A DNA stretch of 64,000 nucleotides from an uncultured delta proteobacterium (GTDB lineage Bacteria; Desulfobacterota; Desulfobacteria; Desulfobacterales; UBA2156): NCBI GenBank assembly GCA_963736855.1, contig CAVTQK010000015.1, positions 576,509 through 640,508 on the forward strand. The letters run 5' to 3'. Both the position numbers and the translations under genes were made by a program. Each line of letters begins with the position of its first letter. Within the stretch, counting starts at the first letter, position 1. This document shows positions 1 through 64,000 of this stretch, in pieces. A model generated the notes under the pieces. That model was not told where the DNA came from and ran no database searches. It was given only the letters and a program-made list of their open reading frames with translations.

Positions 1-1125
1 GCCAACGGCTATTCGGCCTTTCGGCAAACCTATATCCGGCTGGATGTTTTTTTCGATGCGGAATTGCTGCATCAGGAGACGCTGGCTTCGGCCGATTATG
101 ACGGCCTGGTTAAAGCTGCTCTATTAGCCATGTTTCCGGATGCCCAAAACCGACAGGAAAGAAGGGATTTGTTCAAACTGGTCAGCTCCAGCGCGGCTTT
201 TGAATTGCGCAAGAGGGTATTGGATGACCCGGCGATCATCGGCCAGATTGAATCTGTATGGGTATTGGCGGACGATGATGTGGATATGCTCATCAAAGGT
301 CACCAGGGAAGGAATCTGCCGGAATCCGAACGTCGTATCAATGATCGGCAGCTCCAATGGTTGGACCGTCTGAAAGCGGAAAACCGAATAGAAAAGCGTC
401 TGAACTGGACATTTCTAAGCCAGGGCGACTCCCGGGAACCGGAGATGGCCGGAGTATGGGGTGCGGTCATGGGATCGTTTCTGACGCTGATTGTCACGCT
501 GGTGCTGTCGTTTCCCATCGGCGTGGCGGCTGCCGTTTATCTGGAAGAGTTTGCCCCGAAGAATCGCTGGACGGACCTGATCGAAATTAATATCAATAAC
601 CTGGCGGCCGTTCCATCCATTGTATTTGGTCTTTTGGGTTTAGCGGTCTTTTTGAATCTCTTCGGACTCCCGAGATCGGCGCCCATAGTGGGTGGCCTCG
701 TACTGGCCTTGATGACCCTCCCGGTGATCATTATTGCCAGTCGATCGGCCCTCAAATCGGTTCCTCCCTCCATACGTGAGGCAGCCTTAGGGGTAGGGGC
801 ATCCAAGATGCAGATGGTGTTTCATCATGTGTTGCCGATGGCCCTGCCCGGGATGCTGACCGGGACCATCATCGGCATGGCCAGGGCGCTTGGCGAAACC
901 GCCCCTCTGTTAATGATCGGCATGGTGGCTTTCATCGTCGATATCCCGAAGGGCTTCACGGATCCGGCCACGGTTTTACCGGTGCAGATTTACCTGTGGG
1001 CGGACAGCCCGGAAAGGGCTTTCGTGGAGCGAACGTCGGCAGCGGTGATTGTTCTTCTGGCCTTTTTGATTATCATGAATGCAGCGGCCGTCATTTTAAG
1101 AAAGCGGTTCGAGCGGAGGTGGTAG
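1..1125 (+). CDS. pstA: Phosphate ABC transporter permease PstA (long form), 5' end cut by window edge
   Basis: Frame 1 is open from nt 1; the track ORF 64..1125 begins at an internal TTG. It carries the PstA permease core (YLEEFAPKNRWTDLIEININNLAAVPSIVFGLLGL, EAALGVGASKMQ, ETAPLLMIG) and is followed by pstS and pstB. Confidence 0.9.
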   Translation, partial: ANGYSAFRQTYIRLDVFFDAELLHQETLASADYDGLVKAALLAMFPDAQNRQERRDLFKLVSSSAAFELRKRVLDDPAIIGQIESVWVLADDDVDMLIKGHQGRNLPESERRINDRQLQWLDRLKAENRIEKRLNWTFLSQGDSREPEMAGVWGAVMGSFLTLIVTLVLSFPIGVAAAVYLEEFAPKNRWTDLIEININNLAAVPSIVFGLLGLAVFLNLFGLPRSAPIVGGLVLALMTLPVIIIASRSALKSVPPSIREAALGVGASKMQMVFHHVLPMALPGMLTGTIIGMARALGETAPLLMIGMVAFIVDIPKGFTDPATVLPVQIYLWADSPERAFVERTSAAVIVLLAFLIIMNAAAVILRKRFERRW

Positions 1126-1217
1126 AAAATGGATTAAATCGAATAGATGAAATTAAAACCTGAAACAATGTACCTAATGATCATCAATCAGAACACAAAT
1201 CAAGGAGGAAAAGAAAC

Positions 1218-2273
1218 ATGAAAAAATGGGTCGTGTTGTCGGTAACAACGGCGTTCCTTTTCATCGGTTTTGCGGCGGTATTTGCCGGGTCGGCCAGAGA
1301 CAGCATCAACATCGTGGGATCCTCCACGGTGTATCCTTTTGCCACAGTGGTTGCAGAGCGATTCGGGAAAGGTGGACAGTACAAAACCCCCAAAATCGAG
1401 TCCACCGGTTCCGGCGGAGGCTTTAAGTTGTTCTGCGCCGGTGTGGGTGTAGAACATCCGGATATTACCAATGCCTCCCGTCGGATGAAGGAGACGGAAT
1501 TTGAAACCTGTGCGAAAAACGGCGTCACAGAAATCGTCGAAGTGAAAGTCGGATATGATGGAATCGTCGTGGCCAACGCCAAGTCCGCACCTTTGCTCAA
1601 GCTGACCCGTAAAGCACTTTTTCTGGCACTGGCCAAGGAAGTACCGGATCCCAAAGGCGGTGAAAAATTGATATCCAACCCGTATAAGACCTGGAAAAGC
1701 ATCGACGCCTCTCTCCCAGATGCTAAAATCGAGGTCCTGGGACCCCCGCCGACATCCGGAACCCGCGATGCGTTCGTTGAATTGGTAATGGAAGAGGGTG
1801 CCAACTCATTTGATTGGATCAAGGCGCTCGCCAAATCCGATGCCAAGAAGCACAAGGCGATCACGAATGGAATACGTGAAGATGGCGCCTATATCGAGGC
1901 CGGAGAGAACGACAACCTGATCGTTCAGAAACTGGAAGCCAATAAAAACGCTTTTGGTATTTTCGGCTTCAGCTTCCTGGATCAGAATGCCGACAAGATC
2001 AAAGGCTCTCTCATCGAAGGCATGGAACCCACCTTTGAGAATATCGCGAGCGGGAAATATCCGGTTTCCCGGCCGCTGTTTTTCTATGTGAAAAAGGCCC
2101 ACGCGGGTGTCATCCCCGGTATCAAAGAATATGTGGCAGAATTCGCCAGCGATAAAACGTGGGGACCGGATGGGTATCTGTCTGAAAAGGGTCTGATTCC
2201 CATGCCCGAAGCCGAACGCAAGGCCTTTGGAGATGCCGCCAAAAACTTGACTGTTCTTAAATCCCTGAAATAG
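1218..2273 (+). CDS. pstS: Phosphate ABC transporter substrate-binding protein (PstS family)
   Basis: RBS AAGGAGG at 1202-1208. Signal peptide MKKWVVLSVTTAFLFIGFAAVFA. PstS-type motifs GSSTVYPF, TGSGGG and NASRRMK. Sits between pstA and pstB. Confidence 0.9.
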   Translation: MKKWVVLSVTTAFLFIGFAAVFAGSARDSINIVGSSTVYPFATVVAERFGKGGQYKTPKIESTGSGGGFKLFCAGVGVEHPDITNASRRMKETEFETCAKNGVTEIVEVKVGYDGIVVANAKSAPLLKLTRKALFLALAKEVPDPKGGEKLISNPYKTWKSIDASLPDAKIEVLGPPPTSGTRDAFVELVMEEGANSFDWIKALAKSDAKKHKAITNGIREDGAYIEAGENDNLIVQKLEANKNAFGIFGFSFLDQNADKIKGSLIEGMEPTFENIASGKYPVSRPLFFYVKKAHAGVIPGIKEYVAEFASDKTWGPDGYLSEKGLIPMPEAERKAFGDAAKNLTVLKSLK

Positions 2274-2285
2274 CACTAACCACGC

Positions 2286-2314
2286 GCAGGCCGAGCCTTG
2301 ACGGCTTGGCCTGC
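2286..2314 (+). promoter_or_regulatory. GC-rich stem-loop just after the pstS stop (intra-operon attenuator or mRNA-stabilising hairpin)
   Basis: GCAGGCCGAGCC-ttgac-GGCTTGGCCTGC forms a 12-bp stem with one G-U pair. No T-run follows, so it is not a classical terminator. Confidence 0.4.
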
Positions 2315-2496
2315 ATCGACTATGAAGCCCAATTAAAGAATTCAATATGCAGCCCATGAAAATGCACAAAGTGGAATCGGACTTTGATAACATGAATTCC
2401 GAAAAGCCCCAGGAAAAGCGACTTGGATCGACCGACTTGGAAAAGAGCCGGGACCTGGTCCCCAGAGAAGTCCGCGAGACGGTAGGGGATATCACG

Positions 2497-3258
2497 ATGC
2501 CTAACCCCAGAATGATCTGTCGGGGTGTTAACGTCTATTATGGGGAAAAGCAGGCTATCCGGAATGTATCCATCGACATAGGAAGAAATGAAGTCATTGC
2601 GATGATCGGGCCCTCAGGGTGTGGGAAGTCCACTTTTATCCGGTGTCTGAACCGGATGAACGATACCATCGACTCTTGCCGGGTTTCGGGCGATATTCTT
2701 TTGGAAGGTGTCAATATTTACGATAAAAATATCGACGTGGTGCCGCTGAGGGCTCAGGTGGGGATGGTGTTTCAAAAGCCCAATCCCTTTCCAAAGTCCA
2801 TTTATGACAATATCGCTTATGGACCCAAGATCCATGGCCTTGCAAGAAACAAGTCGGAACTTGATGAGATCGTCGAAACCTCTCTGCTGAAAGCCGGACT
2901 ATGGGACGAGGTGAAAGATCGACTCGATCACATCGGTACCAGCCTCTCCGGCGGACAGCAACAAAGGCTGTGCATCGCCCGGACCATTGCGGTCAGTCCT
3001 GAGGTGATCCTCATGGATGAACCTTGCAGTGCCCTGGATCCTATTGCAACCGCCATCATTGAAGACCTCATAGATGAATTGAAACAACAATATACCATCG
3101 CCATTGTAACCCATTCCATGCAGCAGGCTTCCCGGGTTTCCCAACGGACGGCGTTTTTTCATCTGGGAGATCTCATAGAGGTGGGTCCGACGCCGCGTAT
3201 CTTTACCCGGCCCCGTCACCAGCTCACTGAAGATTACATTACCGGACGTTTCGGCTAA
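2497..3258 (+). CDS. pstB: Phosphate ABC transporter ATP-binding protein PstB
   Basis: Walker [10 protein letters not shown], signature LSGGQQQRL, Walker B ILMDEP. The ORF is open from 2347, but the first 50 aa have no PstB counterpart. ATG 2497 has an AGGGGA RBS 7 nt upstream. Confidence 0.93.
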
Positions 3259-3439
3259 TCGACGATTTTGGATTGAATCTCTCCGTTTCAAGAAGACGAT
3301 AAATGCTTTGACCTAAAGCATCGCTTCTCTGCAACCGCCTTGAATTTAATCCTCATATCAGGTAAATTTTCTTTAAATCCCTTTCTTCAGCAGGAAACGG
3401 ACATGTTCGCAGGAACCGTCTGATTGCTCGGGTCTCTCT

Positions 3440-5195
3440 ATGGAGTCTTCAATGAAAATTCAAACAATGGAAAAACGCCTGTTCACCAGATCCCTTATTA
3501 GATTTCCGTTTTTCATTTTTTGGTTCATTGCCATATGGGGAATCCCGGTTTTTTCCAAGGCCGAGGCAGCAAAGAACATTATTGTCATGATTCCAGATGG
3601 TTGTTCATTCGAGCAATATACGCTGGTACGCTGGTACAAAGGAGCTCCCCTGGCCATGGATGCCATCCTGGTCGGTGCGGTAAAAACGCATGTCGCCGAT
3701 TCGGTAGTAGCGGATTCGGCTCCCGCGGCCTCGGTTTACGCTACAGGTGTGCGAACCTCTGATAAGTTCATCAGCGTTGCTCCGAAAACCGAGGGCTATG
3801 CTTCCTCACCTTAAAATCTCGGGGCATGAACCCTACAAGCCTCTGGCCACGGTTTTGGAGGCGGCAAAACTTACCGGCCGGGCGGTGGGAGTGGTTTCCA
3901 CCTCAAGGGTGACTCATGCTACACCGGCCGCCTATATCGCTCATGTTTCCGATCGAAAACTGGAAGACGATATCATGGAGCAAGCCGTCTATCAGGGGAT
4001 AGATGTGGTTTTCGGCGGCGGCGGACGGCACCTTTTGGGAAAAGCATCCGGTATCCAAAACCCCTATAATGAAAAATGGAAGGAAGATCCCCACACCTTG
4101 CAATGGGCGGATAAAGGAACAAGACGCGACAACGAAAATTTGATCGCAGTACTTCGAGGGAAGGGGTATACTTTGATCTCCACACGTAATGAACTGATGC
4201 GCCTGGACAAGGGTCCAGTTTTCGGCATGTTTGCGTTGAGCCATATGGCTGCAGAGGTCGATCGAGAGCAGATTGCGGCCACGGAACCGAGCCTGTCGGA
4301 GATGACCCGCAAGGCCATCGAAATCCTATCAAAGGATCCGGACGGTTTTTTCCTGATGGTGGAAGGAAGCCAAGTGGATTGGGCAAACCACGCAAACGAT
4401 CCGGCTCATCTGATCAGCGACCTCCTCATTTTTGATGAATCGGTTCGGATCGCTCTCGATTTCGCCAGACTCAATGGAGATACCCTTTTGCTGGTGTTAC
4501 CCGACCACAACACCGGAGGAATGTCCATCGGCAACTGGGCGACAAGCCGGAATTACTCGAAAATGAAACCGGATGATCTTGTCGGCCCGTTGAGGAAAAT
4601 GAAAGCATCTTCTCTTCTATTGTTCAAAAAGCTTCAAGGCGACCCCACACCAGGAAGGGTCATCGAGATCGTTCGGTCTGACTGGGGCTTGGATATTACA
4701 ATGAAAGATGCCCAAAAGATCCTGAAAAAAATGGCCGAGTATCGAGAGGATCCCTATTATGCTTTTGGAGAAGTGTTGTCGCCCAAATATCTTTCCATCG
4801 GATGGTCCACTCATGGCCATTGCGGCGGAGATGTCCCCCTGGGAGCTTTCGGCCCAAACCGACCTTCAGGCCTTTTAGATGCTCCTGAAATCGCCCAGGT
4901 CGTGGCCGAGGCGCTTGGTGTAAATCTTGAAGTTCTGACACGCCGCTTATTCACGGATGCATCCGCAGAATTCGGTGCCGAGAATGTGACGATCGATTCG
5001 TCCGACCCGGGTAACTCCGTGATCCGGATTAGGCATGGTTCAGAAGTTTTTTTACTTCCGGTCAATAAGAACCTGCTTATAACCGGTGATCGGGTGTATC
5101 CGTTGGAAGGTGTGACGATTTTAATTCCGGAGACTCAAAAAACCTATATTCCCCATCAGGCAGCAAAGAAAATCAAGGAAAAGAGGCAGCTTTAA
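3440..5195 (+). pseudogene. phoA: Alkaline phosphatase (PhoA family), split by an apparent 1-nt frameshift near 3795-3815 (or a sequencing error)
   Basis: ORFs 3440..3814 and 3747..5195 lie in different frames and together make one enzyme. The first gives a signal peptide, IPDGCS and VADSAPAASVYATGVRT. The second gives VVSTSRVTHATPAAY, MVEGSQVDWANHAND, LPDHNTGG and WSTHGHCGGDVP. Confidence 0.8.
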
Positions 5196-5466
5196 TCCAA
5201 ATCGGACGTCTATGATATGACCGGGATCGCCCTCGAACCGATACCAATCGCTTATTTCACAACCTTTGAAAAGTCCCTGTTATTCAAAGGTCCTTTAAAA
5301 GTTATTCCAGAGTAACAGTTTAAATTCCGGATTCTCTTTTCTTAATAATCTCTGTATTTGTTTCCTCTGTAAAAGATGAATCGAAGGCAAAAAGTAAAGC
5401 AACCCTGCCGGGCCGGCATTAAAATCTGAGAGTCTCAAGGCCGTATGAACTCAAAATCCTCCCGGC

Positions 5467-5784
5467 TCAGATGGGAGGTGCGATGGTGACTAAAAGCCTT
5501 AATTCTGTAATCGCCCTCAGGCCGTGAGGTTCACTGATGTTCGTAATGATAACATCCCCTGCCTGGACCGGTCGGATTGTGTTCTCAGCCCCGAGAAACT
5601 CGCCTTTTCCTTCAAGGATGGCAAGACAAACCTCTCCCTCGATATCATGGCTATGAACCGGAAGTATTTGCCCGGCCTTGAAGTTGAAGTTGATTATTTT
5701 TAAATAAGGGGAATCGTGGACCAAAAGTCTTTTGATTCCTTTTTCGTCGAAATCATTGGATTCATAAAGACTGACGATTTTCAT
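5467..5784 (-). CDS. Cupin domain protein
   Basis: 105 aa with cupin motifs (PVHSHDIEGEVCLAILEGKGEF; GDVIITNISEPHGLRA). AAGGA RBS. Last gene of a minus-strand operon. Confidence 0.7.
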   Translation of the reverse strand: MKIVSLYESNDFDEKGIKRLLVHDSPYLKIINFNFKAGQILPVHSHDIEGEVCLAILEGKGEFLGAENTIRPVQAGDVIITNISEPHGLRAITELRLLVTIAPPI

Positions 5785-5811
5785 TTTTTCTATCCTTTAC
5801 TTTTTGGGGAT

Positions 5812-6078
5812 TCACCGGATGGCCGGATTGTTTGTAACGATCCGAACCTGTGGACTGAAATCATGTATTTCAAGGATTGTTCCTTTCAACATGGCTTTAT
5901 TGAAATTCGGAAGAAGGTGCAAGCGGCGCCTAATTTTATCATATACCGAATGACGGCTCCGTATTGTCTTGGATGCGAATCTTGAGCGAAACTCAGTCTT
6001 TGTGCTCGGGGAAACAGAAAAATTGCAAATGCGATGGATACCTGAACCTTGCATGAGTTGGAGGTCTCCCTTTTTCAT
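5812..6078 (-). CDS. Hypothetical small basic protein (88 aa)
   Basis: Packed between the GAF gene and the cupin gene on the same strand, with gaps of about 29 and 27 nt. No recognisable motif and a weak RBS. Confidence 0.3.
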   Translation of the reverse strand: MKKGDLQLMQGSGIHRICNFSVSPSTKTEFRSRFASKTIRSRHSVYDKIRRRLHLLPNFNKAMLKGTILEIHDFSPQVRIVTNNPAIR

Positions 6079-6107
6079 ACAAGATTCAGGCGATGATTTC
6101 CTTGTCC

Positions 6108-6668
6108 CTATCGGGTTTCAAACCAAACGGTGTGAACATCTGCGACGGTTTCCCGGATGATCCGAAGGGCATTCAGGAGTCGGGAATACATCATGGCGAG
6201 AGCAAGAGTGTCGGCCAGAAGCCCCATCGCTTCCAGGTCCTGCGCAGAAAGCGACCAAGGCTTGGAATGGTAGAGTCGAATCGCTCCGATGATTTTACCG
6301 GAAAAGATCACCGGAAGATGAACGATGGCGCCGATCCCTTCCTTTTTGGTTTCCTCCGGATACTGGAGTTCTTTAGAAGTCCGGGCATTCTTAACGATGA
6401 CCGGTTTTCCTTTTACGGCGCTTCGAATGCTCTTTTTAAAGAAAACGGGGCCCTTGTTTATATAATACGAACTCAGTCCAAAGCTGGCCAGGACCTCCAA
6501 TTCACGGGTAGCCGGGTTGAGGGCAAAGATACAGCTTCCCTTGATTCCCAAGGCACCCACCAGCAGTTGAGTGATATGGGACCCCATGGTTCTCAGGCTT
6601 TCGGATTTAGTGACGATCCGATTCAGGGCCTTGAACAGGTCGACGGTGATTTTGCATTTTGCGGCCAT
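6108..6668 (-). CDS. GAF domain protein
   Basis: 186 aa stand-alone GAF-like sensor fold, by family resemblance only (SLRTMGSHITQLLVGALGIKGSCIFALNP..., IGAIVHLPVIFSGKIIGAIRLYH). Confidence 0.65.
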   Translation of the reverse strand: MAAKCKITVDLFKALNRIVTKSESLRTMGSHITQLLVGALGIKGSCIFALNPATRELEVLASFGLSSYYINKGPVFFKKSIRSAVKGKPVIVKNARTSKELQYPEETKKEGIGAIVHLPVIFSGKIIGAIRLYHSKPWSLSAQDLEAMGLLADTLALAMMYSRLLNALRIIRETVADVHTVWFETR

Positions 6669-6762
6669 ATTTCCCCCTCCTCCACGATTGCGTTGAAGTG
6701 GTGTTCAAAGAGACCGGCAAATGGGCTTTATGACTACTGCGGCAGGCCCATCCGAACCCGTT

Positions 6763-7230
6763 TTAAGAGACAATGCATACCGTTTTATCGGGCAGACTCG
6801 AGACCACCTTTTGGAACACTGTTCCGGTGAAGAAACGAGAGATCCTTCCGGATTGGTGGTTCAAGACAATGGTGGAGTGTCCGCTTTTAAGGGCCAGATT
6901 GACGATCTCAGAGGCGATGTCTTTTCTTTTTGCGTGAAATACTATTTTCACGTGGGCCAGCGGGAACCCGCTTTGCACCAGAATGCTCTTGACCTGTTTT
7001 AAATCCTTTTCCTGTTCGTTGATCCTCTGGCGGGCATAGCCCATGCTTCCGGTAAGCTTTTCCATGACCGTCCCCTTGCTGGTTTCGAGCTTCGGAAGCA
7101 ACGTGTAGGCGTGAAAAAGGGTGATCTCAGTGGATTCGGCGTGGGGTGTAAAGATGCGGATCACGAAATCCAGGGCTTTCTGGTCGCTTTTGGAGAAATT
7201 GTAAGGGAACAATATTTTTTCATGAATCAT
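6763..7230 (-). CDS. Universal stress protein (UspA family)
   Basis: Usp-like pattern (KILFPYNFSKSDQKALDF..., C-terminal SGRISRFFTGTVFQKVV). Start placed at ATG 7230 (GGAGG 5 nt upstream) rather than the ORF maximum at 7272. Confidence 0.7.
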   Translation of the reverse strand: MIHEKILFPYNFSKSDQKALDFVIRIFTPHAESTEITLFHAYTLLPKLETSKGTVMEKLTGSMGYARQRINEQEKDLKQVKSILVQSGFPLAHVKIVFHAKRKDIASEIVNLALKSGHSTIVLNHQSGRISRFFTGTVFQKVVSSLPDKTVCIVS

Positions 7231-7398
7231 CCCGCCCTCCTTTCTCCTGAAGGTTTTGAATGTTAAATGCAACCATCCTGATAGAATTTAAAGAGATAAT
7301 CACCCCAAATGCAACAAAATAATTCATAAGGAAGGGATTGTGTTAACAGGCTGCACTAAAAAATACTGTCAGAATCTCGTCGATTTTAGCATGCGAAT

Positions 7399-7560
7399 CT
7401 ATTTCTCTTGAATGATGTGCTGGTAGGCAATACGATGCTTTTTCATACGATTCCAAACCGTAACTCTGGAAATCCCCAGCAGTTCAGCGGTGTTGGTTTG
7501 ATTCCAATCGGTTTAACGAAGGGCTTCTATGAATTATCTCCATTGATCATCCGTTATTCG
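7399..7560 (-). pseudogene. Remnant of the C-terminal Fis-type HTH of a sigma54-dependent activator
   Basis: The minus strand reads ...DQWR*FIEALR*TDWNQTNTAELLGISRVTVWNRMKKHRIAYQHIIQEK*. This is the typical NtrC-family tail with two in-frame TAA stops and no AAA+ domain upstream. Confidence 0.6.
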
Positions 7561-7704
7561 GATTTTCTGGGTGTTGTGAGTTGGTAAGCACGGCTCATCC
7601 CGCAGGATTTACGGGGGCAAATGATAAGGCTGGATCTCCGGCTTGTTGCAGGAAACGAATGCGTAAGGGTCTTGGGGAGGAAGGCTAAAGAAATTGCCGC
7701 CCGG

Positions 7705-8097
7705 TCAATGGAAGTTTTCTTCCGTGTAAGAGCGGGCTATCCGGTCCATGTACTCCTGGAGAGAATCGAATACCAGGTATTGCTCAATGCTTTCCCAGGA
7801 AATAGCCGTGCTTACCCCTGAAGCCCAGTCGTTGGGTGTGGTTCCTTCGGCGATGCGACCTACCAAGAAGGTTTTGTCGCCCTGGATCTGAAATGAGGCA
7901 TTTTCAAGGACAACAGTCTCTTCTGATGTTCGATTGGAGAGATAAATCAGCACGATTTTATTGGAAAGCTCCGGAAAATAAATTCCCTTCAATCTGAATT
8001 CCTTTATTCGTTCAAGGGTGGAAAAAACCCTTGGATTCGCTTTGATTCCCGTTTCCGATCTTTTACCTTCGGAAAATTCATCTTTGATATCCTTCAT
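7705..8097 (-). CDS. Hypothetical protein (130 aa)
   Basis: Clean ORF with no motif I can name. Confidence 0.45.
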   Translation of the reverse strand: MKDIKDEFSEGKRSETGIKANPRVFSTLERIKEFRLKGIYFPELSNKIVLIYLSNRTSEETVVLENASFQIQGDKTFLVGRIAEGTTPNDWASGVSTAISWESIEQYLVFDSLQEYMDRIARSYTEENFH

Positions 8098-8310
8098 ACA
8101 TCCGATTCCCAGACGTTGACAATAAAAATCGATTCTGGATCTGATGAGTCATTCAGGTGCATTTATTGTTATTTATGAAGACAGAAGGAGTTCTCGACGT
8201 TAAGGTCGCGCATCCAGTTTCTGCAAGGCGAAAAGAATCCGAGCTTCCTTGCATACCCTTTGTGCCGAAAGACAGTCTGGTTTTGAATTTCGCTTAAAGA
8301 AACCAGGAAG

Positions 8311-9051
8311 TCAGTCTAATAATTGAATCAAAGTCTCGGGAGTTCCCGGAGGACCATTTGCGCCTTTGTATTGGAGAAAAACGCCGTCGGAAAGGCGGAA
8401 CCAGTAATGCGCGCTCCAGAAGTTTTCGAGCAGGCCCGTGAGAGTGATTCTCAGCTTATGGGCCATCACGGTTTTTCCGGAAACCGCTATGGTTTCCGGC
8501 TCCATACGGACCGCCTTCAACTGGATCGGTTCCAGGTTATCCATGCGGATCATCCAGAAGGTCTCCGTTTCTTTCCCGGATTGTACCATCTGTCTCAGGG
8601 AATAAGAAAGGGCTTGATACCATTCCTCTTCACCGATGTTAATGATTTCGCTGTAGACCTGATTCCGAAAAGTCCCTGAAATATGAATCGCAGTTTTGAT
8701 TCGTTTAGCTGTAATCCGAGTTTGGGTGTTTGAAAATATCCATTCCAGAGTTTGACCCCTTGCATCGCAAAGCGTGATGAGGTGGTCACACGGCTCTTTA
8801 ATTTGGATTTTAACGGGATTTTGATGTTCCTTTTCCCACGTGTAATCAAAGACGTTCTTCTCTGTAGACTGCCTGTAGCGATATCGTTCCATGGTTCGGC
8901 TTACCGCTTGTCCGACCATCATTATGAGCATAATTAAGACCGCCATGATGGAAGCGAGGACCTTTACTGATATGCTTGAAGTGATTTCTTTCATCGGTAA
9001 AAAGCGTTCCAGTTTCATTAAATATTCCGAGTTTCCATCGCAATGCTGCAT
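8311..9051 (-). CDS. Hypothetical membrane-anchored or exported protein (246 aa)
   Basis: N-terminal hydrophobic helix VKVLASIMAVLIMLIMMVG followed by a soluble domain. Exact start uncertain; there are several in-frame Met codons. Confidence 0.5.
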   Translation of the reverse strand: MQHCDGNSEYLMKLERFLPMKEITSSISVKVLASIMAVLIMLIMMVGQAVSRTMERYRYRQSTEKNVFDYTWEKEHQNPVKIQIKEPCDHLITLCDARGQTLEWIFSNTQTRITAKRIKTAIHISGTFRNQVYSEIINIGEEEWYQALSYSLRQMVQSGKETETFWMIRMDNLEPIQLKAVRMEPETIAVSGKTVMAHKLRITLTGLLENFWSAHYWFRLSDGVFLQYKGANGPPGTPETLIQLLD

Positions 9052-9514
9052 CCGCTCTGTTTCGGGCGGAACGAGTTCAGGTGCCTATACCTTCTTTTCC
9101 TATGCGCATCAACATGAAAAGAGTTTCAACGTATCATCATCCAACCGAAAATGCAGTTTTTCATAACGACTGTAGATGGCGAATCGCCATTGAGGGGATG
9201 GAAGCCGATTGAGTGAGCCCCGGACCATGGGCAGCGCCGCTGCCTTTACATGGTTCCAGACTTAAATGTTTTGTAAACTTCCCTTCCAAGGCCCTTTGAT
9301 GCGCAAAGCCATCATGACTGGAAAAAGCATAATCGTTAAGTCCGGTTTCTACCGAGATGCTTTTTTGACCGAAGAGTTTGCAAAGCAATCGGTAACATGG
9401 TGCGTGCTTGCAAATCGACTCTTTTCAGCGGGGCTTTTTTTTCGCGTTGACGGTGACCGGGAAAAAATGAGGAACGCTTCGTGGTTGCGACCGTCATCGC
9501 CCAAAGCAATCGAC

Positions 9515-10495
9515 TCACTTGGGGGTTTCAGCTTTTTTCAGATCCTCGACAAAAGATGAAATGTCCTGGATTTGGGGTTTTGCGATGAGAAAGGGATAGG
9601 CGTTATCGGAAGAGGTTCCCGACCGATTCTGTTGATCCTTATCATCCTTTTTAAAAAGCTTCAGGATATGTTCCTTATCCGCCTTGACGGTAATTTCGAT
9701 TTCCGGGTCCTTGAAATCCTCCACTTTAAAACCTTCCAGGTACTTTTGACATCGGAGGCCGACTAAGCCTGAAAGGAGGCGCTTGACTTTCGCTTCGTTC
9801 ATGGGCCTGCCGCCCTCGGTCTCCCATACAAAATTTTGCTTTTCCGGAGACTGAGGCTCTGTCTTGGGTATATCCGTGTTTTCTTTTGGTCGATTTTCAG
9901 CTTTCAGCTTTTTCGTGATCATCACCGATTTTCCGTTGAGCATGATGGAAAATTCTTGAACACGCGTCGTATCGAAAGACAAAACGGTCCGGTCGCGGAG
10001 GTCGTCCACCGTCACGTCGAATTTGGATTTCAAATTACCCTGAGCCTGATACACATTAGGATCCCCGGAAATTTTTACATGCGTATGGCGAAAGGTCGAT
10101 GCTGTGCTCCCGATCTCGAAATCCCGCTTTACGGCGTCGCCGGTAAAGGCTTTCACATGGATCTTCTTGTCGTCGCCGAGATCATACCGAGAGTAATTTT
10201 TCGACTCGGAGACCCGTGCCACAAAAGAGAGCTTCGCCGTCGAATCCAAGATGCCGGCGGCTTTTTCCCCGTCGGCCGGGAAATCCCCGGGAAAAAGATG
10301 CCAGCGGTCTTCCATTTTGTTCAGTGAAATGGTTTTGTCCCCCTTAGTGATCTCGACTCCTGTCAAGGCGGTCCCTGTAACTTCGGTCAGCTGCGGCAGA
10401 GCATATCGGGTGCGGTCCGTCTCGCGAAGCATCAAATAAGTGAGCACGCCCACGATGACTGCACCAATAAGAAGATATTCGACATTCTTTTTCAT
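9515..10495 (-). CDS. DUF4340-like protein, last gene of the ABC-2/GldG operon
   Basis: N-terminal TM anchor (YLLIGAVIVGVLTYLML). Its size and its position after a GldG-like gene are typical for DUF4340 partners. Confidence 0.7.
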   Translation of the reverse strand: MKKNVEYLLIGAVIVGVLTYLMLRETDRTRYALPQLTEVTGTALTGVEITKGDKTISLNKMEDRWHLFPGDFPADGEKAAGILDSTAKLSFVARVSESKNYSRYDLGDDKKIHVKAFTGDAVKRDFEIGSTASTFRHTHVKISGDPNVYQAQGNLKSKFDVTVDDLRDRTVLSFDTTRVQEFSIMLNGKSVMITKKLKAENRPKENTDIPKTEPQSPEKQNFVWETEGGRPMNEAKVKRLLSGLVGLRCQKYLEGFKVEDFKDPEIEITVKADKEHILKLFKKDDKDQQNRSGTSSDNAYPFLIAKPQIQDISSFVEDLKKAETPK

Positions 10496-10539
10496 CCGAT
10501 GCTTTCCCCCAACTCATGCATCATGTAAATTTCTTTGGG

Positions 10540-12744
10540 TCATTGAAACATTTCCTGGATCCGCTTTTTTCTTTGAGTCCGTCGGAACCAGATTCCCAGG
10601 CCGAAAAAGATTACTAAAACCGGAAGCCCGATCACCATGACACTCTTAATGGCGGTTTTGGTGAATCCGCTGGTTTCGCGTAGGGGATTAAAACGCGCCT
10701 CTTTTCCCCGCAAAACAGCGATTTCCTCACGGTTGTTGAGGTAATCCAAGAGGTTCATAATAAAAACCGCATTTTCGGTTTTACCCTCAGGATCGAGGAC
10801 ATTGTCCTTGAGCATATCCGAGGAGGCCATAACGAATATCCTGGCCGGCTTTCCCCTGGCCAGGAACGCCTTCTCCGGTTCGATACGGGTCAGGTCCGGA
10901 CCTTTTTCGGATAGGGCCTTCCCGGAGGTGTTGTTTTTCTCGTCTTTCTTTTTCCCTTCCCCGGCTTCCTCCGGTGCTGCGGGCTTTTCGGGGATGGGTT
11001 TTCCGGCAAAAAAGCTGGGGAATTCGCCTTCCAAAAGATAAGCCAGGGCCTTTTTCTCCTTTTCTTCCGCGGACGCAGGAGGACGGAGGAGCATGGGGTT
11101 AAGGACGATCCGCTCCTTCATTTCCCATGATTGGTCCGAGGAAGACAGAAGTCGAAGTGCTCGGATGCCGTTTTCCTGAAGTCGCTTTTCATCCAGCACA
11201 AGCGGTGAGACTTTGACGGTCACCAGGCCCTTGATGGATTTCATGAATTTTCGGCTTTTGTCGATATTCTCATCTTTGATGATGGGCGCAAAGTACAAGG
11301 GTTGCTGACCCCCGCCGAATTCCCGGGATACGGTTTGCTTGTAACAGTTTTCATCCAGAACCAGGGATTTCTTCAGGGTAACTCCCCAGTGGGAGAGGAG
11401 CTTTTCGAGGCCCGAATCGAAGGGCACAAAACCCTGCCCGCCGCCGAGCATCATGGATTGTTGATCTCTTGATTCTTTCAGCGCGTCCGGAAAAAGCATG
11501 AGGCTGGTTCCCCGCATCAGAGCCTGATCGATCTGGAATAAAGCGTAGTCGGAAAGAGGCTCTGTGGGGGCTGCGATCACCAGGCAACCCAAGTTTGCAG
11601 GGATCGGTTCGTCCTTGACCCGGATTGACTTTACGGCGTAGTTCTGGGAAGCCAGGTTCGAGAAGCTCGACAGGTCATCAGTGCTCCTTTGCCCGCCAAA
11701 GCCGCTTCCGAACGGGGAGGGAGTGCCATGATCGGCCATATATCCGAGATCTGCGTTGATGTTGATCAGCCGCTCGATTCCGGCATTGAGCATCTCTTCC
11801 ACCCGGCGGAGGTCGGCCAATTCATAGCGAGTCCCGATGATGGGAATACGCATCACGTTCAAGAGCGGCAGATCCGCGGTCTTATCGCCATGGGTCATCA
11901 CCAGCCCGATGGCACCACTTCCGGCCTCGATTTTTCCGTTAAGAAGGGTGGGCCACTTCAGTTGCATGACGTTAGCGGTCTTCAGAATCGTTTCGGCATC
12001 CGGATCCCGCGTGGGATCCACATGGATGTACTCGAGCTTCTGATAAAGCTTGGCATTGAGCCTCTCCACCATATCCCCAATCGCCTTGGGATAGTCTGCA
12101 AGGTTCTTGATTCCCATGTGAGGAGCCACCGGTTCCAGTGAAGAAGAGAGGATCAAACTGACGCGCACCTTTTCCTTAAGGTTTAAAAGGGCACTGACTT
12201 TGTTGTTAAGCTTTTGAATGGCGGTTGTCAGGCGATATTCCAGATCATCGGTGGCGGTGATGGCGGGGATACGCTCCACGATATCGCCGTGGATCATGGC
12301 CAACCCCATGAAGGCTTTCTTGAACTTGATCTCATCCTGTTCCACCATTTGAATCTGGAGAGGATGAATTCCATAGGCATCCGCCATTTTCCGATTTTCG
12401 CTGCTCCGGGTGTCAGTCCCTTCTCCTTCGGGGTTCACATCGAAAAACCGATAGTTGAAATAGCGGTTGGCCGAGGCGGCATAGGCTTCCAGCAGGTCCC
12501 TGAGATATCGCTCGGTTTGGTTGTGGGGAGCCGGAAGATTTTTGGTGAAAAAAACGTGTATGGTAAGCGGTTCCGACAGGGTGGAGACCACCTTTCGGCT
12601 GACTTGAGAAAGTGAAAAAACGCGGTTTTGGGTAAGGTCCGCCCTGAAAAACAGGGTAATCCCCGCAACGTTGATCAGCACCACGGCAATTCCGTAAAGC
12701 AAAAATTTAGCGTATTTCCCGGCTGTTTTCATTTCGATCATCAT
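10540..12744 (-). CDS. GldG-like ABC transporter auxiliary component
   Basis: 734 aa with an N-terminal TM helix, a C-terminal TM helix (VMVIGLPVLVIFFGLGIWF) and a large extracytoplasmic domain. Immediately downstream of the ABC-2 permease. Confidence 0.8.
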   Translation of the reverse strand: MMIEMKTAGKYAKFLLYGIAVVLINVAGITLFFRADLTQNRVFSLSQVSRKVVSTLSEPLTIHVFFTKNLPAPHNQTERYLRDLLEAYAASANRYFNYRFFDVNPEGEGTDTRSSENRKMADAYGIHPLQIQMVEQDEIKFKKAFMGLAMIHGDIVERIPAITATDDLEYRLTTAIQKLNNKVSALLNLKEKVRVSLILSSSLEPVAPHMGIKNLADYPKAIGDMVERLNAKLYQKLEYIHVDPTRDPDAETILKTANVMQLKWPTLLNGKIEAGSGAIGLVMTHGDKTADLPLLNVMRIPIIGTRYELADLRRVEEMLNAGIERLININADLGYMADHGTPSPFGSGFGGQRSTDDLSSFSNLASQNYAVKSIRVKDEPIPANLGCLVIAAPTEPLSDYALFQIDQALMRGTSLMLFPDALKESRDQQSMMLGGGQGFVPFDSGLEKLLSHWGVTLKKSLVLDENCYKQTVSREFGGGQQPLYFAPIIKDENIDKSRKFMKSIKGLVTVKVSPLVLDEKRLQENGIRALRLLSSSDQSWEMKERIVLNPMLLRPPASAEEKEKKALAYLLEGEFPSFFAGKPIPEKPAAPEEAGEGKKKDEKNNTSGKALSEKGPDLTRIEPEKAFLARGKPARIFVMASSDMLKDNVLDPEGKTENAVFIMNLLDYLNNREEIAVLRGKEARFNPLRETSGFTKTAIKSVMVIGLPVLVIFFGLGIWFRRTQRKKRIQEMFQ

Positions 12745-12751
12745 GGATCCT

Positions 12752-13456
12752 TTATTGTCGGTTCTGCAAGGTCAGGGTTGCGGCATAAAGGCCGATAAAA
12801 ACGACACTCGCGAAATAGAGGATGTCCCTGGAATCGATCACTCCTTTGGCAATGGAATCAAAGTGAGTGCCGGCTCCAAGATAGGCGATGACGCCCAACA
12901 GGGAATCCGGAAAGAAAAAAAGCATCTTATCGATGACGGTCATGGAAAAGCAAATCAGGGCTCCCACGATGAAGGCGATAATCTGGTTTCGGGTCAGCGC
13001 CGAGGCAAAAAGCCCGATTGCGGAAAATGCTGCCCCCAAAAGGAGGGCTCCGGCGTACCCGCCAACCACCGGACCCCAGTCGAGGCCTCCAAGAAAGGAG
13101 ATGACCAGAGGATATGCCAAAGTGGGGGCGAGGGTCGCTGCCACAAACAGCACGGCAGCTAAAAACTTGCCCACGACGATGTCCGAAAAGCTCACGGGGA
13201 GGGTGAGCAGGACTTCAAAAGACCCCACGCTGAGCTCTTCGGAAAACAACCGCATGGTCACCGCCGGAATGACAAAGGAAAAGGCCATGGGGAGCAGGCT
13301 GAAGAAGCTGCGCATGTCCGCATGGTTGAACAGGAAAAAAGTGGTAAAAAAAATCCAGCCCGTCACCAGAAGAAAAACCGAAATAACAATATAGGCTATG
13401 GGGGAGACAAAGTAGTCCTTGACTTCTTTTGCCACGATGCTGGCAAGGGGTCTCAT
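12752..13456 (-). CDS. ABC-2 type transporter permease
   Basis: 234 aa with six hydrophobic segments. Abuts the ATPase gene. Confidence 0.85.
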   Translation of the reverse strand: MRPLASIVAKEVKDYFVSPIAYIVISVFLLVTGWIFFTTFFLFNHADMRSFFSLLPMAFSFVIPAVTMRLFSEELSVGSFEVLLTLPVSFSDIVVGKFLAAVLFVAATLAPTLAYPLVISFLGGLDWGPVVGGYAGALLLGAAFSAIGLFASALTRNQIIAFIVGALICFSMTVIDKMLFFFPDSLLGVIAYLGAGTHFDSIAKGVIDSRDILYFASVVFIGLYAATLTLQNRQ

Positions 13457-13457
13457 A

Positions 13458-14396
13458 TTAATCCTCTCGAGTGAGTTCTCGGAATATGGTTTCCAGGTTT
13501 TGAGTTTTAAGATGCAGATCGATCAAGATCCAGTCGGTCTGTTTGACGGCCTGATAAATGGCTTCCCTCGGGTCGGATCCCTCGCGGCACGTAACCGCAA
13601 GATAGAGGGCTCCATCCCCCGATTGACTGCTCTCCTGCACGTCCAGGACTCCGTCGATAGCCTTGAGCCTTTCTATGGCCGCTTCGGCGGATGCCTGGCG
13701 TAAGGAGAGGGTGACGACCTGCTTGAGGCCTGAGATTTCCTGTAGGCTCTTGGTGTCGTCGTCGGCCACGATTTTTCCCCGGTGGATGATGATCACACGA
13801 TCGCATGTGGCCTCCGCTTCACTCAAAATATGGGTGGACAGGACGATGGTCTTTTCTTTGGCCGCTCGCCGGATGATATCCCGGATTTCCACGATCTGGT
13901 TCGGATCGAGCCCGGAGGTGGGTTCGTCGAGGACTAATATTTCCGGGTCACTCATCATGGCGTGGGCCAGGCCCACTCGCTGTTTCAAACCCCGTGAAAG
14001 CTCTCCGATGGAAAAATGCATGATTTCTCTGAGGCCGCAAAGCTCGGACAATTCCCGGATTCTGTCGTGCCGCCGCTTGTCTTCCAACCCACGAACGCGG
14101 GCCACATACTCGAGATAGTCGTAGACCAACATGTTCCGGTACAATGGTGCCGACTCGGGCAAATATCCCATCAGGTGCTTGATGGCGATGAGATCGCTGC
14201 GGATGGAAAAATCCTTGATCTTGATGTTTCCGGAAGTGGGGGGAAGGTATCCGGTAAGCATCCGCAATGTGGTTGTTTTCCCGGCGCCGTTGGGGCCCAG
14301 GAGCCCTACGATCTCCCCTTTTTGAATCGAGAAATCAATTCGGTTTACCGCGCAAAATCCGTCATAATATTTGGATAAATTTTCAACCTCGATCAC
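13458..14396 (-). CDS. ABC transporter ATP-binding protein
   Basis: Walker A GPNGAGKTT, signature LSRGLKQRV, Walker B LVLDEPTSGLD. Confidence 0.92.
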   Translation of the reverse strand: MIEVENLSKYYDGFCAVNRIDFSIQKGEIVGLLGPNGAGKTTTLRMLTGYLPPTSGNIKIKDFSIRSDLIAIKHLMGYLPESAPLYRNMLVYDYLEYVARVRGLEDKRRHDRIRELSELCGLREIMHFSIGELSRGLKQRVGLAHAMMSDPEILVLDEPTSGLDPNQIVEIRDIIRRAAKEKTIVLSTHILSEAEATCDRVIIIHRGKIVADDDTKSLQEISGLKQVVTLSLRQASAEAAIERLKAIDGVLDVQESSQSGDGALYLAVTCREGSDPREAIYQAVKQTDWILIDLHLKTQNLETIFRELTRED

Positions 14397-14599
14397 GAGG
14401 CACCCTCCTTTTTTAAACGAATGTGAAAAATCGGAAGCTTTCTTTATCAGCCCGTGCGTTTCGGGTCAAGTCCGATACGGTTTTTTTATCCTAACCTCTT
14501 TTGTCCGGTCAAAACCGATGGGCAAAGAATCCTCTGGTCCCCTGTCGCCTTCGGGCCAGGGAAGACCGGAAACCGTATGATTGTTCTTTCATTTCTTAT

Positions 14600-15247
14600 T
14601 CAGGATGCCAGCGGCTGGGAGATTCCGAATCGGATCCATTTGAAGCGGTGCTGATCTTGAGAAGTGACCTTTTTGCCGATGCGAGCCATGAAGAGATTTT
14701 CAGATCGGATACAGATGTTGGGTTCATTGGTTTCAAAGACGTCAAAACCGAAAGGATTGAACAACCGAATCAGCATCATCCGATACTGCTGGGCATTCAT
14801 TCCGGAGCTATCCAAATCCCACGTCCAGGAGTAGCCCACCATATAGGCCACCATCTCTTCGATGCGAGGGTGATCCAGGGCAAGCTTGAGGATTTTCCCG
14901 GCCACCCGGTAGGAACGCCAGCTTCGGCATACTTCGACAACATTGATTTCCATCATCTTTCCCGGTCCCAGGGCGGCCCACCGCTCATCGGGTTCCGGAT
15001 GATCCAGGACTCCGAACCCGATGATGTGTTTTTGGATCGATAGAGCCAACGTTACGTTGGTGTCCGGAGTTTCGGCTTTTTTTTCGAGAGTCTCCCGCTT
15101 GGTGTAAAGAGACTTGTATTGCGCATATGTTCTGAATTCATCGTCGAAGATATGTTCACGGATCTGTTCAGGTGTGCAAAAGGAACGCACCCGGATGTTT
15201 CCTTTGGGCGTGGGCCATAGAATTTCTTTTTGAAAGGGAGTAGACAT
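14600..15247 (-). CDS. GNAT-like acetyltransferase-fold protein
   Basis: Acyl-CoA N-acyltransferase-like core (EINVVEVCRSWRSYRVAGKILKLAL). The ORF maximum starts at 15328 and overlaps the upstream gene by 61 nt, so the start is placed at Met 15247. Confidence 0.5.
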   Translation of the reverse strand: MSTPFQKEILWPTPKGNIRVRSFCTPEQIREHIFDDEFRTYAQYKSLYTKRETLEKKAETPDTNVTLALSIQKHIIGFGVLDHPEPDERWAALGPGKMMEINVVEVCRSWRSYRVAGKILKLALDHPRIEEMVAYMVGYSWTWDLDSSGMNAQQYRMMLIRLFNPFGFDVFETNEPNICIRSENLFMARIGKKVTSQDQHRFKWIRFGISQPLAS

Positions 15248-15267
15248 CAAAGAATCGATCAATCTAA

Positions 15268-15822
15268 CTAGAAGTCTCCCCAGTTCTTGTGAAGCCGTTT
15301 GATCATAATGATCAAATGGTGACGGCATCCTTGCGGGTCTTTCACGTAGTCCTCCAGGACGGCACGTTTGAAAAAGTCCAGCTTTACGGCGGAGTCAATC
15401 GCTGCATCTTCGATGCCGGAAATGAAATCGGCCCTGAGCTCGGAGAGGCCTTTATCCATGGCCAGCTGAATGAGGTCGAGGAGCATCCATGTGCCGAGGC
15501 GCTTGTGCCGATACTCGGGCAGTACCATGATGCGCAGCCGACCCATATGGGCGGTACACCCGAATCCTCTCATGTGAAAAGAGGCATGCGCGATAATCTC
15601 TTCATCGGAAAGCGCCACCATCGAATAGACGGTTCCGGTTCCGATACCGTCGATCCATTTTCGAATGACCGAAGGATCCATTACATCGTAAAGCATGAAC
15701 CACCGGTCGGATTCGGGAATGCGGGCGTAAAATTCCCGCAGGGCCGCTTCGTCGCTTTTTTCCAGGTGTCGGATGACGGCTTCATGGCCGTCTTTCAGGA
15801 TAATTTCCTTTGGATATCGCAT
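15268..15822 (-). CDS. GNAT family N-acetyltransferase
   Basis: 184 aa with motif A LRIMVLPEYRHKRLGTWML. Confidence 0.8.
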   Translation of the reverse strand: MRYPKEIILKDGHEAVIRHLEKSDEAALREFYARIPESDRWFMLYDVMDPSVIRKWIDGIGTGTVYSMVALSDEEIIAHASFHMRGFGCTAHMGRLRIMVLPEYRHKRLGTWMLLDLIQLAMDKGLSELRADFISGIEDAAIDSAVKLDFFKRAVLEDYVKDPQGCRHHLIIMIKRLHKNWGDF

Positions 15823-15995
15823 CCGTCCTCCATGACATCAATGGCGATCAAGCGATAAATCAATAGCGCTTGATGGATTGAAAAAGGGAAAATTTAAAAG
15901 AACAGTAAACGGGAAAGCTTGTCGCGTTTCAATTCTAAAAAACAAAGTCAAGTCTTTTGTAAGTGCTATCATTGAGGATCCTATCAGGATCGGGT

Positions 15996-17537
15996 TTACA
16001 ATTCAATTTTTGGACCCCATGCGGCAAGATAGTCCTGGATGCGAAGTTTGCGGGCGGTATTTTTCGAACTCATATAGCGGACTTTGCCGAAAATGGGACG
16101 CTCCGGACCCCATGGCCGGTCGTACCGACCCAGGCACCAAAAGATGCCGCTGTAGGAATTGGGATCGCGGCCGTCCAGGGCGTATTTGTTGTTGAGCTCA
16201 ATCATTACCTCAACAGCCTCCCGAGGGGACAAAGACCACTCCAGGATCTTTTTTCCCCAAAGCATCCGAAGGTAGTTATGAATGCGACCCTCCCTTAAAA
16301 GCTGCCTCTGGGCGGCGTTCCAGAGGGGATCATGGGTTAGGGCATCCTCCAGTGCATCCTTATTGTAGAGATACGGACGCCGGTCCGTTTCGTGGGTCAA
16401 AAGCGTTGCTTTTGCCCAATCCGGAAGCGACTCGTATTGCGCATAATCTTTCCGGAAAACGCACATGTTGTATCCCAGCTCCCGCCAGGTGACCAGTTCA
16501 TCCAGGAAGGCCTCTGCAGAGGCGCGCATTCCCCACCAGCCGGATTTACTCCCTGTAGCCTTCTCGGAGAGCTTATGAAAAAACCACTCCTCTGAATCGG
16601 CTATTTCCTGAAAAACCTCGTGGGCTGAAATATGTCCGAAATGCAAATAGGGGGAGAGGCCCGAGGCGGCATCCTCGTCCGGGTGGTTGCGATCGGTTTC
16701 ATAACCTGAAAGGCTTCGATCGATGAATTCCAAAAGCCGCTTTCTTGCTTCCCGTGCCCCTCCCTTCAGATGAGACGGCGGGACGTTGTGATTGATGGGG
16801 AATCGGCCAAGATCTACCTCTCCGTTTTCTATAAGATTCAAGGTCTCCGGCCAGCGCTTCAAAATCGTTTCGGGAAGCGCGCCCGCCACCGGCAGGCGCA
16901 ACCCTTTCAAGGGGTCGATTTCCGGGCACGCCACAAGATGATCCGGAAGGACTTTTTGGAGAAGGCGCCTGAACGCAAATGCCGTGGGATAGGTTCGATC
17001 CGTACCTCTTAAAGGGAGAAGCCCGTTGGAGTCCACCGCCTCCAATTTAACGGGGATCTTTTTTGAAGCCACATCAACCATTTTGGGAAGAAAGAAGGCC
17101 GGAAAGTCGTCGGTGATCACGATGCAAGCTTCTTTGGCCAGGTTGGCCAGTAGCCCTTTTCCCGCATCTGCCTGCGGTTCCACGTAGGGGTAGTAGTGCA
17201 CAAAGCCGCGGTTTTGTAACATCCGGATGTTATCCGCCATTCCGTCTATGATGAAACGATGGAAGCGGTCGCTGGCCCAGGGGTAACCGGAACGAAGGGC
17301 TTCCAGGATGACGATAGGCTTTTTAAGCTGAACGGCCCATTCCACGGTTCGCTGGAGACTGAAGTTGCATCGGACGCGGCGGTTGGCGATCATCCAGTAC
17401 AGGATGTAACACCCTTTGTCGTTGACGGATGCTTCATTGATTTTTCGGATGCGGATGGAAGGAACAGCGTTCATGGGGATCTCGTTTTTAGAGGGACACA
17501 AATGCTTTTCCCAAGCTAAGATGTGGGCTAAAATCAT
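15996..17537 (-). CDS. phr: Deoxyribodipyrimidine photolyase, class II
   Basis: Class II signature region RIHNYLRMLWGKKILEWS and PNSYSGIFWCLGRYDRPW. The true start may be Met 17474 (MNAVPSIRIRKI). Confidence 0.9.
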   Translation of the reverse strand: MILAHILAWEKHLCPSKNEIPMNAVPSIRIRKINEASVNDKGCYILYWMIANRRVRCNFSLQRTVEWAVQLKKPIVILEALRSGYPWASDRFHRFIIDGMADNIRMLQNRGFVHYYPYVEPQADAGKGLLANLAKEACIVITDDFPAFFLPKMVDVASKKIPVKLEAVDSNGLLPLRGTDRTYPTAFAFRRLLQKVLPDHLVACPEIDPLKGLRLPVAGALPETILKRWPETLNLIENGEVDLGRFPINHNVPPSHLKGGAREARKRLLEFIDRSLSGYETDRNHPDEDAASGLSPYLHFGHISAHEVFQEIADSEEWFFHKLSEKATGSKSGWWGMRASAEAFLDELVTWRELGYNMCVFRKDYAQYESLPDWAKATLLTHETDRRPYLYNKDALEDALTHDPLWNAAQRQLLREGRIHNYLRMLWGKKILEWSLSPREAVEVMIELNNKYALDGRDPNSYSGIFWCLGRYDRPWGPERPIFGKVRYMSSKNTARKLRIQDYLAAWGPKIEL

Positions 17538-17630
17538 AAGCGTTTATCCGCTGTTCGTCAACGGCTCTTTTTCGGTTGCTCGGGGGATGTGGATGCTGAT
17601 AAATTGTTGAAAACAGAAGGCGAAAAAATA

Positions 17631-18581
17631 ATGGAAGAAACCATCAAACTCGGCGTGAGTCAGTGTCTCTTAGGAGAGAAGGTCCGCTACGACGGAGGTC
17701 ATAAGCTTGACCGGTTCATCAAAGACACCCTGGGACAATACGTGCAGTATATGACGGTCTGCCCGGAGGTAGAATGCGGTCTCGGGATTCCCCGGGAGGC
17801 GATGCGTCTTGTGGGTACGCCGGATGCGCCACGGTTGGTCACTATCCGGAGTCGCAAGGATCATACGGATCGGATGATGGAATGGGCCAAGAGCCGAGTG
17901 ATCGAATTGGAGAAAGAAAATCTTTGCGGGTATATATTTAAGAGCAATTCGCCTTCAAGCGGCATGGAACGTGTCAAGGTTTACACGGATGAGGGAATAC
18001 CGACAAAATCGGGAAGAGGGGTTTTTGCCGGCATATTCATGGACCACTTTCCTCTGATTCCGGTGGAAGACGACGGTCGCCTCCACGATCCGGTCCTGCG
18101 AGAAAACTTCATCGAACGGATTTTTGCGATGAGACGATGGCGGGGGGTACTTTCCGGCAAAAAGATGTTAGGAGATCTGGTGGCTTTTCATACCGTCCAT
18201 AAACTCCTGGTTTTGTCTCATAGCGAGAAGCACCATCGGCAAATGGGAAAGCTGGTTGCTGCAGGAAAAAAGATACCCGTTGAGGAAATGTTCAAACAGT
18301 ATGAAGTCCTTCTCATGGAAGCGCTTTCCTTAAAGGCCACATTGAGCAAAAACACCAATGCCCTGCAGCACATGATGGGTTATTTCAAGAAGCAGCTGAG
18401 CTCGGACGAAAAGAAAGAACTGCTCGATGTCATCGGCCAGCATAAGCAAGGCTACATTCCGTTGATTGTCCCCGTGACGCTCATCAAACACTACACGAGG
18501 AAATACGATCAGCCTTACCTTAAAGACCAGGTTTACCTGAATCCGCACCCCATCGAACTGAAGTTAAGAAATCATGTCTGA
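17631..18581 (+). CDS. DUF523-DUF1722 fusion protein (YbbK/YbgA-like)
   Basis: The N-terminus KLGVSQCLLGEKVRYDGGHK is DUF523-like and the C-terminal half is YbgA-like. Divergent from the photolyase gene. Start at ATG 17631 is preferred over 17589. Confidence 0.75.
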   Translation: MEETIKLGVSQCLLGEKVRYDGGHKLDRFIKDTLGQYVQYMTVCPEVECGLGIPREAMRLVGTPDAPRLVTIRSRKDHTDRMMEWAKSRVIELEKENLCGYIFKSNSPSSGMERVKVYTDEGIPTKSGRGVFAGIFMDHFPLIPVEDDGRLHDPVLRENFIERIFAMRRWRGVLSGKKMLGDLVAFHTVHKLLVLSHSEKHHRQMGKLVAAGKKIPVEEMFKQYEVLLMEALSLKATLSKNTNALQHMMGYFKKQLSSDEKKELLDVIGQHKQGYIPLIVPVTLIKHYTRKYDQPYLKDQVYLNPHPIELKLRNHV

Positions 18582-20103
18582 ACCGATAAGACTTCAGAAA
18601 CCTGCCGAAAAACAAGACGCTCCGGTCCTGGTGACCGGTGCTACCGGCTATGTGGGAGGACGTCTTGTGCCTCGGCTTCTGGACTCCGGGTACCGGGTCC
18701 GGGTTGTCGGGCGATCCCCGGCCAAGTTGCGTTCCCGGTCATGGGGGAACCACTCGAATTTGGAGGTTTTCGAAGCCGATGCCTTGGATCGGGCTGCGAT
18801 GGAGAAAGCCGCAAAGGGTTGCCGGACCGTTTTTTACCTTATCCATTCGATGAATCCCAGGGAAAAAGATTTTGCCGGAGCTGACCGGAAAGCGGCCCGA
18901 AACATGGTCGAAGCGGCTATCAAGGGAGGGCTTGAGCGGATCATTTATCTGGGTGGATTGGGTGAAGAAGGCAAAAACTTAAGCAAACACCTCAGCTCCC
19001 GAAGCGAGGTAGCGCGAATTTTTACGGAAGGCCCTATCCCCACGACGGTATTGAGGGCTGCGATGATCCTGGGTTCGGGAAGCGCTTCCTTCGAGATCCT
19101 GCGATATCTGGTAGAACACCTTCCGGTGATGACTACGCCCAAATGGGTTCAGAATCCGGTCCAACCAATCGCCATCCGTAATGTCCTTGGCTACCTTCAG
19201 GGTTGTCTGGAACACGACGAGACTATTGGACAGACTTTCGACATCGGCGGACCGGACATTCTTTCCTACCACGGGCTCATGGATGTCTATGCCGAGGAGG
19301 CGGGTTTGCCCAAGCGGCTCATTATTCCGATTCCCATCTTGACGCCCCGCTTGAGCGCCTATTGGATCCATTTGGTTACCCCGGTGCCGGCCTATATTGC
19401 CCAACCTCTGGCCGAAGGATTGAGAAATCCGGTGGTATGCCGCGAAGACCGGATTCGGTCCATCATCCCGCAGGAACTTTTAAGCTGCCGGGAGGCTATC
19501 CGGCTGGCCCTGGGTCGCACTCAGAATGCTTGTGTGGACACCTGCTGGACCGATGCCGGGGCGATTCCAGTTTCTGAATGGCTCCAGGAAGGGGACGCTT
19601 CCTATGCCGGCGGGACCCTTCTGACGTCTGCACATCGGATCGTCATTAAGGCGTCACCGAAGGAGGTCTGGAAGGCCATTGTAGTCATTGGAGGAAAACA
19701 GGGCTGGTATAGCGCCGATTTTCTGTGGCGCATCCGAGGGGTTATGGACCGGATGGTCGGCGGGATCGGATTGAGGCGGGGGCGTCGGGACCCGGAGAAC
19801 CTTCAAGTGGGGGATGCGCTGGACTTCTTCCGGGTACTTGATGTACAGGAAAACCGATTGCTCCGGTTATTGGCACAGATGCGTTTTCCCGGTGAGGCTA
19901 CTTTGGAATTCAGATTGAAAGAACTTCCTGAAGGTCGGACGGTCCTCGATCAATACTCACGATACCTGCCCCGGGGAATTTCCGGACTGCTCTACTGGTA
20001 TGCACTGCTTCCCTTTCATGTCATTCTTTTCAAAGGAATGCTCAAAGGGATCGCCAAGGCAGTGGGAAGACCCTTAATTGAAGGCCCCCGGCGTCTGGCC
20101 TAA
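18574..20103 (+). CDS. NAD(P)-binding SDR/NmrA-like protein with DUF2867-like C-terminal domain
   Basis: Rossmann motif VLVTGATGYVGGRL. 509 aa. Overlaps the previous gene by 8 nt, consistent with an operon. Confidence 0.75.
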   Translation: MSEPIRLQKPAEKQDAPVLVTGATGYVGGRLVPRLLDSGYRVRVVGRSPAKLRSRSWGNHSNLEVFEADALDRAAMEKAAKGCRTVFYLIHSMNPREKDFAGADRKAARNMVEAAIKGGLERIIYLGGLGEEGKNLSKHLSSRSEVARIFTEGPIPTTVLRAAMILGSGSASFEILRYLVEHLPVMTTPKWVQNPVQPIAIRNVLGYLQGCLEHDETIGQTFDIGGPDILSYHGLMDVYAEEAGLPKRLIIPIPILTPRLSAYWIHLVTPVPAYIAQPLAEGLRNPVVCREDRIRSIIPQELLSCREAIRLALGRTQNACVDTCWTDAGAIPVSEWLQEGDASYAGGTLLTSAHRIVIKASPKEVWKAIVVIGGKQGWYSADFLWRIRGVMDRMVGGIGLRRGRRDPENLQVGDALDFFRVLDVQENRLLRLLAQMRFPGEATLEFRLKELPEGRTVLDQYSRYLPRGISGLLYWYALLPFHVILFKGMLKGIAKAVGRPLIEGPRRLA

Positions 20104-20178
20104 TGCGGACGAAGAAGGGGACTTCCTAAACGAGATCTCCTTTTGGTGTCGGTTACATCGGTGGGAGGGTCTGAAAGA

Positions 20179-22053
20179 TCAGGAGAAGACTTCATCGCGT
20201 TCGTGCCATTTTCCCTTGGATGCCTCCTGGGCTGCGCGGTGTTTGGTAATTTCTCCGGACAAGGCTCTTTCGATGGCTTCCGTGACCGCTTCCGCTGTTT
20301 CGATGCGGGTGAGATAGACGTAGTCGGCGCCGAACTCATAGAGGCGCCGGCTTTCCTCGAGCCCCAGGGCATTGGCGATGATAATCGCCTCGGGATTGAT
20401 GTGACGCAGTGCCTCGACGATCTTCATGTTGGAAGTCCCCTTGAGTAGGTCGTCCTGAATGGTGCACACGATCACCTTGGCCTTGTCGACCCCGGCATGG
20501 TGCAGGGTTTCTGTATTAGACAGGTCTCCATATCGCACCGTTGGCCCGTAGGCGGCGATCTTTTGATGGATTCCGACATTGAAATCCACCACGAGAATGC
20601 TTTTCAGCAGGTCCGGATACTTTTTCTTAAGGTCATATAGCAAAGACGAGGCGACCCGGTGAAATCCAAGCAGGGCGACACTGTAGGATTCCTCTTCGCC
20701 CGCATTCGCTTCGGGAGGGGCCTTGAAACCGATCCGATCAAACAGTGGAGCCAACCGGTCGTGAATTGCATCGGCCTTCTGGTAGAGCATGGGGGTCAGC
20801 AATGCCGTGATGACAAAAGCGAAGATGATGACGCCGTTGAGCTCTGTGCCGATGTGGCCGAGCTGAAGCCCTGCATAGGCGATAACCAGGGTGAACTCGG
20901 AAACCTGAGCAAGGCGCGTCGAGGCCACCATGGCATTGCGTCGGTCGAGGCCGGTCCAGTAAAGGAGGGGAAAGAAAATCAGGTACCGGGACAAGATAGT
21001 CAGTGCGCTGAACAGGATGGCAATCAACAAAAGGGATATGCCGTCAGGCATGGGAATGCTCATCCCGAGACCTACAAAGAACAATGTTACGAAAAAATCC
21101 TTCACGATGCCGACCTTGCCAAGCACGTCAGTGCTGTAAGGCAGGTTGGCGATGCTGGCCCCTGCAATGAGGGCTCCCATGCTGGAGCCCACCGTCAGGT
21201 GCCAATTGAAACCGAAAAGGGTCTCGGAGAAATTATCTATGTTGATCCCGATGAAAACGACGGCAAAACACCATGCAATGGCCGCCACTAAAATCAGCTC
21301 GGGCATCTTTGCAATCCATTTGAACCCGATGGGCAGGATGTACTTGGCGACGGCTATGGCGATCAGGGTAAGGACAGCGATGCCGAGGAAAGAAAGCAGG
21401 ATGGGGCCGACTTCCGGTTTCTCGAAATTGGGCTGAATGGCGATGACGATGATGGACCAGATGTCCTGAAAGATCAGGATGCCCAACGATACCCTCCCAA
21501 CGGTGGTGTCCATCTGAAAGGTTTCCTGGAACAATTTGACGACCAGCAGGGTGGACGATGAAGAGAGCAAAAATCCGATATAGATCGGGATATACCGGGA
21601 TTCAGTCCCTGAACCAGCAAGGAGGGTTCCGCCCACACCGATCCAGATCATGAGCTGGGTGAAACCGATGCCGAAGGCGATGCATAGAGGATACTGAAGC
21701 AGTCCGGATAGAATCAGGGTTTTCCCGCTGGCCATGAGTTTCCGGATGTCGAGTTCCAAACCGATTAGAAAGAGAAGCAGAACCAAACCGAACTGGGATA
21801 TGGTGTCGATGTTTCCGGTGTCGGTGACTACGTGGGTCCCGATGGGGCCGAGGATGACGCCTGCCAGCAAAAACGCCGCAATATTGGGAATTTTAAATTT
21901 GGTGAAGAGGATGGCCAAAATACCGGCCGCCATGATGCAAAAACCGATGTCGTGAACCAGCGAGGGAAGACCGCCGCCCGATGCATGTGCAGACTCAGGG
22001 AAGAATGGGGTAAAAAGAGCCCCCAATAGGAGAGTGAAAGCGGCTTTTTGCAT
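20179..22053 (-). CDS. Cation:proton antiporter (CPA2/Kef-type) with C-terminal RCK-like domain
   Basis: Multi-TM Na/H-exchanger-like core plus a soluble C-terminal domain. Start placed at ATG 22053 (GGAG RBS, MQKAAFTLLLGALF) instead of the ORF maximum at 22152. Confidence 0.8.
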   Translation of the reverse strand: MQKAAFTLLLGALFTPFFPESAHASGGGLPSLVHDIGFCIMAAGILAILFTKFKIPNIAAFLLAGVILGPIGTHVVTDTGNIDTISQFGLVLLLFLIGLELDIRKLMASGKTLILSGLLQYPLCIAFGIGFTQLMIWIGVGGTLLAGSGTESRYIPIYIGFLLSSSSTLLVVKLFQETFQMDTTVGRVSLGILIFQDIWSIIVIAIQPNFEKPEVGPILLSFLGIAVLTLIAIAVAKYILPIGFKWIAKMPELILVAAIAWCFAVVFIGINIDNFSETLFGFNWHLTVGSSMGALIAGASIANLPYSTDVLGKVGIVKDFFVTLFFVGLGMSIPMPDGISLLLIAILFSALTILSRYLIFFPLLYWTGLDRRNAMVASTRLAQVSEFTLVIAYAGLQLGHIGTELNGVIIFAFVITALLTPMLYQKADAIHDRLAPLFDRIGFKAPPEANAGEEESYSVALLGFHRVASSLLYDLKKKYPDLLKSILVVDFNVGIHQKIAAYGPTVRYGDLSNTETLHHAGVDKAKVIVCTIQDDLLKGTSNMKIVEALRHINPEAIIIANALGLEESRRLYEFGADYVYLTRIETAEAVTEAIERALSGEITKHRAAQEASKGKWHERDEVFS

Positions 22054-22315
22054 CTGGTTTCTCCTGGAATCCGGAGTTTTCGGAAGACATGAGTCGGCTA
22101 TAAACCGATTACGCGTCACTCGAACGGGTATGAAAGATAGCAACTGACCCATGCTTTGTCAACGCGCCTGTCCTTGCCGGCATCTAAGCTATTTGACACT
22201 TTCCGAAAACCTTTTTATAAAGGCCCAATTGTTAAAAATACAAGGTACAGGGTTGATACCGTTACATACACTGGGAGCCTGATGAATTGAAACCTTTCCG
22301 GGGATATCCGATGGA

Positions 22316-23308
22316 ATGAAACATAATCGGCTCATCTTCTTCGCCGGTTTTATGGTGGTGGTTATCTTCGCCGGCATTGCCGGATACATGATCATCGAGG
22401 GTTGGAGTTTTTTTGATTCCCTATACATGGTGGTCATCACATTGGCATCGGTCGGGTTCTCGGAGGTTCATGAGCTTTCGTTTCAGGGTCGTTTGTTTAC
22501 GATATTCCTAATCGTGTTCGGTATGGGGATTCTCCTCATGGGAATCACATCGCTCACGGCCTTTTTGGTGGAAGGAAAACTGAGCGAGATTCTAAGGAGG
22601 AATAAAATGCTCAAGAGAATCGACTTGCTGAAAAACCATTACATCGTTTGTGGTGCCGGAGGGATAGGCCAGCACATTATTGATGAATTGTACAAGACCG
22701 AAAGACCCTTCGTAGTCATCGATATGGATGACATCGTTTGCAAAAATTTAGAAGAAAGGAGTACCCTGTTCATCAAGGGAGACGCAGCCAGCACGGCAAA
22801 CCTGATGAGCGCCAAACAAGAAAAAGCCCGAGGTCTCTTTTGCGCACTGAAAACCGATGCAGATAATCTCCTGCTGATCATGACCGCCAGAGGCATCAAT
22901 TCCAAAATTCGTATCATTTCCAAGGCGGAGAAAAGGGAATCTACTGAGAAAATGATCCGGGCCGGAGCCGATGGAGTCGTCTTGCCACAGTTTATCGGTG
23001 GAATGCGAATGGCCTCGGAGATGGTCCGGCCGGCTGCTGTCACCTTCCTGGATAAGATGCTCAAAGGTAAAGAGGGCGCCCTCCGAGTGGAGGATGTCAT
23101 TGTCGATAAAAACAGCCAACTGGTGGGTCGAAAGCTGAGGGAATGCCCCTTTATCGGGGTGGAAGGACTTTTGCTGGTTGCCTTAGGAAAAGGGGATCGG
23201 TATATGATCAACCCGTCCAAAGAGGAAACAATTGAAGGCGGGGATGTGATGGTATTCATCGGACAGGAGACCGAGATAACGGCCATCCGGGAACTTGCCG
23301 GACAGTGA
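22316..23308 (+). CDS. Two-TM ion channel with TrkA-N/TrkA-C (RCK) gating domains and a non-canonical pore filter
   Basis: TM1, pore helix and TM2 with the pore sequence TLASVGFSEV, then IVCGAGGIGQHII (TrkA-N) and a TrkA-C-like end. Confidence 0.85.
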   Translation: MKHNRLIFFAGFMVVVIFAGIAGYMIIEGWSFFDSLYMVVITLASVGFSEVHELSFQGRLFTIFLIVFGMGILLMGITSLTAFLVEGKLSEILRRNKMLKRIDLLKNHYIVCGAGGIGQHIIDELYKTERPFVVIDMDDIVCKNLEERSTLFIKGDAASTANLMSAKQEKARGLFCALKTDADNLLLIMTARGINSKIRIISKAEKRESTEKMIRAGADGVVLPQFIGGMRMASEMVRPAAVTFLDKMLKGKEGALRVEDVIVDKNSQLVGRKLRECPFIGVEGLLLVALGKGDRYMINPSKEETIEGGDVMVFIGQETEITAIRELAGQ

Positions 23309-23505
23309 AGGCAGGTTTTATGCAGTCCTCGCCGAGTTCAACGAGACCGGTGCCGTAGGCTTCGGTGCCCAAGCCGGAGATCCAAGCTGATGACGTCCTG
23401 GCCCAAGTGATCCGGGTAACAGGCTTCAGCCAAGGCCCGTACCGCTTCCATGGAAAGTGAGAGGGCGCCGATTAACCCCCAAATCAACGCCCGTAAAGGA
23501 AGGCA

Positions 23506-25527
23506 TCATGGTTTTCCCTCCTTTTTTTCATCAGAATCAGCGAATCTACGGGCGATATCCTGAAATTGTTCCTCAATTTCCAAAAAAGCGTCAACCAATT
23601 CGGGATCAAAGTGGGCCCCCCGTCCCGCAGTGATACATTCTACGGCTTCTTCGTGAGTCATCGGTTTTTTATAGGGACGGCGGCTGATCAATGCGTCGTA
23701 AACGTCTGCGATGGCCATAAGCCTGCCGGAGAACGGGATTTCTTCTCCTTTCAATCCCTGAGGGTAGCCGGACCCGTCCCATTTTTCCTGGTGGGAGTAA
23801 GCCAGTTCCCCGGCCAACCGAAGAAATGAGCTGTTACCCAGACGCTGCTCCGCAGCTGTGATAATTTTATAAGCATAGGTCGTATGAAGCTTCATCAGCT
23901 CGAATTCGTTTTCCGTCAACCGATCCGGTTTCAAGAGAATGTTGTCCGGCACCCCAACTTTACCAAGGTCATGAAGGGGGGCGGATCGAAAAAGCAGTTC
24001 GATAGTGCTGTCAGTAAGTATATGCTTGAACTTGGGCCGGCGTTGGAGATGTTTAGCCAGTGCCCGGATGTAGTGCTGGGTCCGCTTAATGTGCCCGCCT
24101 GTCTCAGGATCTCGGGTTTCCGCGACGTTGGCGACGGTCTCCAGAGTCACCTCCTGTACAAGACTCAGTTCACGAGTCTTGGCATGGAACCTTTTATTTT
24201 CACGGTAGTACTTCAATAAAGACAGCAGGGTAAAATCGGCAATGAGTGCTAAGAAAGGAAAAAGCGGCGAAAGGTATATCCCGTGGGATCCCAAACACCA
24301 TGCGGCGCCTATCCAAAGACCGACAGTCCCGGCCGTCAGGACCCCTGCGCAGAGAAGAGGACCGACCCAGATGAGGACGGCGGAAGTGATCGTGCCGAAG
24401 GTTATCAGGAGCATGGCTTCTATTCCGGTCGCCCAAGAGGGTCGCCGAATGAAGTCACCGGACAACAGGTTGTTGAGGATATGGGCATGCACTTCGACAC
24501 CCGGAAAAACAGGATCATAGGGTGTCGCATGGATATCCTTGAGGCCTGCGGCCGTGGTCCCGATAAAAATAATCCGATCTTGAATCGCCTCGGAAACGTT
24601 ACCGATTAGGATGTCGGCCGCGCTGAAATAAGGAATGTTTCGTGAGGGTCCTCTGAACTGGATTAGGACGTTGCCCCCTTCGTCCAGGGGGACCGTAACT
24701 CCGTCGATAAGCAGAGAGACGATTCCGGTGGTTTCAACTTTCACCAAAACAGTTTCGGCTTTTCCGGCGGCCATTAATGTTGCAACTGCCAGGCTCGGAA
24801 AAATCGAGCCGCCTTGCTCAACGATGAGCGGAGCGCGGCGAAGGATTCCGTCGACGTCCGGCCGGATATTTAAAAACCCTTGCGCCGAGGCGGCCTGGGC
24901 CAGCACCGGGATGTTGCACACGGCAGAGCTTGCCTGGGTGAACAAGGCCTGTTTTTCGGCGACACCTGGCTGTCGCAGCACGGGGATTTTTAATTTTTCC
25001 TCTGGACATTGAATCCTCGTCTTCCCTTCGTTGAAGGAAAAACTAAAACCTAGTACGGATCTTCCCTTACTTAAAGCCGCGGCCAGGATACGATCATTGT
25101 CTTTGAAGTTCTCAGGAACCTTCTGAAAACGTACTCCCACATCAAGGTCCCGCGCCATCTCTTTGGAAAGCCGCGAAAGAGATGTCCGATCCGGCTCGGC
25201 AAAGACCATATCGAAACTCACTGCCAAAGCGCCACAGCGAAAAAGCCTTTCGGTCAGTTGCGCGATACGGTACCTTGGCCAAGGCCACTGTCCGAAACGT
25301 TTGAGGCTTTTTTCGTCGATGTCCACTACCACAGCAAGTCCGGTGGTTTTTTGTAAAGGGGCTGAGGTCAGGAGGGAGTCATAGAGCTTGTGGTCCAGTG
25401 CAACCAGCAGGCGGAGTTTTAACGGATACAGCAAAAGAAAGAGCGCGGTGACGGCCATTCCCGTTAAAAAGAGGCCCATCCTTCCACTGCCGGCGGAGAA
25501 AGGGTCTCTGCGGGGGCGTGATATCAT
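23506..25527 (-). CDS. CHASE2 sensor domain / HD-GYP phosphodiesterase
   Basis: N-terminal TM helix, extracytoplasmic CHASE2-like region, a TM bundle, and C-terminal HD-GYP (HDLGKVGVPDNILLK, HQEKWDGSGYPQGL, IADVYDALISRRPYK). Confidence 0.85.
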   Translation of the reverse strand: MISRPRRDPFSAGSGRMGLFLTGMAVTALFLLLYPLKLRLLVALDHKLYDSLLTSAPLQKTTGLAVVVDIDEKSLKRFGQWPWPRYRIAQLTERLFRCGALAVSFDMVFAEPDRTSLSRLSKEMARDLDVGVRFQKVPENFKDNDRILAAALSKGRSVLGFSFSFNEGKTRIQCPEEKLKIPVLRQPGVAEKQALFTQASSAVCNIPVLAQAASAQGFLNIRPDVDGILRRAPLIVEQGGSIFPSLAVATLMAAGKAETVLVKVETTGIVSLLIDGVTVPLDEGGNVLIQFRGPSRNIPYFSAADILIGNVSEAIQDRIIFIGTTAAGLKDIHATPYDPVFPGVEVHAHILNNLLSGDFIRRPSWATGIEAMLLITFGTITSAVLIWVGPLLCAGVLTAGTVGLWIGAAWCLGSHGIYLSPLFPFLALIADFTLLSLLKYYRENKRFHAKTRELSLVQEVTLETVANVAETRDPETGGHIKRTQHYIRALAKHLQRRPKFKHILTDSTIELLFRSAPLHDLGKVGVPDNILLKPDRLTENEFELMKLHTTYAYKIITAAEQRLGNSSFLRLAGELAYSHQEKWDGSGYPQGLKGEEIPFSGRLMAIADVYDALISRRPYKKPMTHEEAVECITAGRGAHFDPELVDAFLEIEEQFQDIARRFADSDEKKEGKP

Positions 25528-25573
25528 GCTCCGGACCTATTGAAAGGAGAAATGAACGAGCGCATTACGGCTC

Positions 25574-26167
25574 TTATCGGATGAAGACCTCCACCCGACG
25601 GTTTTTGGGCTCATCCACTTCGTCGGCTGTAGGAATCAGCGGGTCGTTTTCACCATGGGCAAAGACATGGATCAGGACCGGGTCCACACCGATCTTGATG
25701 AGTTCATCCCGAACGATCTGAGCCCGCTCCAAGGAAAGCTCAGCATTGACCTCTTGCTTCCCCATTGTATCCGTATGTCCGGTGATGAAAACGTTGCATG
25801 GGATGCGCTTTTTTACTTCCTCCTGGACTTGTTTCAGCTGAACCTGAGAAGCCTCGTTCAGAGAGGTGGTTCCTGTAACAAAATAGAGAATAAAGGATAA
25901 AGGCGCTTCTGGTGTGGCTTTAAGGGCGTCCTTAAAAATGTCTTGGATCTCTTTTTCGCTCATCGCCTTGATTGAGCCCGGGGCATGTTTCTCCTTGATT
26001 TCGGTGGCGGTGTAGGCTTCGGACAGGTCCTGTCTTCCCTGGGAATTAGAAACAGAAATCCGGCCCACTTTTCCGTCCGGGTCGGGCATGAGGACGACGA
26101 GGCTCTTTTTTCCTGAGCACCCCATCATAAGCATGATACAGGCTATGGTCGTGAAGAAGGTTTTCAT
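25574..26167 (-). CDS. OmpA-family lipoprotein
   Basis: Lipobox LMMGC after MKTFFTTIACIM. C-terminal OmpA-like motif ITGHTDTMG...NRRVEVFI. The ORF maximum of 26218 would overlap the fecR-like gene. Confidence 0.8.
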   Translation of the reverse strand: MKTFFTTIACIMLMMGCSGKKSLVVLMPDPDGKVGRISVSNSQGRQDLSEAYTATEIKEKHAPGSIKAMSEKEIQDIFKDALKATPEAPLSFILYFVTGTTSLNEASQVQLKQVQEEVKKRIPCNVFITGHTDTMGKQEVNAELSLERAQIVRDELIKIGVDPVLIHVFAHGENDPLIPTADEVDEPKNRRVEVFIR

Positions 26168-26195
26168 TGTCTCCAACCTTTTCTCCGGATTCCGG

Positions 26196-26642
26196 TTATG
26201 AGTCCTTGACTTTGGCACAGAAGCTGGTTCCCCGAATACCGATGGTGGCGGTGGGAGTTTCGATACCTACCGATTGAGGCGCTAATTTTCCGATGGATCC
26301 GGAAATATACGCGGCGGTCCCTTTGATGATCCGAACCAGGAACTCGAACCGATTTTGGGCTGGTTCAAAAATGTATCGACTCAAGATTAATTCTGTTTCC
26401 GGACCGATGGAAAGACGTGTGTTATCACGGAATACGATCCCCAGGGAGGCGTCCTTTCCGGTTTTGATCACATCGTTTTGCATCACCGAAAAGCCGTCTT
26501 TGGCAACGATCCGCACCCTATTTCGCTCGACGAAAGCCATACCTGCGACTTTCCGAAGTTCTCCGATGGTATCATCCGCCACAGCCGACATCGCCGGTAG
26601 GATAAGAGAAACAGCCAGCAGAAGAATCACGATTTTTTTCAT
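26196..26642 (-). CDS. FecR domain protein (secreted)
   Basis: Signal peptide MKKIVILLLAVSLILPAMSAVA followed by a FecR-like beta-rich domain. First gene of the module. Confidence 0.75.
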   Translation of the reverse strand: MKKIVILLLAVSLILPAMSAVADDTIGELRKVAGMAFVERNRVRIVAKDGFSVMQNDVIKTGKDASLGIVFRDNTRLSIGPETELILSRYIFEPAQNRFEFLVRIIKGTAAYISGSIGKLAPQSVGIETPTATIGIRGTSFCAKVKDS

Positions 26643-26764
26643 TGATTCGTCTCCTTGGTTTTAAATTTCAGACAGGATATACTAACTGATAATTATGACA
26701 CAAGTCGCAAGGCATGTAAAGTATACTCCGGCTCAATTTGGGTGCTATATAACCCTCCGATGTT

Positions 26765-27463
26765 TTATTGCTTTTGTGTTTTGGGCAAAAGAATTCGGGC
26801 GTCGGCCACGACACATTTATCCCGGGTGCATTTGACCGGGTTCAGATCAATGGATTCGATATGGTCGGAAATGCCCATGACAAGAGCGGAGAAGTCCATC
26901 ACCAAACGAATCAAAGCGGAAATGGAAACCGGTTGTGAACCCCGGTGGCCCTTCAGGAGGACCGCCCCTTTGAGACTGCTCAGCATCGAGGAAACGTCAT
27001 TTTCGTTGAGGGGTGCCATACGCAGCGCTGTGTCCCCGTAAACCTCCACACCGGTTCCTCCGAGCCCCACCATAACGACCGGGCCGAACTGGTAATCGAT
27101 CTTGGCGCCGACGATCATCTCCATCCCGGGAACTATTTCTTCCACCAGGATCCCTGCAAAACTCTTCATGGCACTGAATCGTCGATAGACTTCGGAAAGC
27201 CGGGCATCATCGTCGATTCCCACTACCACGCCGCCGATATCCGATTTGTGGAGGATTTCCGGCGACACCACTTTGGCCACAACGGGATACCCGATGCTTC
27301 TGGCGGCCTGGAGTGCCCCGGACTCTGTTTTTATCCACTTAAACGCCGGCACCGGGATTCCGGCCATAGAGAGCAGACGCTTGGCTTCGGGCTCCATGAC
27401 CCACCCTGGCTTTTGAGCCTGGATGAGGATCTCTTCGATCTTAAGATTCAGCATGATCTGCAC
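26765..27463 (-). CDS. Acetate--CoA ligase (ADP-forming), ATP-grasp (beta) subunit
   Basis: ATP-grasp_5-like pattern (GYPVVAKVVSPEILHKSDIGGVVVGI). Overlaps the alpha subunit gene by 16 nt. Confidence 0.8.
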   Translation of the reverse strand: MQIMLNLKIEEILIQAQKPGWVMEPEAKRLLSMAGIPVPAFKWIKTESGALQAARSIGYPVVAKVVSPEILHKSDIGGVVVGIDDDARLSEVYRRFSAMKSFAGILVEEIVPGMEMIVGAKIDYQFGPVVMVGLGGTGVEVYGDTALRMAPLNENDVSSMLSSLKGAVLLKGHRGSQPVSISALIRLVMDFSALVMGISDHIESIDLNPVKCTRDKCVVADARILLPKTQKQ

Positions 27464-28815
27464 CTCATGAGGGCTTCTGCCATAAGGACGGCTCCGTCGA
27501 TGGAAGAAGAAACAGGGACATTATTGAGTTCGAATCCTTCGATAAGCATGCGATATTTTTCATGGTGCGGTACGTAGGCGATCAGAGGTTTGTTCTGGCC
27601 CCGGAAGATATAACTCATGCGGGCTCCTAAATCCGAGCTGACTCCTGGGGAATAGGGCAACAGCAAAAGAATCACGCAATCGATACCCGGCACCTGGCTC
27701 AGGCCGGTGGCTGCGGCAACGAAATCGTCGTCTTCGGCGCTTCCGGTTAGATCGACGGGGTTTTGCAAAGATGCGATGGCACGAAGCCGTTCCGAAAGGC
27801 TTTCTCGGATTCCTGCCCGATCCGCATCTCCAAGCTGCGGAACCGAGAGACCGTGTGCGGTGCAAACGTCGGAGGCAAGGACACCATGTCCTCCACTGGT
27901 CGTGATGATGCCGATGTTGCCCGAGATGGATCGGTGATAGCAGCTCAAGGACTCACAGAAAGAGAGCATCTCGAACTCATTTCTAGCCTCCACAATCCCA
28001 TGCTGAGCCATCACTTCTGAAAAGACCCGGTAATCTCCCGCCAGCGAGGCGGTATGGCTGTTTGCAGCGCGGCTTCCTACAGCGGTTTTTCCCGCCTTTA
28101 AGACGATGACGGGCTTGTGGATACGGCGGACGGTTTCCACAAAGTGCCGGCCCTCGTTTTTTTCAAATCCCTCAATATATAGAGCGATGACCCGCGTATC
28201 AGGGTCCTGGTCTAGATGATGGATGAGATCCAATTCGCGGACGAGGGCCTTGTTGCCGATACTGACTGCTAGGCTGAGTCCCACTCCTTGCCCGGCAAAT
28301 TTTACCATCTGGTCAACCAGTACACCCCCGCTTTGACTGATGATGGCTACAGGGCCGGGATTGGGTCGGATGATCCGTTCTCCCGGGAGGAAAAAGGTAT
28401 CGAACCGGTTGGGCGCGTAAATGCCGAGACAGTTGGGCCCGATGAACGGAAAGTCCGCTTCCCGGGCCAGGCGTACCAGGTTTTTCTGAAGATCGGTCCG
28501 GTTACTCTCGGCAAAACCGCCTGATACGATGACAGCACCCCCAACGTCCTTTTCAATGCACGCTTTAAGGATTTCTTCCACGAACTCAGCCCGGGCTGCA
28601 ATCACTGCCAGATCGATGGCAGAGGGGATATCCCTGATGCTGGGGTAAACCCGGTTCCTCTGGAGGTATCCTCCACGGGGGTTCACGGGGTACACCTTGA
28701 CCGGATATCTCAGGTGGATCTTATTGTAAATGACGTTGGCCGGGTGCCGGTCATTGGTAAGTGACACCCCGACGACGGCAATGGTCTCGGGATGGAACAT
28801 GCGAGTAAATTCCAA
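27448..28815 (-). CDS. Acetate--CoA ligase (ADP-forming), CoA-binding/ligase (alpha) subunit
   Basis: CoA-binding N-terminus (PETIAVVGVS), succinyl-CoA-synthetase-like flavodoxin domain, and GPNCLGI motif. Confidence 0.85.
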   Translation of the reverse strand: MEFTRMFHPETIAVVGVSLTNDRHPANVIYNKIHLRYPVKVYPVNPRGGYLQRNRVYPSIRDIPSAIDLAVIAARAEFVEEILKACIEKDVGGAVIVSGGFAESNRTDLQKNLVRLAREADFPFIGPNCLGIYAPNRFDTFFLPGERIIRPNPGPVAIISQSGGVLVDQMVKFAGQGVGLSLAVSIGNKALVRELDLIHHLDQDPDTRVIALYIEGFEKNEGRHFVETVRRIHKPVIVLKAGKTAVGSRAANSHTASLAGDYRVFSEVMAQHGIVEARNEFEMLSFCESLSCYHRSISGNIGIITTSGGHGVLASDVCTAHGLSVPQLGDADRAGIRESLSERLRAIASLQNPVDLTGSAEDDDFVAAATGLSQVPGIDCVILLLLPYSPGVSSDLGARMSYIFRGQNKPLIAYVPHHEKYRMLIEGFELNNVPVSSSIDGAVLMAEALMRCRSC

Positions 28816-28953
28816 TTTAAACCTCCATTCGAGACAGAGAAAAAAATATTTCTACAGGCGAAAAAAGCCGGGAAGAGCAATCAAAAAAGGGTCCGCCTTC
28901 AAAAAACCCTGTTCAATAAAGGCATAAATGCTTCGGTCGGAATAGAAACAGGT

Positions 28954-29481
28954 TCATGGCTTGGAAAGCAGGTAAAAGCCGATGGCTACGTCGCTGGCAT
29001 CGGTGGGATCCACCGTCGTGAATTGTGCACCGACTTCCGACCCGGTGACGCTTTTCACAACGGCTCGCTTTCGAATCCGGGACCGATTCCGGTCGTCCAG
29101 ATGAAACTCCAACCGGATCTGATCTCCGGGTTTGAGCATGACCTTCCCGATGGCTTGAAATCGCATCCCCTCACGCGACAGATTCACGATGGTGGTTTCA
29201 CCGGTAAGGCCGTTTTTTTCCGAAATATAGGTGCCCGGCAGATGGGTCTTGACGAATGTACCATAAAAGTCCGTGTCTTTTCGATGGGATTTCCTTCGAT
29301 CAAGCACGGCAATGTATGTATTTTTACACCTGCAGCGGATCCTGAGCTTGATTTCCTTTTCAGCGTCAAGATATTTGGTGGTATCAATCGTCTTTGTCCA
29401 GTTGCATTTCGGGCAGACCAGTGTGGCTGTATTATTCTCGCCGATGTGAAATTTGACCTCCATGGAAATGACCCTTCCCAA
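28954..29481 (-). CDS. PilZ domain protein with N-terminal Cys4 zinc-ribbon
   Basis: RRKSHR (RxxxR) and NLSREG (D/NxSxxG) c-di-GMP-binding motifs. N-terminal CPKC...CRC. The start could be Met 29463. Confidence 0.75.
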   Translation of the reverse strand: MGRVISMEVKFHIGENNTATLVCPKCNWTKTIDTTKYLDAEKEIKLRIRCRCKNTYIAVLDRRKSHRKDTDFYGTFVKTHLPGTYISEKNGLTGETTIVNLSREGMRFQAIGKVMLKPGDQIRLEFHLDDRNRSRIRKRAVVKSVTGSEVGAQFTTVDPTDASDVAIGFYLLSKP

Positions 29482-29649
29482 AGCCCTTTTCAGTTTCAGT
29501 TCATGAAAGAATCGGAAGCTTATGCTGCATTCCGTTTCAGCCCTTGGAGTTTCAAATCACAAAAGCCCCTTAGAAATCAATAGGGAAGTTCTCATAAGAG
29601 ATCGTGAAGAGCGAATAAGGAGGATTTGATGGCAAAAACAATTGTTTTT

Positions 29650-30480
29650 TTACCTGTTCGCTTGGGGTTGTTTTTTTTCCCGGGAGACCTGGATGAATTT
29701 CCGGGGTACAGGGGTTATCCGCGGCAAAGCGCCCAGGGGGCTTTGATCCACCAGAAGAATGCACCCATAAGCCTTTTCCAGGTTTTCAAAGGTGAGCACC
29801 TCACGAGGCGGCCCCATTCCTACAGATAGGCCTTCTTTGAGGATCAGCAGCGTATCGGCATAGAGGGCGGCTAAATTGACATCGTGGGAGACCATGACGA
29901 TGGTCACCCCCTTTTCCTCCTTGAGCCGTTCCATCAAGTCCATGATCCGGATTTGGTGCGCCAGATCCAGGGAGGCCGTGGGCTCATCCAGAAGGATGAT
30001 CCGGGGCTCCTGACAGATGGCCCGGGCGATGATGGCCCGCTGGCGCTCTCCACCGCTGATGCGATCCATCTTCCGTTCCGCAAGCCCGTCGATTCCCGTG
30101 AAAGACATGGCCGCTTCGGTGATTTTTTGATCATGGTCGCGTTCAAAGCCGAGCATCCCCAAATGCGGCGATCGGCCCATCATCACCACCTCCTTGACCG
30201 TAAAAGGAAAGTCAACCGGAAAGGTCTGGGGGACATAGGCCACAACTCTTGCCAGTTCTTTCCTGGAATATCGCCGGTCGGATTTATCGAAGATGTCTAT
30301 CCGGCCTTCTTGGTACTTTTCTATTCCGGCGGACACTTTCATGAGGGTGGTTTTACCTGAACCGTTGGGTCCGATGATGATGAAGAATTCTCCTTTTCTA
30401 ACCGAAAAGGAGAGATCCTCCAGCGTAATTCTGTTCCCGTAGGAGTGGGTCAGTTTCGATATGGATAATGCTTTGCTCAT
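29650..30480 (-). CDS. Iron-siderophore/cobalamin-type ABC transporter ATP-binding protein
   Basis: GPNGSGKTT, SGGERQR, LLDEPT. Last gene of a binding-protein/permease/ATPase trio next to cob genes. Confidence 0.9.
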   Translation of the reverse strand: MSKALSISKLTHSYGNRITLEDLSFSVRKGEFFIIIGPNGSGKTTLMKVSAGIEKYQEGRIDIFDKSDRRYSRKELARVVAYVPQTFPVDFPFTVKEVVMMGRSPHLGMLGFERDHDQKITEAAMSFTGIDGLAERKMDRISGGERQRAIIARAICQEPRIILLDEPTASLDLAHQIRIMDLMERLKEEKGVTIVMVSHDVNLAALYADTLLILKEGLSVGMGPPREVLTFENLEKAYGCILLVDQSPLGALPRITPVPRKFIQVSREKKQPQANR

Positions 30481-31487
30481 GTCTTGGATTTTAGGAGCAG
30501 GAAGATGAATAAGGGGGCACCAAACAGGGCCGTGATAACGCCCACCGGAATCTCTCCCTGTTCCGGGAGGCTGCGTGCCAGAAGGTCACATAGTATCATA
30601 TAAGTCCCACCCCCCAGAATGCAGGCCGGAACTAAGACCCTATGGTCCGCTCCGAGTAACATCCTTAACAGGTGTGGTATCACGAGTCCGACAAACCCCA
30701 GCAGACCACATTGGCTCACTGTGACACTGACGATAAAGGATGTGATCGACAGAAGAGAAACGGTTGCGGCTACGATGTTCACCCCCATACTCTGGGCCAT
30801 CTCTTTTCCCATCAAAAGCAGGTTCATTGTATGGGAAAGCCAGAAAAGGAGGATAAAACAGGGTATGAGCAGAGCGGCCATGATCCCGACCTGATGAAGG
30901 TCGGCGAGGGACAGATCGCCCATGAGCCAGAAGATGATATTATGGAGACGTGCGTCCTGGGTGATGGAAACGAGAAACATGATCACCGCACCACAAAAGG
31001 CATTGATCATGACGCCGGATAGTAAAAGGGAATCCTTTTTCAGCATGCCCTTCCCGGAAGCCATCAGGAGGATCATTGCCAGGGTGGAAAGACTCCCCAG
31101 GAAAGCCAGGAGACCGACCCCGGGAAATCGGGACAGGCCCAGAAGAATTCCCAGGATCGCTCCGATTGCGGATCCGCCTGAAATTCCGAGGATGTAAGGT
31201 TCTGCCAGGGGGTTTCGTAAAAGCGCCTGAAACACCAGGCCCCCAAGGGCCAGCGCAGCGCCTACAAGGGCGGCCATCAGGACTCGGGGGAGGCGGATTT
31301 TCCAGATGATGGTGCTGATCATAGGGTCCGCGCCTTCTTTGCCCATGGCGGAGCGGATCATCTCCTGAAAAGAATTCTGACTGGATCCCAGGGAAAGGCC
31401 GAATGCTGCAGAGATACATAAAGCGATGCCGAATAAAAGAGATACAAACAGGATCCTTTGGGGCAATGATGGGTAGTTTGAAGTCAC
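30477..31487 (-). CDS. FecCD-family ABC permease (BtuC-like)
   Basis: Polytopic FecCD pattern. The ORF maximum (31637) overlaps the upstream gene by 145 nt, so a GTG at 31487 is the proposed start. Confidence 0.85.
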   Translation of the reverse strand: MTSNYPSLPQRILFVSLLFGIALCISAAFGLSLGSSQNSFQEMIRSAMGKEGADPMISTIIWKIRLPRVLMAALVGAALALGGLVFQALLRNPLAEPYILGISGGSAIGAILGILLGLSRFPGVGLLAFLGSLSTLAMILLMASGKGMLKKDSLLLSGVMINAFCGAVIMFLVSITQDARLHNIIFWLMGDLSLADLHQVGIMAALLIPCFILLFWLSHTMNLLLMGKEMAQSMGVNIVAATVSLLSITSFIVSVTVSQCGLLGFVGLVIPHLLRMLLGADHRVLVPACILGGGTYMILCDLLARSLPEQGEIPVGVITALFGAPLFIFLLLKSKT

Positions 31488-31492
31488 CGGAT

Positions 31493-32407
31493 CTACCTGA
31501 AAAGCATTGGATGGATCAGTCCAGCCAGGACTTCCAATCCTTCCACCAGGCGTGGGGAGGCCCGATCCACCAGGTCGGAATCGATGAGGTGAATCCGGTT
31601 GTTTTTCACCGCCGGCATCTGGGGCCAGCGCTGCCACTCGGCCTTGATTTGATCAAAACTTGCCCCTCGGGTCATGCTGGTGATTATGAAAACCTCCGGA
31701 GACAGGGAAAGGATCTGTTCCCGACTGAATCTCGGATACGGGACGGGCCCCTGGGCCAGATTGATCCCCCCGGCAAGGATGATGAGTTCATGAATGAAGG
31801 TATCGGTGCCTGCAGAAACGATGGGGGTGATTCCGATCTGGAAGAAAACAGTGGGTCTTTGGGTTGCTCCGGCGATTTTGGAGGTAATGATGCGGGTTTT
31901 TTCCTCCATTTGTTTAACCAGGCTTCTTGCTTTTGGTATAACATCGAGAAGGTTTCCGATTTCCAGTATCGTCCCTGTCAAAGCGTGCAGGTTCCGAGGA
32001 TCCACGGCATAGACCGGAACTCCCAGGTGGTCGAGACGGTCGATGACTTCCTTGGGGTTGCCGTCTTTTACGGCGATGCACAGGTCCGGCTGGATAGCCA
32101 TGATCTTTTCCAGGTCCAGTTGCACGTAGGAGCCCACCTTAGGAAGGTTCTCGGCTTGAGGCGGGAAGTTGCTGAACCGGGTTACACCCTTGAGACGGTC
32201 GCCGGCATCCAGCGCAAAGACAATCTCAGTAATGCTGGGCGCCAGTGCCACAACGCGGATGGGATGCTCCGGAACCCGAACCCTGCGACCCAGTTGATCC
32301 ACAACTTCTTTTGCCGAGACCGGAAAACTTGCAAGCAAAAGGACTCCCATCAGGATAAAGGGCAGCGTCGGCATCCATTTGTAACACATATGACGCCTCA
32401 TGTTCAC
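31493..32407 (-). CDS. Periplasmic substrate-binding protein (BtuF-like, cobalamin/iron-siderophore class)
   Basis: Signal peptide, then RVVALAPSITEIVFAL as is typical of class 8 binding proteins. cob context. Confidence 0.8.
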   Translation of the reverse strand: MNMRRHMCYKWMPTLPFILMGVLLLASFPVSAKEVVDQLGRRVRVPEHPIRVVALAPSITEIVFALDAGDRLKGVTRFSNFPPQAENLPKVGSYVQLDLEKIMAIQPDLCIAVKDGNPKEVIDRLDHLGVPVYAVDPRNLHALTGTILEIGNLLDVIPKARSLVKQMEEKTRIITSKIAGATQRPTVFFQIGITPIVSAGTDTFIHELIILAGGINLAQGPVPYPRFSREQILSLSPEVFIITSMTRGASFDQIKAEWQRWPQMPAVKNNRIHLIDSDLVDRASPRLVEGLEVLAGLIHPMLFR

Positions 32408-32505
32408 CTAACTTCTTAATAGCGATATGAAAGTCGATCCCCGGTGTTTGTAATCATTTTTCCTATCACCTCAGGCTTATATTAACAATGCCTCGAAAGG
32501 GACGG

Positions 32506-32519
32506 AACGAAATTTCGTT
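32506..32519. promoter_or_regulatory. Perfect 14-bp palindrome AACGAAATTTCGTT upstream of the btuF-like gene
   Basis: Read directly. Lies about 100 nt upstream of the start codon at 32407, in a 172-nt intergenic gap. May be an operator or a small hairpin. Confidence 0.3.
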
Positions 32520-32579
32520 TGTTCCTTCGTGACCATTCGAAGCTCAATTGGCGCCTGGGTTCTTTGGTTTCAAATGGGT

Positions 32580-33071
32580 CTATTGGACTGAAAAAACCAG
32601 TTCCCGAAAGGAATAATTTCCCCGGCTGTCTGCAATCCGGATTTCGATCTTGTGATTGCCTTTGGGGATATCAGCTTCCGGGATATAAATCCCTTTTTCC
32701 GTCGCGTAGGGCCGGATACGATCGGTGATATCGATAGAAATAATTTTCCTGTAAAGTACTTTCAAGGTTTCAAGATCCACGGCGGAATCCGGCCGCGTTT
32801 CAAAATGCAGGTCCACCATCAGGGGCGCCCGGTAGCTTTCTCCATCCTTGGGATTGTTGACGATGATCATCGGTCCTTTCATAGGATCCACCTGTGAAAT
32901 TTGGCTGCCGGGGGCTTTCATCGGCGCATCTTCCATGGCCGCCTCTTTCTCGGTGATCAGAAGTACTGCCATGCCGGCATGGGCCCAAGGCAGAAACACG
33001 GCAAACCAGACCCATACCCAAATCAACCGCCAAACCGTTTTAAAGTCGTCGTGTTTTCTGAGCTTTTCCAT
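32580..33071 (-). CDS. Hypothetical exported or membrane-anchored protein inside the corrinoid cluster
   Basis: 163 aa. N-terminal hydrophobic segment WRLIWVWVWFAVFLPWAHA followed by a beta-rich domain. No family assignable by eye. Confidence 0.55.
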   Translation of the reverse strand: MEKLRKHDDFKTVWRLIWVWVWFAVFLPWAHAGMAVLLITEKEAAMEDAPMKAPGSQISQVDPMKGPMIIVNNPKDGESYRAPLMVDLHFETRPDSAVDLETLKVLYRKIISIDITDRIRPYATEKGIYIPEADIPKGNHKIEIRIADSRGNYSFRELVFSVQ

Positions 33072-33105
33072 CGTTTTCTCCCTTGATGTCGGAACCGCCC
33101 GACCG

Positions 33106-34195
33106 CTAGAAACCCTCCTTCATCAGGTAATCCAGCATATGTCGGGCACATTTTCGGTTGTATGGCCGGGTTTTTATGGAAATGCGCACATATTGATCCG
33201 AAAGCCCCAAAAAATTCTTGCAGTTGCGAATCAGAATCCGGTGCCGCGCCAAGTGGCTGCAGATCCGGGTGGCTTCATGACGCTTGGCAAGACGTCCGAT
33301 TATAAAGGCGGTCTGGCTCAAAAAGAAGCGGATTTCTTCAATGGGATCAAACTGCTTCAAGAACCATGCCTTTTCCTTTTGTAGGAAGCGCCTGCTTTTT
33401 TCAATGAATTTTTGGGATAATTCCGGATGGTTCATCAGGAATAAGACGGCGGACTGAGATAAAGTGTTGGCGCTCCAGGGTACAAGCCTCCGGTAAACCG
33501 CCTTTTTCAGCCGGGAGTGGAAAAACATCAATCCCGCACGGAGGCCGGGGATTGAGAAGATCTTGGAGAGAGAATATAGAACGACCCGGTTTGGAGCGTT
33601 GAAAGGGATGAGGCTTTGGGTTTCACCGCCTTCCACGAAGGGCAGATACGATTCGTCGATGATAAAACGGGTTTTCGGAAAATCGGAAAGAAGGGATTCC
33701 ACCTCTTTTTTAGGGATGAGGGTTCCTGTGGGATTGTTGGGATTGCAGATAAAGACCGCATCGAAGCAAGGCGCCATGAACTGGATTCGCGACACGTTCG
33801 GGATAAAGGCGTCTGTTGCGTGTCCGATGAGATGATGAACTTCGGCCCCATGCCGGAGGCAGGCGTCCTCATAGTCGGCGTAGGTTGGGCCGAGAATCAG
33901 GGCTTTCCGGATGCCCAGTATTCCCGGAAGGGCGTAAATGAACTCGGTGGTGCCGTTTCCGGCGACGATGCCGTCAGCATCGATCCCGAACCGTGCGGCA
34001 GCAGAAACAGCCAACGCCCTGGCATCGACTTCAGGAAGTGCGGAGATGGACCGGAGGGCTTCCTGAAGATGCGCCATCAGTTCCGGCATCGGCCCAAGGG
34101 GATTGATATTACTGCTCATATCCAGGATCTCTCCGGGAGGCGCATCCGATTTGCCGGGCCAAGGAATGAATGTTGCCTCCGTGTCCGACGATCAT
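33106..34195 (-). pseudogene. cobD: Threonine-phosphate decarboxylase CobD/CobC (aminotransferase class I/II fold), apparent 1-nt frameshift near 34133-34141
   Basis: ORF 33106..34119 begins MSSNINPLGP. The expected N-terminus MIVGHGGNIHSLARQIGCA is in another frame (tail of ORF 34109..34324). Removing one nt restores ...GCAPGEILDMSSNINPLGP. Confidence 0.8.
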
Positions 34196-34920
34196 CCGAG
34201 ATCTCCCATGGAAAGGATGCAAAAGAGCCCGGATTCCATGATTTCCACCATGGCGCCCATCATATCCCCGGTAATACAGCCCATCCGCCTGCGGTAAAAG
34301 AACACCAGCGCCGAGCCGATGCAAAGAAAGGCGCTGTTAACCCAGAAGGCCCGGTCACCCAGCTGCAGGGAGGCGATGACCGGAATCAGAACCCCCGAAA
34401 GGATCCATGGCCGCAGAGGTTTTTCAAAAAGAAAGGTTCCTGTTCCGCCTTCCGGGCGACCGTAGGGCAGAAGAAATAGGGCCGGAATGATTACGGCCCT
34501 GGCATAGGCCGGGACGATAAAAAGACAAAGGTTGCGATGCATCTCCAAACCCATCAGGCCCGACCATTTGATCAGGAGCGCACAGATCGTTACCACAAGG
34601 CCCATGGCGCCGACCCGGCTATCCTTCATGATGGTCAGCGCCTTTTCCCTTTCCCGGTGTGCCAGAAGACCGTCTGCGGTATCGGCCAGTCCGTCCAGAT
34701 GCAGCGCACCCGTGACCAGAGCCAGGAGGGCCACATCAAGGGATGCGGCGGTAACAGCGGATCCGAAATGTAAAAAAAGAAGGTCGAAGAAGACCAGCAC
34801 ACCCCCGATCACGAAGCCGGCCACGGGAAAAAAGAACACCAGCTTTTCGGGATCGGTCTCTCGGGGCTTTCCGAGGGGCAATAACGTTAGAAACTGCAGT
34901 GCGGCAATCAGGGGTGTCAT
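34192..34920 (-). CDS. cobS: Adenosylcobinamide-GDP ribazoletransferase (cobalamin synthase)
   Basis: MTPLIAALQFLTLLPLG start with an ATGA overlap on the cobU stop. Polytopic CobS pattern. The 59-aa N-terminal extension of the ORF is rejected. Confidence 0.88.
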   Translation of the reverse strand: MTPLIAALQFLTLLPLGKPRETDPEKLVFFFPVAGFVIGGVLVFFDLLFLHFGSAVTAASLDVALLALVTGALHLDGLADTADGLLAHREREKALTIMKDSRVGAMGLVVTICALLIKWSGLMGLEMHRNLCLFIVPAYARAVIIPALFLLPYGRPEGGTGTFLFEKPLRPWILSGVLIPVIASLQLGDRAFWVNSAFLCIGSALVFFYRRRMGCITGDMMGAMVEIMESGLFCILSMGDLG

Positions 34921-35453
34921 AGGGCATCCGGCGACTTGACGGGGACCGGAATGCCAGCCACCATCCATAAAACACGGGAGCAGGCGGCCGCCGCCTGCTG
35001 ATTGATCCGGCCTGCCACATCCCTGAAGCGCCGGGCTAAGGGGTTTTCCGGAACGATGCCGGTTCCAACCTCGTTGGTGACAAAAATGAGAGGGCATTGC
35101 GCCGTTTCAATGGCTTCGGTAAGCGTTTCGACGTACCGATCGATCTCAGCCTCGTCTTGGGTTTGGCAGAGGAGGTTATTCACCCACAGGGTGAGGCAGT
35201 CCACCAGGATCATCTCTGCCCATCGGCTCGATTCCAAAACTGCTTCCGCGATGTATAGGGGGACTTCAAGGGTTTTCCAGGATGGGCCTCTTTCGCGTCG
35301 GTGATGAGCCACACGATCCCGCATCTCCTCGTCGGTGGGGATGCAGGTCGCCACGAAGGCTTTCTCCCCCGAGGTGCGTTTTTCAGCCATTTTCAGGGCA
35401 AAGCGGCTTTTTCCGCTCCGGGCGCCCCCGATGATCAGAGTCGCGTCTTTCAT
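34917..35453 (-). CDS. cobU: Adenosylcobinamide kinase / adenosylcobinamide-phosphate guanylyltransferase
   Basis: P-loop GGARSGKS. 178 aa. Overlaps cobQ by 4 nt. Confidence 0.9.
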   Translation of the reverse strand: MKDATLIIGGARSGKSRFALKMAEKRTSGEKAFVATCIPTDEEMRDRVAHHRRERGPSWKTLEVPLYIAEAVLESSRWAEMILVDCLTLWVNNLLCQTQDEAEIDRYVETLTEAIETAQCPLIFVTNEVGTGIVPENPLARRFRDVAGRINQQAAAACSRVLWMVAGIPVPVKSPDAL

Positions 35454-36973
35454 TTCAAGTTTTGATTCAAAGGGTTCACGAAAATGGATGATAAACGATC
35501 CATGTCCACATGCCGTTGAAAATGCTCAGCCAAGAGATCGTATTGTTTGTCTCTTGCGTCCGGCCCGGCTTTTTCGGGGACTTTCAGATGCGAAAGCCCC
35601 AGGGTTTTAAGCCACCGTCTGGTGATTTCCGGGGTATCGAAGAGCCCGTGGATATAGGTTCCCAGGATTCGATGGTCGTTGGACGCACATCCGTCTTCAT
35701 CATGACAGGTACGGTCATTTCGCGCATAGATTCTGAAGAGGGCTTTTCCCCCAAGCCGCCGGGTTTTTCCCATATGGATCTCATATCCGAAGGCCTCGGC
35801 GTCTTTCCAGCAAAACCGGGTGCGCGTTGTTTGTTTAAAGGTCCGAAGATGAGTTTCGACGGGAAGGAAGGATAATCCTCGAGTCGATCCCGATTTGCCT
35901 TCCAGCCCCTTTTCATCACGGATGTTTTGACCCAGTATCTGATATCCGCCGCAGATCCCGAGCAGGTGGCCGCCGGCTTTCACATAGGAGCAAAGAGCTT
36001 CACGGAATCCGGTTTCGTATATCCATCCCAGATCGCTTCGGGTGTTCTTGGACCCCGGTAAGATGACGGCTCGAAACGAAGAGAGATCTTGCGCTTTTTC
36101 AATGAAAAAAACATTCAGGCCGCGGATGTCAAAAAGGGGCTCAAAATCGGTGAAGTTAGAAATATGGGGGACACGGATCACGGCGATGGAAGCCTGTTTG
36201 GAGGATTTCCGTGATGTTGGTCTGGGATTTTCGAGCACCACCGAATCTTCCGCATCGATGCGGATTCCATCGTACCAAGGGAGCACCCCGAGGACCCGTT
36301 TTCGGGTCCTTTTTTGAATCCATGCCACGCCCTCGGAAAAAAGGTCCGGATCTCCACGAAACCGATTGATGAGGATTCCGGCGATGCGGTTTCTGTGCTC
36401 TCGGGAGAGGCATTCCAAGGTTCCCACGATTTGCGCAAATACCCCGCCCTTGTGGATGTCGGCCACTAAAATCACCGGGGCGTCGGCGATTTCCGCAATC
36501 TTAAAATTAACGATATCGCGGTCCATCAGGTTGACCTCGGCACAGGATCCGGCACCTTCGATGAGCACACCGTCGTAATGCGTTCGCAGTCGGTTCAGTG
36601 CTGACTTGGCTTTATCGAAGAGGGCCTTGTTGTGCCGGTAGTACCGGCGTGCGGAAAGGGTACCGACGGCCTTTCCCATGAGCACCACCTGGGAACCGGT
36701 TTCACCGGTGGGTTTCAATAGAATGGGATTCATGTCCACGTGAGGAGGGATGCGGGCCGCTTCGGCCTGGACGATCTGAGCGCGGCCCATCTCCAGGCCT
36801 TCGGGTGTGACACCGGAATTATTCGACATGTTCTGGGACTTGAAAGGCGCCACGCGGATTCCGCTATTGACGAAAAACCGGGCCAGCGCTGTGACGACAA
36901 TACTCTTTCCCACTTCAGAGCCTGTCCCGAAAACGGCAAGACAGGATGCTTTGTTCTCATTTTTCGATGCCAA
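35450..36973 (-). CDS. cobQ: Cobyric acid synthase
   Basis: GTGSEVGKS nucleotide loop and a C-terminal glutamine amidotransferase (GICGGYQILG). The track start is TTG 36973. An ATG at 36960 that overlaps the cobO stop as ATGA is in another frame, so an extra frameshift at the 5' end is possible. Confidence 0.88.
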   Translation of the reverse strand: MASKNENKASCLAVFGTGSEVGKSIVVTALARFFVNSGIRVAPFKSQNMSNNSGVTPEGLEMGRAQIVQAEAARIPPHVDMNPILLKPTGETGSQVVLMGKAVGTLSARRYYRHNKALFDKAKSALNRLRTHYDGVLIEGAGSCAEVNLMDRDIVNFKIAEIADAPVILVADIHKGGVFAQIVGTLECLSREHRNRIAGILINRFRGDPDLFSEGVAWIQKRTRKRVLGVLPWYDGIRIDAEDSVVLENPRPTSRKSSKQASIAVIRVPHISNFTDFEPLFDIRGLNVFFIEKAQDLSSFRAVILPGSKNTRSDLGWIYETGFREALCSYVKAGGHLLGICGGYQILGQNIRDEKGLEGKSGSTRGLSFLPVETHLRTFKQTTRTRFCWKDAEAFGYEIHMGKTRRLGGKALFRIYARNDRTCHDEDGCASNDHRILGTYIHGLFDTPEITRRWLKTLGLSHLKVPEKAGPDARDKQYDLLAEHFQRHVDMDRLSSIFVNPLNQNLK

Positions 36974-37469
36974 GTCGGGCTCTGACCCCTTTATCGAAGT
37001 AATGCTTGATGGATCTTCATTTCGGTGACGAGGTCTGCGGCGTCGATGATCCGGCGGGAGGCATGTCTTCCGGTGATGACCAGTTCGACATCATCAGGCT
37101 TGGCCTCGATGACGTCCAGAATGTCTTGGACCGTGATGAGGCCCAATTTTGCCGCCACGTTGGCTTCTTCCAGGATGATCATTGATAGTCGGCCGCCGCC
37201 ATGACCTCACGAATCCGGGCAAGCCCTTTTGCGCCGCAGCGATATTCTTCGGAGAAGGGGGCCCTCCACGAAACGTCCCAGACCGAATTGCTCCACTGAA
37301 TTTGGTCCGAAAATCGGTCGAGCGCCTTGATTTCGCTGTAGTCTCCGAGTTTGATGAACTGTCCGATGAAGACTTTCAGGCCCGCACCGACAGCCCGTAA
37401 CGCCAGTCCCAGGGCGGCGGTGGTCTTTCCTTTTCCGTTTCCCGTGTAGACCTGAACATATCCTCGCAT
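36957..37469 (-). pseudogene. cobO: Cob(I)yrinic acid a,c-diamide adenosyltransferase CobO/BtuR, two apparent frameshifts
   Basis: Three consecutive pieces lie in three frames. They are MRGYVQVYTGNGKGKTTAALGLALRA...AAADYQ* (37179..37469), MIILEEANVA...ADLVTEMK (36991..37182) and IKHYFDKGVRARLGIEK* (to 36957). The frame switches fall near 37179-37187 and 37004-37017. Confidence 0.8.
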
Positions 37470-37519
37470 TTCGAATTCTTCCTTGGTCGTCGATTAGAAA
37501 AAGTGAAAGCGGATTCCTT

Positions 37520-38422
37520 TCAATGTCCAAAAGTCTGAGCGTCGTTTTTGAAAATTCGATCGATGGTTTCTTTAAGGCTCTCCTGCCACGGCCGAGGCAC
37601 GATTCCCCAGTGTCGCCGGATCAGGGAGCAATCTAAGACGCTGTATTTGGGCCGTATCGCCGGCGTCGGATATTCCTCGGTGGATATCGGGTGTAATCTT
37701 GCCACCTTCAGAGGAGCGTATTTCCTGGCCAACTCGAATACGGTTTCAGCGAACCGATGCCATGTGGTAACGCCATGGCCGGAAAAATGATAGATTCCCC
37801 ACTTGAGGGTCTTTTCCTTATGGATGAGTCTGATGATTTCAAGGACAGCTTTGGCCAGATCGGCGGCACAGGTGGGAGAACCGTATTGATCGGCAACCAC
37901 GCGCAGTTCCTCTTTTTCTTTCCCCAGGCGGAGCATGGTCTTAACGAAATTATGCCCGAACGGGCTGTAGAGCCATGCAGTGCGAATGATGACATGGGAA
38001 TCTAAAATGGAGCGAACTTTTTTCTCTCCTTCCTCTTTGCTCCGGCCGTAAACGCCCAGAGGGTTGACGGGATCGGACTCCCGGTATGGAGTCTTGGCTT
38101 TCCCGTCAAAAACATAATCGGTGGAGATGTGAATCAGGGGGGTGTTCAAACCTTTACAGATCCGGGCCAGTATTTCAGGACCCTGGCTGTTGACGGCAAA
38201 AGCCATTTTTGCGTCGGATTCCGCCTGGTCCACGTTGGTGTAAGCCGCCGCATTGATGACGACGGAGGGTCGGATACTTTTCAGAAATTTTTCCGCTGAA
38301 AAAGCGTCTGTGATGTCCACTTCGGGTAAGTCGGCCGCCACCGCATCCATGCAACGGGATCGGGCCGAGTCCGCCAGTTCATATCCCAGTTGTCCTTTTG
38401 ATCCGATGATGGCAATCGTCAT
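37520..38422 (-). CDS. rfbD: dTDP-4-dehydrorhamnose reductase
   Basis: 300 aa RmlD pattern (IIGSKGQLG, STDYVFDG, YGRSK). Overlaps rfbC by 4 nt. Confidence 0.9.
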   Translation of the reverse strand: MTIAIIGSKGQLGYELADSARSRCMDAVAADLPEVDITDAFSAEKFLKSIRPSVVINAAAYTNVDQAESDAKMAFAVNSQGPEILARICKGLNTPLIHISTDYVFDGKAKTPYRESDPVNPLGVYGRSKEEGEKKVRSILDSHVIIRTAWLYSPFGHNFVKTMLRLGKEKEELRVVADQYGSPTCAADLAKAVLEIIRLIHKEKTLKWGIYHFSGHGVTTWHRFAETVFELARKYAPLKVARLHPISTEEYPTPAIRPKYSVLDCSLIRRHWGIVPRPWQESLKETIDRIFKNDAQTFGH

Positions 38423-38982
38423 GATGCATCTTTCAGCAGAGGAAGGGTTTCTTTGGGTATTTGTGAAAGAATGGGGTAATGGCTGTCTTTTTCAGAGATC
38501 AGCGGGTTCTTAACCGGCCAATCGATTCCCAGGTCAGGATCGGACCATAAGATACCCCCCTCGTCATTGGGGGCATAAAAAGCCGAGCATTTGTAAGAAA
38601 AAAACGCAGTTTCACTGAGAACACAAAAGCCGTGGGCGAAGCCTTCCGGAATGAAGAACTGTTTTTTGTTTTCCCCGGAAAGGAAGACACCGAGCCATTT
38701 TCCGAAGGATGGAGATCCCGGTCGAATGTCCACCGCCACATCGTAGATCTCCCCAGAGATCACCTGGACCAGTTTTGCCTGGGGATGCCGACTCTGATAG
38801 TGCAGGCCCCTCAGGGTACTCTGAGTTGATTTGGAAAGGTTGTCCTGCACGAACACCGTTTGGATGCCGTATTCCTGGTACCGTTTTTGGTGATAGGTTT
38901 CCATGAAAAAGCCTCGATGGTCTGAAAAGACATCCGGCTCGATGATCAGGGCGCCGTCAAGCGCCGTTGAAAAAATGTTCAT
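38419..38982 (-). CDS. rfbC: dTDP-4-dehydrorhamnose 3,5-epimerase
   Basis: RmlC signature LRGLHYQ and AHGFCVLS. 187 aa. Confidence 0.92.
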   Translation of the reverse strand: MNIFSTALDGALIIEPDVFSDHRGFFMETYHQKRYQEYGIQTVFVQDNLSKSTQSTLRGLHYQSRHPQAKLVQVISGEIYDVAVDIRPGSPSFGKWLGVFLSGENKKQFFIPEGFAHGFCVLSETAFFSYKCSAFYAPNDEGGILWSDPDLGIDWPVKNPLISEKDSHYPILSQIPKETLPLLKDAS

Positions 38983-39203
38983 GGTACCGTTTTTCTCCCT
39001 TGAAGAATTTCAATTAGAATCCGGATCCATCGGCCATACCTTTTTTGAGGATGATTTATCAACTGCTTTAAGATGACTCAAAGGGCGCTCATGTTACGGG
39101 AAAAGAGCACCGGTTCCATTTTCACGGATTTTTCCAGGCGATCTAAAGACAGGAGTTTGATTTTGACAAATCAGGATGATAAAAACCTAATAGTTTTTCA
39201 AAG

Positions 39204-39360
39204 AATGATGAACTCGTAAAAAGTCGAAAATCAGATGGCAAAGTAAAAAGTTCAAGTTCAAGGCGTCGCGAATCCCGTGTGATGAGGCGTACTTATCGTA
39301 CGTCGAAATCGCAACGGGATGAAGCGCAACGCAGAAATTGGACTTTTTACGAAGCCATCA
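39204..39360 (+). repeat. Rep-A copy 1 (structured repeat / candidate 5' leader)
   Basis: 39241-39360 is identical to 40125-40243 apart from one 1-nt indel, and weaker similarity extends upstream. It contains nested helices GCGTCGCG/CGCAACGC, ATCCCGT/ACGGGAT and GGCGTAC-ttatc-GTACGTC. Ends 45 nt before the ATG at 39405. Confidence 0.85.
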
Positions 39361-39404
39361 AAGAATGTTTATCGCATTTTAATGGACAGGAAACGCATTT
39401 CATG

Positions 39405-39965
39405 TTCGATTGGCATACGTTATGGGTCGGCCTTCTCATTTTTGTAGCACGGGTGGGAGATGTCTCCATCGGAACTATCCGCACCATCGTTACGGTCCAG
39501 GGAAGGAGTGTCGTTGCATTTTTCCTGGGGATCTTTGAACTGCTTATCTGGATCACCGTGGTCAGCACCGTGATCCACCAGATTAAGGACCAACCGCTTC
39601 TGGCGCTTTTTTATGCATTCGGGTATGCCACGGGAAACGTGGTCGGCATTGCGGTAGAGCGGCGCCTGGCTCTCGGGATCGTCGTTTTGCGCGTTATTAC
39701 CCGGACCGTGGGGAAACAGTTGGCCGACCGGATCCGGGATTTGGGACAGCCCGTCACCATCTTTCGGGGAGAGGGGAGAGACGGCCCTGTGGACGAATTG
39801 TATATTGCCTGCCGGAGAAGAAATCTCGTCAAAATTCTGGATATCGTTCGTAAAGAGGATCCGGAAGCCTTCTATGTGACGGAGATGGCGAGGGACGTGC
39901 GAAAAACCGTAGGCCCGCCGATATTTTCGCCAACCGGATGGCGAGCTGTCCTGAAAAAGAAATGA
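39405..39965 (+). CDS. UPF0316/DUF2179-family membrane protein
   Basis: MFDWHTLWVGLLIFVARVGDVSIGTIRTI..., three TM helices, then a soluble DUF2179-like domain. The ORF-track N-terminus from 39279 reads through Rep-A and is rejected. Confidence 0.75.
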   Translation, partial: FDWHTLWVGLLIFVARVGDVSIGTIRTIVTVQGRSVVAFFLGIFELLIWITVVSTVIHQIKDQPLLALFYAFGYATGNVVGIAVERRLALGIVVLRVITRTVGKQLADRIRDLGQPVTIFRGEGRDGPVDELYIACRRRNLVKILDIVRKEDPEAFYVTEMARDVRKTVGPPIFSPTGWRAVLKKK

Positions 39966-40063
39966 TCCGCGCCTCCCTCTATTAATCACGTTTAATTCCG
40001 GTATAACACTGAGGTATTAATTAAAATAAGTAAAAACGATCTAATTTTGTAACGTGATTTTAA

Positions 40064-40092
40064 TTGACAAATTTTTATCCCATGTATAAAAT
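40064..40092 (+). promoter_or_regulatory. Sigma70-like promoter in front of Rep-A copy 2
   Basis: TTGACA (40064-40069), a 17-nt spacer, then TAAAAT (40087-40092). A similar TTGACAAAT box sits at 39163 before copy 1. Confidence 0.35.
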
Positions 40093-40244
40093 GATGATCT
40101 CATTAAAAGATCGAAAATCAGATCAAAGTAAAAAGTTCAAGTTCAAGGCGTCGCGAATCCCGTGTGATGAGGCGTACTTATCGTACGTCGAAATCGCAAC
40201 GGGATGAAGCGCAACGCAGAAATTGGCTTTTTACGAAGCCATCA
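40090..40244 (+). repeat. Rep-A copy 2
   Basis: See copy 1. Ends 98 nt before the ATG at 40342. Confidence 0.85.
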
Positions 40245-40341
40245 TAAAAATAAGTCTATCCATTTGATCCACAGATCTTGGGCCGATGGAAGGACGCCCA
40301 AGGCCGAGAGGGCCACTTATCAATCAATAAGGAGGGAAAAG

Positions 40342-41136
40342 ATGAGAATTCTGATCATTTTTCTGACACTGTTGGTCAGTGCGGCTCCGGCTTTGGGACA
40401 GTCGATGACACTGGTAACTCTCGGAGACAGCCTTACCGCCGGAGACGGGGATGAGGTGGGGGGTGGGTATCCGGTCAGGCTTCTGGCAAGGCTTCAAATC
40501 ACTTATCCCGGCTCGACACTCAACAATGTGGCGATATCGGGATTTACTTCGGCGGATCTGATTAATACTCAGCTAGGTCCGGCGGTGGATTTCCTGAACA
40601 CTGCTCCGGCCGGCAACGTGCGAATGGCGATCGTCTGGGTCGGCAGTAACGATTTATTCGGTCTCTACAATTATGTTTGCGATTTTGATTACGGAAACGA
40701 CTATTCGTTATGCGAAACCTATGATCTGCAGAATTTTACGAACAACATCGCGACTATTTTAGACTCGTTGCAGGCAACCGGTGCAAGAACCTATATCGCC
40801 TTGCTTGATGATCAGTCCCGGAGACCGTTCATGACCGATCCGGCCAGGCGTTTCGCAAGCTATGAGCGGATCAGCGACGTTGATCTTTCTCGGATGGCCC
40901 TTCAAGTCAGAAATTACAACAACTCAATTTTAGCCGCGGCGTTAGTTCGCGGTGTCGGCGTTGCCGATTTTTTCAATACCATCATTTTTGAAGATTGGGC
41001 CACGTTGAGTGAAGATGGAAATCATCCCAATGCAGCAGGCTATGATGTCATCACCGAGATCTGGTATCAAGTCGTCACAGCCAGCGGAACAGCGAAAACG
41101 GTCTCGGGTGTCAATTTAAAACCTCCTCGAAAATAA
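40342..41136 (+). CDS. Secreted SGNH/GDSL hydrolase
   Basis: RBS GGAGG, signal peptide MRILIIFLTLLVSAAPALG, block I GDSLTAGDG, block V DGNHPN. The ORF-track N-terminus from 40204 reads through Rep-A and is rejected. Confidence 0.85.
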   Translation: MRILIIFLTLLVSAAPALGQSMTLVTLGDSLTAGDGDEVGGGYPVRLLARLQITYPGSTLNNVAISGFTSADLINTQLGPAVDFLNTAPAGNVRMAIVWVGSNDLFGLYNYVCDFDYGNDYSLCETYDLQNFTNNIATILDSLQATGARTYIALLDDQSRRPFMTDPARRFASYERISDVDLSRMALQVRNYNNSILAAALVRGVGVADFFNTIIFEDWATLSEDGNHPNAAGYDVITEIWYQVVTASGTAKTVSGVNLKPPRK

Positions 41137-41202
41137 AAAATGGAGGGTTAAGAAAGTTTCTAACATTTTGGGCCTAAACGGATTGAGTCAGAAGATCCCA
41201 CT

Positions 41203-44200
41203 TTAATCCAAGACATTTCGAACTGCTTTTGCCAGTTCAATCCGGTCGAGAGGCTTTTCGATATAGTACTTGATACCGATCTGAGAGGCGGAGAAGGCAT
41301 CGATCTTCTGGCTATACCCCGTGCAAAGGATGACCGGCATATCGGGGCGAACGGAAAGGATTTCCTGAGCCAGGCGGTCTCCGGTCATATAGGGCATCGT
41401 CATATCGGTGATGACGACGTCAAAATGATGGGGGTCTTGTAAGAAAAGGGATAGGGCTTCAATCGGGTTTGTCTGTCCTTCTACACGATATCCCAGCCGT
41501 TCCAGTAATTGACAGCCGATTCCCACGATGAGTTCTTCATCATCGACAAACAGAATCCGTTCCGATCCGGTAGGAAGCGTCTCCTTTTTTTCAACCACCG
41601 ATTCCACTTCTCCTTCGTAAGCCGGAAAATAAATCGAAAAATCGGTCCCTTCACCCAGCGTGCTCTCGACCGCAATCGACCCCTCATGGTTTTTGACGAT
41701 CCCGTGTACGACGGAAAGCCCCAGCCCCGTTCCTTTGCCGACTTCCTTGGTGGTAAAATAAGGATCGAATATCCGATCCAGGTATTTTGCCTCTATTCCG
41801 GATCCGGTATCGCTGACCAGCAGTTTAACGTATCGGCCTGGAGTCAGAGAAACGGAGCCGATCGACATCTGAGCGTCAACGACGTGGTTGCCGAGGCCGA
41901 GAGTCAGGGTACCCCCGGTATCCTCCATGGAATGGGAGGCATTGGTGCACAGGTTGATGAGGACCTGGTGCATCTGGGCAGGATCCGCCAAAACGGGATC
42001 TACGTCTTCTTCGATTTGCGTGATCATGGCAATGTTGGATGGGATGGAAGCCCTCAGCAGCCTGAGGGATTCCGTGATGAGGAAGGACAGTTTCAGGGGT
42101 TTGCGCTTCTGCTCGGTTTTCCGGCTGAAGCTCAAGAGCTGTTTGACCACGTCCCTGGCTCTCAGGCTGGCCGTCTGGACTTCCTCCAGATGATGCTTGA
42201 CCGGGCTCCATTCTTGCACACTTTCCAAAGCCAACTCCGCATTTCCGAGTATAATCCCCAGGATATTGTTGAAGTCGTGGGCAATGCCGCCGGCCAGCGT
42301 TCCAATGGCTTCCATTTTTTTTGACTGTAAAATCTGCTCCTGGAGGCCTTTGATCTTTCTTTCCGAAAGGATTTTCTCCGTAACATCCCGACCGATACCG
42401 CTGATGAAAGGGTTTCCATCTTCGGGTCGGACCATAACGCTTCGGTATTCCAGATAAACTTTGCGGCCGCTTTTGGAACAGTAGACCGTAACGCCTTGAT
42501 GGCTTCCCTTTTCAAGGATTTGTTTGAGATATTCTTCTTGGAAAAGGGTTTTCAATTCGGGTTTCATGAAATCCGAAGCCATTTGTCCGATCAGCTCTTC
42601 GGGCTCATACCCCAGAATATGGGCGAACGAGGGATTAAAGGAAAGAAGTCGTCCTTCCAGATCATGGGTGTATACAAGGTCGCTGATGGCGTTAAAAAGG
42701 TCCCTGAACTTTTTTTCGGATCGATAAATTGATTCTGCGATGCGTTTTCGCTCGGTGATATCCTCGGCGACGCCGTCGAAATACTCTATTTTCCCACGGG
42801 AATTTTTAATGGCCACAATGGATGTGGAGGCGACAAAGGGGGTTTTGTCTCTTTTTAAAAGCTTGAGTTCTTCATTGCGTACCTGGCCTTGGGCGGTCAG
42901 TTTGGCGATAAGCCGGGTCAGGTCTTCAGGATCCTGAAAGGTGTCCGATGGTTTGACTGCAAGGAATTCCTTCAGTGTCTCATATCCGAACATGCGGGCC
43001 ATGGCGTAATTAGCCTCGAAAAATTGATTCTTGGAGAGGGTAGAGGTCCGGTATACGCCGATATTAAGGTTTTCCGTGAGTCTTTGATATCGGGTCTCCC
43101 TTTCATGAAGCTTTTCCTCCGCTTCCTTCCGATCCAGGATGTTGCCGATGATCCGGCTGCAGATTTTGAGGAGCGTAACGGTGTCTTCGGACCAGAATTT
43201 GGGTTCTTGTACCGAGTCAAAACCCAAAAAGCCTTTGATATTTCCGCCGCTTGCAACCGGGATGACGATCAGGGATCGGATGCCCAGCGTCTTGAAGTAA
43301 TTCTGTTCGAGCTGCGCTTCCATGGATAAATCATCGACATCCGAAAAATGGAAGGTTTCCATGGCGAGCATTTTCTCCCAAAACCATGGCAATTCTTCGT
43401 TTGCCGATATTCCCTGGAGACTGGCGATCTGCGGTTCTATTCCCGGGGCACACCATTCATGAGTATTGTCGATCAGCCGCCGGTCCGGTCTGACCTGGAA
43501 CAAATAGGCTCGATCCACCCCGGAGAATTTCCCGATAGCTTCCAGGGCCTGGTTGATCTTGACATCCGTTTCTCCGGCCTCTACAAAATTTGCGGAGAGC
43601 CGGGTGATGATTTGCTGAAACCGAATCCGGGACTCGAGGGCCTCTTCGGCATTTTTACGCTTGAAGAGGTTCTGGATCCAGTTGTCGAGGATGGTGTCTT
43701 CCGAAACAAACCCCAGGCGCTCCGTTGGCGGAATGTGATAGAAATTATCAAATACCTGCGAGCCGATGATGACGACCGCATGGGCGGTCAGGGCGTGCAG
43801 GAGATAGACGGAAGCCATTTTACGCCGATCGAACTGGCACAGACAAAGGACCTTGTTGTTGAGCACCCAGGTGTCAAGGAGGTCCCCAAATCGTCTGAAG
43901 GCATCAGATTCGGATATTTGGGAAACCCACGTAACCTCCATGGTTATCCGAAGCGCTGAATATCCGGCATCCAACGCTCTCTGCATCTGATCTTTAAGCC
44001 ATTCTATGGCGGTTTCCGGATCGAACTTGTTGCTTTTAAGGAGGGCTTCCTCGGCTTTGACGATGGAAAACCGGCCGTTTTCCGCCAGCGTCACAGGATC
44101 CAGTCCGTCATCGGCAAGATAGGACAGGATCATTTCAGGGGTCTGGTCGTGGGTGATATAGAGCATTTTTTCGCCCCGTTCCAGGCCAAGGCGAATGAAC

Positions 44201-44316
44201 GGAGTGAGCACCGCCTGGTGCTCGACATCGTTTTCATAAAGGAAACAAAGGTGGGCACCATGCCTCAAGTCGGCAAGGGTCTCCTTTAACGATATCGTTG
44301 ATTGGGGGTTATTCAT
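41203..44316 (-). CDS. Hybrid sensor histidine kinase / response regulator (MEDS-like N-terminus, GAF, two PAS, HisKA, HATPase, REC)
   Basis: 1037 aa. H-box IAHDFNNIL, G-boxes DTGSGI and GTGLGLS, and a C-terminal receiver (ILFVDDE...ITDMTMP). The N-terminal HLCFLYENDVEHQAVL resembles MEDS. Confidence 0.88.
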   Translation of the reverse strand: MNNPQSTISLKETLADLRHGAHLCFLYENDVEHQAVLTPFIRLGLERGEKMLYITHDQTPEMILSYLADDGLDPVTLAENGRFSIVKAEEALLKSNKFDPETAIEWLKDQMQRALDAGYSALRITMEVTWVSQISESDAFRRFGDLLDTWVLNNKVLCLCQFDRRKMASVYLLHALTAHAVVIIGSQVFDNFYHIPPTERLGFVSEDTILDNWIQNLFKRKNAEEALESRIRFQQIITRLSANFVEAGETDVKINQALEAIGKFSGVDRAYLFQVRPDRRLIDNTHEWCAPGIEPQIASLQGISANEELPWFWEKMLAMETFHFSDVDDLSMEAQLEQNYFKTLGIRSLIVIPVASGGNIKGFLGFDSVQEPKFWSEDTVTLLKICSRIIGNILDRKEAEEKLHERETRYQRLTENLNIGVYRTSTLSKNQFFEANYAMARMFGYETLKEFLAVKPSDTFQDPEDLTRLIAKLTAQGQVRNEELKLLKRDKTPFVASTSIVAIKNSRGKIEYFDGVAEDITERKRIAESIYRSEKKFRDLFNAISDLVYTHDLEGRLLSFNPSFAHILGYEPEELIGQMASDFMKPELKTLFQEEYLKQILEKGSHQGVTVYCSKSGRKVYLEYRSVMVRPEDGNPFISGIGRDVTEKILSERKIKGLQEQILQSKKMEAIGTLAGGIAHDFNNILGIILGNAELALESVQEWSPVKHHLEEVQTASLRARDVVKQLLSFSRKTEQKRKPLKLSFLITESLRLLRASIPSNIAMITQIEEDVDPVLADPAQMHQVLINLCTNASHSMEDTGGTLTLGLGNHVVDAQMSIGSVSLTPGRYVKLLVSDTGSGIEAKYLDRIFDPYFTTKEVGKGTGLGLSVVHGIVKNHEGSIAVESTLGEGTDFSIYFPAYEGEVESVVEKKETLPTGSERILFVDDEELIVGIGCQLLERLGYRVEGQTNPIEALSLFLQDPHHFDVVITDMTMPYMTGDRLAQEILSVRPDMPVILCTGYSQKIDAFSASQIGIKYYIEKPLDRIELAKAVRNVLD

Positions 44317-44423
44317 CCATCATCCGCCAGGAAAGAAATTTTTTTTGCTTGGATCCATTGGATCTTTATGCTTTATTGACTATTCGGAATCCCGAAAATT
44401 GTCAATGTTAACCCTGTTGTTGC

Positions 44424-44545
44424 AAAAGTCAGAGGCAAAGTAAAATGTCCCAGATCCAAGGCGTCGCGAACTTTTTTCTAATGATTGTCATGCTTATTTA
44501 CGCGAACTGCACGGGTTGAACGAACTGCATAAAAGGACTTGTTGC
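44424..44545 (+). repeat. Rep-A copy 3 (diverged)
   Basis: AAAAGTCAGAGGCAAAGTAAAATGTCCCAGATCCAAGGCGTCGCGAA... and ...TACGCGAACTGCACGGGTTGAACGAACTGCATAAAAGGACTT align with copies 1 and 2 with gaps. The central hairpins are not conserved. Lies about 85 nt upstream of the cupin gene. Confidence 0.55.
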
Positions 44546-44628
44546 TGGAACGGTAACGTGAAAAGCCTTCCTGTTAAAACTGCTAACTTCCGGTCGGAAA
44601 CGTCGGAATTTTAAAGCGAGGCGCTTTA

Positions 44629-45039
44629 ATGAAAATTGCAAATGCTCTTGAATGCGAAGATGTTAAAATCGATCGATTCCCCTTTAAAGGGAAAATGCAC
44701 CCCGTCATCGGTACAAGCATCCGTTGGCTTTCCCGCCATGGAGACGACGGGACCGGATACCCGGAATACGGGTTGCGCTATTTCACTATCCAGCCCGGCG
44801 GACAGATTCCGATCCACAACCATTTTTATCACCAGACCATGTTCATTTTGACCGGGACGGCCGAATGCCTCCAGTACGATCTGGAAACGGAACAGATTGT
44901 CCAGCAGAAAGTGACCGGGCCCGGTGACTTCATCTACATCCCGAGCATGGAGCCCCATGGCATGAAAAATATCGGGGACACCCCCCTCACTTTTCTGTGT
45001 TGTATTGCCAATGTGTACGAAGAAAAACCGCATGCTTAA
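44629..45039 (+). CDS. Cupin domain protein
   Basis: 136 aa with cupin motifs (PGGQIPIHNHFYHQTMFILTG; GDFIYIPSMEPHGMKN). Confidence 0.75.
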   Translation: MKIANALECEDVKIDRFPFKGKMHPVIGTSIRWLSRHGDDGTGYPEYGLRYFTIQPGGQIPIHNHFYHQTMFILTGTAECLQYDLETEQIVQQKVTGPGDFIYIPSMEPHGMKNIGDTPLTFLCCIANVYEEKPHA

Positions 45040-45070
45040 GGATTTCACTGTGAGCTCAAGGCTTTCGGTT

Positions 45071-45784
45071 TCAGAAAGTCAATCCGACATCCGGGGATTC
45101 CCAGGAGATGGATGCGGTTGTGGCCTGGATGACTAGTCGGGCCAGGATCTCGCCGAAAAGAGTATGCTTGCCGCAGTACCGGATCCGGTGCTGATCTTCT
45201 CCACATGCCAAAGCGATGGCATCGGTGCCGGTTCCGGTGGCGATAGCGTCGGAAATCCGGCTTCGAACTCCGCAGGCCTGCATGGCGACCGCCTTGGCCT
45301 CAGTGGCGAGTGTGATCGTCTCTACCATTGCCGCAGGCGTTAACGCCGCCGAGGTGAGGATAGCCGTGTTGATGGTCCCGGCTCCGGGTATGGTGTTGTC
45401 GAGGCTTCGGTATTCGGAAAGATCCCCCGCTCGCATGGGATTGGAGAGTCCCGAAGTCACCAGTACGATCGTTTCTATGCCATGCACACGGTTTTGAGCA
45501 ATTCTTAGGGAGTTCATCGATGCAGCCGTCATCATACCTACTGTTACCCCCTGCCATCCGAAGCGGTCACAATACTCAGTCAGGGTGTTTTCCGGCGGCT
45601 CCAATGGCGCGTTCGGATTTTTGGGGTGTTTGGGAACCCTGAGGTTTAAAATGGCATCCGCGTGCACCCAGCCGCCATTGAGCACAGCCGAGCTGAGCAC
45701 CGGAAGGGGTTTTTCGAAGACAAGGCGGATATGGTCTTCGGTCCGTTCGAGTTGAAGGTAACAGTGCGTAATAATTGGAGTCAT
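45071..45784 (-). CDS. cbiZ: Adenosylcobinamide amidohydrolase (CbiZ family)
   Basis: 237 aa with VLSSAVLNGG, GMMTAASM, GTINTAIL and ATGTGTDAIALA blocks, as in CbiZ. Assignment from family memory only. Confidence 0.65.
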   Translation of the reverse strand: MTPIITHCYLQLERTEDHIRLVFEKPLPVLSSAVLNGGWVHADAILNLRVPKHPKNPNAPLEPPENTLTEYCDRFGWQGVTVGMMTAASMNSLRIAQNRVHGIETIVLVTSGLSNPMRAGDLSEYRSLDNTIPGAGTINTAILTSAALTPAAMVETITLATEAKAVAMQACGVRSRISDAIATGTGTDAIALACGEDQHRIRYCGKHTLFGEILARLVIQATTASISWESPDVGLTF

Positions 45785-45950
45785 GGTTTACCTTTAGAAA
45801 TCATAACGGTCAAAAAAACAGAATGCGATGGGCAACGCGAACCTTTTTCCAGAACGTATGCTTCGCCCAGATCTTATGATCGACATCGCACCGGTGGTTT
45901 TTTTACATTGAAACTCATTTAATTTTCCCATAGATTATGAGTGAAAAGTC

Positions 45951-46856
45951 ATGAAGATACGGCAGAAACACTCGGATGAATCCATTCCCAAGCCTTCGTG
46001 GCTGCGCCTTCGACTTCCCTCCGGAGGGGTATACGAGCAGGTGCGGTCCCTGGTTTCCGACGGCCGGCTTCATACGGTCTGTCAGGAGGCTCAATGCCCC
46101 AATATCTGGGAGTGCTTTTCTCACAGAACGGCAACTTTTCTGATCCTTGGAAATCACTGTACGCGAAACTGCCGGTTTTGCGCAATTGAACCGGGTCCCG
46201 GAGACCCTTTGCAAGCAGATGAGCCTCAACGTGTCGCCGAAGCAGCCCGGAAGCTTAATCTGAATTATGTCGTCGTCACATCAGTGACTCGCGACGATCT
46301 TCCGGACGGGGGTGCAGGTGTTTTTGCCGAAACGATTCATGCGGTCCGGAAAAGCATTCCGGATGTTAAGGTGGAGGTTCTGGTTCCGGATTTCAAAGGA
46401 TCCAAAGAAGCCCTGATGACGGTTCTGAAAGCGATCCCCGATGTGCTTAACCACAACATGGAAACAGTCCGCAGGCTGTACCCCAGGGTCCGTCCCGAAG
46501 CTGACTATCAAAGATCTCTGCAATTGATTCGGCGCGTCAGCGAGAATGAGCCGGCCATTCAATCCAAATCAGGATTGATGCTGGGATTTGGTGAAACCGC
46601 TAAGGAGATCCGGGAAACCCTTACAGACCTCAGGTTCGCGCAATGCCGCATCCTGACTCTCGGTCAATACCTGTGTCCCGGCAAAAATCATCTTCCGGTG
46701 AGCCGTTTTATTCCCCCGGAAGAATTTGAAGAGTGGCGGAAAACCGCATTGCAAATGGGGTTTGAAGAGGTGGCCAGCGCGCCGTTCGTGAGAAGCTCCT
46801 ATCGTGCGGATGCTTGTATCGGAAAGCAGCAAATGATCCAAAGCAGGGCGGTCTAG
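45951..46856 (+). CDS. lipA: Lipoyl synthase
   Basis: Auxiliary cluster CQEAQCPNIWEC and radical-SAM CTRNCRFC. 301 aa. Confidence 0.93.
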   Translation: MKIRQKHSDESIPKPSWLRLRLPSGGVYEQVRSLVSDGRLHTVCQEAQCPNIWECFSHRTATFLILGNHCTRNCRFCAIEPGPGDPLQADEPQRVAEAARKLNLNYVVVTSVTRDDLPDGGAGVFAETIHAVRKSIPDVKVEVLVPDFKGSKEALMTVLKAIPDVLNHNMETVRRLYPRVRPEADYQRSLQLIRRVSENEPAIQSKSGLMLGFGETAKEIRETLTDLRFAQCRILTLGQYLCPGKNHLPVSRFIPPEEFEEWRKTALQMGFEEVASAPFVRSSYRADACIGKQQMIQSRAV

Positions 46857-46935
46857 GGAATGGAACGTATAAACGACAAATAATTCTCCGGTCGATTGCG
46901 TTGATCGCGATGTCGCCCTACTGGATTTGCAAAAA

Positions 46936-47352
46936 TTATCCAAACCGGCTCGTCCCTGATTGCAAATTAATTTGGGAAAATACTCCCGGTTTTTCTCTTA
47001 TAAAAGGAGAGCAGCATCGGGTCCGATGCCAGTTTTTAGCCTCTTCTTTGGCGATCTCTTTTGCTTTGGATAAATCCAGGTCCTTTTGGTTTATGGTGAT
47101 TTTGATGTGGTTTCCCCAAAACGAATCGAGTGCTTCGGGTGTCATGGTTACAATCTCCTGTTTAGTATCTGCTCTCGAAAAGCACATTACCTGTCCTTCT
47201 GAATTCAATGCGGCTTCCACAGGAACACGGAAATCATTAAAGTAGGGATGGATCCAATTGAAGGATATCATTGATTTGCCGGAATTCAAGGACCGGATCC
47301 ATGTTTTCAGTGACCGTGCCCATGCCGGAAAAATTCTGGCTGATATGCTCAA
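46936..47352 (-). CDS. Hypothetical protein (start uncertain)
   Basis: ORF only. Its 5' part overlaps the divergent PRTase start, so the real start may be an internal Met. No motif recognised. Confidence 0.25.
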   Translation of the reverse strand: MSISARIFPAWARSLKTWIRSLNSGKSMISFNWIHPYFNDFRVPVEAALNSEGQVMCFSRADTKQEIVTMTPEALDSFWGNHIKITINQKDLDLSKAKEIAKEEAKNWHRTRCCSPFIREKPGVFSQINLQSGTSRFG

Positions 47353-47953
47353 ATCATATAATGATCCAGCATCCCTGATCTTAGCAATTCCGGCCGGCGG
47401 CGTTCCGATAGGTTATGAGGTTGCAAAAAGATTGAAGCTTCAATTGGATGTTGCTGTGGTAAGCAAAATAACGCTTCCATGGAATACAGAGGCTGGATAC
47501 GGCGCGGTCGCCTTCGATGGAACCGTTCAGTTGAATCAAGCGCTCATAAAAGGATTGGGTTTAACCCAAAAAGAGATTAAAAAAGGAATCAGGGAGACCT
47601 CTGAAAAAGTACGGCGTCGCGTATTGAGGCTCAGGGGTTCCCGGCCTTTTCCGGATCTTAAAGGGCGAAAAATCCTCCTGATTGACGATGGGCTGGCTTC
47701 AGGATTTACCATGATGGTGGCCATTGAGGCGCTCCGAAATGCAGGAGCTGAAAAGGTCATCGTAGCCGTCCCGACAGCTCATTTGGAATCCGCACAAAAC
47801 GTTCTTAGAACAGCCGATGAAATGTTTTCCCCCAATCTCAGGAGCGGCCTGCGATTTGCTGTTGCCAGCGCCTATGTTAGATGGTCGGATGTAACAGAAG
47901 AAGAAGCCATCTCCATCCTGGAGAGATTAGCTGCATACCCTCCAGCGGGATAG
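47258..47953 (+). CDS. Phosphoribosyltransferase family protein
   Basis: PRPP loop ILLIDDGLASGFTM. N-terminal FSDRAHAGKILADML is typical of this stand-alone PRTase family. TTG start. Confidence 0.75.
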   Translation: MKDIIDLPEFKDRIHVFSDRAHAGKILADMLKSYNDPASLILAIPAGGVPIGYEVAKRLKLQLDVAVVSKITLPWNTEAGYGAVAFDGTVQLNQALIKGLGLTQKEIKKGIRETSEKVRRRVLRLRGSRPFPDLKGRKILLIDDGLASGFTMMVAIEALRNAGAEKVIVAVPTAHLESAQNVLRTADEMFSPNLRSGLRFAVASAYVRWSDVTEEEAISILERLAAYPPAG

Positions 47954-48056
47954 ATCCCCTTGCGGCTTTTTCATCGAAGCGAACAATTAAAAGTCCCGGC
48001 ATTTTGAATTTTCTCAAACAGGCTGAGTGAAAATGGGAATCTTTAAGCGGCCCCGA

Positions 48057-48845
48057 TCACTCCGGCCGCTTGTTAATACGTTCTGCTTCAATCAGTATGA
48101 CTGCACTCATTGATCGCGGCATGATTTTCGCATCCAAAAGGGCGAACAGAGAAAAGATCCGATTACACCACTGAAAGAGGGGCACATAGATCCATGCCGG
48201 AACCGATGTTATAGCCGGTAATGACCGAGGTCGCTTTACCCTGCCGGTCAGGGTTATCAGGGAGATCGCCGTGATCATGGATATTTTTTCAAGCGGGCCC
48301 AGAACCTTTTCAAGTCTCCGGGGGGATAGCCCCGCCAGGTTCAATTTATGGCTGATATCCTCCAGGTTATATCTCCGGTAGTGATTGACATAGACATCGT
48401 CAAGTGCGAAGTAGGCGGCTCTGTGGGGAAATGTGATAACACAGCACCCTTCGGGCTTCAACACTCTTGCCATTTCCCGCAGTGCTGAAACATCGTTTTC
48501 TATATGCTCGATGACTTCCGAGCTGACACAATGTAAAATTGTCCGGCTTTTAAAAGGGAGGGCGGTGCCGTCCGCGACAACATAATTCCCTTTGCCGAAC
48601 ACGCCTTTTAATATTTTTAATCCGGTGAGCGACACATCAGTATAGACGGTTCTCCAGGTTATGGCAGATACCGGCGAGATGCCGGAACCGACCTCCACTA
48701 CCCATCCGGAAGGCTTTTTTGCCAGAATGCCGGCGATGGCTCTTTTACGAAGAAGGTAGTTATAGAGATGATTTTTCAGAAAAATGTAGACACTAGCCGA
48801 GAAAAAATCCTGGAACCTGTTGGATGGCCGTGCTGACGCATTCAT
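48057..48845 (-). CDS. Class I SAM-dependent methyltransferase
   Basis: Motif I VVEVGSGISP. Start at ATG 48845 gives an ATGA overlap with the upstream GT2 stop. The ORF maximum of 48998 is rejected. Confidence 0.75.
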   Translation of the reverse strand: MNASARPSNRFQDFFSASVYIFLKNHLYNYLLRKRAIAGILAKKPSGWVVEVGSGISPVSAITWRTVYTDVSLTGLKILKGVFGKGNYVVADGTALPFKSRTILHCVSSEVIEHIENDVSALREMARVLKPEGCCVITFPHRAAYFALDDVYVNHYRRYNLEDISHKLNLAGLSPRRLEKVLGPLEKISMITAISLITLTGRVKRPRSLPAITSVPAWIYVPLFQWCNRIFSLFALLDAKIMPRSMSAVILIEAERINKRPE

Positions 48846-49603
48846 GTATTTTTTCGGATCGAGGGGAAGATGGCTGTTGAGAGCAATCCTGTTTTTGCCA
48901 GCCTGAACAGCATCGCTGTTTTCAGGCAACCCAGGCCGTAGATTATGCTGGGCCATAGCGAAATGGAGGATGCCTCCGCGAAATAGCGGGTAGGACAACT
49001 GATCTCGGCTACGGTGTATCCCGCCCAGATGACCTGGGCGATCATCTGGTTGTCAAACACGAACCCGTTATTGTTTGCATCCAGGGGCAAAGACTCCAGA
49101 AGGCTCCTGGAGAAGGCCCGGTAACCGGTATGGTATTCCGACAGTTTGGCGCCGATAAGTATGTTTTCGGTAAGCGTCAGAAATCGGTTGGCGATATACT
49201 TCCAGAACGGCATGCCGTTTTTTAAGGCATATCCGCCAAGGATTCTTGAACCGAGGACACAATGATAAAGTCCATTGCCGATCAGGGAAGCCATGGCTGG
49301 AATGAGCAACGGTGTGTACTGGTAGTCCGGATGCACCATAATGACGATATCGGCGTCGTTTTCAATAGCCAACCGGTAGCATGATTTCTGGTTGCCGCCA
49401 TAGCCCAGATTATTTTCGTGGGTGTAGACAATCGTTTGGGGGAGTGTGCGGGCGATGGCGACAGTCTTGTCCGTACTGCAGTCATCAACGATAATGACCT
49501 GATCGACAACTCCCTGGGCCATGACCTCTTCGAATGTCCGTTGAAGAGTTGCAGCCGCGTTGTATGCAGGCATTACGACGATGACTTTCCTGTCCTTATA
49601 CAT
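48842..49603 (-). CDS. Family 2 glycosyltransferase
   Basis: VVMPAYNAAATLQRT and IVDDCSTD. ATG 49603 has an AAGAGG RBS. The ORF-track TTG at 49627 is less likely. Confidence 0.85.
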   Translation of the reverse strand: MYKDRKVIVVMPAYNAAATLQRTFEEVMAQGVVDQVIIVDDCSTDKTVAIARTLPQTIVYTHENNLGYGGNQKSCYRLAIENDADIVIMVHPDYQYTPLLIPAMASLIGNGLYHCVLGSRILGGYALKNGMPFWKYIANRFLTLTENILIGAKLSEYHTGYRAFSRSLLESLPLDANNNGFVFDNQMIAQVIWAGYTVAEISCPTRYFAEASSISLWPSIIYGLGCLKTAMLFRLAKTGLLSTAIFPSIRKNT

Positions 49604-49880
49604 CAGGCAGAACCTCTTATTGCACAAATATCTTTAATCGGATTATGATTCAGCCGTTTGGGTTGTTCCCTTTTTCAAGATTATAGAATAGCAAATTGAA
49701 ATGAAAATGACCACTGGTAATAGGTATTAGAAGGATCGAGGCTTTTTATCCCTCAAAATTCGTTGATTCGTCAATCCGCCGGCAACAGGATCGATTGCAG
49801 CATAACGATTTATTATTGAAGACGACCAAAAGATAGATTAAGCTTTGCTTTGATCTTTTTCCATGTGATGATCAAGCACT

Positions 49881-51734
49881 ATGATGAATGTATTTCCGAT
49901 AGCAAAGGGAGAGGTTTGCTCCCGCCTATACCTGACAATTCTGCTGCTGATTGTCGGCAGCTTTTTTGCTGTTTTTCTCGGGACCCAGCTTAACCCGGAC
50001 GGTATCTTATACTTTTCTTATTTGCGATCCGCGTTTTTCGACCGGGATATTCTGCTTGTCAATGAATTCAACGAACTGCAGTTATTGCCTTTGTCGCGCC
50101 ATCTTTCTGCGACGGGACTGGAGGGTAACCCGGTAGCGATCGGGACCTCCATCCTGATGTCGCCTTTTTATGCAACCGCATTTTTAATTGACCGACTTTG
50201 CGGGCTAATGGGCATTGATATCGGAGATCATGGATACTGGGGCATTTATCTTTACGTATTTCCTTTCGGATCGTTGTTTTACGGCTGTCTGACAGGATGG
50301 ATGATTCTGGGAATCTTGAAAAAACAGTATCAGCTATCCCATGCTGCACTTTCCCTCATGCATATCGTACTGGGTACGCCATTTCTCTTTTATTTGGCTG
50401 TTCATTATCATGTTTCCCACCTGTGTTCGGCGTTCAGCGTGACGCTGTTCCTTTATCTATTTGAGACGGTCAGGAACGATGCAAGTCTGGCTGATCGCTA
50501 TTCGACGCATTTTTTTCTTGGCGCGTTGAGCGGTGTCGCCATCCTGGTCCGGACCCAGAACGGATTATTCTGGATCATTCCTTTTTGTTTTTTATTATCC
50601 CGGTTATGGCATACCGGCAATTTTGGGCGCGTTATGATTCAAGGGATCTCTTTTCTTGCCGGCGCCATCATTGCGGTGTCCCCCCAGTTGACGGTCTGGA
50701 AAATACTGCATGGAAGCTGGGTACATGCTCCTGAAGCCGCCAATGTTAATCTTTTTCAGCCCCGCCTGCTGGAAGTTCTGACGTCTTCCTATCATGGTCT
50801 TTTTTTCTGGTCGCCCATTCTTATCATCAGCATTATCGGCCTTTGTTTTTTGGTGCGGATGGATGCAGATCGAGGTATTCCTTTACTGCTCGCGGTACTG
50901 CTGCAATTGATCATCAATGGCTCCATGCGCATGTGGTGGGAAGGGGCTTCATTCGGTTTGCGCCTGTTTATGAATTGCACTCCGATTTTTTGCATCGGGC
51001 TGTCTGTTGCATATACCCAGGTCAAGGCTTCATGGATCCGTATCCTGGGCAGTCTGCTTGTCTTCTGGACCTTCCTGCTGTATCTGAATGTGGTAACAGC
51101 CCGAATTGATCTTAACCGGTTTTATCCGGCCATGGAACTGATCCGGCTTCAAGCACGGCAATTTACCGGTCTGCTGTTTCTGCAGAAACCGGATGCATAT
51201 CTGGCCTTTTTAAAATCCCTGGGGGGTTCGGCGATCCTGGTAGCAGGAGTCGGCATCACGATCATGGCCATAATGCGCCTTCGGAAAACCCTAATCGCTA
51301 TTATTGACCATAGACAGTTATCGACTTTTGGCGTCATGGGGGTGCTGATCGCCGGTATGGGCCTGTCCGGCCTGATTTATTTTCTGGGAATCAACAGTCA
51401 GCATCACAAGCGTTTCTGGCAGGACGACCTGAAAAGAATTGAAAGCGGCATGAACAGCTATTCTTTGTTTTATATCGACTATTGGTTTTACGTCATGCAC
51501 GCCGAATATTTAGCCGCCCTCGGCCGGGAATCGGAAGCGATTCATGAATACTGGAAGGCGCTTCAAATATATCCGACTCCAGGGCTGTATCGGAATTTAA
51601 CTTATCTGCTGGCAAAAAGGGGCCGCCATAAAGAGGCAGGGGATGCTATTCGGCAGGCGCTGGCACGCTGGCCGGATGATCCTCATTTGATCAAGCAGGA
51701 AAAATGGCTGCACGCCATAAGACCGGTGCCATAA
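49881..51734 (+). CDS. Polytopic membrane protein (GT-C/ArnT-like fold candidate) with C-terminal TPR-like repeats
   Basis: 617 aa with many hydrophobic helices. C-terminal YWKALQIYPTPGLYRNLTYLLAKRGRHKEAGDAIRQAL. Glycan-locus context. Confidence 0.6.
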   Translation: MMNVFPIAKGEVCSRLYLTILLLIVGSFFAVFLGTQLNPDGILYFSYLRSAFFDRDILLVNEFNELQLLPLSRHLSATGLEGNPVAIGTSILMSPFYATAFLIDRLCGLMGIDIGDHGYWGIYLYVFPFGSLFYGCLTGWMILGILKKQYQLSHAALSLMHIVLGTPFLFYLAVHYHVSHLCSAFSVTLFLYLFETVRNDASLADRYSTHFFLGALSGVAILVRTQNGLFWIIPFCFLLSRLWHTGNFGRVMIQGISFLAGAIIAVSPQLTVWKILHGSWVHAPEAANVNLFQPRLLEVLTSSYHGLFFWSPILIISIIGLCFLVRMDADRGIPLLLAVLLQLIINGSMRMWWEGASFGLRLFMNCTPIFCIGLSVAYTQVKASWIRILGSLLVFWTFLLYLNVVTARIDLNRFYPAMELIRLQARQFTGLLFLQKPDAYLAFLKSLGGSAILVAGVGITIMAIMRLRKTLIAIIDHRQLSTFGVMGVLIAGMGLSGLIYFLGINSQHHKRFWQDDLKRIESGMNSYSLFYIDYWFYVMHAEYLAALGRESEAIHEYWKALQIYPTPGLYRNLTYLLAKRGRHKEAGDAIRQALARWPDDPHLIKQEKWLHAIRPVP

Positions 51735-51781
51735 GGAAGCAAAACGCCCCTGCCGCATTCAAGCAACAGGGGCGAAAGATT

Positions 51782-51835
51782 CTCCACCATCAATTGATTT
51801 TCGGCAGCTACCCTGCCGTATACTTGGCGCGTAAT
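51782..51835 (+). pseudogene. Short internal remnant of a DUF4143 AAA ATPase gene
   Basis: Encodes HHQLIFGSYPAVYLA, which matches MQHQLIFGSYPAVYIA of the intact ATPase at 57667-57714, with roughly 70% nt identity by eye. No flanking ATPase sequence. Confidence 0.6.
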
Positions 51836-51898
51836 GATGATGTTATCATTTCATTAAATTCTCGATATGGTGTAAAAAAATCCCACCTCTGTGAAAGA

Positions 51899-53410
51899 TC
51901 ATCTCCCTCTTCCCAAAAGCATAACCATCAAGGTATTCAGAAAAATATTGGCATCCAGCGCCAGAGACCAGGTGTCGATATAAAATAAATCCAGCCGCAT
52001 CCATTCATCAAAGCTCATATCATGTTTTTTTTGGCCGATTTGCCACAGACAGGTCATCCCCGGTTTCATGGAAAGGCGACGTCGTTGCCATATTTCATAT
52101 CTCTCCACCTCAGACGGTATGGGAGGTCTTGGACCAATAAGACTCATTTCTCCCTTTAAAACATTAATCAGCTGAGGCAACTCATCGATGAAAGTCCTTC
52201 TTAAAAAAGTTCCCACATAAGGAACAATGCGCGGGTCCTTTTTCATCTTGAAAACCGGCCCCTCGGCTTCATTGAGAGCATCAAGGTCTTTTTGCATTTT
52301 ATCCGCACCCTCAATCATGGTCCTGAATTTATAGACGTCAAAGATCCGTCCATTCCGACCACAGCGGCGTTGTTTATAAAAAACCGGTCCACGAGATGAA
52401 ATTTTAATGGCAATCGCAATCAGTAAAAACAAAGGAAAAAGAAAAATGAGAATTACTGCCGCAAAAACATAATCGATGCCGCTTTTGATCAGGAGTGCTT
52501 CCCGGCTTGGCGGTACGGCACTCAAGATAATCGTGGCAAGACCGGAGAAGACTTCAAATTCGATGAATGAAATGGCAGGATTATAAATGAGATCCTTGAT
52601 CTGCCAGTCCGGAATGATTCGTACAGGAATCCCGACTTTTCCGGCAAAGGCGATGTGTTGCTCTATCTTTCTTATGAGGTGAAGCGGCATGGCGATAAAA
52701 ATTTCGTCTATGGGGTTTTCAAGAACGATATTCTGAAAAGAATCCAGAGTGGCCAGGACTTTATAGCCATTAATTACTGTTTTGCCGATCGCTTCATCAT
52801 CTACGTCGATGCAACCGAAAATCTTGTATTTCGGCATTGCCTTCTTAACGACAGGAAGGTGAGAGCAGGTCGCATCCGTCTGCCTTTTGTTGTCCCTTTC
52901 TCCCTCTATTGCACAAATGACATCTTTTGCCCTTTCCCTGCTTCCGACAATTAAAATATTATGCAAACGATACTGAGTCTTTGGGGGATTGGTTAATTTT
53001 CTATATATGATATATTTACTGACCGTAAGAAAACCAAAATTCAAAAAGAAAAAAATACCCATTAGTATTCGGCTTATGTCCTTAATGCCTATTAAAAACA
53101 CAATCAATATCAATATTAAATTGCTTGTTGAAATCGCCTTCAGGATATTAAAGAAGATGGTTGAAAATGACTGTTTGAGATAGGAACTATATAAGCCGAA
53201 AGCTTCAAAAAGGATGTACCAAATGATAATTATCAGCAAGAGAACGATATAATAATTCGGAGATTCGGCCAGACCTTGAAACGGTCCGGGAAGGAAATAT
53301 TTTTTAATAAAATATGCCCATATAAAAGCGGCTATGGTCAAAAAAAGGTCAAGAATGCCGTGGAGTCTTAAAGATAATGTATTTCTTCTGATATCATCCA
53401 TATGATTCAA
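51899..53410 (-). CDS. Polyprenyl-phosphate glycosyl-1-phosphate transferase (WbaP-like initiating enzyme)
   Basis: N-terminal TM bundle, central domain, and C-terminal bacterial sugar transferase domain (GPVFYKQRRCGRNGRIFDVYKFRTM, PQLINVLKGEMSLIGPRP). Confidence 0.88.
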   Translation of the reverse strand: MNHMDDIRRNTLSLRLHGILDLFLTIAAFIWAYFIKKYFLPGPFQGLAESPNYYIVLLLIIIIWYILFEAFGLYSSYLKQSFSTIFFNILKAISTSNLILILIVFLIGIKDISRILMGIFFFLNFGFLTVSKYIIYRKLTNPPKTQYRLHNILIVGSRERAKDVICAIEGERDNKRQTDATCSHLPVVKKAMPKYKIFGCIDVDDEAIGKTVINGYKVLATLDSFQNIVLENPIDEIFIAMPLHLIRKIEQHIAFAGKVGIPVRIIPDWQIKDLIYNPAISFIEFEVFSGLATIILSAVPPSREALLIKSGIDYVFAAVILIFLFPLFLLIAIAIKISSRGPVFYKQRRCGRNGRIFDVYKFRTMIEGADKMQKDLDALNEAEGPVFKMKKDPRIVPYVGTFLRRTFIDELPQLINVLKGEMSLIGPRPPIPSEVERYEIWQRRRLSMKPGMTCLWQIGQKKHDMSFDEWMRLDLFYIDTWSLALDANIFLNTLMVMLLGRGR

Positions 53411-53504
53411 TATCCTGTCGACAACTCACTTTACAGTTTTTGGTTAATAGAGTGATATCGCCACATTTTTTGAGATGGAAAAGTCTGCAAAAAGGATGCA
53501 AAAG

Positions 53505-53585
53505 ATTGGTCTGTCCGGCCCCGTCAAAATGGGCTTTGCCCTTCGCTGCGCGAATTTCACGGGGTAAATCTGTTTGTTCGGGAGG
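53505..53585 (+). repeat. Island repeat R1
   Basis: TTGGTCTGTCCGG-CCCCGTCAAAAT-GGGCTTTGCCC-TTCGCTGCGCGAA-TTTCACGGGG-TAAATCTGTTTGTTCGGGAGG. Lies 87 nt beyond the stop of the RelE-like gene. Confidence 0.85.
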
Positions 53586-53671
53586 ATTGGAGAGAGAGAA
53601 AGAGTCATAAAAGACGCGGAAGAAGAGCACGTGATCCGAGTATCTAAACACAAAATGGGTGGGAATAGGGG

Positions 53672-53986
53672 TCAATCGATTCCATAAGCGGCATCATGCG
53701 GTCCAAGCAGTACAAACTTGACGGTTGCGCCGGGTGTTTCCCGACAATCTGAACATCGGATGGCCACATCGTCCCCTTTTTTTCGGCAGGTTTCGCAAAA
53801 CAGGTAAATGATGATGAAATTCCGTTTTACCGGGCAGGAATAAAAACCTTGCCAGTTCCCCTTTAACGGTTCCCCCATGGCGATGGGGTTCTGAAGAATC
53901 ATGTCGACTTTGTTTTTAACGAGTTTCTTGATGGACGAGTATTTCTTTACCGATTTCAGGAAGGCGGCTTCAAATCGGGCTTCCAT
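53672..53986 (-). CDS. RelE/ParE-superfamily toxin with an inserted CxxC...CxxC element
   Basis: GEPLKGNWQGFYSCPVKRNFIIIY resembles the RelE core. The insertion is CETCRKKGDDVAIRCSDC. Overlaps the upstream antitoxin gene by 1 nt. Confidence 0.65.
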   Translation of the reverse strand: MEARFEAAFLKSVKKYSSIKKLVKNKVDMILQNPIAMGEPLKGNWQGFYSCPVKRNFIIIYLFCETCRKKGDDVAIRCSDCRETPGATVKFVLLGPHDAAYGID

Positions 53987-54243
53987 CAGTCGCCGAAGAC
54001 CTCTTCATAGGAGTGCCATACAGCCGTTCCTTTTTGAAGTCGGACCAAAACGTCTTTCATCGCCGCATGGAAGACAGGATCGCTTAGAATGACCTCCGTG
54101 TCTCTTCCTTCCGCTTTTCGTTTCAAGGTGAGCATGTATTGAGTCACGACATCGGCCACAGTGGTTCGGTTTTCAGCGGCGAACACCTTGATGAAATCGG
54201 CAAGATCCTGATCGAGGCTGATGTTTATGCGTGTTTTTGGCAT
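53986..54243 (-). CDS. Ribbon-helix-helix (CopG-like) antitoxin
   Basis: MPKTRINISLDQDLADFIKVFAAENRTTVADVV is a typical RHH N-terminus. AAGGAGG RBS. Confidence 0.65.
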   Translation of the reverse strand: MPKTRINISLDQDLADFIKVFAAENRTTVADVVTQYMLTLKRKAEGRDTEVILSDPVFHAAMKDVLVRLQKGTAVWHSYEEVFGD

Positions 54244-54269
54244 AACGAACCTCCTTTCTGTATGTTCCC

Positions 54270-54298
54270 ATCATACACACGAAAGGAATCAATGTCAA
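54270..54298 (-). promoter_or_regulatory. Sigma70-like promoter of the RHH/RelE module
   Basis: On the minus strand: TTGACA (54298-54293), a 17-nt spacer, then TATGAT (54275-54270). Confidence 0.45.
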
Positions 54299-54336
54299 TC
54301 AACTCTTTGATCCCGATATAATAAATATGAATCTGC

Positions 54337-54425
54337 ATTGGTCTATTTGGTCTACCTGCCCCGGTGAAATGGGCTTTGCCCTTCGCTATGCGAATTTCAC
54401 TATGTGACTCTATTTGGCCGGGAGG
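54337..54425 (+). repeat. Island repeat R2
   Basis: ATTGGTCTATTTGGTCTACCTG-CCCCGGTGAAAT-GGGCTTTGCCC-TTCGCTATGCGAA-TTTCAC...TCTATTTGGCCGGGAGG. Its right end overlaps the last codons and stop (54410) of the ATPase gene. Confidence 0.85.
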
Positions 54426-55594
54426 GTTGAGATAAATCCATGAATCATAATGTTTTGTATAGAAATGTCATCAAGTTGATACCTTTCTTCGCCGTCATAT
54501 AGGACATATCCGTTCCGGCATCTGTCTTTGGTGAGATTCCTGAAATGACCGATTCCTTTTAAAAAATCTTTTGTAAAGGTGGATCCCGATTTGATTTCAA
54601 TAGGTATGAGTTGTCTTTGCTTTTTGATTAACAGATCCACTTCGTTTCCATGGGTGTCGCGATAAAAAAACAATTGGGGACGTATTCCAAGATTGTATTG
54701 GGATTTTAAAATTTCAAGTATCACGAAGTTTTCATACAACCCTCCCCGGAGAGGATCCCGTTTGGCCTGGTTTGAAGTTTCAATCCCCAGCAGATGAGAA
54801 ACCAGGCCGGTGTCAGTAAAATAGATTTTTGGAGATTTGACCACCCGCTTGTTGATATTTTCAAAAAACGGCTGCAATTCAAATATGACAAATGAGGCTT
54901 GTAACACACTGATCCAGTTTTTGATGGAAGTGCCGGAAAGGCCGATATCATTGCCAAGGGATGTGTAGTTGACAATCTGGCCGATGCGTCCTGCCAGCAG
55001 GCCAAGGAATTGTTGAAACAGATTCAGGTTTTTGACATTGATAAGCGTTCTTACATCCCGTTCCACATAGGTTTGAACATATCCATTGTAGAAGCGGCCG
55101 GGGCTGAGGCCTTTATGATGCAGGCGAGGGAAGGACCCTTTGACTATGATCTCAAATGCATCCCATTTTTTTTTATAACTGAAAAGTTCCGACAGGGAAA
55201 AAGGGAGCAGGGTCAGCAGGGCTGTCCTTCCTGCCAGGGTCTGGCTGATTGCCTGATGGACATCTGGCTGATGGCTGCCGGTAAGAATGAACATACCGGG
55301 TTTTTGTTTTTCATCGACAATCCCCTGGATATAGGACAACAATACGGGCAGGCGTTGTATTTCATCAAGTATTGCGCCGTGAGGGATATTTTTCAGGAAT
55401 CCCCGGGGATCGGTTTCCGCAGCCATACGTACGTCCGGATTTTCCATGGAGTAGTATGGTTTATCAGGAAATGTCATTCTGACCAGAGTGGTTTTTCCGG
55501 ATTGCCGTGGCCCAAAAACAGTGACAATCGGATATTCTGCTGCGGACTCAGTCAGTTCTTTTGTTATCTCGCGAATGATCATGGACGGGATCAT
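54410..55594 (-). CDS. AAA ATPase with DUF4143 C-terminal domain (paralog 1)
   Basis: Walker A GPRQSGKTT, Walker B-like GAILDEIQ, and a DUF4143-type C-terminus. 394 aa. Confidence 0.85.
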   Translation of the reverse strand: MIPSMIIREITKELTESAAEYPIVTVFGPRQSGKTTLVRMTFPDKPYYSMENPDVRMAAETDPRGFLKNIPHGAILDEIQRLPVLLSYIQGIVDEKQKPGMFILTGSHQPDVHQAISQTLAGRTALLTLLPFSLSELFSYKKKWDAFEIIVKGSFPRLHHKGLSPGRFYNGYVQTYVERDVRTLINVKNLNLFQQFLGLLAGRIGQIVNYTSLGNDIGLSGTSIKNWISVLQASFVIFELQPFFENINKRVVKSPKIYFTDTGLVSHLLGIETSNQAKRDPLRGGLYENFVILEILKSQYNLGIRPQLFFYRDTHGNEVDLLIKKQRQLIPIEIKSGSTFTKDFLKGIGHFRNLTKDRCRNGYVLYDGEERYQLDDISIQNIMIHGFISTLPAK

Positions 55595-55601
55595 ATCTTT
55601 A

Positions 55602-55640
55602 TTTGTGAAAAAATCAAGTTGTATTTTATATTTTCACAAA
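55602..55640. promoter_or_regulatory. 10-bp inverted repeat upstream of ATPase paralog 1
   Basis: TTTGTGAAAA (55602-55611) and TTTTCACAAA (55631-55640), located within 50 nt of the start codon. Confidence 0.3.
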
Positions 55641-55660
55641 AATCAGGAGTGGGATGGAGA

Positions 55661-55767
55661 GGTCTATCTGGTCTATCCGGCCCCGGTGAAATGGGCTTTG
55701 CCCTTCGCTGAGCGAATTTCAAGGGGTGAATCTGTTTGGTCGGCGGATGGTCTGTCGGTTTCCCCAG
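55661..55767 (+). repeat. Island repeat R3 (long form)
   Basis: GGTCTATCTGGTCTATCCGG-CCCCGGTGAAAT-GGGCTTTGCCC-TTCGCTGAGCGAA-TTTCAAGGGG-TGAATCTGTTTGGTCGGCGGATGGTCTGTCGGTTTCCCCAGC. Directly abuts the higA stop. Confidence 0.85.
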
Positions 55768-56115
55768 CTATATTCTCAGGTGTTGTTCATCTAACCCTAA
55801 GGCGGCGCCGATTTTTATCAGGGTCGCGATATGCAGCCGGGCACGAGGACGCTCGTATTTAACAACAGCCGCCTGAGAAACGCCCAATCGTGAAGCTAAT
55901 TCCTTTTGGGTGATACCGAGATATTCCCGCCACGCCCGGATCATTGAATCATTCCGGAGAACGTGTGCTTCAACAACTTCCTGAGGAATGCCTGCGGCAC
56001 GCGCTTTTTCAGCATCCAGAAGGGGCTTGATTCGGCACCATTCATCCCATGGGATCAGAACATATGCAGGTTTTCCGCAATATTCGATTTTTTGGTATTC
56101 AATAGGTGTGCTCAT
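55768..56115 (-). CDS. higA: HigA-like antitoxin (XRE-family HTH)
   Basis: HTH LGITQKELASRLGVSQAAVVKYE. Located downstream of and overlapping the toxin gene, in the HigBA gene order. Confidence 0.8.
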   Translation of the reverse strand: MSTPIEYQKIEYCGKPAYVLIPWDEWCRIKPLLDAEKARAAGIPQEVVEAHVLRNDSMIRAWREYLGITQKELASRLGVSQAAVVKYERPRARLHIATLIKIGAALGLDEQHLRI

Positions 56116-56353
56116 TACGCTTTCTTACCTCCTCGATACTGACAATGTTGACTTCCTCAAAAACGTTGAACAGAACCCGCCAATTACCGACTCTAAGGCG
56201 ATAACCATATTCATGGATCACCAACCTTTTCATGTTGGGTCCATCAGGGAAGGCAGACAATCCCCGAGTCGCATCAAGAATCCGTTCTTGAATCGTACGA
56301 TCACCAATCTTTGTTAATTGTTTTAACGCCTTGGGTTGCCATATAACTTTCAT
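56099..56353 (-). CDS. higB: RelE/HigB-family toxin
   Basis: 84 aa with YRLRVGNWRVLF and IVSIEEVRKRNE motifs. Confidence 0.8.
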   Translation of the reverse strand: MKVIWQPKALKQLTKIGDRTIQERILDATRGLSAFPDGPNMKRLVIHEYGYRLRVGNWRVLFNVFEEVNIVSIEEVRKRNEHTY

Positions 56354-56371
56354 TTCACAGCTATTTTAACT

Positions 56372-56405
56372 TAATATAACCTTTTGTCAATATGAAAGGT
56401 TATAT
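56372..56405. promoter_or_regulatory. Operator and promoter of higBA
   Basis: Perfect 12-bp inverted repeat AATATAACCTTT (56372-56383) / AAAGGTTATATT (56394-56405) flanking a minus-strand TTGACA. TAAAAT lies 16 nt downstream on the minus strand. Confidence 0.5.
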
Positions 56406-56419
56406 TTGATCAATTCGAC

Positions 56420-56503
56420 TCTGGCGAAATGGGCTTTGCCTTTCGCTGCGCGAATTTCACGGGTAAATCTGTCTGGTATGGATGGTCTGTCGGTTTCCCC
56501 AGC
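56420..56503 (+). repeat. Island repeat R4 (left arm degenerate)
   Basis: CTCTGGCGAAAT-GGGCTTTGCCT-TTCGCTGCGCGAA-TTTCACGGG-TAAATCTGTCTGGTATGGATGGTCTGTCGGTTTCCCCAGC. Shares the long right extension with R3. Confidence 0.8.
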
Positions 56504-56547
56504 TAGATTTTCAAGCCATGGGATCAGAACATATGCAGGTTTTCCGC
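56497..56547 (-). pseudogene. Internally deleted remnant of a second higA copy
   Basis: 56516-56547 is identical to 56046-56077 (higA codons GKPAYVLIPW). It is fused directly to a near copy of the last higA codons plus the R-repeat extension (compare 55759-55779). Confidence 0.65.
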
Positions 56548-56575
56548 TTGACAAGCTTTTAATCAAATGTATACT
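56548..56575 (+). promoter_or_regulatory. Sigma70-like promoter of the phd/yefM module
   Basis: TTGACA (56548-56553), a 16-nt spacer, then TATACT (56570-56575). Followed by two direct ATGTACAAAA repeats 20 nt apart and an AAGGAG RBS. Confidence 0.5.
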
Positions 56576-56626
56576 ATATGTACAAAATAAACAATTTGAT
56601 TATCATGTACAAAAGGAGATCACTGA

Positions 56627-56878
56627 ATGATAAATAAAGTAACAACGGCTGACGTAAGAAAAAATTTATCTCATATTATCAATAAGGTGGCATATGGAAA
56701 AGAATCCTTTGTGCTGACCCGAAGAGGCCAAGCGGTCGCTGCGCTCGTCTCCATCGATGATCTGAAACTCATTGGGGACATTGAAGAGCTTCTAGATATC
56801 GAAGATGCTTGGAAAGCCCGAAATGAAACGGGTGAAAACATCCCTTGGGAAACGCTAAGAGCGGAGCTTAACCTTTGA
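56627..56878 (+). CDS. Phd/YefM-family antitoxin
   Basis: KVTTADVRKNLSHIINKVAYGKESFVLTRRGQAVAALVSIDD is a typical Phd/YefM N-terminus. Overlaps the toxin start by 4 nt. Confidence 0.8.
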   Translation: MINKVTTADVRKNLSHIINKVAYGKESFVLTRRGQAVAALVSIDDLKLIGDIEELLDIEDAWKARNETGENIPWETLRAELNL

Positions 56879-57063
56879 AATACAGGGTTGAATTTAAACA
56901 ATCAGCAGCAAACGCCTTAAAAAAGCTGCCAAAATCAGAAAAGAAGCGTATTGGGGAAAAAATAGACTCGCTATCAGAAGCACTTCCGGACAGCAGATTG
57001 ACAAAAATGAAAGGGGAAAACCCCTCGGTTTTAATCCAAATAAACCCGGCTGATTATGATTGA
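56875..57063 (+). pseudogene. Truncated RelE/ParE-family toxin
   Basis: MKYRVEFKQSAANALKKLPKSEKKRIGEKIDSL... is a RelE/ParE N-terminus. The catalytic C-terminal half is missing, with a TGA after ...INPADYD. The ATPase gene starts 34 nt later in the same frame. Confidence 0.55.
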
Positions 57064-57096
57064 CAATCGATTTTAGATGGCTTAATAACCATTTTC

Positions 57097-58443
57097 ATGC
57101 TGGATAAAGAAGTTGAAAACAGACTTTTTTTGCTGAATCCTTGGTTGACTCACCCTAAAGAGGCAGAGAAGATCTCATCGCGCTTTTTACCGCCGGTATA
57201 TGTAAAACGACAAATCGAAAACCTGCCAATGAGCCCAAATAGGGCTATCCTGATCATCGGCCCAAGGCAATCCGGAAAATCAACCCTTGTGTGGCACCAG
57301 CTTCTTCCATTGTTACCGGGCGTTCTTTTTATTAACATGGAAGATCCTCAGCTTCGCTTAGGTTGTCAAAATGCAATTGAATTGGCCGCATACATCAGGG
57401 CAAATCTTCCATCTCTTAAATCCGTATTTATTGATGAGATACAGCACCTGGATGAAGGAGCGCTTTTTGTTAAAGGACTGGTTGACAGCCGATTGGACTT
57501 GCCGATCTGGGTGACCGGATCAGCTTCATTCCACTTGCGAAGCCGCACTCGGGAGTCCCTTGCCGGGAGGGCAACTCGCCGGTTATTACTACCCTTTAGC
57601 CATTCAGAATTATTGACCTATCAAAAGGAATCCGACGACCCCGCTGCCTTGAGGCAATATAGCCGAAAAATTATGCAGCATCAGTTGATCTTTGGCAGCT
57701 ATCCTGCGGTATATATTGCTCAGAGTGATACTGAAAAACGATTCCTGTTAAGTGATTTGGTTGAATCCCTTATCCTCAGAGATGCCTCAGATATCTTCAG
57801 AATCAGGCGGGTGGACGCATTTCGGAAATTGCTCTCTTTACTGGCAGGTCAGATTGGCCAATTAATTAATTTATCGGAACTGGCATCGATCTGCAACGTG
57901 GATGTGGGAACGGTGAGTTCCTATATTGAGATCCTGGATGAAAGTCACATCATAAAAAAGATCAATCCGTTTGCTGCGGGGAAACGTCGTGAAATCACGA
58001 CAAATCCAAAAGTCTATTTTATGGATAATGGAATTCGCAACCAACTGCTGCAAAATTTTGAAAAAGCCTGGGAAGTCAGAGTTGATAAAGGTCAGCTATT
58101 TGAAAATTGGGCTTTTTCAGAAATATTAAAGCGATTGCCATTTCAGAGCGATCTCAAGTTTTGGAGGAGCAAATCCGGGGCAGAAGTTGATGCAGTAATT
58201 GAGCATTCCGGGAAAATTTTTATTTTAGAAATCAAGGCATCGCAATTAAAAATACCCGCTATTTCGAGATCGCTACGAAGTTTTATTGATGCTTATCAAC
58301 CGAAAAATGTTGCCGTCCTTAATTTTGGGCTTGAAACGACCAAGGACATCGGAAAAGCACGGATTCATTTCTTAACGCCTGTTTCTTTCCCTTTCTGGAT
58401 AGAGGGCATCTTTTCAAGTATTTTTTCATCTTCCAGTGCCTAA
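57097..58443 (+). CDS. AAA ATPase with DUF4143 C-terminal domain (paralog 2)
   Basis: Walker A GPRQSGKST, Walker B-like VFIDEIQ, and a DUF4143-type C-terminus. 448 aa. Confidence 0.85.
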   Translation: MLDKEVENRLFLLNPWLTHPKEAEKISSRFLPPVYVKRQIENLPMSPNRAILIIGPRQSGKSTLVWHQLLPLLPGVLFINMEDPQLRLGCQNAIELAAYIRANLPSLKSVFIDEIQHLDEGALFVKGLVDSRLDLPIWVTGSASFHLRSRTRESLAGRATRRLLLPFSHSELLTYQKESDDPAALRQYSRKIMQHQLIFGSYPAVYIAQSDTEKRFLLSDLVESLILRDASDIFRIRRVDAFRKLLSLLAGQIGQLINLSELASICNVDVGTVSSYIEILDESHIIKKINPFAAGKRREITTNPKVYFMDNGIRNQLLQNFEKAWEVRVDKGQLFENWAFSEILKRLPFQSDLKFWRSKSGAEVDAVIEHSGKIFILEIKASQLKIPAISRSLRSFIDAYQPKNVAVLNFGLETTKDIGKARIHFLTPVSFPFWIEGIFSSIFSSSSA

Positions 58444-58900
58444 AATCATCACTTTAAGTGTGTTTAAAAGAATCTTTGCATCCAACTTCGGCGACCAGTT
58501 ATCAATGTAAAAAAGATCCAGCTTAATCCACTCATCAAAACTTATATTATGCCTGTTGGGACTTGTTTGCCACAGGCAGGTCATCCCCGGTTTCATGGAA
58601 AGGCGCCTCTGTTTCCATATTTCTTATTTTTCCACCTCAGATGGTATGGGAGGCCTTGGACCGATGAAACTCATTTCGCCTTTTAACATATTAACAAGCT
58701 GAGGAATTTCATCGATAAAAGTTCTCCTTAAAAAGGTTCCGACATAAGGGACGATTGCGAGGGTCTTTTTTATCTTGAAGACCGGTCCCTTAGTCTCATT
58801 GAGCGATTCCAATTCCGTTTGTTGTTTATCGGTATCGGCAACCATAGTGCGGAATTTATATACATCGAATATGCGGCCGTTTAACCCGAAATTCTGGAAA
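58426..58900 (-). pseudogene. 5'-truncated, nonsense-containing partial copy of the wbaP-like sugar-transferase domain
   Basis: The minus strand reads GLNGRIFDVYKFRTM...[45 protein letters not shown]...LNTLKVMILGTGR*. This is collinear with the C-terminus of 51899-53410, about 75% nt identity by eye. It has an in-frame TAA, lacks the N-terminal two thirds, and its 3' end overlaps the ATPase 3' end. Confidence 0.8.
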
Positions 58901-59000
58901 TTTGAGATCCATCCCTCTAATCCATAAACTTACTGATTTGAGCCGTTTGATCATAGACTTCCGAAAAAACCACCAACTCCCCAGATTAGGGCCAATTTCA

Positions 59001-59756
59001 TTATCTGACCTCCTTCAATATCAAAGGTATCAGTGCTAATCCTTTCAAGTATCTTGGGACGAACCGTCTTGGATCATGAATACATCGTAACAGCCATCCC
59101 AAATGGAAGGCATCGAAAATAGAAGGTATGGACGCCTGCTTTCCAGTTAGGAAAGCAATGGCGGCTCCTGTGCAGATGATTCCGGTTTTAAAAGAAAGAT
59201 TGCTTTTCAGGTAAAATCCAAGCTTTTCCTGGATACCACCACCTAGGTTGATGAGTACATATTTGGGTTTTCTCTTTTCCAGGGTCTCTAGCAGTTCAGT
59301 ATCTTCAATATTTTTTGAAGAATAGATCGGCGCTACGTAGTGGTCGGAAAGACTGATTACTATTCCCATTGATTTCAAAAGGTTGTGATTCAACATCATC
59401 TCTTTTTCTTCTGGGTCGACCAAAAAAAGGCATCTTTCCTTTCTCAATATCTCCTCTGCGAGAAAATGCCGCAGAAATGTGAGGCCGCTTAATTTCCCTA
59501 TCTTGATTCCCTTGAAATATTTTAAAAGCAGGATGAGGAAACCACTGTCTGGTATTGCGAAATCGCTTTTCATTAGTGCCAAATGGTGCTCTGCGTCTTT
59601 GGAAATGGCCGATAGGACAGGTGCTGATGGTACCACCATTAGTGCTCCATTGTCTAGGAGGTTTTTTACAGATGGGTAACCTTCTGTAAGAAATCTTATG
59701 CGCAGTATATTACAAAATCGTAAACCATTAACCACGGTCGTTTCTTTGAGTGGCAT
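59001..59756 (-). CDS. WecG/TagA/CpsF-family (GT26) glycosyltransferase
   Basis: 251 aa with PDSGFLILL and VLINLGGGIQEKLGFYL blocks typical of GT26. Confidence 0.75.
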   Translation of the reverse strand: MPLKETTVVNGLRFCNILRIRFLTEGYPSVKNLLDNGALMVVPSAPVLSAISKDAEHHLALMKSDFAIPDSGFLILLLKYFKGIKIGKLSGLTFLRHFLAEEILRKERCLFLVDPEEKEMMLNHNLLKSMGIVISLSDHYVAPIYSSKNIEDTELLETLEKRKPKYVLINLGGGIQEKLGFYLKSNLSFKTGIICTGAAIAFLTGKQASIPSIFDAFHLGWLLRCIHDPRRFVPRYLKGLALIPLILKEVR

Positions 59757-60503
59757 CGACTTCTCTTATACTCTCATTCTTTTTTTGTGAATAAAAATCC
59801 CCTTGAATTGTCCGTCCATGTTTATCACAAACCAAATTGTTAACCCCGCTAAGATGGAAACCCCGATTGCTGAGCCAGATAGTGATGTCATGGGCCAAGG
59901 TTTGACCGGAATATAACTCCACAAAAGAGCATTCGGCATACACGTAAGAAAAACGTTCCAGAAGTTCCTCGCATCCCCGAAGCGCTTCCAGTTCGAAACC
60001 TTGAACGTCCAATTTGATGAGTGCTGGTTGAACGATTTCATCGGCTGTAATAAAATCAGACAATCGACCTATGCTGACCATTTCAGTGCGGACCTCTCTC
60101 GTTTCCGGAGAGAGGTTCTTGTGCATGTTAGAAATTGGAAGGAGTGAGAAAGAATCGTCTGCTGCTGTGATATGAAGAGTTGCCATTCCCCTTTTCGGCC
60201 CGATGGCTGAAGTATAAAGAGTGACATTAGGTTCTAAATGAAATACCTTTCGGAAATCAGCCGCAGCATGGACAAGCGGTTCAAAACTGATAATGCGGGC
60301 TGTTGACGCCCATTGGCGTACTGCTAGGGCAAATTGCCCGCGATTGGCACCGATATCCACCACCGTTTGAAAACAAGAAAAAAGATCGCTCGATGCTCGG
60401 CGCCGGCAAGCACACGGTGAAAAACCAGCGCCCTCAGCAACCGAGGTGCTCGAATCACCTGGGTCAGCTTATCCAGCCGGGTGAGGAAAAGCTGGAAGTT
60501 CAT
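59728..60503 (-). pseudogene. FkbM-family methyltransferase with a frameshift in a homopolymer (A6 at 60378-60383, plus strand)
   Basis: ORF 59728..60363 starts right at the VVDIGANRGQFAL motif. The expected N-terminus MNFQLFLTRLDKLTQVIRAPRLLRALVFHRVLAGAEHRAIF is in another frame, starting at ATG 60503 (ATGA overlap with the track-frame GT4 stop). Adding one T restores ...AIFFSCFQTVVDIGANRGQF. Confidence 0.75.
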
Positions 60504-60507
60504 TTTT

Positions 60508-61720
60508 CAGTCTCCCAGCCGCCGCGTAGCAGTCGCCCCTTGGATAATTTCTTGATAAACCTTTGTGAGCTGTTCCACGATGCGTGTCCAGGAGTAGCGG
60601 TCCCTCGCAACCTGCCGCCCCCGCATCCCCATGTCACGGGCTCAATTTCTTGTCTGAAAGCACACGGCAAACTGCATCCGCAATCTCTAGAGGATCGAGC
60701 TTCACCACGAGCCCGGCCCATTGCGTCCTGAACCTCGCGCCAGATTTTCACCTGGTCCGAAATCACCACCGGACAGCCGCAGGCCATAGCCTCCACTATC
60801 GTCATGCCGAAATTTTCCGTGTAAGAAGGCAGAACAAATACATCCGCATCTACATAGGCTTGAGTTAAAGTAGTACCTTCGAGATGCCCCACAAATTCTA
60901 CTGCGTCACCCAACCTCCTTTCCCGTACCCAAGTGCGCACCCTTTTTCCATAATCGTCGTTCTCCGGTCCAACAAGAGCAAGCTTTGCCTCCGGGAATCG
61001 TTGCCGGATTGCAGCAAATGCTGGAATTAACAAATCCAGTCCTTTTACCGGATGCAGCCGGCCGACAAACAACACCAGTGGTATTTGTGCCTCAAGGCCA
61101 ATGCGGCCCCGAAAGCCACCCGGTTGCGGTAGTAGGTCATACTGCTGCCATTCAATTCCGTTGGGAATTATGACGGCCGGAGCTCGAAGCTTCAAGAAAG
61201 CCGTTCGCTCCATTTCCTCTTTTGCCGTATAGTGGATAGCCGAGGCATGGTTCAGGTTGGGGATGTCAAACAGCCGCTCGTAGAGACGCTTTAGTGGTAG
61301 CGCCCATTTCCCGAACCGGCTTTGTTTATAAAGAAACGGATCCAGCGAACCATGCGGACTTATTATATAAGGCATCCCCGTTTTTCGAGCCAGCCATGCA
61401 GCATAGGTCATCGGGAAGCGATAAAGTCCGTGGATGTGGACAAGATCGAAAGAGCACAACTGATTTTTAAAATAATCCTGTAATTGCCATGAAAAAAGAA
61501 TTGGGCGAAACTGTATGGGAAAATAATGTATAGGCACGCTGTTTACGGAAACAGCTCGATCAGTTGGAACATCCAGCAAACCTCGTGGTGCATCTATATT
61601 AGTCGTCGCAACTTCTACGTTTAAACCCGCTTCTATTTGATTTCTTGCCAAACCATGAAGCACGGCCTGAACGCCCCCGAACTTTCGGGACATGGCCTGA
61701 ACTACGTGCAAAATACGCAT
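60508..61720 (-). pseudogene. Family 4 (GT-B) glycosyltransferase with two frameshifts in its 3' part
   Basis: The N-terminal 330 aa are intact (GGVQAV..., EGFGMTIVEAMACGCPVVISD-like). The plausible C-terminus then continues in two other frames: AGLVVKLDPLEIADAVCRVLSDKKLS, then DMGMRGRQVARDRYSWTRIVEQLTKVYQEII. The switches fall at 60712-60720 and 60638-60640, both extra bases in G/C runs. Confidence 0.75.
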
Positions 61721-61723
61721 AAA

Positions 61724-62698
61724 TCATTTTCCTTGACGAAAAATATAATCTTTGTACCACTCGACAGACCTCCGCACACCTTCAGCCAAACGTACCTGTG
61801 GGCTGCCTACAAGTGATATCGTTTTTTCATGAAATACAGACTCATTAACTGTCAATCTAAATAACCTTTCTGTAGACATAGGAAATGGAATGTTTAATCT
61901 TTTTATTTTATCCCCAATTATTGCAAGAACCCTCCAGATAGTTATTGGAATCCTGCGAACAGGCTTTCCTGATAACAGCAAGGAAAAACTGTTCATCCAT
62001 TCTGCGTTATCAATAGGGGGATCAGTGATGTAAAAAACCTGTTCCCGGACTTTTTCTGGAACTGCATTCAGCCCGATGGCGACAATCTGATCTATAGCGT
62101 TTTCGATATACCCGTAATATTTGATAATTGGCTTGTAACCGGGGTGCATATAATACCGTTTGTGAAGGTAACGCCACAGCTCGCCAGGGAAAAACGGGTG
62201 CATCGGCCCCCATATATTCGTGGGTCTGAGTATGGTCCAACATTTCGTACATTCTTTTCGCACTAATGTTTCGCCCATAGCCTTGCTTTCGCCATATGCA
62301 GTGTATGGCATCAAAAAATTTTCACTCGGTGGGAAAATCCCCGGTCGTACAACATATTGAGTAGAAACATGGATAAAGCGCTTCACAGATTCAGTATTGT
62401 TAACGGCTATGATTACGTTAGCCGTACCAACGACGTTATCAGGGAAATCCTCAACAGTTTTTCCATTGAGATCGGCTTTGGCTGCTAGATGAAAAACATG
62501 GGTAGGATTAAATTCGAAAAAAATATTCGCGAGATTATGTGTATTCTTTATATCCCATTGCTGCCAGAACGTGTTTTGCGACGGCAACCTTGGAGGATTG
62601 ATGTCAACATTTTTAATTTGCTTTCCTGTACGTTCAAGTCGGTTTATAAGGTGCGTTCCTATAAATCCTGACCCTCCAGTGACCAGCACTCTATCCAA
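61724..62698 (-). CDS. NAD-dependent epimerase/dehydratase
   Basis: VLVTGGSGFIGTHL Rossmann motif and catalytic YGESK. Start at TTG 62698 (GGAGGG RBS 7 nt upstream). The ORF maximum of 62803 is rejected. Confidence 0.85.
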   Translation of the reverse strand: MDRVLVTGGSGFIGTHLINRLERTGKQIKNVDINPPRLPSQNTFWQQWDIKNTHNLANIFFEFNPTHVFHLAAKADLNGKTVEDFPDNVVGTANVIIAVNNTESVKRFIHVSTQYVVRPGIFPPSENFLMPYTAYGESKAMGETLVRKECTKCWTILRPTNIWGPMHPFFPGELWRYLHKRYYMHPGYKPIIKYYGYIENAIDQIVAIGLNAVPEKVREQVFYITDPPIDNAEWMNSFSLLLSGKPVRRIPITIWRVLAIIGDKIKRLNIPFPMSTERLFRLTVNESVFHEKTISLVGSPQVRLAEGVRRSVEWYKDYIFRQGK

Positions 62699-64000
62699 AG
62701 TTATTCCCTCCACAGGCCTTGCCCTTTGGCAGCAGGCAATGCGTCGCTGCCCGATACACCACTTTTGCCCAGGCGCGATGGCCTCTTTCGCCGGAGTCGG
62801 CACCTGAGTGAAGCCACTGACGGACCGGGATGGAAAAACCGGTTTTTGGCCGGTCGATGATCGTCTCGGGTGGGGCTCCGGCCCAGGCTGTTTCGGCCAT
62901 CAGGCGTTTGTCCGGTCTCGGGTATTGCTGCATCAAAGGTATCATCGCTCTCCTCAAGTCCAGGTCCACCAACGGGACCCGAATCTCCAAGGAATGCGCC
63001 ATGCTAGCCCAGTCGCTGTCTCTGAGAAGCATGTTGCGCATGAACCAAGTGGTTTCCAGGGCCGACACCGACGCAAAACTCCCTGTTCCCGGTTGGACTG
63101 TTCGATTAAGGTGAGAAAGAGACGCCAGATCCCTCCAGCCATCGCGCACCATATCGGGGTCCAAAAGCCTTGGCAGTTCCCAGGGCATATATAGGTCCCA
63201 CCTCAAAAGATAGGCTCCGCCGACAGTTGCGCCATATTCGAATACTCCTGCATACTTGGGTGAGGTAAAATGCTTGATGAGGGGCTCTGTGATAATCCGA
63301 AATGCCTTGCCGAATGCCCTGAATGGGGCGGCAACTTTCATCAATCTGGGGATATGCTGGAATGAAGGATAGCCGCCGAATATTTCATCACCGCCCAACC
63401 CGGAAAGCACCACTTTAAGGCCGCTTTCCGCCGCGGCCTTGCTGACGAAATATGTATTGACACCATCGATGGTCGGCTGATCCATAGCGGTAAAAATTTT
63501 CTCTATGTCCTGTGTAAAGTCTTTCCCGCGCACCCAGCCTGTTTCATGGACCGTGCATAGCTTGCGAGCCACCATCTCGGCAAAGGGACTTTCATCATTT
63601 TGGGTGCCGCGATACTCTTCAAAGCCCAGGGTGAACGTGCGAAGCGGTTTATCGGAGCACCCGACCGCCAGGGTCGCTATTGAGGTCGAGTCCAGGCCAG
63701 CCGAGAGGAATACCCCAACCGGCACATCAGAAACCATGTGGCGCCGCACGCTCTCCTGCAATGCTTGGCCCAGAGCTATTCGGCGACTTTCTCCCGGGTC
63801 ATGCTGAAATTCGGACTGCCCGGCCGGGCGATTTCCTGCGCCACATCACAGAACATTGTCAGTTTCGGTTGTGTGTCGCCTCGCGCCACCCATAGGGTCG
63901 TGCCTGCCGGCACGCCCGTATTCGCTTGTAAAGCGTAAAGGGTTCGGGCACATAGCCCAGAGAAAGAATCCCACATGCCCGGCCGGTTCAGGTGCGGTGT
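62691..64000 (-). pseudogene. Asparagine synthase (glutamine-hydrolysing) family protein, 5' end outside the window, frameshift near 63775-63790
   Basis: PP-loop VGVFLSAGLDSTSIA in ORF 62691..63761. The preceding domain is in another frame (ORF 63776..63976, open to nt 64000). The junction reads ...REKVAE* / RIALGQALQESVRRH. Confidence 0.7.

Follow-up and report, generated by a model that had tools for sequence, protein, structure and literature searches.

To our knowledge, integrons alone are well understood among the systems for storing and shuffling single-gene cassettes, and their detection relies on searches for attC sites and IntI. Sedentary chromosomal integrons and the integron cassette clusters known as CALINs carry cassettes in a single orientation, each closed by a structured, imperfectly palindromic site; within a lineage these sites are homogeneous, the ends of open reading frames run into them, the content is rich in toxin-antitoxin (TA) modules with promoters of their own, and the order and content of cassettes vary among close relatives, the breaks being situated inside the site. 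CALINs also have no integrase nearby. The locus described here, part of a 64-kb stretch of DNA (the window) from a chromosome of sulfate-reducer type, is like them in all these respects, and the resemblance to a sedentary integron cassette array proposed in an earlier note on this DNA is borne out by co-oriented cassettes that are reordered between relatives at the sites.

Our leading reading, which we hold with slightly less than even confidence, is that the segment at 53.5-56.5 kb is a chromosomal integron-like cassette array with a new folded recombination site, its enzyme being encoded elsewhere.

Gene units and repeats of the island

The island had been placed between an intact wbaP-like sugar transferase gene and the rest of a glycan locus. 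The first of these is indeed its near border (51899..53410, minus strand), but the far border is a C-terminal wbaP pseudogene with an in-frame stop (58426..58845, minus strand). The island is not specifically AT-rich, as had been claimed: its GC content is 44%, compared with 40% in wbaP, 43% in the adjoining glycosyltransferase genes and 51% in the remaining window. Family and domain matches agree with the gene content listed earlier, and include type II TA pairs (ParE_toxin + HTH_3; PhdYeFM; RelE_StbE + DUF6364) and two instances of the AAA_14+DUF4143 architecture.

Four direct, co-oriented copies of a repeat, R (R1-R4; 53507-53581, 54347-54421, 55669-55743, 56407-56481), bound three tight gene units at 53.48-56.50 kb, namely higBA, a DUF4143 ATPase-nuclease and RHH/relE. 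All copies are on the minus strand, as are the genes, and both the count of four same-orientation structured repeats and the minus-strand order R4-higBA-R3-ATPase-R2-RHH/relE-R1 stand as first described. In their full extent the copies span 56382..56497 (R4, the most degenerate; 99 bits), 55644..55762 (R3; 112 bits), 54323..54438 (R2) and 53482..53598 (the terminal repeat R1, core 53527-53558; 108 bits), and R1 precedes the wbaP start by about 70-100 nt. The repeat is approximately 75-117 nt long, and its copies are 72-89% identical to R1.

Each cassette begins with its own strong promoter-like site immediately after R. In cassette 1 (55768..56390) this site (56390-56363) is followed by a HigB/ParE-type toxin (56099-56353) and an HTH HigA antitoxin (55768-56115). 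Cassette 2 (54410..55640) comprises the ATPase-nuclease, preceded by a promoter (55617-55590) and an operator-like inverted repeat, GTGAAAAT...TTTTTCAC. In cassette 3 (53672..54298) the promoter-like site (54298-54270) comes before an antitoxin of the DUF6364/RHH type (53986-54243) and a RelE/YafQ-like toxin (53672-53986), whose RelE_StbE match scores 30.2 bits versus a cut-off of 27.9. The general layout is thus one to three ATAGACCA-type octamers, a promoter, a TA pair or an ATPase-nuclease, a GACCAAAYAGATTT flank and the folded element. Both ATPases of the island match the PADLOC profile PDC-S01 (E = 1.8e-105 for the cassette 2 protein, ATPase1, and 1.2e-86 for its paralog, ATPase2), which makes them candidate phage-defence proteins as judged from sequence.

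R4 is preceded by a remnant of higA with an internal deletion (56480..56547, minus strand), 94-95% identical to 55745-55778 and 56041-56078; it presumably marks the proximal end of the array, which would itself be a remnant truncated on this side. Beyond it, on the plus strand, lie a Phd antitoxin (56627-56878), a RelE-like stub of 62 aa, relE' (56875-57063), for which the domain search gave no family match, and ATPase paralog 2 (57097-58443), 73% identical to an ATPase convergent with wbaP on another contig, L016. The earlier note had every unit followed by the repeat. This is correct for the three units that R4 and R1 enclose (53.5-56.5 kb), but no copy accompanies Phd/relE' or the second ATPase, and the inclusion of 56.6-58.4 kb in the cassette scheme is therefore unsupported: this part (56627..58443) is older scenery outside the array.

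The cassette borders are demonstrably tight. The left flank of R2 encodes the final codons of the ATPase and its TAG stop, and in a further cassette, X, the toxin stop codon precedes R by 13 nt. In five other genomes, where ATPase homologs occur without R, homology extends from the operator of the promoter, some 70 nt upstream, to about five codons before the stop. Altogether, at least nine unrelated gene units are joined to R within about 20 nt of the promoter and the stop codon.

Sequence and fold of the repeat

The near-invariant 32-nt core of R, GAAATTCGCnnnGCGAAGGGCAAAGCCCATTT, occurs four times, versus zero occurrences expected from shuffles, and the covariance model yields no further copy elsewhere in the 64-kb window (0 in the other 59 kb). 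Both sides of R bear direct GACCARAYAGA/ATAGACCA motifs. When folded as DNA, R has the potential to form a three-way junction of about 46 nt, with an outer stem (CCCCGTGAAAT/ATTTCACCGGGG) that carries a single bulged base and branches at its top into two triloop mini-hairpins, TTCGC-nnn-GCGAA and GGGC-AAA-GCCC. The folding z-scores of these DNA folds range from -2.3 to -4.4, and 93% of the pair cells are paired, compared with 31-53% in slid controls. The stems are conserved, while the loop of the first hairpin is hypervariable (seven variants).

The fold potential is demonstrably kept through compensatory changes: a divergent copy (L004:1328-1376) has the identical fold and retains both mini-hairpins by three compensatory pair changes. 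The covariation score of R is 0.124 versus 0.098, a level reached by 3 of 500 shuffles, and it is carried mainly by one divergent copy in an alignment fitted to the model. The wobble and mismatch counts favour neither strand.

If R acted at the RNA level only, stabilising the 3' UTR or insulating TA operons as a terminator that has no U-tract, it would have no role in DNA rearrangement. On the sense strand R always comes last in its transcription unit, at the 3' end, and a promoter follows directly, which agrees with such a function. However, R has no T-run, a terminator scan makes no call on it, and the Rfam 15 covariance models give no match to it even at E <= 1. Its loops, moreover, are of 3 nt, closed by C-G and in many cases of the G-N-A type; such loops are typical of stable DNA mini-hairpins, not of RNA. 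Neither the sequence identity across unrelated cassettes nor the breakpoints inside R (see below) would be accounted for, and we consider this alternative very improbable.

The outer stem might also link R to the ATPase: R could be a binding or cleavage site of the array-borne DUF4143 AAA+ ATPase-nuclease, which would bind GTGAAA(A)T half-sites in its own promoter as well as in the R stem and whose nuclease action at R would promote recombination or homing of cassettes; or else R could be a regulatory decoy. Among the sequences compared, the stem arms GTGAAAT...ATTTCAC are found only in R copies and in the ATPase1-family promoters (0 times in 200 shuffles), and the inverted repeat overlapping these promoters, GTGAAAAT-N17/18-ATTTTCAC, is conserved in at least five independent loci. 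The predicted model of the ATPase (pLDDT 84) is similar to ATPases of the Orc1/Cdc6, RuvB and STAND types and to the Can2 nuclease, and a D...ExK motif is seen in its sequence (EVDLL...IEIK), DUF4143 being classed in the PD-(D/E)XK nuclease superfamily (PMC3424549). On the other hand, the half-site match comprises just 7 nt and was noticed post hoc, the binding of its own promoter by the ATPase is putative, homologs at 81-88% identity occur in genomes without R, and the family counts as a candidate for phage defence (PDC-S01), with no known part in recombination. Hence we regard such a site as quite unlikely.

Rearrangement of cassettes among relatives

All other R copies found are in co-oriented TA/ATPase arrays, on six metagenome contigs and one Logan contig. 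Searches of plasmids, phages, viral contigs and 185,579 reference genomes gave no copy, and the repeat is very rare in public data. Another TA array of Desulfobacterales (L009) has different junction repeats, a hint that such systems may commonly exist in lineage-specific versions which attC-based tools do not see.

Four of the metagenome contigs (L003, L006, L007 and L008) come from close relatives, being 91-95% identical in shared DNA. Their order is higA-R-MNT/HEPN-R-relB/relE-like-R-423-aa ATPase-R-RHH/relE-R-DUF4143 ATPase-R-wbaP, compared with higBA-R-ATPase-R-RHH/relE-R-wbaP in the window: the ATPase and RHH/relE cassettes are swapped, RHH/relE being upstream of the ATPase in L006 and L007, and the relatives have three extra cassettes. 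In L003-L008 as a whole there are at least six further cassettes, all co-oriented with R, while the Logan contig (L015) carries the identical RHH/relE cassette flanked by R2 and R1. A single unequal crossover plus two deletions between direct repeats would suffice to turn the order of the relatives into that of the window.

At the exchanged junctions the repeats are cleanly divided hybrids. If two copies follow the same upstream cassette, their left flanks differ at 1-3 of 26 positions and their right flanks at 11-12 of 24; if they share the downstream cassette, the right flanks differ at 0-2 of 24. For instance, the right flank of R1 differs at two of 24 positions from that of L006a, likewise adjacent to wbaP, and the right flank of R3 at none of 24 from that of L006b, likewise upstream of the ATPase. 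All breakpoints are inside the R core, in alignment columns 44-84, the most conserved stretch (41 nt). The module-level gain and loss at repeat borders that the earlier note proposed to seek in related strains is thus observed, and the permutation and the presence or absence of cassettes are demonstrated.

According to our leading reading, the element would fold into the three-way junction, most likely as single-stranded DNA. Recombination between two directly oriented sites would excise a cassette, and recombination of the excised cassette with a resident site would re-insert it; repeated excision and re-insertion would yield the varied order and content seen among related strains. We infer that the exchange at R is site-specific, not homologous, that R acts in its folded single-stranded form, and that the gene for the recombining enzyme lies in another part of the genome. 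Several observations count against the leading reading. Neither the window nor any R-bearing contig contains a recombinase: the ORFs tested over the whole 64 kb gave no domain of an integrase, a transposase or another recombinase, in agreement with the earlier note, which leaves a recombinase-free stretch of 53 kb on one side of the array and 5.5 kb on the other. Besides, the breakpoints can be placed only within the most conserved 41 nt, where homologous recombination also would cross over. The short path of one crossover and two deletions between the two cassette orders counts against it too, as do the dependence of the covariation mainly on one divergent copy, the wobble and mismatch counts that favour neither strand, and the rarity of R in public data.

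The first two of these observations fit the main rival, whose probability we put well short of even. In this case R is passive, being a 3'-end or insulator-type sequence that the units share or a relic of their first joining, and the strains differ due to homologous or slipped-strand recombination between direct repeats, with no dedicated enzyme; this corresponds to repeat-mediated accretion, the weaker option of the earlier note. The window without a recombinase and the coincidence of the breakpoints with the longest stretch of identity would then be expected. The duplicated and then internally deleted higA before R4 indicates that duplication and deletion do occur in the array. The locus gathers TA modules even where R is absent (L016, L017), TA modules elsewhere, in L011 and L012, lie between decayed duplicate copies of a glycan gene, a signature of homologous recombination, and the wbaP pseudogene that borders the island fits as well.

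A passive repeat, however, does not explain why at least nine unrelated units are joined so closely to the same structured element, why the three-way-junction fold is kept through compensatory changes, or why R is confined to these arrays. Furthermore, the shared identity is only about 41 nt long and mismatched, and such a stretch is a poor RecA substrate.

If the leading reading is true, cassette-based gene shuffling extends beyond integrons, present detection tools miss a part of it, and TA and defence genes of anaerobic sediment bacteria are traded via an undescribed mechanism. R itself is a small concrete substrate, about 80 nt, for fishing out the enzyme. If the repeat is passive, the locus would be a clean natural case in which repeats drive the reshuffling of defence genes next to a glycan locus, and its import would be modest.

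Comparison with integrons and other systems

The array could also be a genuine CALIN with atypical attC sites and IntI encoded elsewhere. Its architecture, co-orientation, TA-rich content, lineage-homogeneous sites and cassette shuffling match those of sedentary chromosomal integrons; the left flank ACCAAAC agrees with the inverse core RYYYAAC at six of seven positions and is at the expected distance from the stem, which has its one bulged base. However, the complementary core GTTRRRY is missing on the 3' side, where AGACCA is found instead of GTTTGGT. Pairs of AAC...GTT boxes are not enriched (88 versus 93 expected), and none consistently spans the copies; thus R indeed has no complementary AAC/GTT boxes, in line with the earlier remark that attC R-boxes are lacking.

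By definition, the integron crossover lies between the G and the following TT of the core GTTRRRY (PMC8876359). Reading R on the opposite strand would make GTTTGGT the crossover, but the adjoining 12 nt would then travel with the wrong cassette: this sole GTT box (plus strand, columns about 25-31) is not the crossover, since columns 32-43 travel with the cassette of columns 18-31. The window has no intI and hence no complete integron with IntI and attI beside the array; because CALINs also lack an integrase, the missing IntI excludes the complete integron only. We know of no IntI associated with R arrays. Overall, we give a genuine CALIN little probability.

Alternatively, R may represent a previously undescribed, non-integron cassette-exchange system, defined by a folded single-stranded three-way junction, direct octamer flanks and a non-IntI enzyme, possibly from the array-borne DUF4143 ATPase-nuclease family; this more specific proposal we find possible but rather doubtful.

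Among other systems, REP/BIME and MITE elements are likewise short structured intergenic repeats, but R has neither terminal inverted repeats nor a GTAG-type RAYT signature and is not dispersed, with no copies outside the array in 64 kb and all metagenome copies in TA arrays. The pdif modules of Acinetobacter plasmids are also small, often TA, have short recombination sites at their borders and occur in varied contexts. A pdif site, however, has 28 bp (11-6-11) and alternating orientation, whereas R is about 80 nt, structured, chromosomal and in one orientation, and lacks the 11-6-11 dif-like organisation of Xer-dependent pdif/dif modules.

With folded single-stranded substrates (the attC bottom strand, CTX-phage attP(+) for XerCD, and the end hairpins of IS200/IS605 for Y1 HUH transposases) R shares a conserved imperfect hairpin, a structure kept more than the loop sequence, and one strand orientation of all copies. 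Unlike them, it has no dif-like XerC/XerD arms, no separate left- and right-end hairpins and no nearby TnpA or Xer gene. With respect to IS200/IS605, there is one hairpin element per R junction and no TnpA in the window, although TnpA could act in trans.

Sedentary integrons and CALINs differ from the R array in having complementary R''/R' boxes (RYYYAAC...GTTRRRY) and a crossover at the GTT core. The site of the R array, in turn, has a three-way-junction fold, a conserved pair of triloop mini-hairpins and direct-motif flanks, and every R cassette seen has its own promoter.

Repeats, units and their borders

The minus strand carries four direct copies of a folded repeat of about 80 nt (R), which run from R4 (56407-56481) through R3 (55669-55743) and R2 (54347-54421) to R1 (53507-53581) beside wbaP. 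A repeat search of the window recovered them as one direct-repeat family, 72-89% identical to R1, the reference copy. They have in common a 32-nt core on the minus strand, GAAATTCGCnnnGCGAAGGGCAAAGCCCATTT, which at one mismatch or fewer is observed four times, compared with none in 100 shuffles; thus the co-oriented shared repeats between units described in the earlier note are confirmed. A covariance model of R, built from 15 distinct copies, found no fifth copy in the entire 64 kb window. A small open reading frame in R (frame MKFAQRRAKPI...) was dismissed because of a stop codon in two copies.

Between the repeats lie three minus-strand cassettes: cassette 1 (R4-R3) with a ParE-type HigB and an HTH protein HigA, cassette 2 (R3-R2) with an AAA_14+DUF4143 ATPase (ATPase1), and cassette 3 (R2-R1) with a DUF6364/RHH protein and a RelE/YafQ-like protein. 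The opposite strand holds Phd, a 62-aa RelE-like stub and a second DUF4143 ATPase (ATPase2), and each of the two ATPases has a match to PDC-S01, a defence candidate in PADLOC. The gene content is hence as stated previously, toxin-antitoxin (TA) pairs and two DUF4143 ATPases, while the notion of a repeat-delimited island applies to the three units from R4 to R1 and fails for the segment with Phd, the stub and ATPase2, which is not bounded by repeats.

Each minus-strand unit has the same order: R, one to three ATAGACCA-type octamers, a promoter, the gene or genes, a GACCAAAYAGATTT flank and the next R. The promoters are strong and sigma-70-like (minus strand; cassette 1, 56390-56363; cassette 2, 55617-55590; cassette 3, 54298-54270). 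Between R4 and higB, a perfect 7/7 inverted pair ATATAAC...GTTATAT (56341-56405) also spans the promoter region of higBA; it is probably a TA operator and not attC, the integron cassette site.

The cassette borders are tight. Compared with R-less ATPase homologs from five other genomes, the homology of the window begins at the conserved promoter operator, approximately 70 nt before the ATG, and ends about five codons ahead of the stop; in the window, R2 supplies the final codons and the TAG with its left flank. For cassette X, found on the related contigs, the distance from the toxin stop codon to the start of R is 13 nt.

Folded as single-stranded DNA, the core forms a three-way junction (z-scores from -2.3 to -4.4), with an outer stem CCCCGTGAAAT/ATTTCACCGGGG containing one bulge and, within it, two mini-hairpins, TTCGC-nnn-GCGAA and GGGC-AAA-GCCC. 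Triloops with a C-G closing pair, often of the G-N-A type, are characteristic of stable mini-hairpins in DNA. Over 19 distinct copies of R, 93% of the pair cells are paired, as opposed to 31-53% with slid partners. In most copies covariation is hard to see, since they are too similar; one divergent copy (L004:1328-1376, on a metagenome contig) has TTGAC-GAA-GTCAA and GAGC-GGA-GCTC as its mini-hairpins, that is, three compensatory pair changes with an identical fold. With this copy the covariation score, on an alignment fitted to the model, is 0.124 versus 0.098, and 3 of 500 shuffles attain this level. Hairpin 1 has seven loop variants on a near-invariant stem. Wobble counts favour neither strand as the folding strand.

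Cassette order in related contigs

The scan for the R core yielded six metagenome contigs (L003-L008), and a look-up of the RHH protein added one Logan contig, identical to the window. No R was found in viral contigs (two patterns searched), in plasmid and phage collections (blastn), or at the loci of ATPase homologs with 81-88% identity (L009-L014, L019-L026), and spurious translations of R, used as protein queries for further contigs, had zero matches. The exact-pattern scan of 185,579 reference genomes produced two matches only, on a Planctomycetia and a Christensenellales contig; these share with R the double mini-hairpin alone, score 22-26 bits, and are about as numerous as predicted by chance, hence both were rejected. 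We also set aside a weak R-like match (22.7 bits) upstream of a wbaP homolog (L017:3629-3670), as it lacks the junction fold (z = -0.9).

Four of the six contigs (L003, L006, L007, L008) overlap, and the genes they share with the window are 91-95% identical. Combined, they read higA-R-(MNT/HEPN)-R-(relB/relE-like)-R-(423-aa ATPase)-R-(RHH/relE)-R-(DUF4143 ATPase)-R-wbaP, where the 423-aa ATPase matches PADLOC PDC-S27, whereas the window reads (deleted higA)-R4-(higBA)-R3-(ATPase)-R2-(RHH/relE)-R1-wbaP. Thus two cassettes are swapped and three have no counterpart in the window. In the hybrid repeats sharing the upstream cassette, the left flank has 1-3 differences in 26 positions and the right flank 11-12 in 24; in those sharing the downstream cassette, the right flank has 0-2 differences in 24. 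The breakpoints fall in alignment columns 44-84, which is the junction core; as core polymorphisms, the hairpin-1 loop included, track neither neighbour, the interval stays at 41 nt. Module gain and loss at repeat borders in relatives, the check proposed in advance, is therefore observed. In a separate data set (L004, L005), R adjoins other TA genes, hicAB and mqsA-like, in every case co-oriented with R.

Some strains show toxin-gene decay. A nonsense codon interrupts the toxin of cassette X in L003 (1510-1783) and L007, and L008 (15-284) has it intact, while the RelE-like gene is split in L006 (3648-4146) and L007 and intact in the window (53672-53986).

The finding is real and the cassette-array reading of it holds. 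For the mechanism, we tentatively put forward an integron-like model in which R serves as a recombination site, probably read in folded single-stranded form. Recombination of two direct copies would excise a cassette, recombination of the excised cassette with a resident R would insert it, and the enzyme would be encoded elsewhere. The repeats, their conserved fold, the tight borders and the permuted orders are observed; site-specificity, single-strandedness and the enzyme are what we infer here. The main rival, which we regard as less likely, is a passive repeat whose units are reshuffled through homologous recombination: a single unequal crossover plus two deletions could turn one order into the other, and the breakpoints sit at peak identity. 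Against it stand the precise joining of unrelated units to a single structured element, the conservation of the fold and the restriction of R to these arrays.

The site beside wbaP

On its far side the island ends at a pseudogene of the wbaP C-terminus (58426-58845, minus strand), convergent with ATPase2 (57097-58443, plus strand), and not simply at the rest of the glycan locus. This pair is an older arrangement. In a locus with a 73% identical wbaP (L016 10001-13542), wbaP and the convergent ATPase2-type gene are both intact; another wbaP locus (L017 187-559) has fragments of the pair with unrelated TA genes between them, as well as an intact wbaP. The site beside wbaP is thus a long-standing hot spot for TA and defence genes with wbaP duplicates on its flanks, occupied in one lineage by the R array. 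In L006 (1870-2277), approximately 400 nt that are not present in the window separate the terminal R from the start of wbaP.

Directly ahead of R4 and abutting the phd promoter there is a second, internally deleted copy of higA (56480-56547, minus strand), whose N-terminal and C-terminal pieces are 94-95% identical to the intact gene. This points to a cassette duplication followed by a deletion, and to an array truncated at its proximal end. The AT-richness noted for the island is not specific to it: low GC (40-44%, versus 51% in the rest of the window) spans the whole glycan stretch 51899-60400, including wbaP and the glycosyltransferase genes.

Two ATPase-homolog loci (L011 2900-8750; L012 5240-8505) contain TA modules interleaved with four to five decayed partial copies of UDP-GlcNAc 2-epimerase, directly ahead of the intact gene within a glycan locus, a parallel to the wbaP pseudogene. 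A third (L009 1-7602; ENA ERZ23498652 scaffold_9535) is another co-oriented TA/defence array, with Phd-PIN, MNT-HEPN, DUF6922-AbiEii, Fic and RHH-ParE units and an ATPase 88% identical to that of the window. Its junction repeat differs from R, consisting of CATCTGCG in three copies and tandem ACCAAGC heptamers, the former sometimes paired with three inverted CGCAGAT copies into a long interrupted hairpin; this locus may represent a second form of such an array, specific to its lineage.

R and known elements

No integrase, transposase, resolvase or HUH domain was found in any window ORF tested, in agreement with the earlier note, or on the R-bearing contigs. One candidate enzyme is ATPase1. In its family, a conserved inverted repeat GTGAAAAT-N17/18-ATTTTCAC overlaps the promoter -35 region at every locus examined, at least five of them independent (window 55600-55640, minus strand; L009 5882, L011 1637, L019 222, also L024 and L014). 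The outer-stem arms of R are GTGAAAT...ATTTCAC, and the operator half-site equals these arms minus one A; in the window and the collected contigs the arm pattern is confined to copies of R and these ATPase promoters (0 in 200 shuffles). The modelled protein (pLDDT 84) is similar to ATPases of the Orc1/Cdc6, RuvB and STAND types and to the Can2 nuclease, and DUF4143 is assigned to the PD-(D/E)XK nuclease superfamily (PMC3424549). Given these resemblances, the assignment and the half-site, which is 7 nt long and was noticed post hoc, the ATPase might bind or cut R, yet close homologs exist without R, and we consider the link improbable.

The search against Rfam (50-62 kb at E <= 1; the whole window, L003, L006 and L009 at gathering threshold) gave zero matches for R, so it fits no Rfam family, nor, with no core motif, a hammerhead or other known ribozyme. 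A purely RNA-level role seems very improbable. Zero tRNA genes and zero Rfam families were found in the window (1-64000), and the cob/btu-type genes (29-37 kb and 45 kb) have no cobalamin riboswitch nearby. R is not a Xer/pdif site, having neither a dif-like 11-6-11 layout nor alternating orientation, and not a REP or MITE, as its copies are not dispersed in the 64 kb window.

The 5' flank of R, ACCAAAC, is similar to the attC inverse core, and an atypical attC acted on by a distant IntI would account for R; this we judge to have little chance. The complementary GTTRRRY is not found at the 3' side, where AGACCA stands instead, and AAC...GTT box pairs are not enriched (88 versus 93 expected), none spanning the repeats consistently, so R indeed lacks complementary attC boxes. 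Integron crossover takes place at the GTT box (PMC8876359); if R is read on the opposite strand, its sole GTT box would need to be the crossover, and the adjoining 12 nt travel with the wrong cassette. R is not a canonical attC. The R array behaves as integron arrays do, yet lacks the features that define attC, and is best regarded as a variant of the cassette-array kind.
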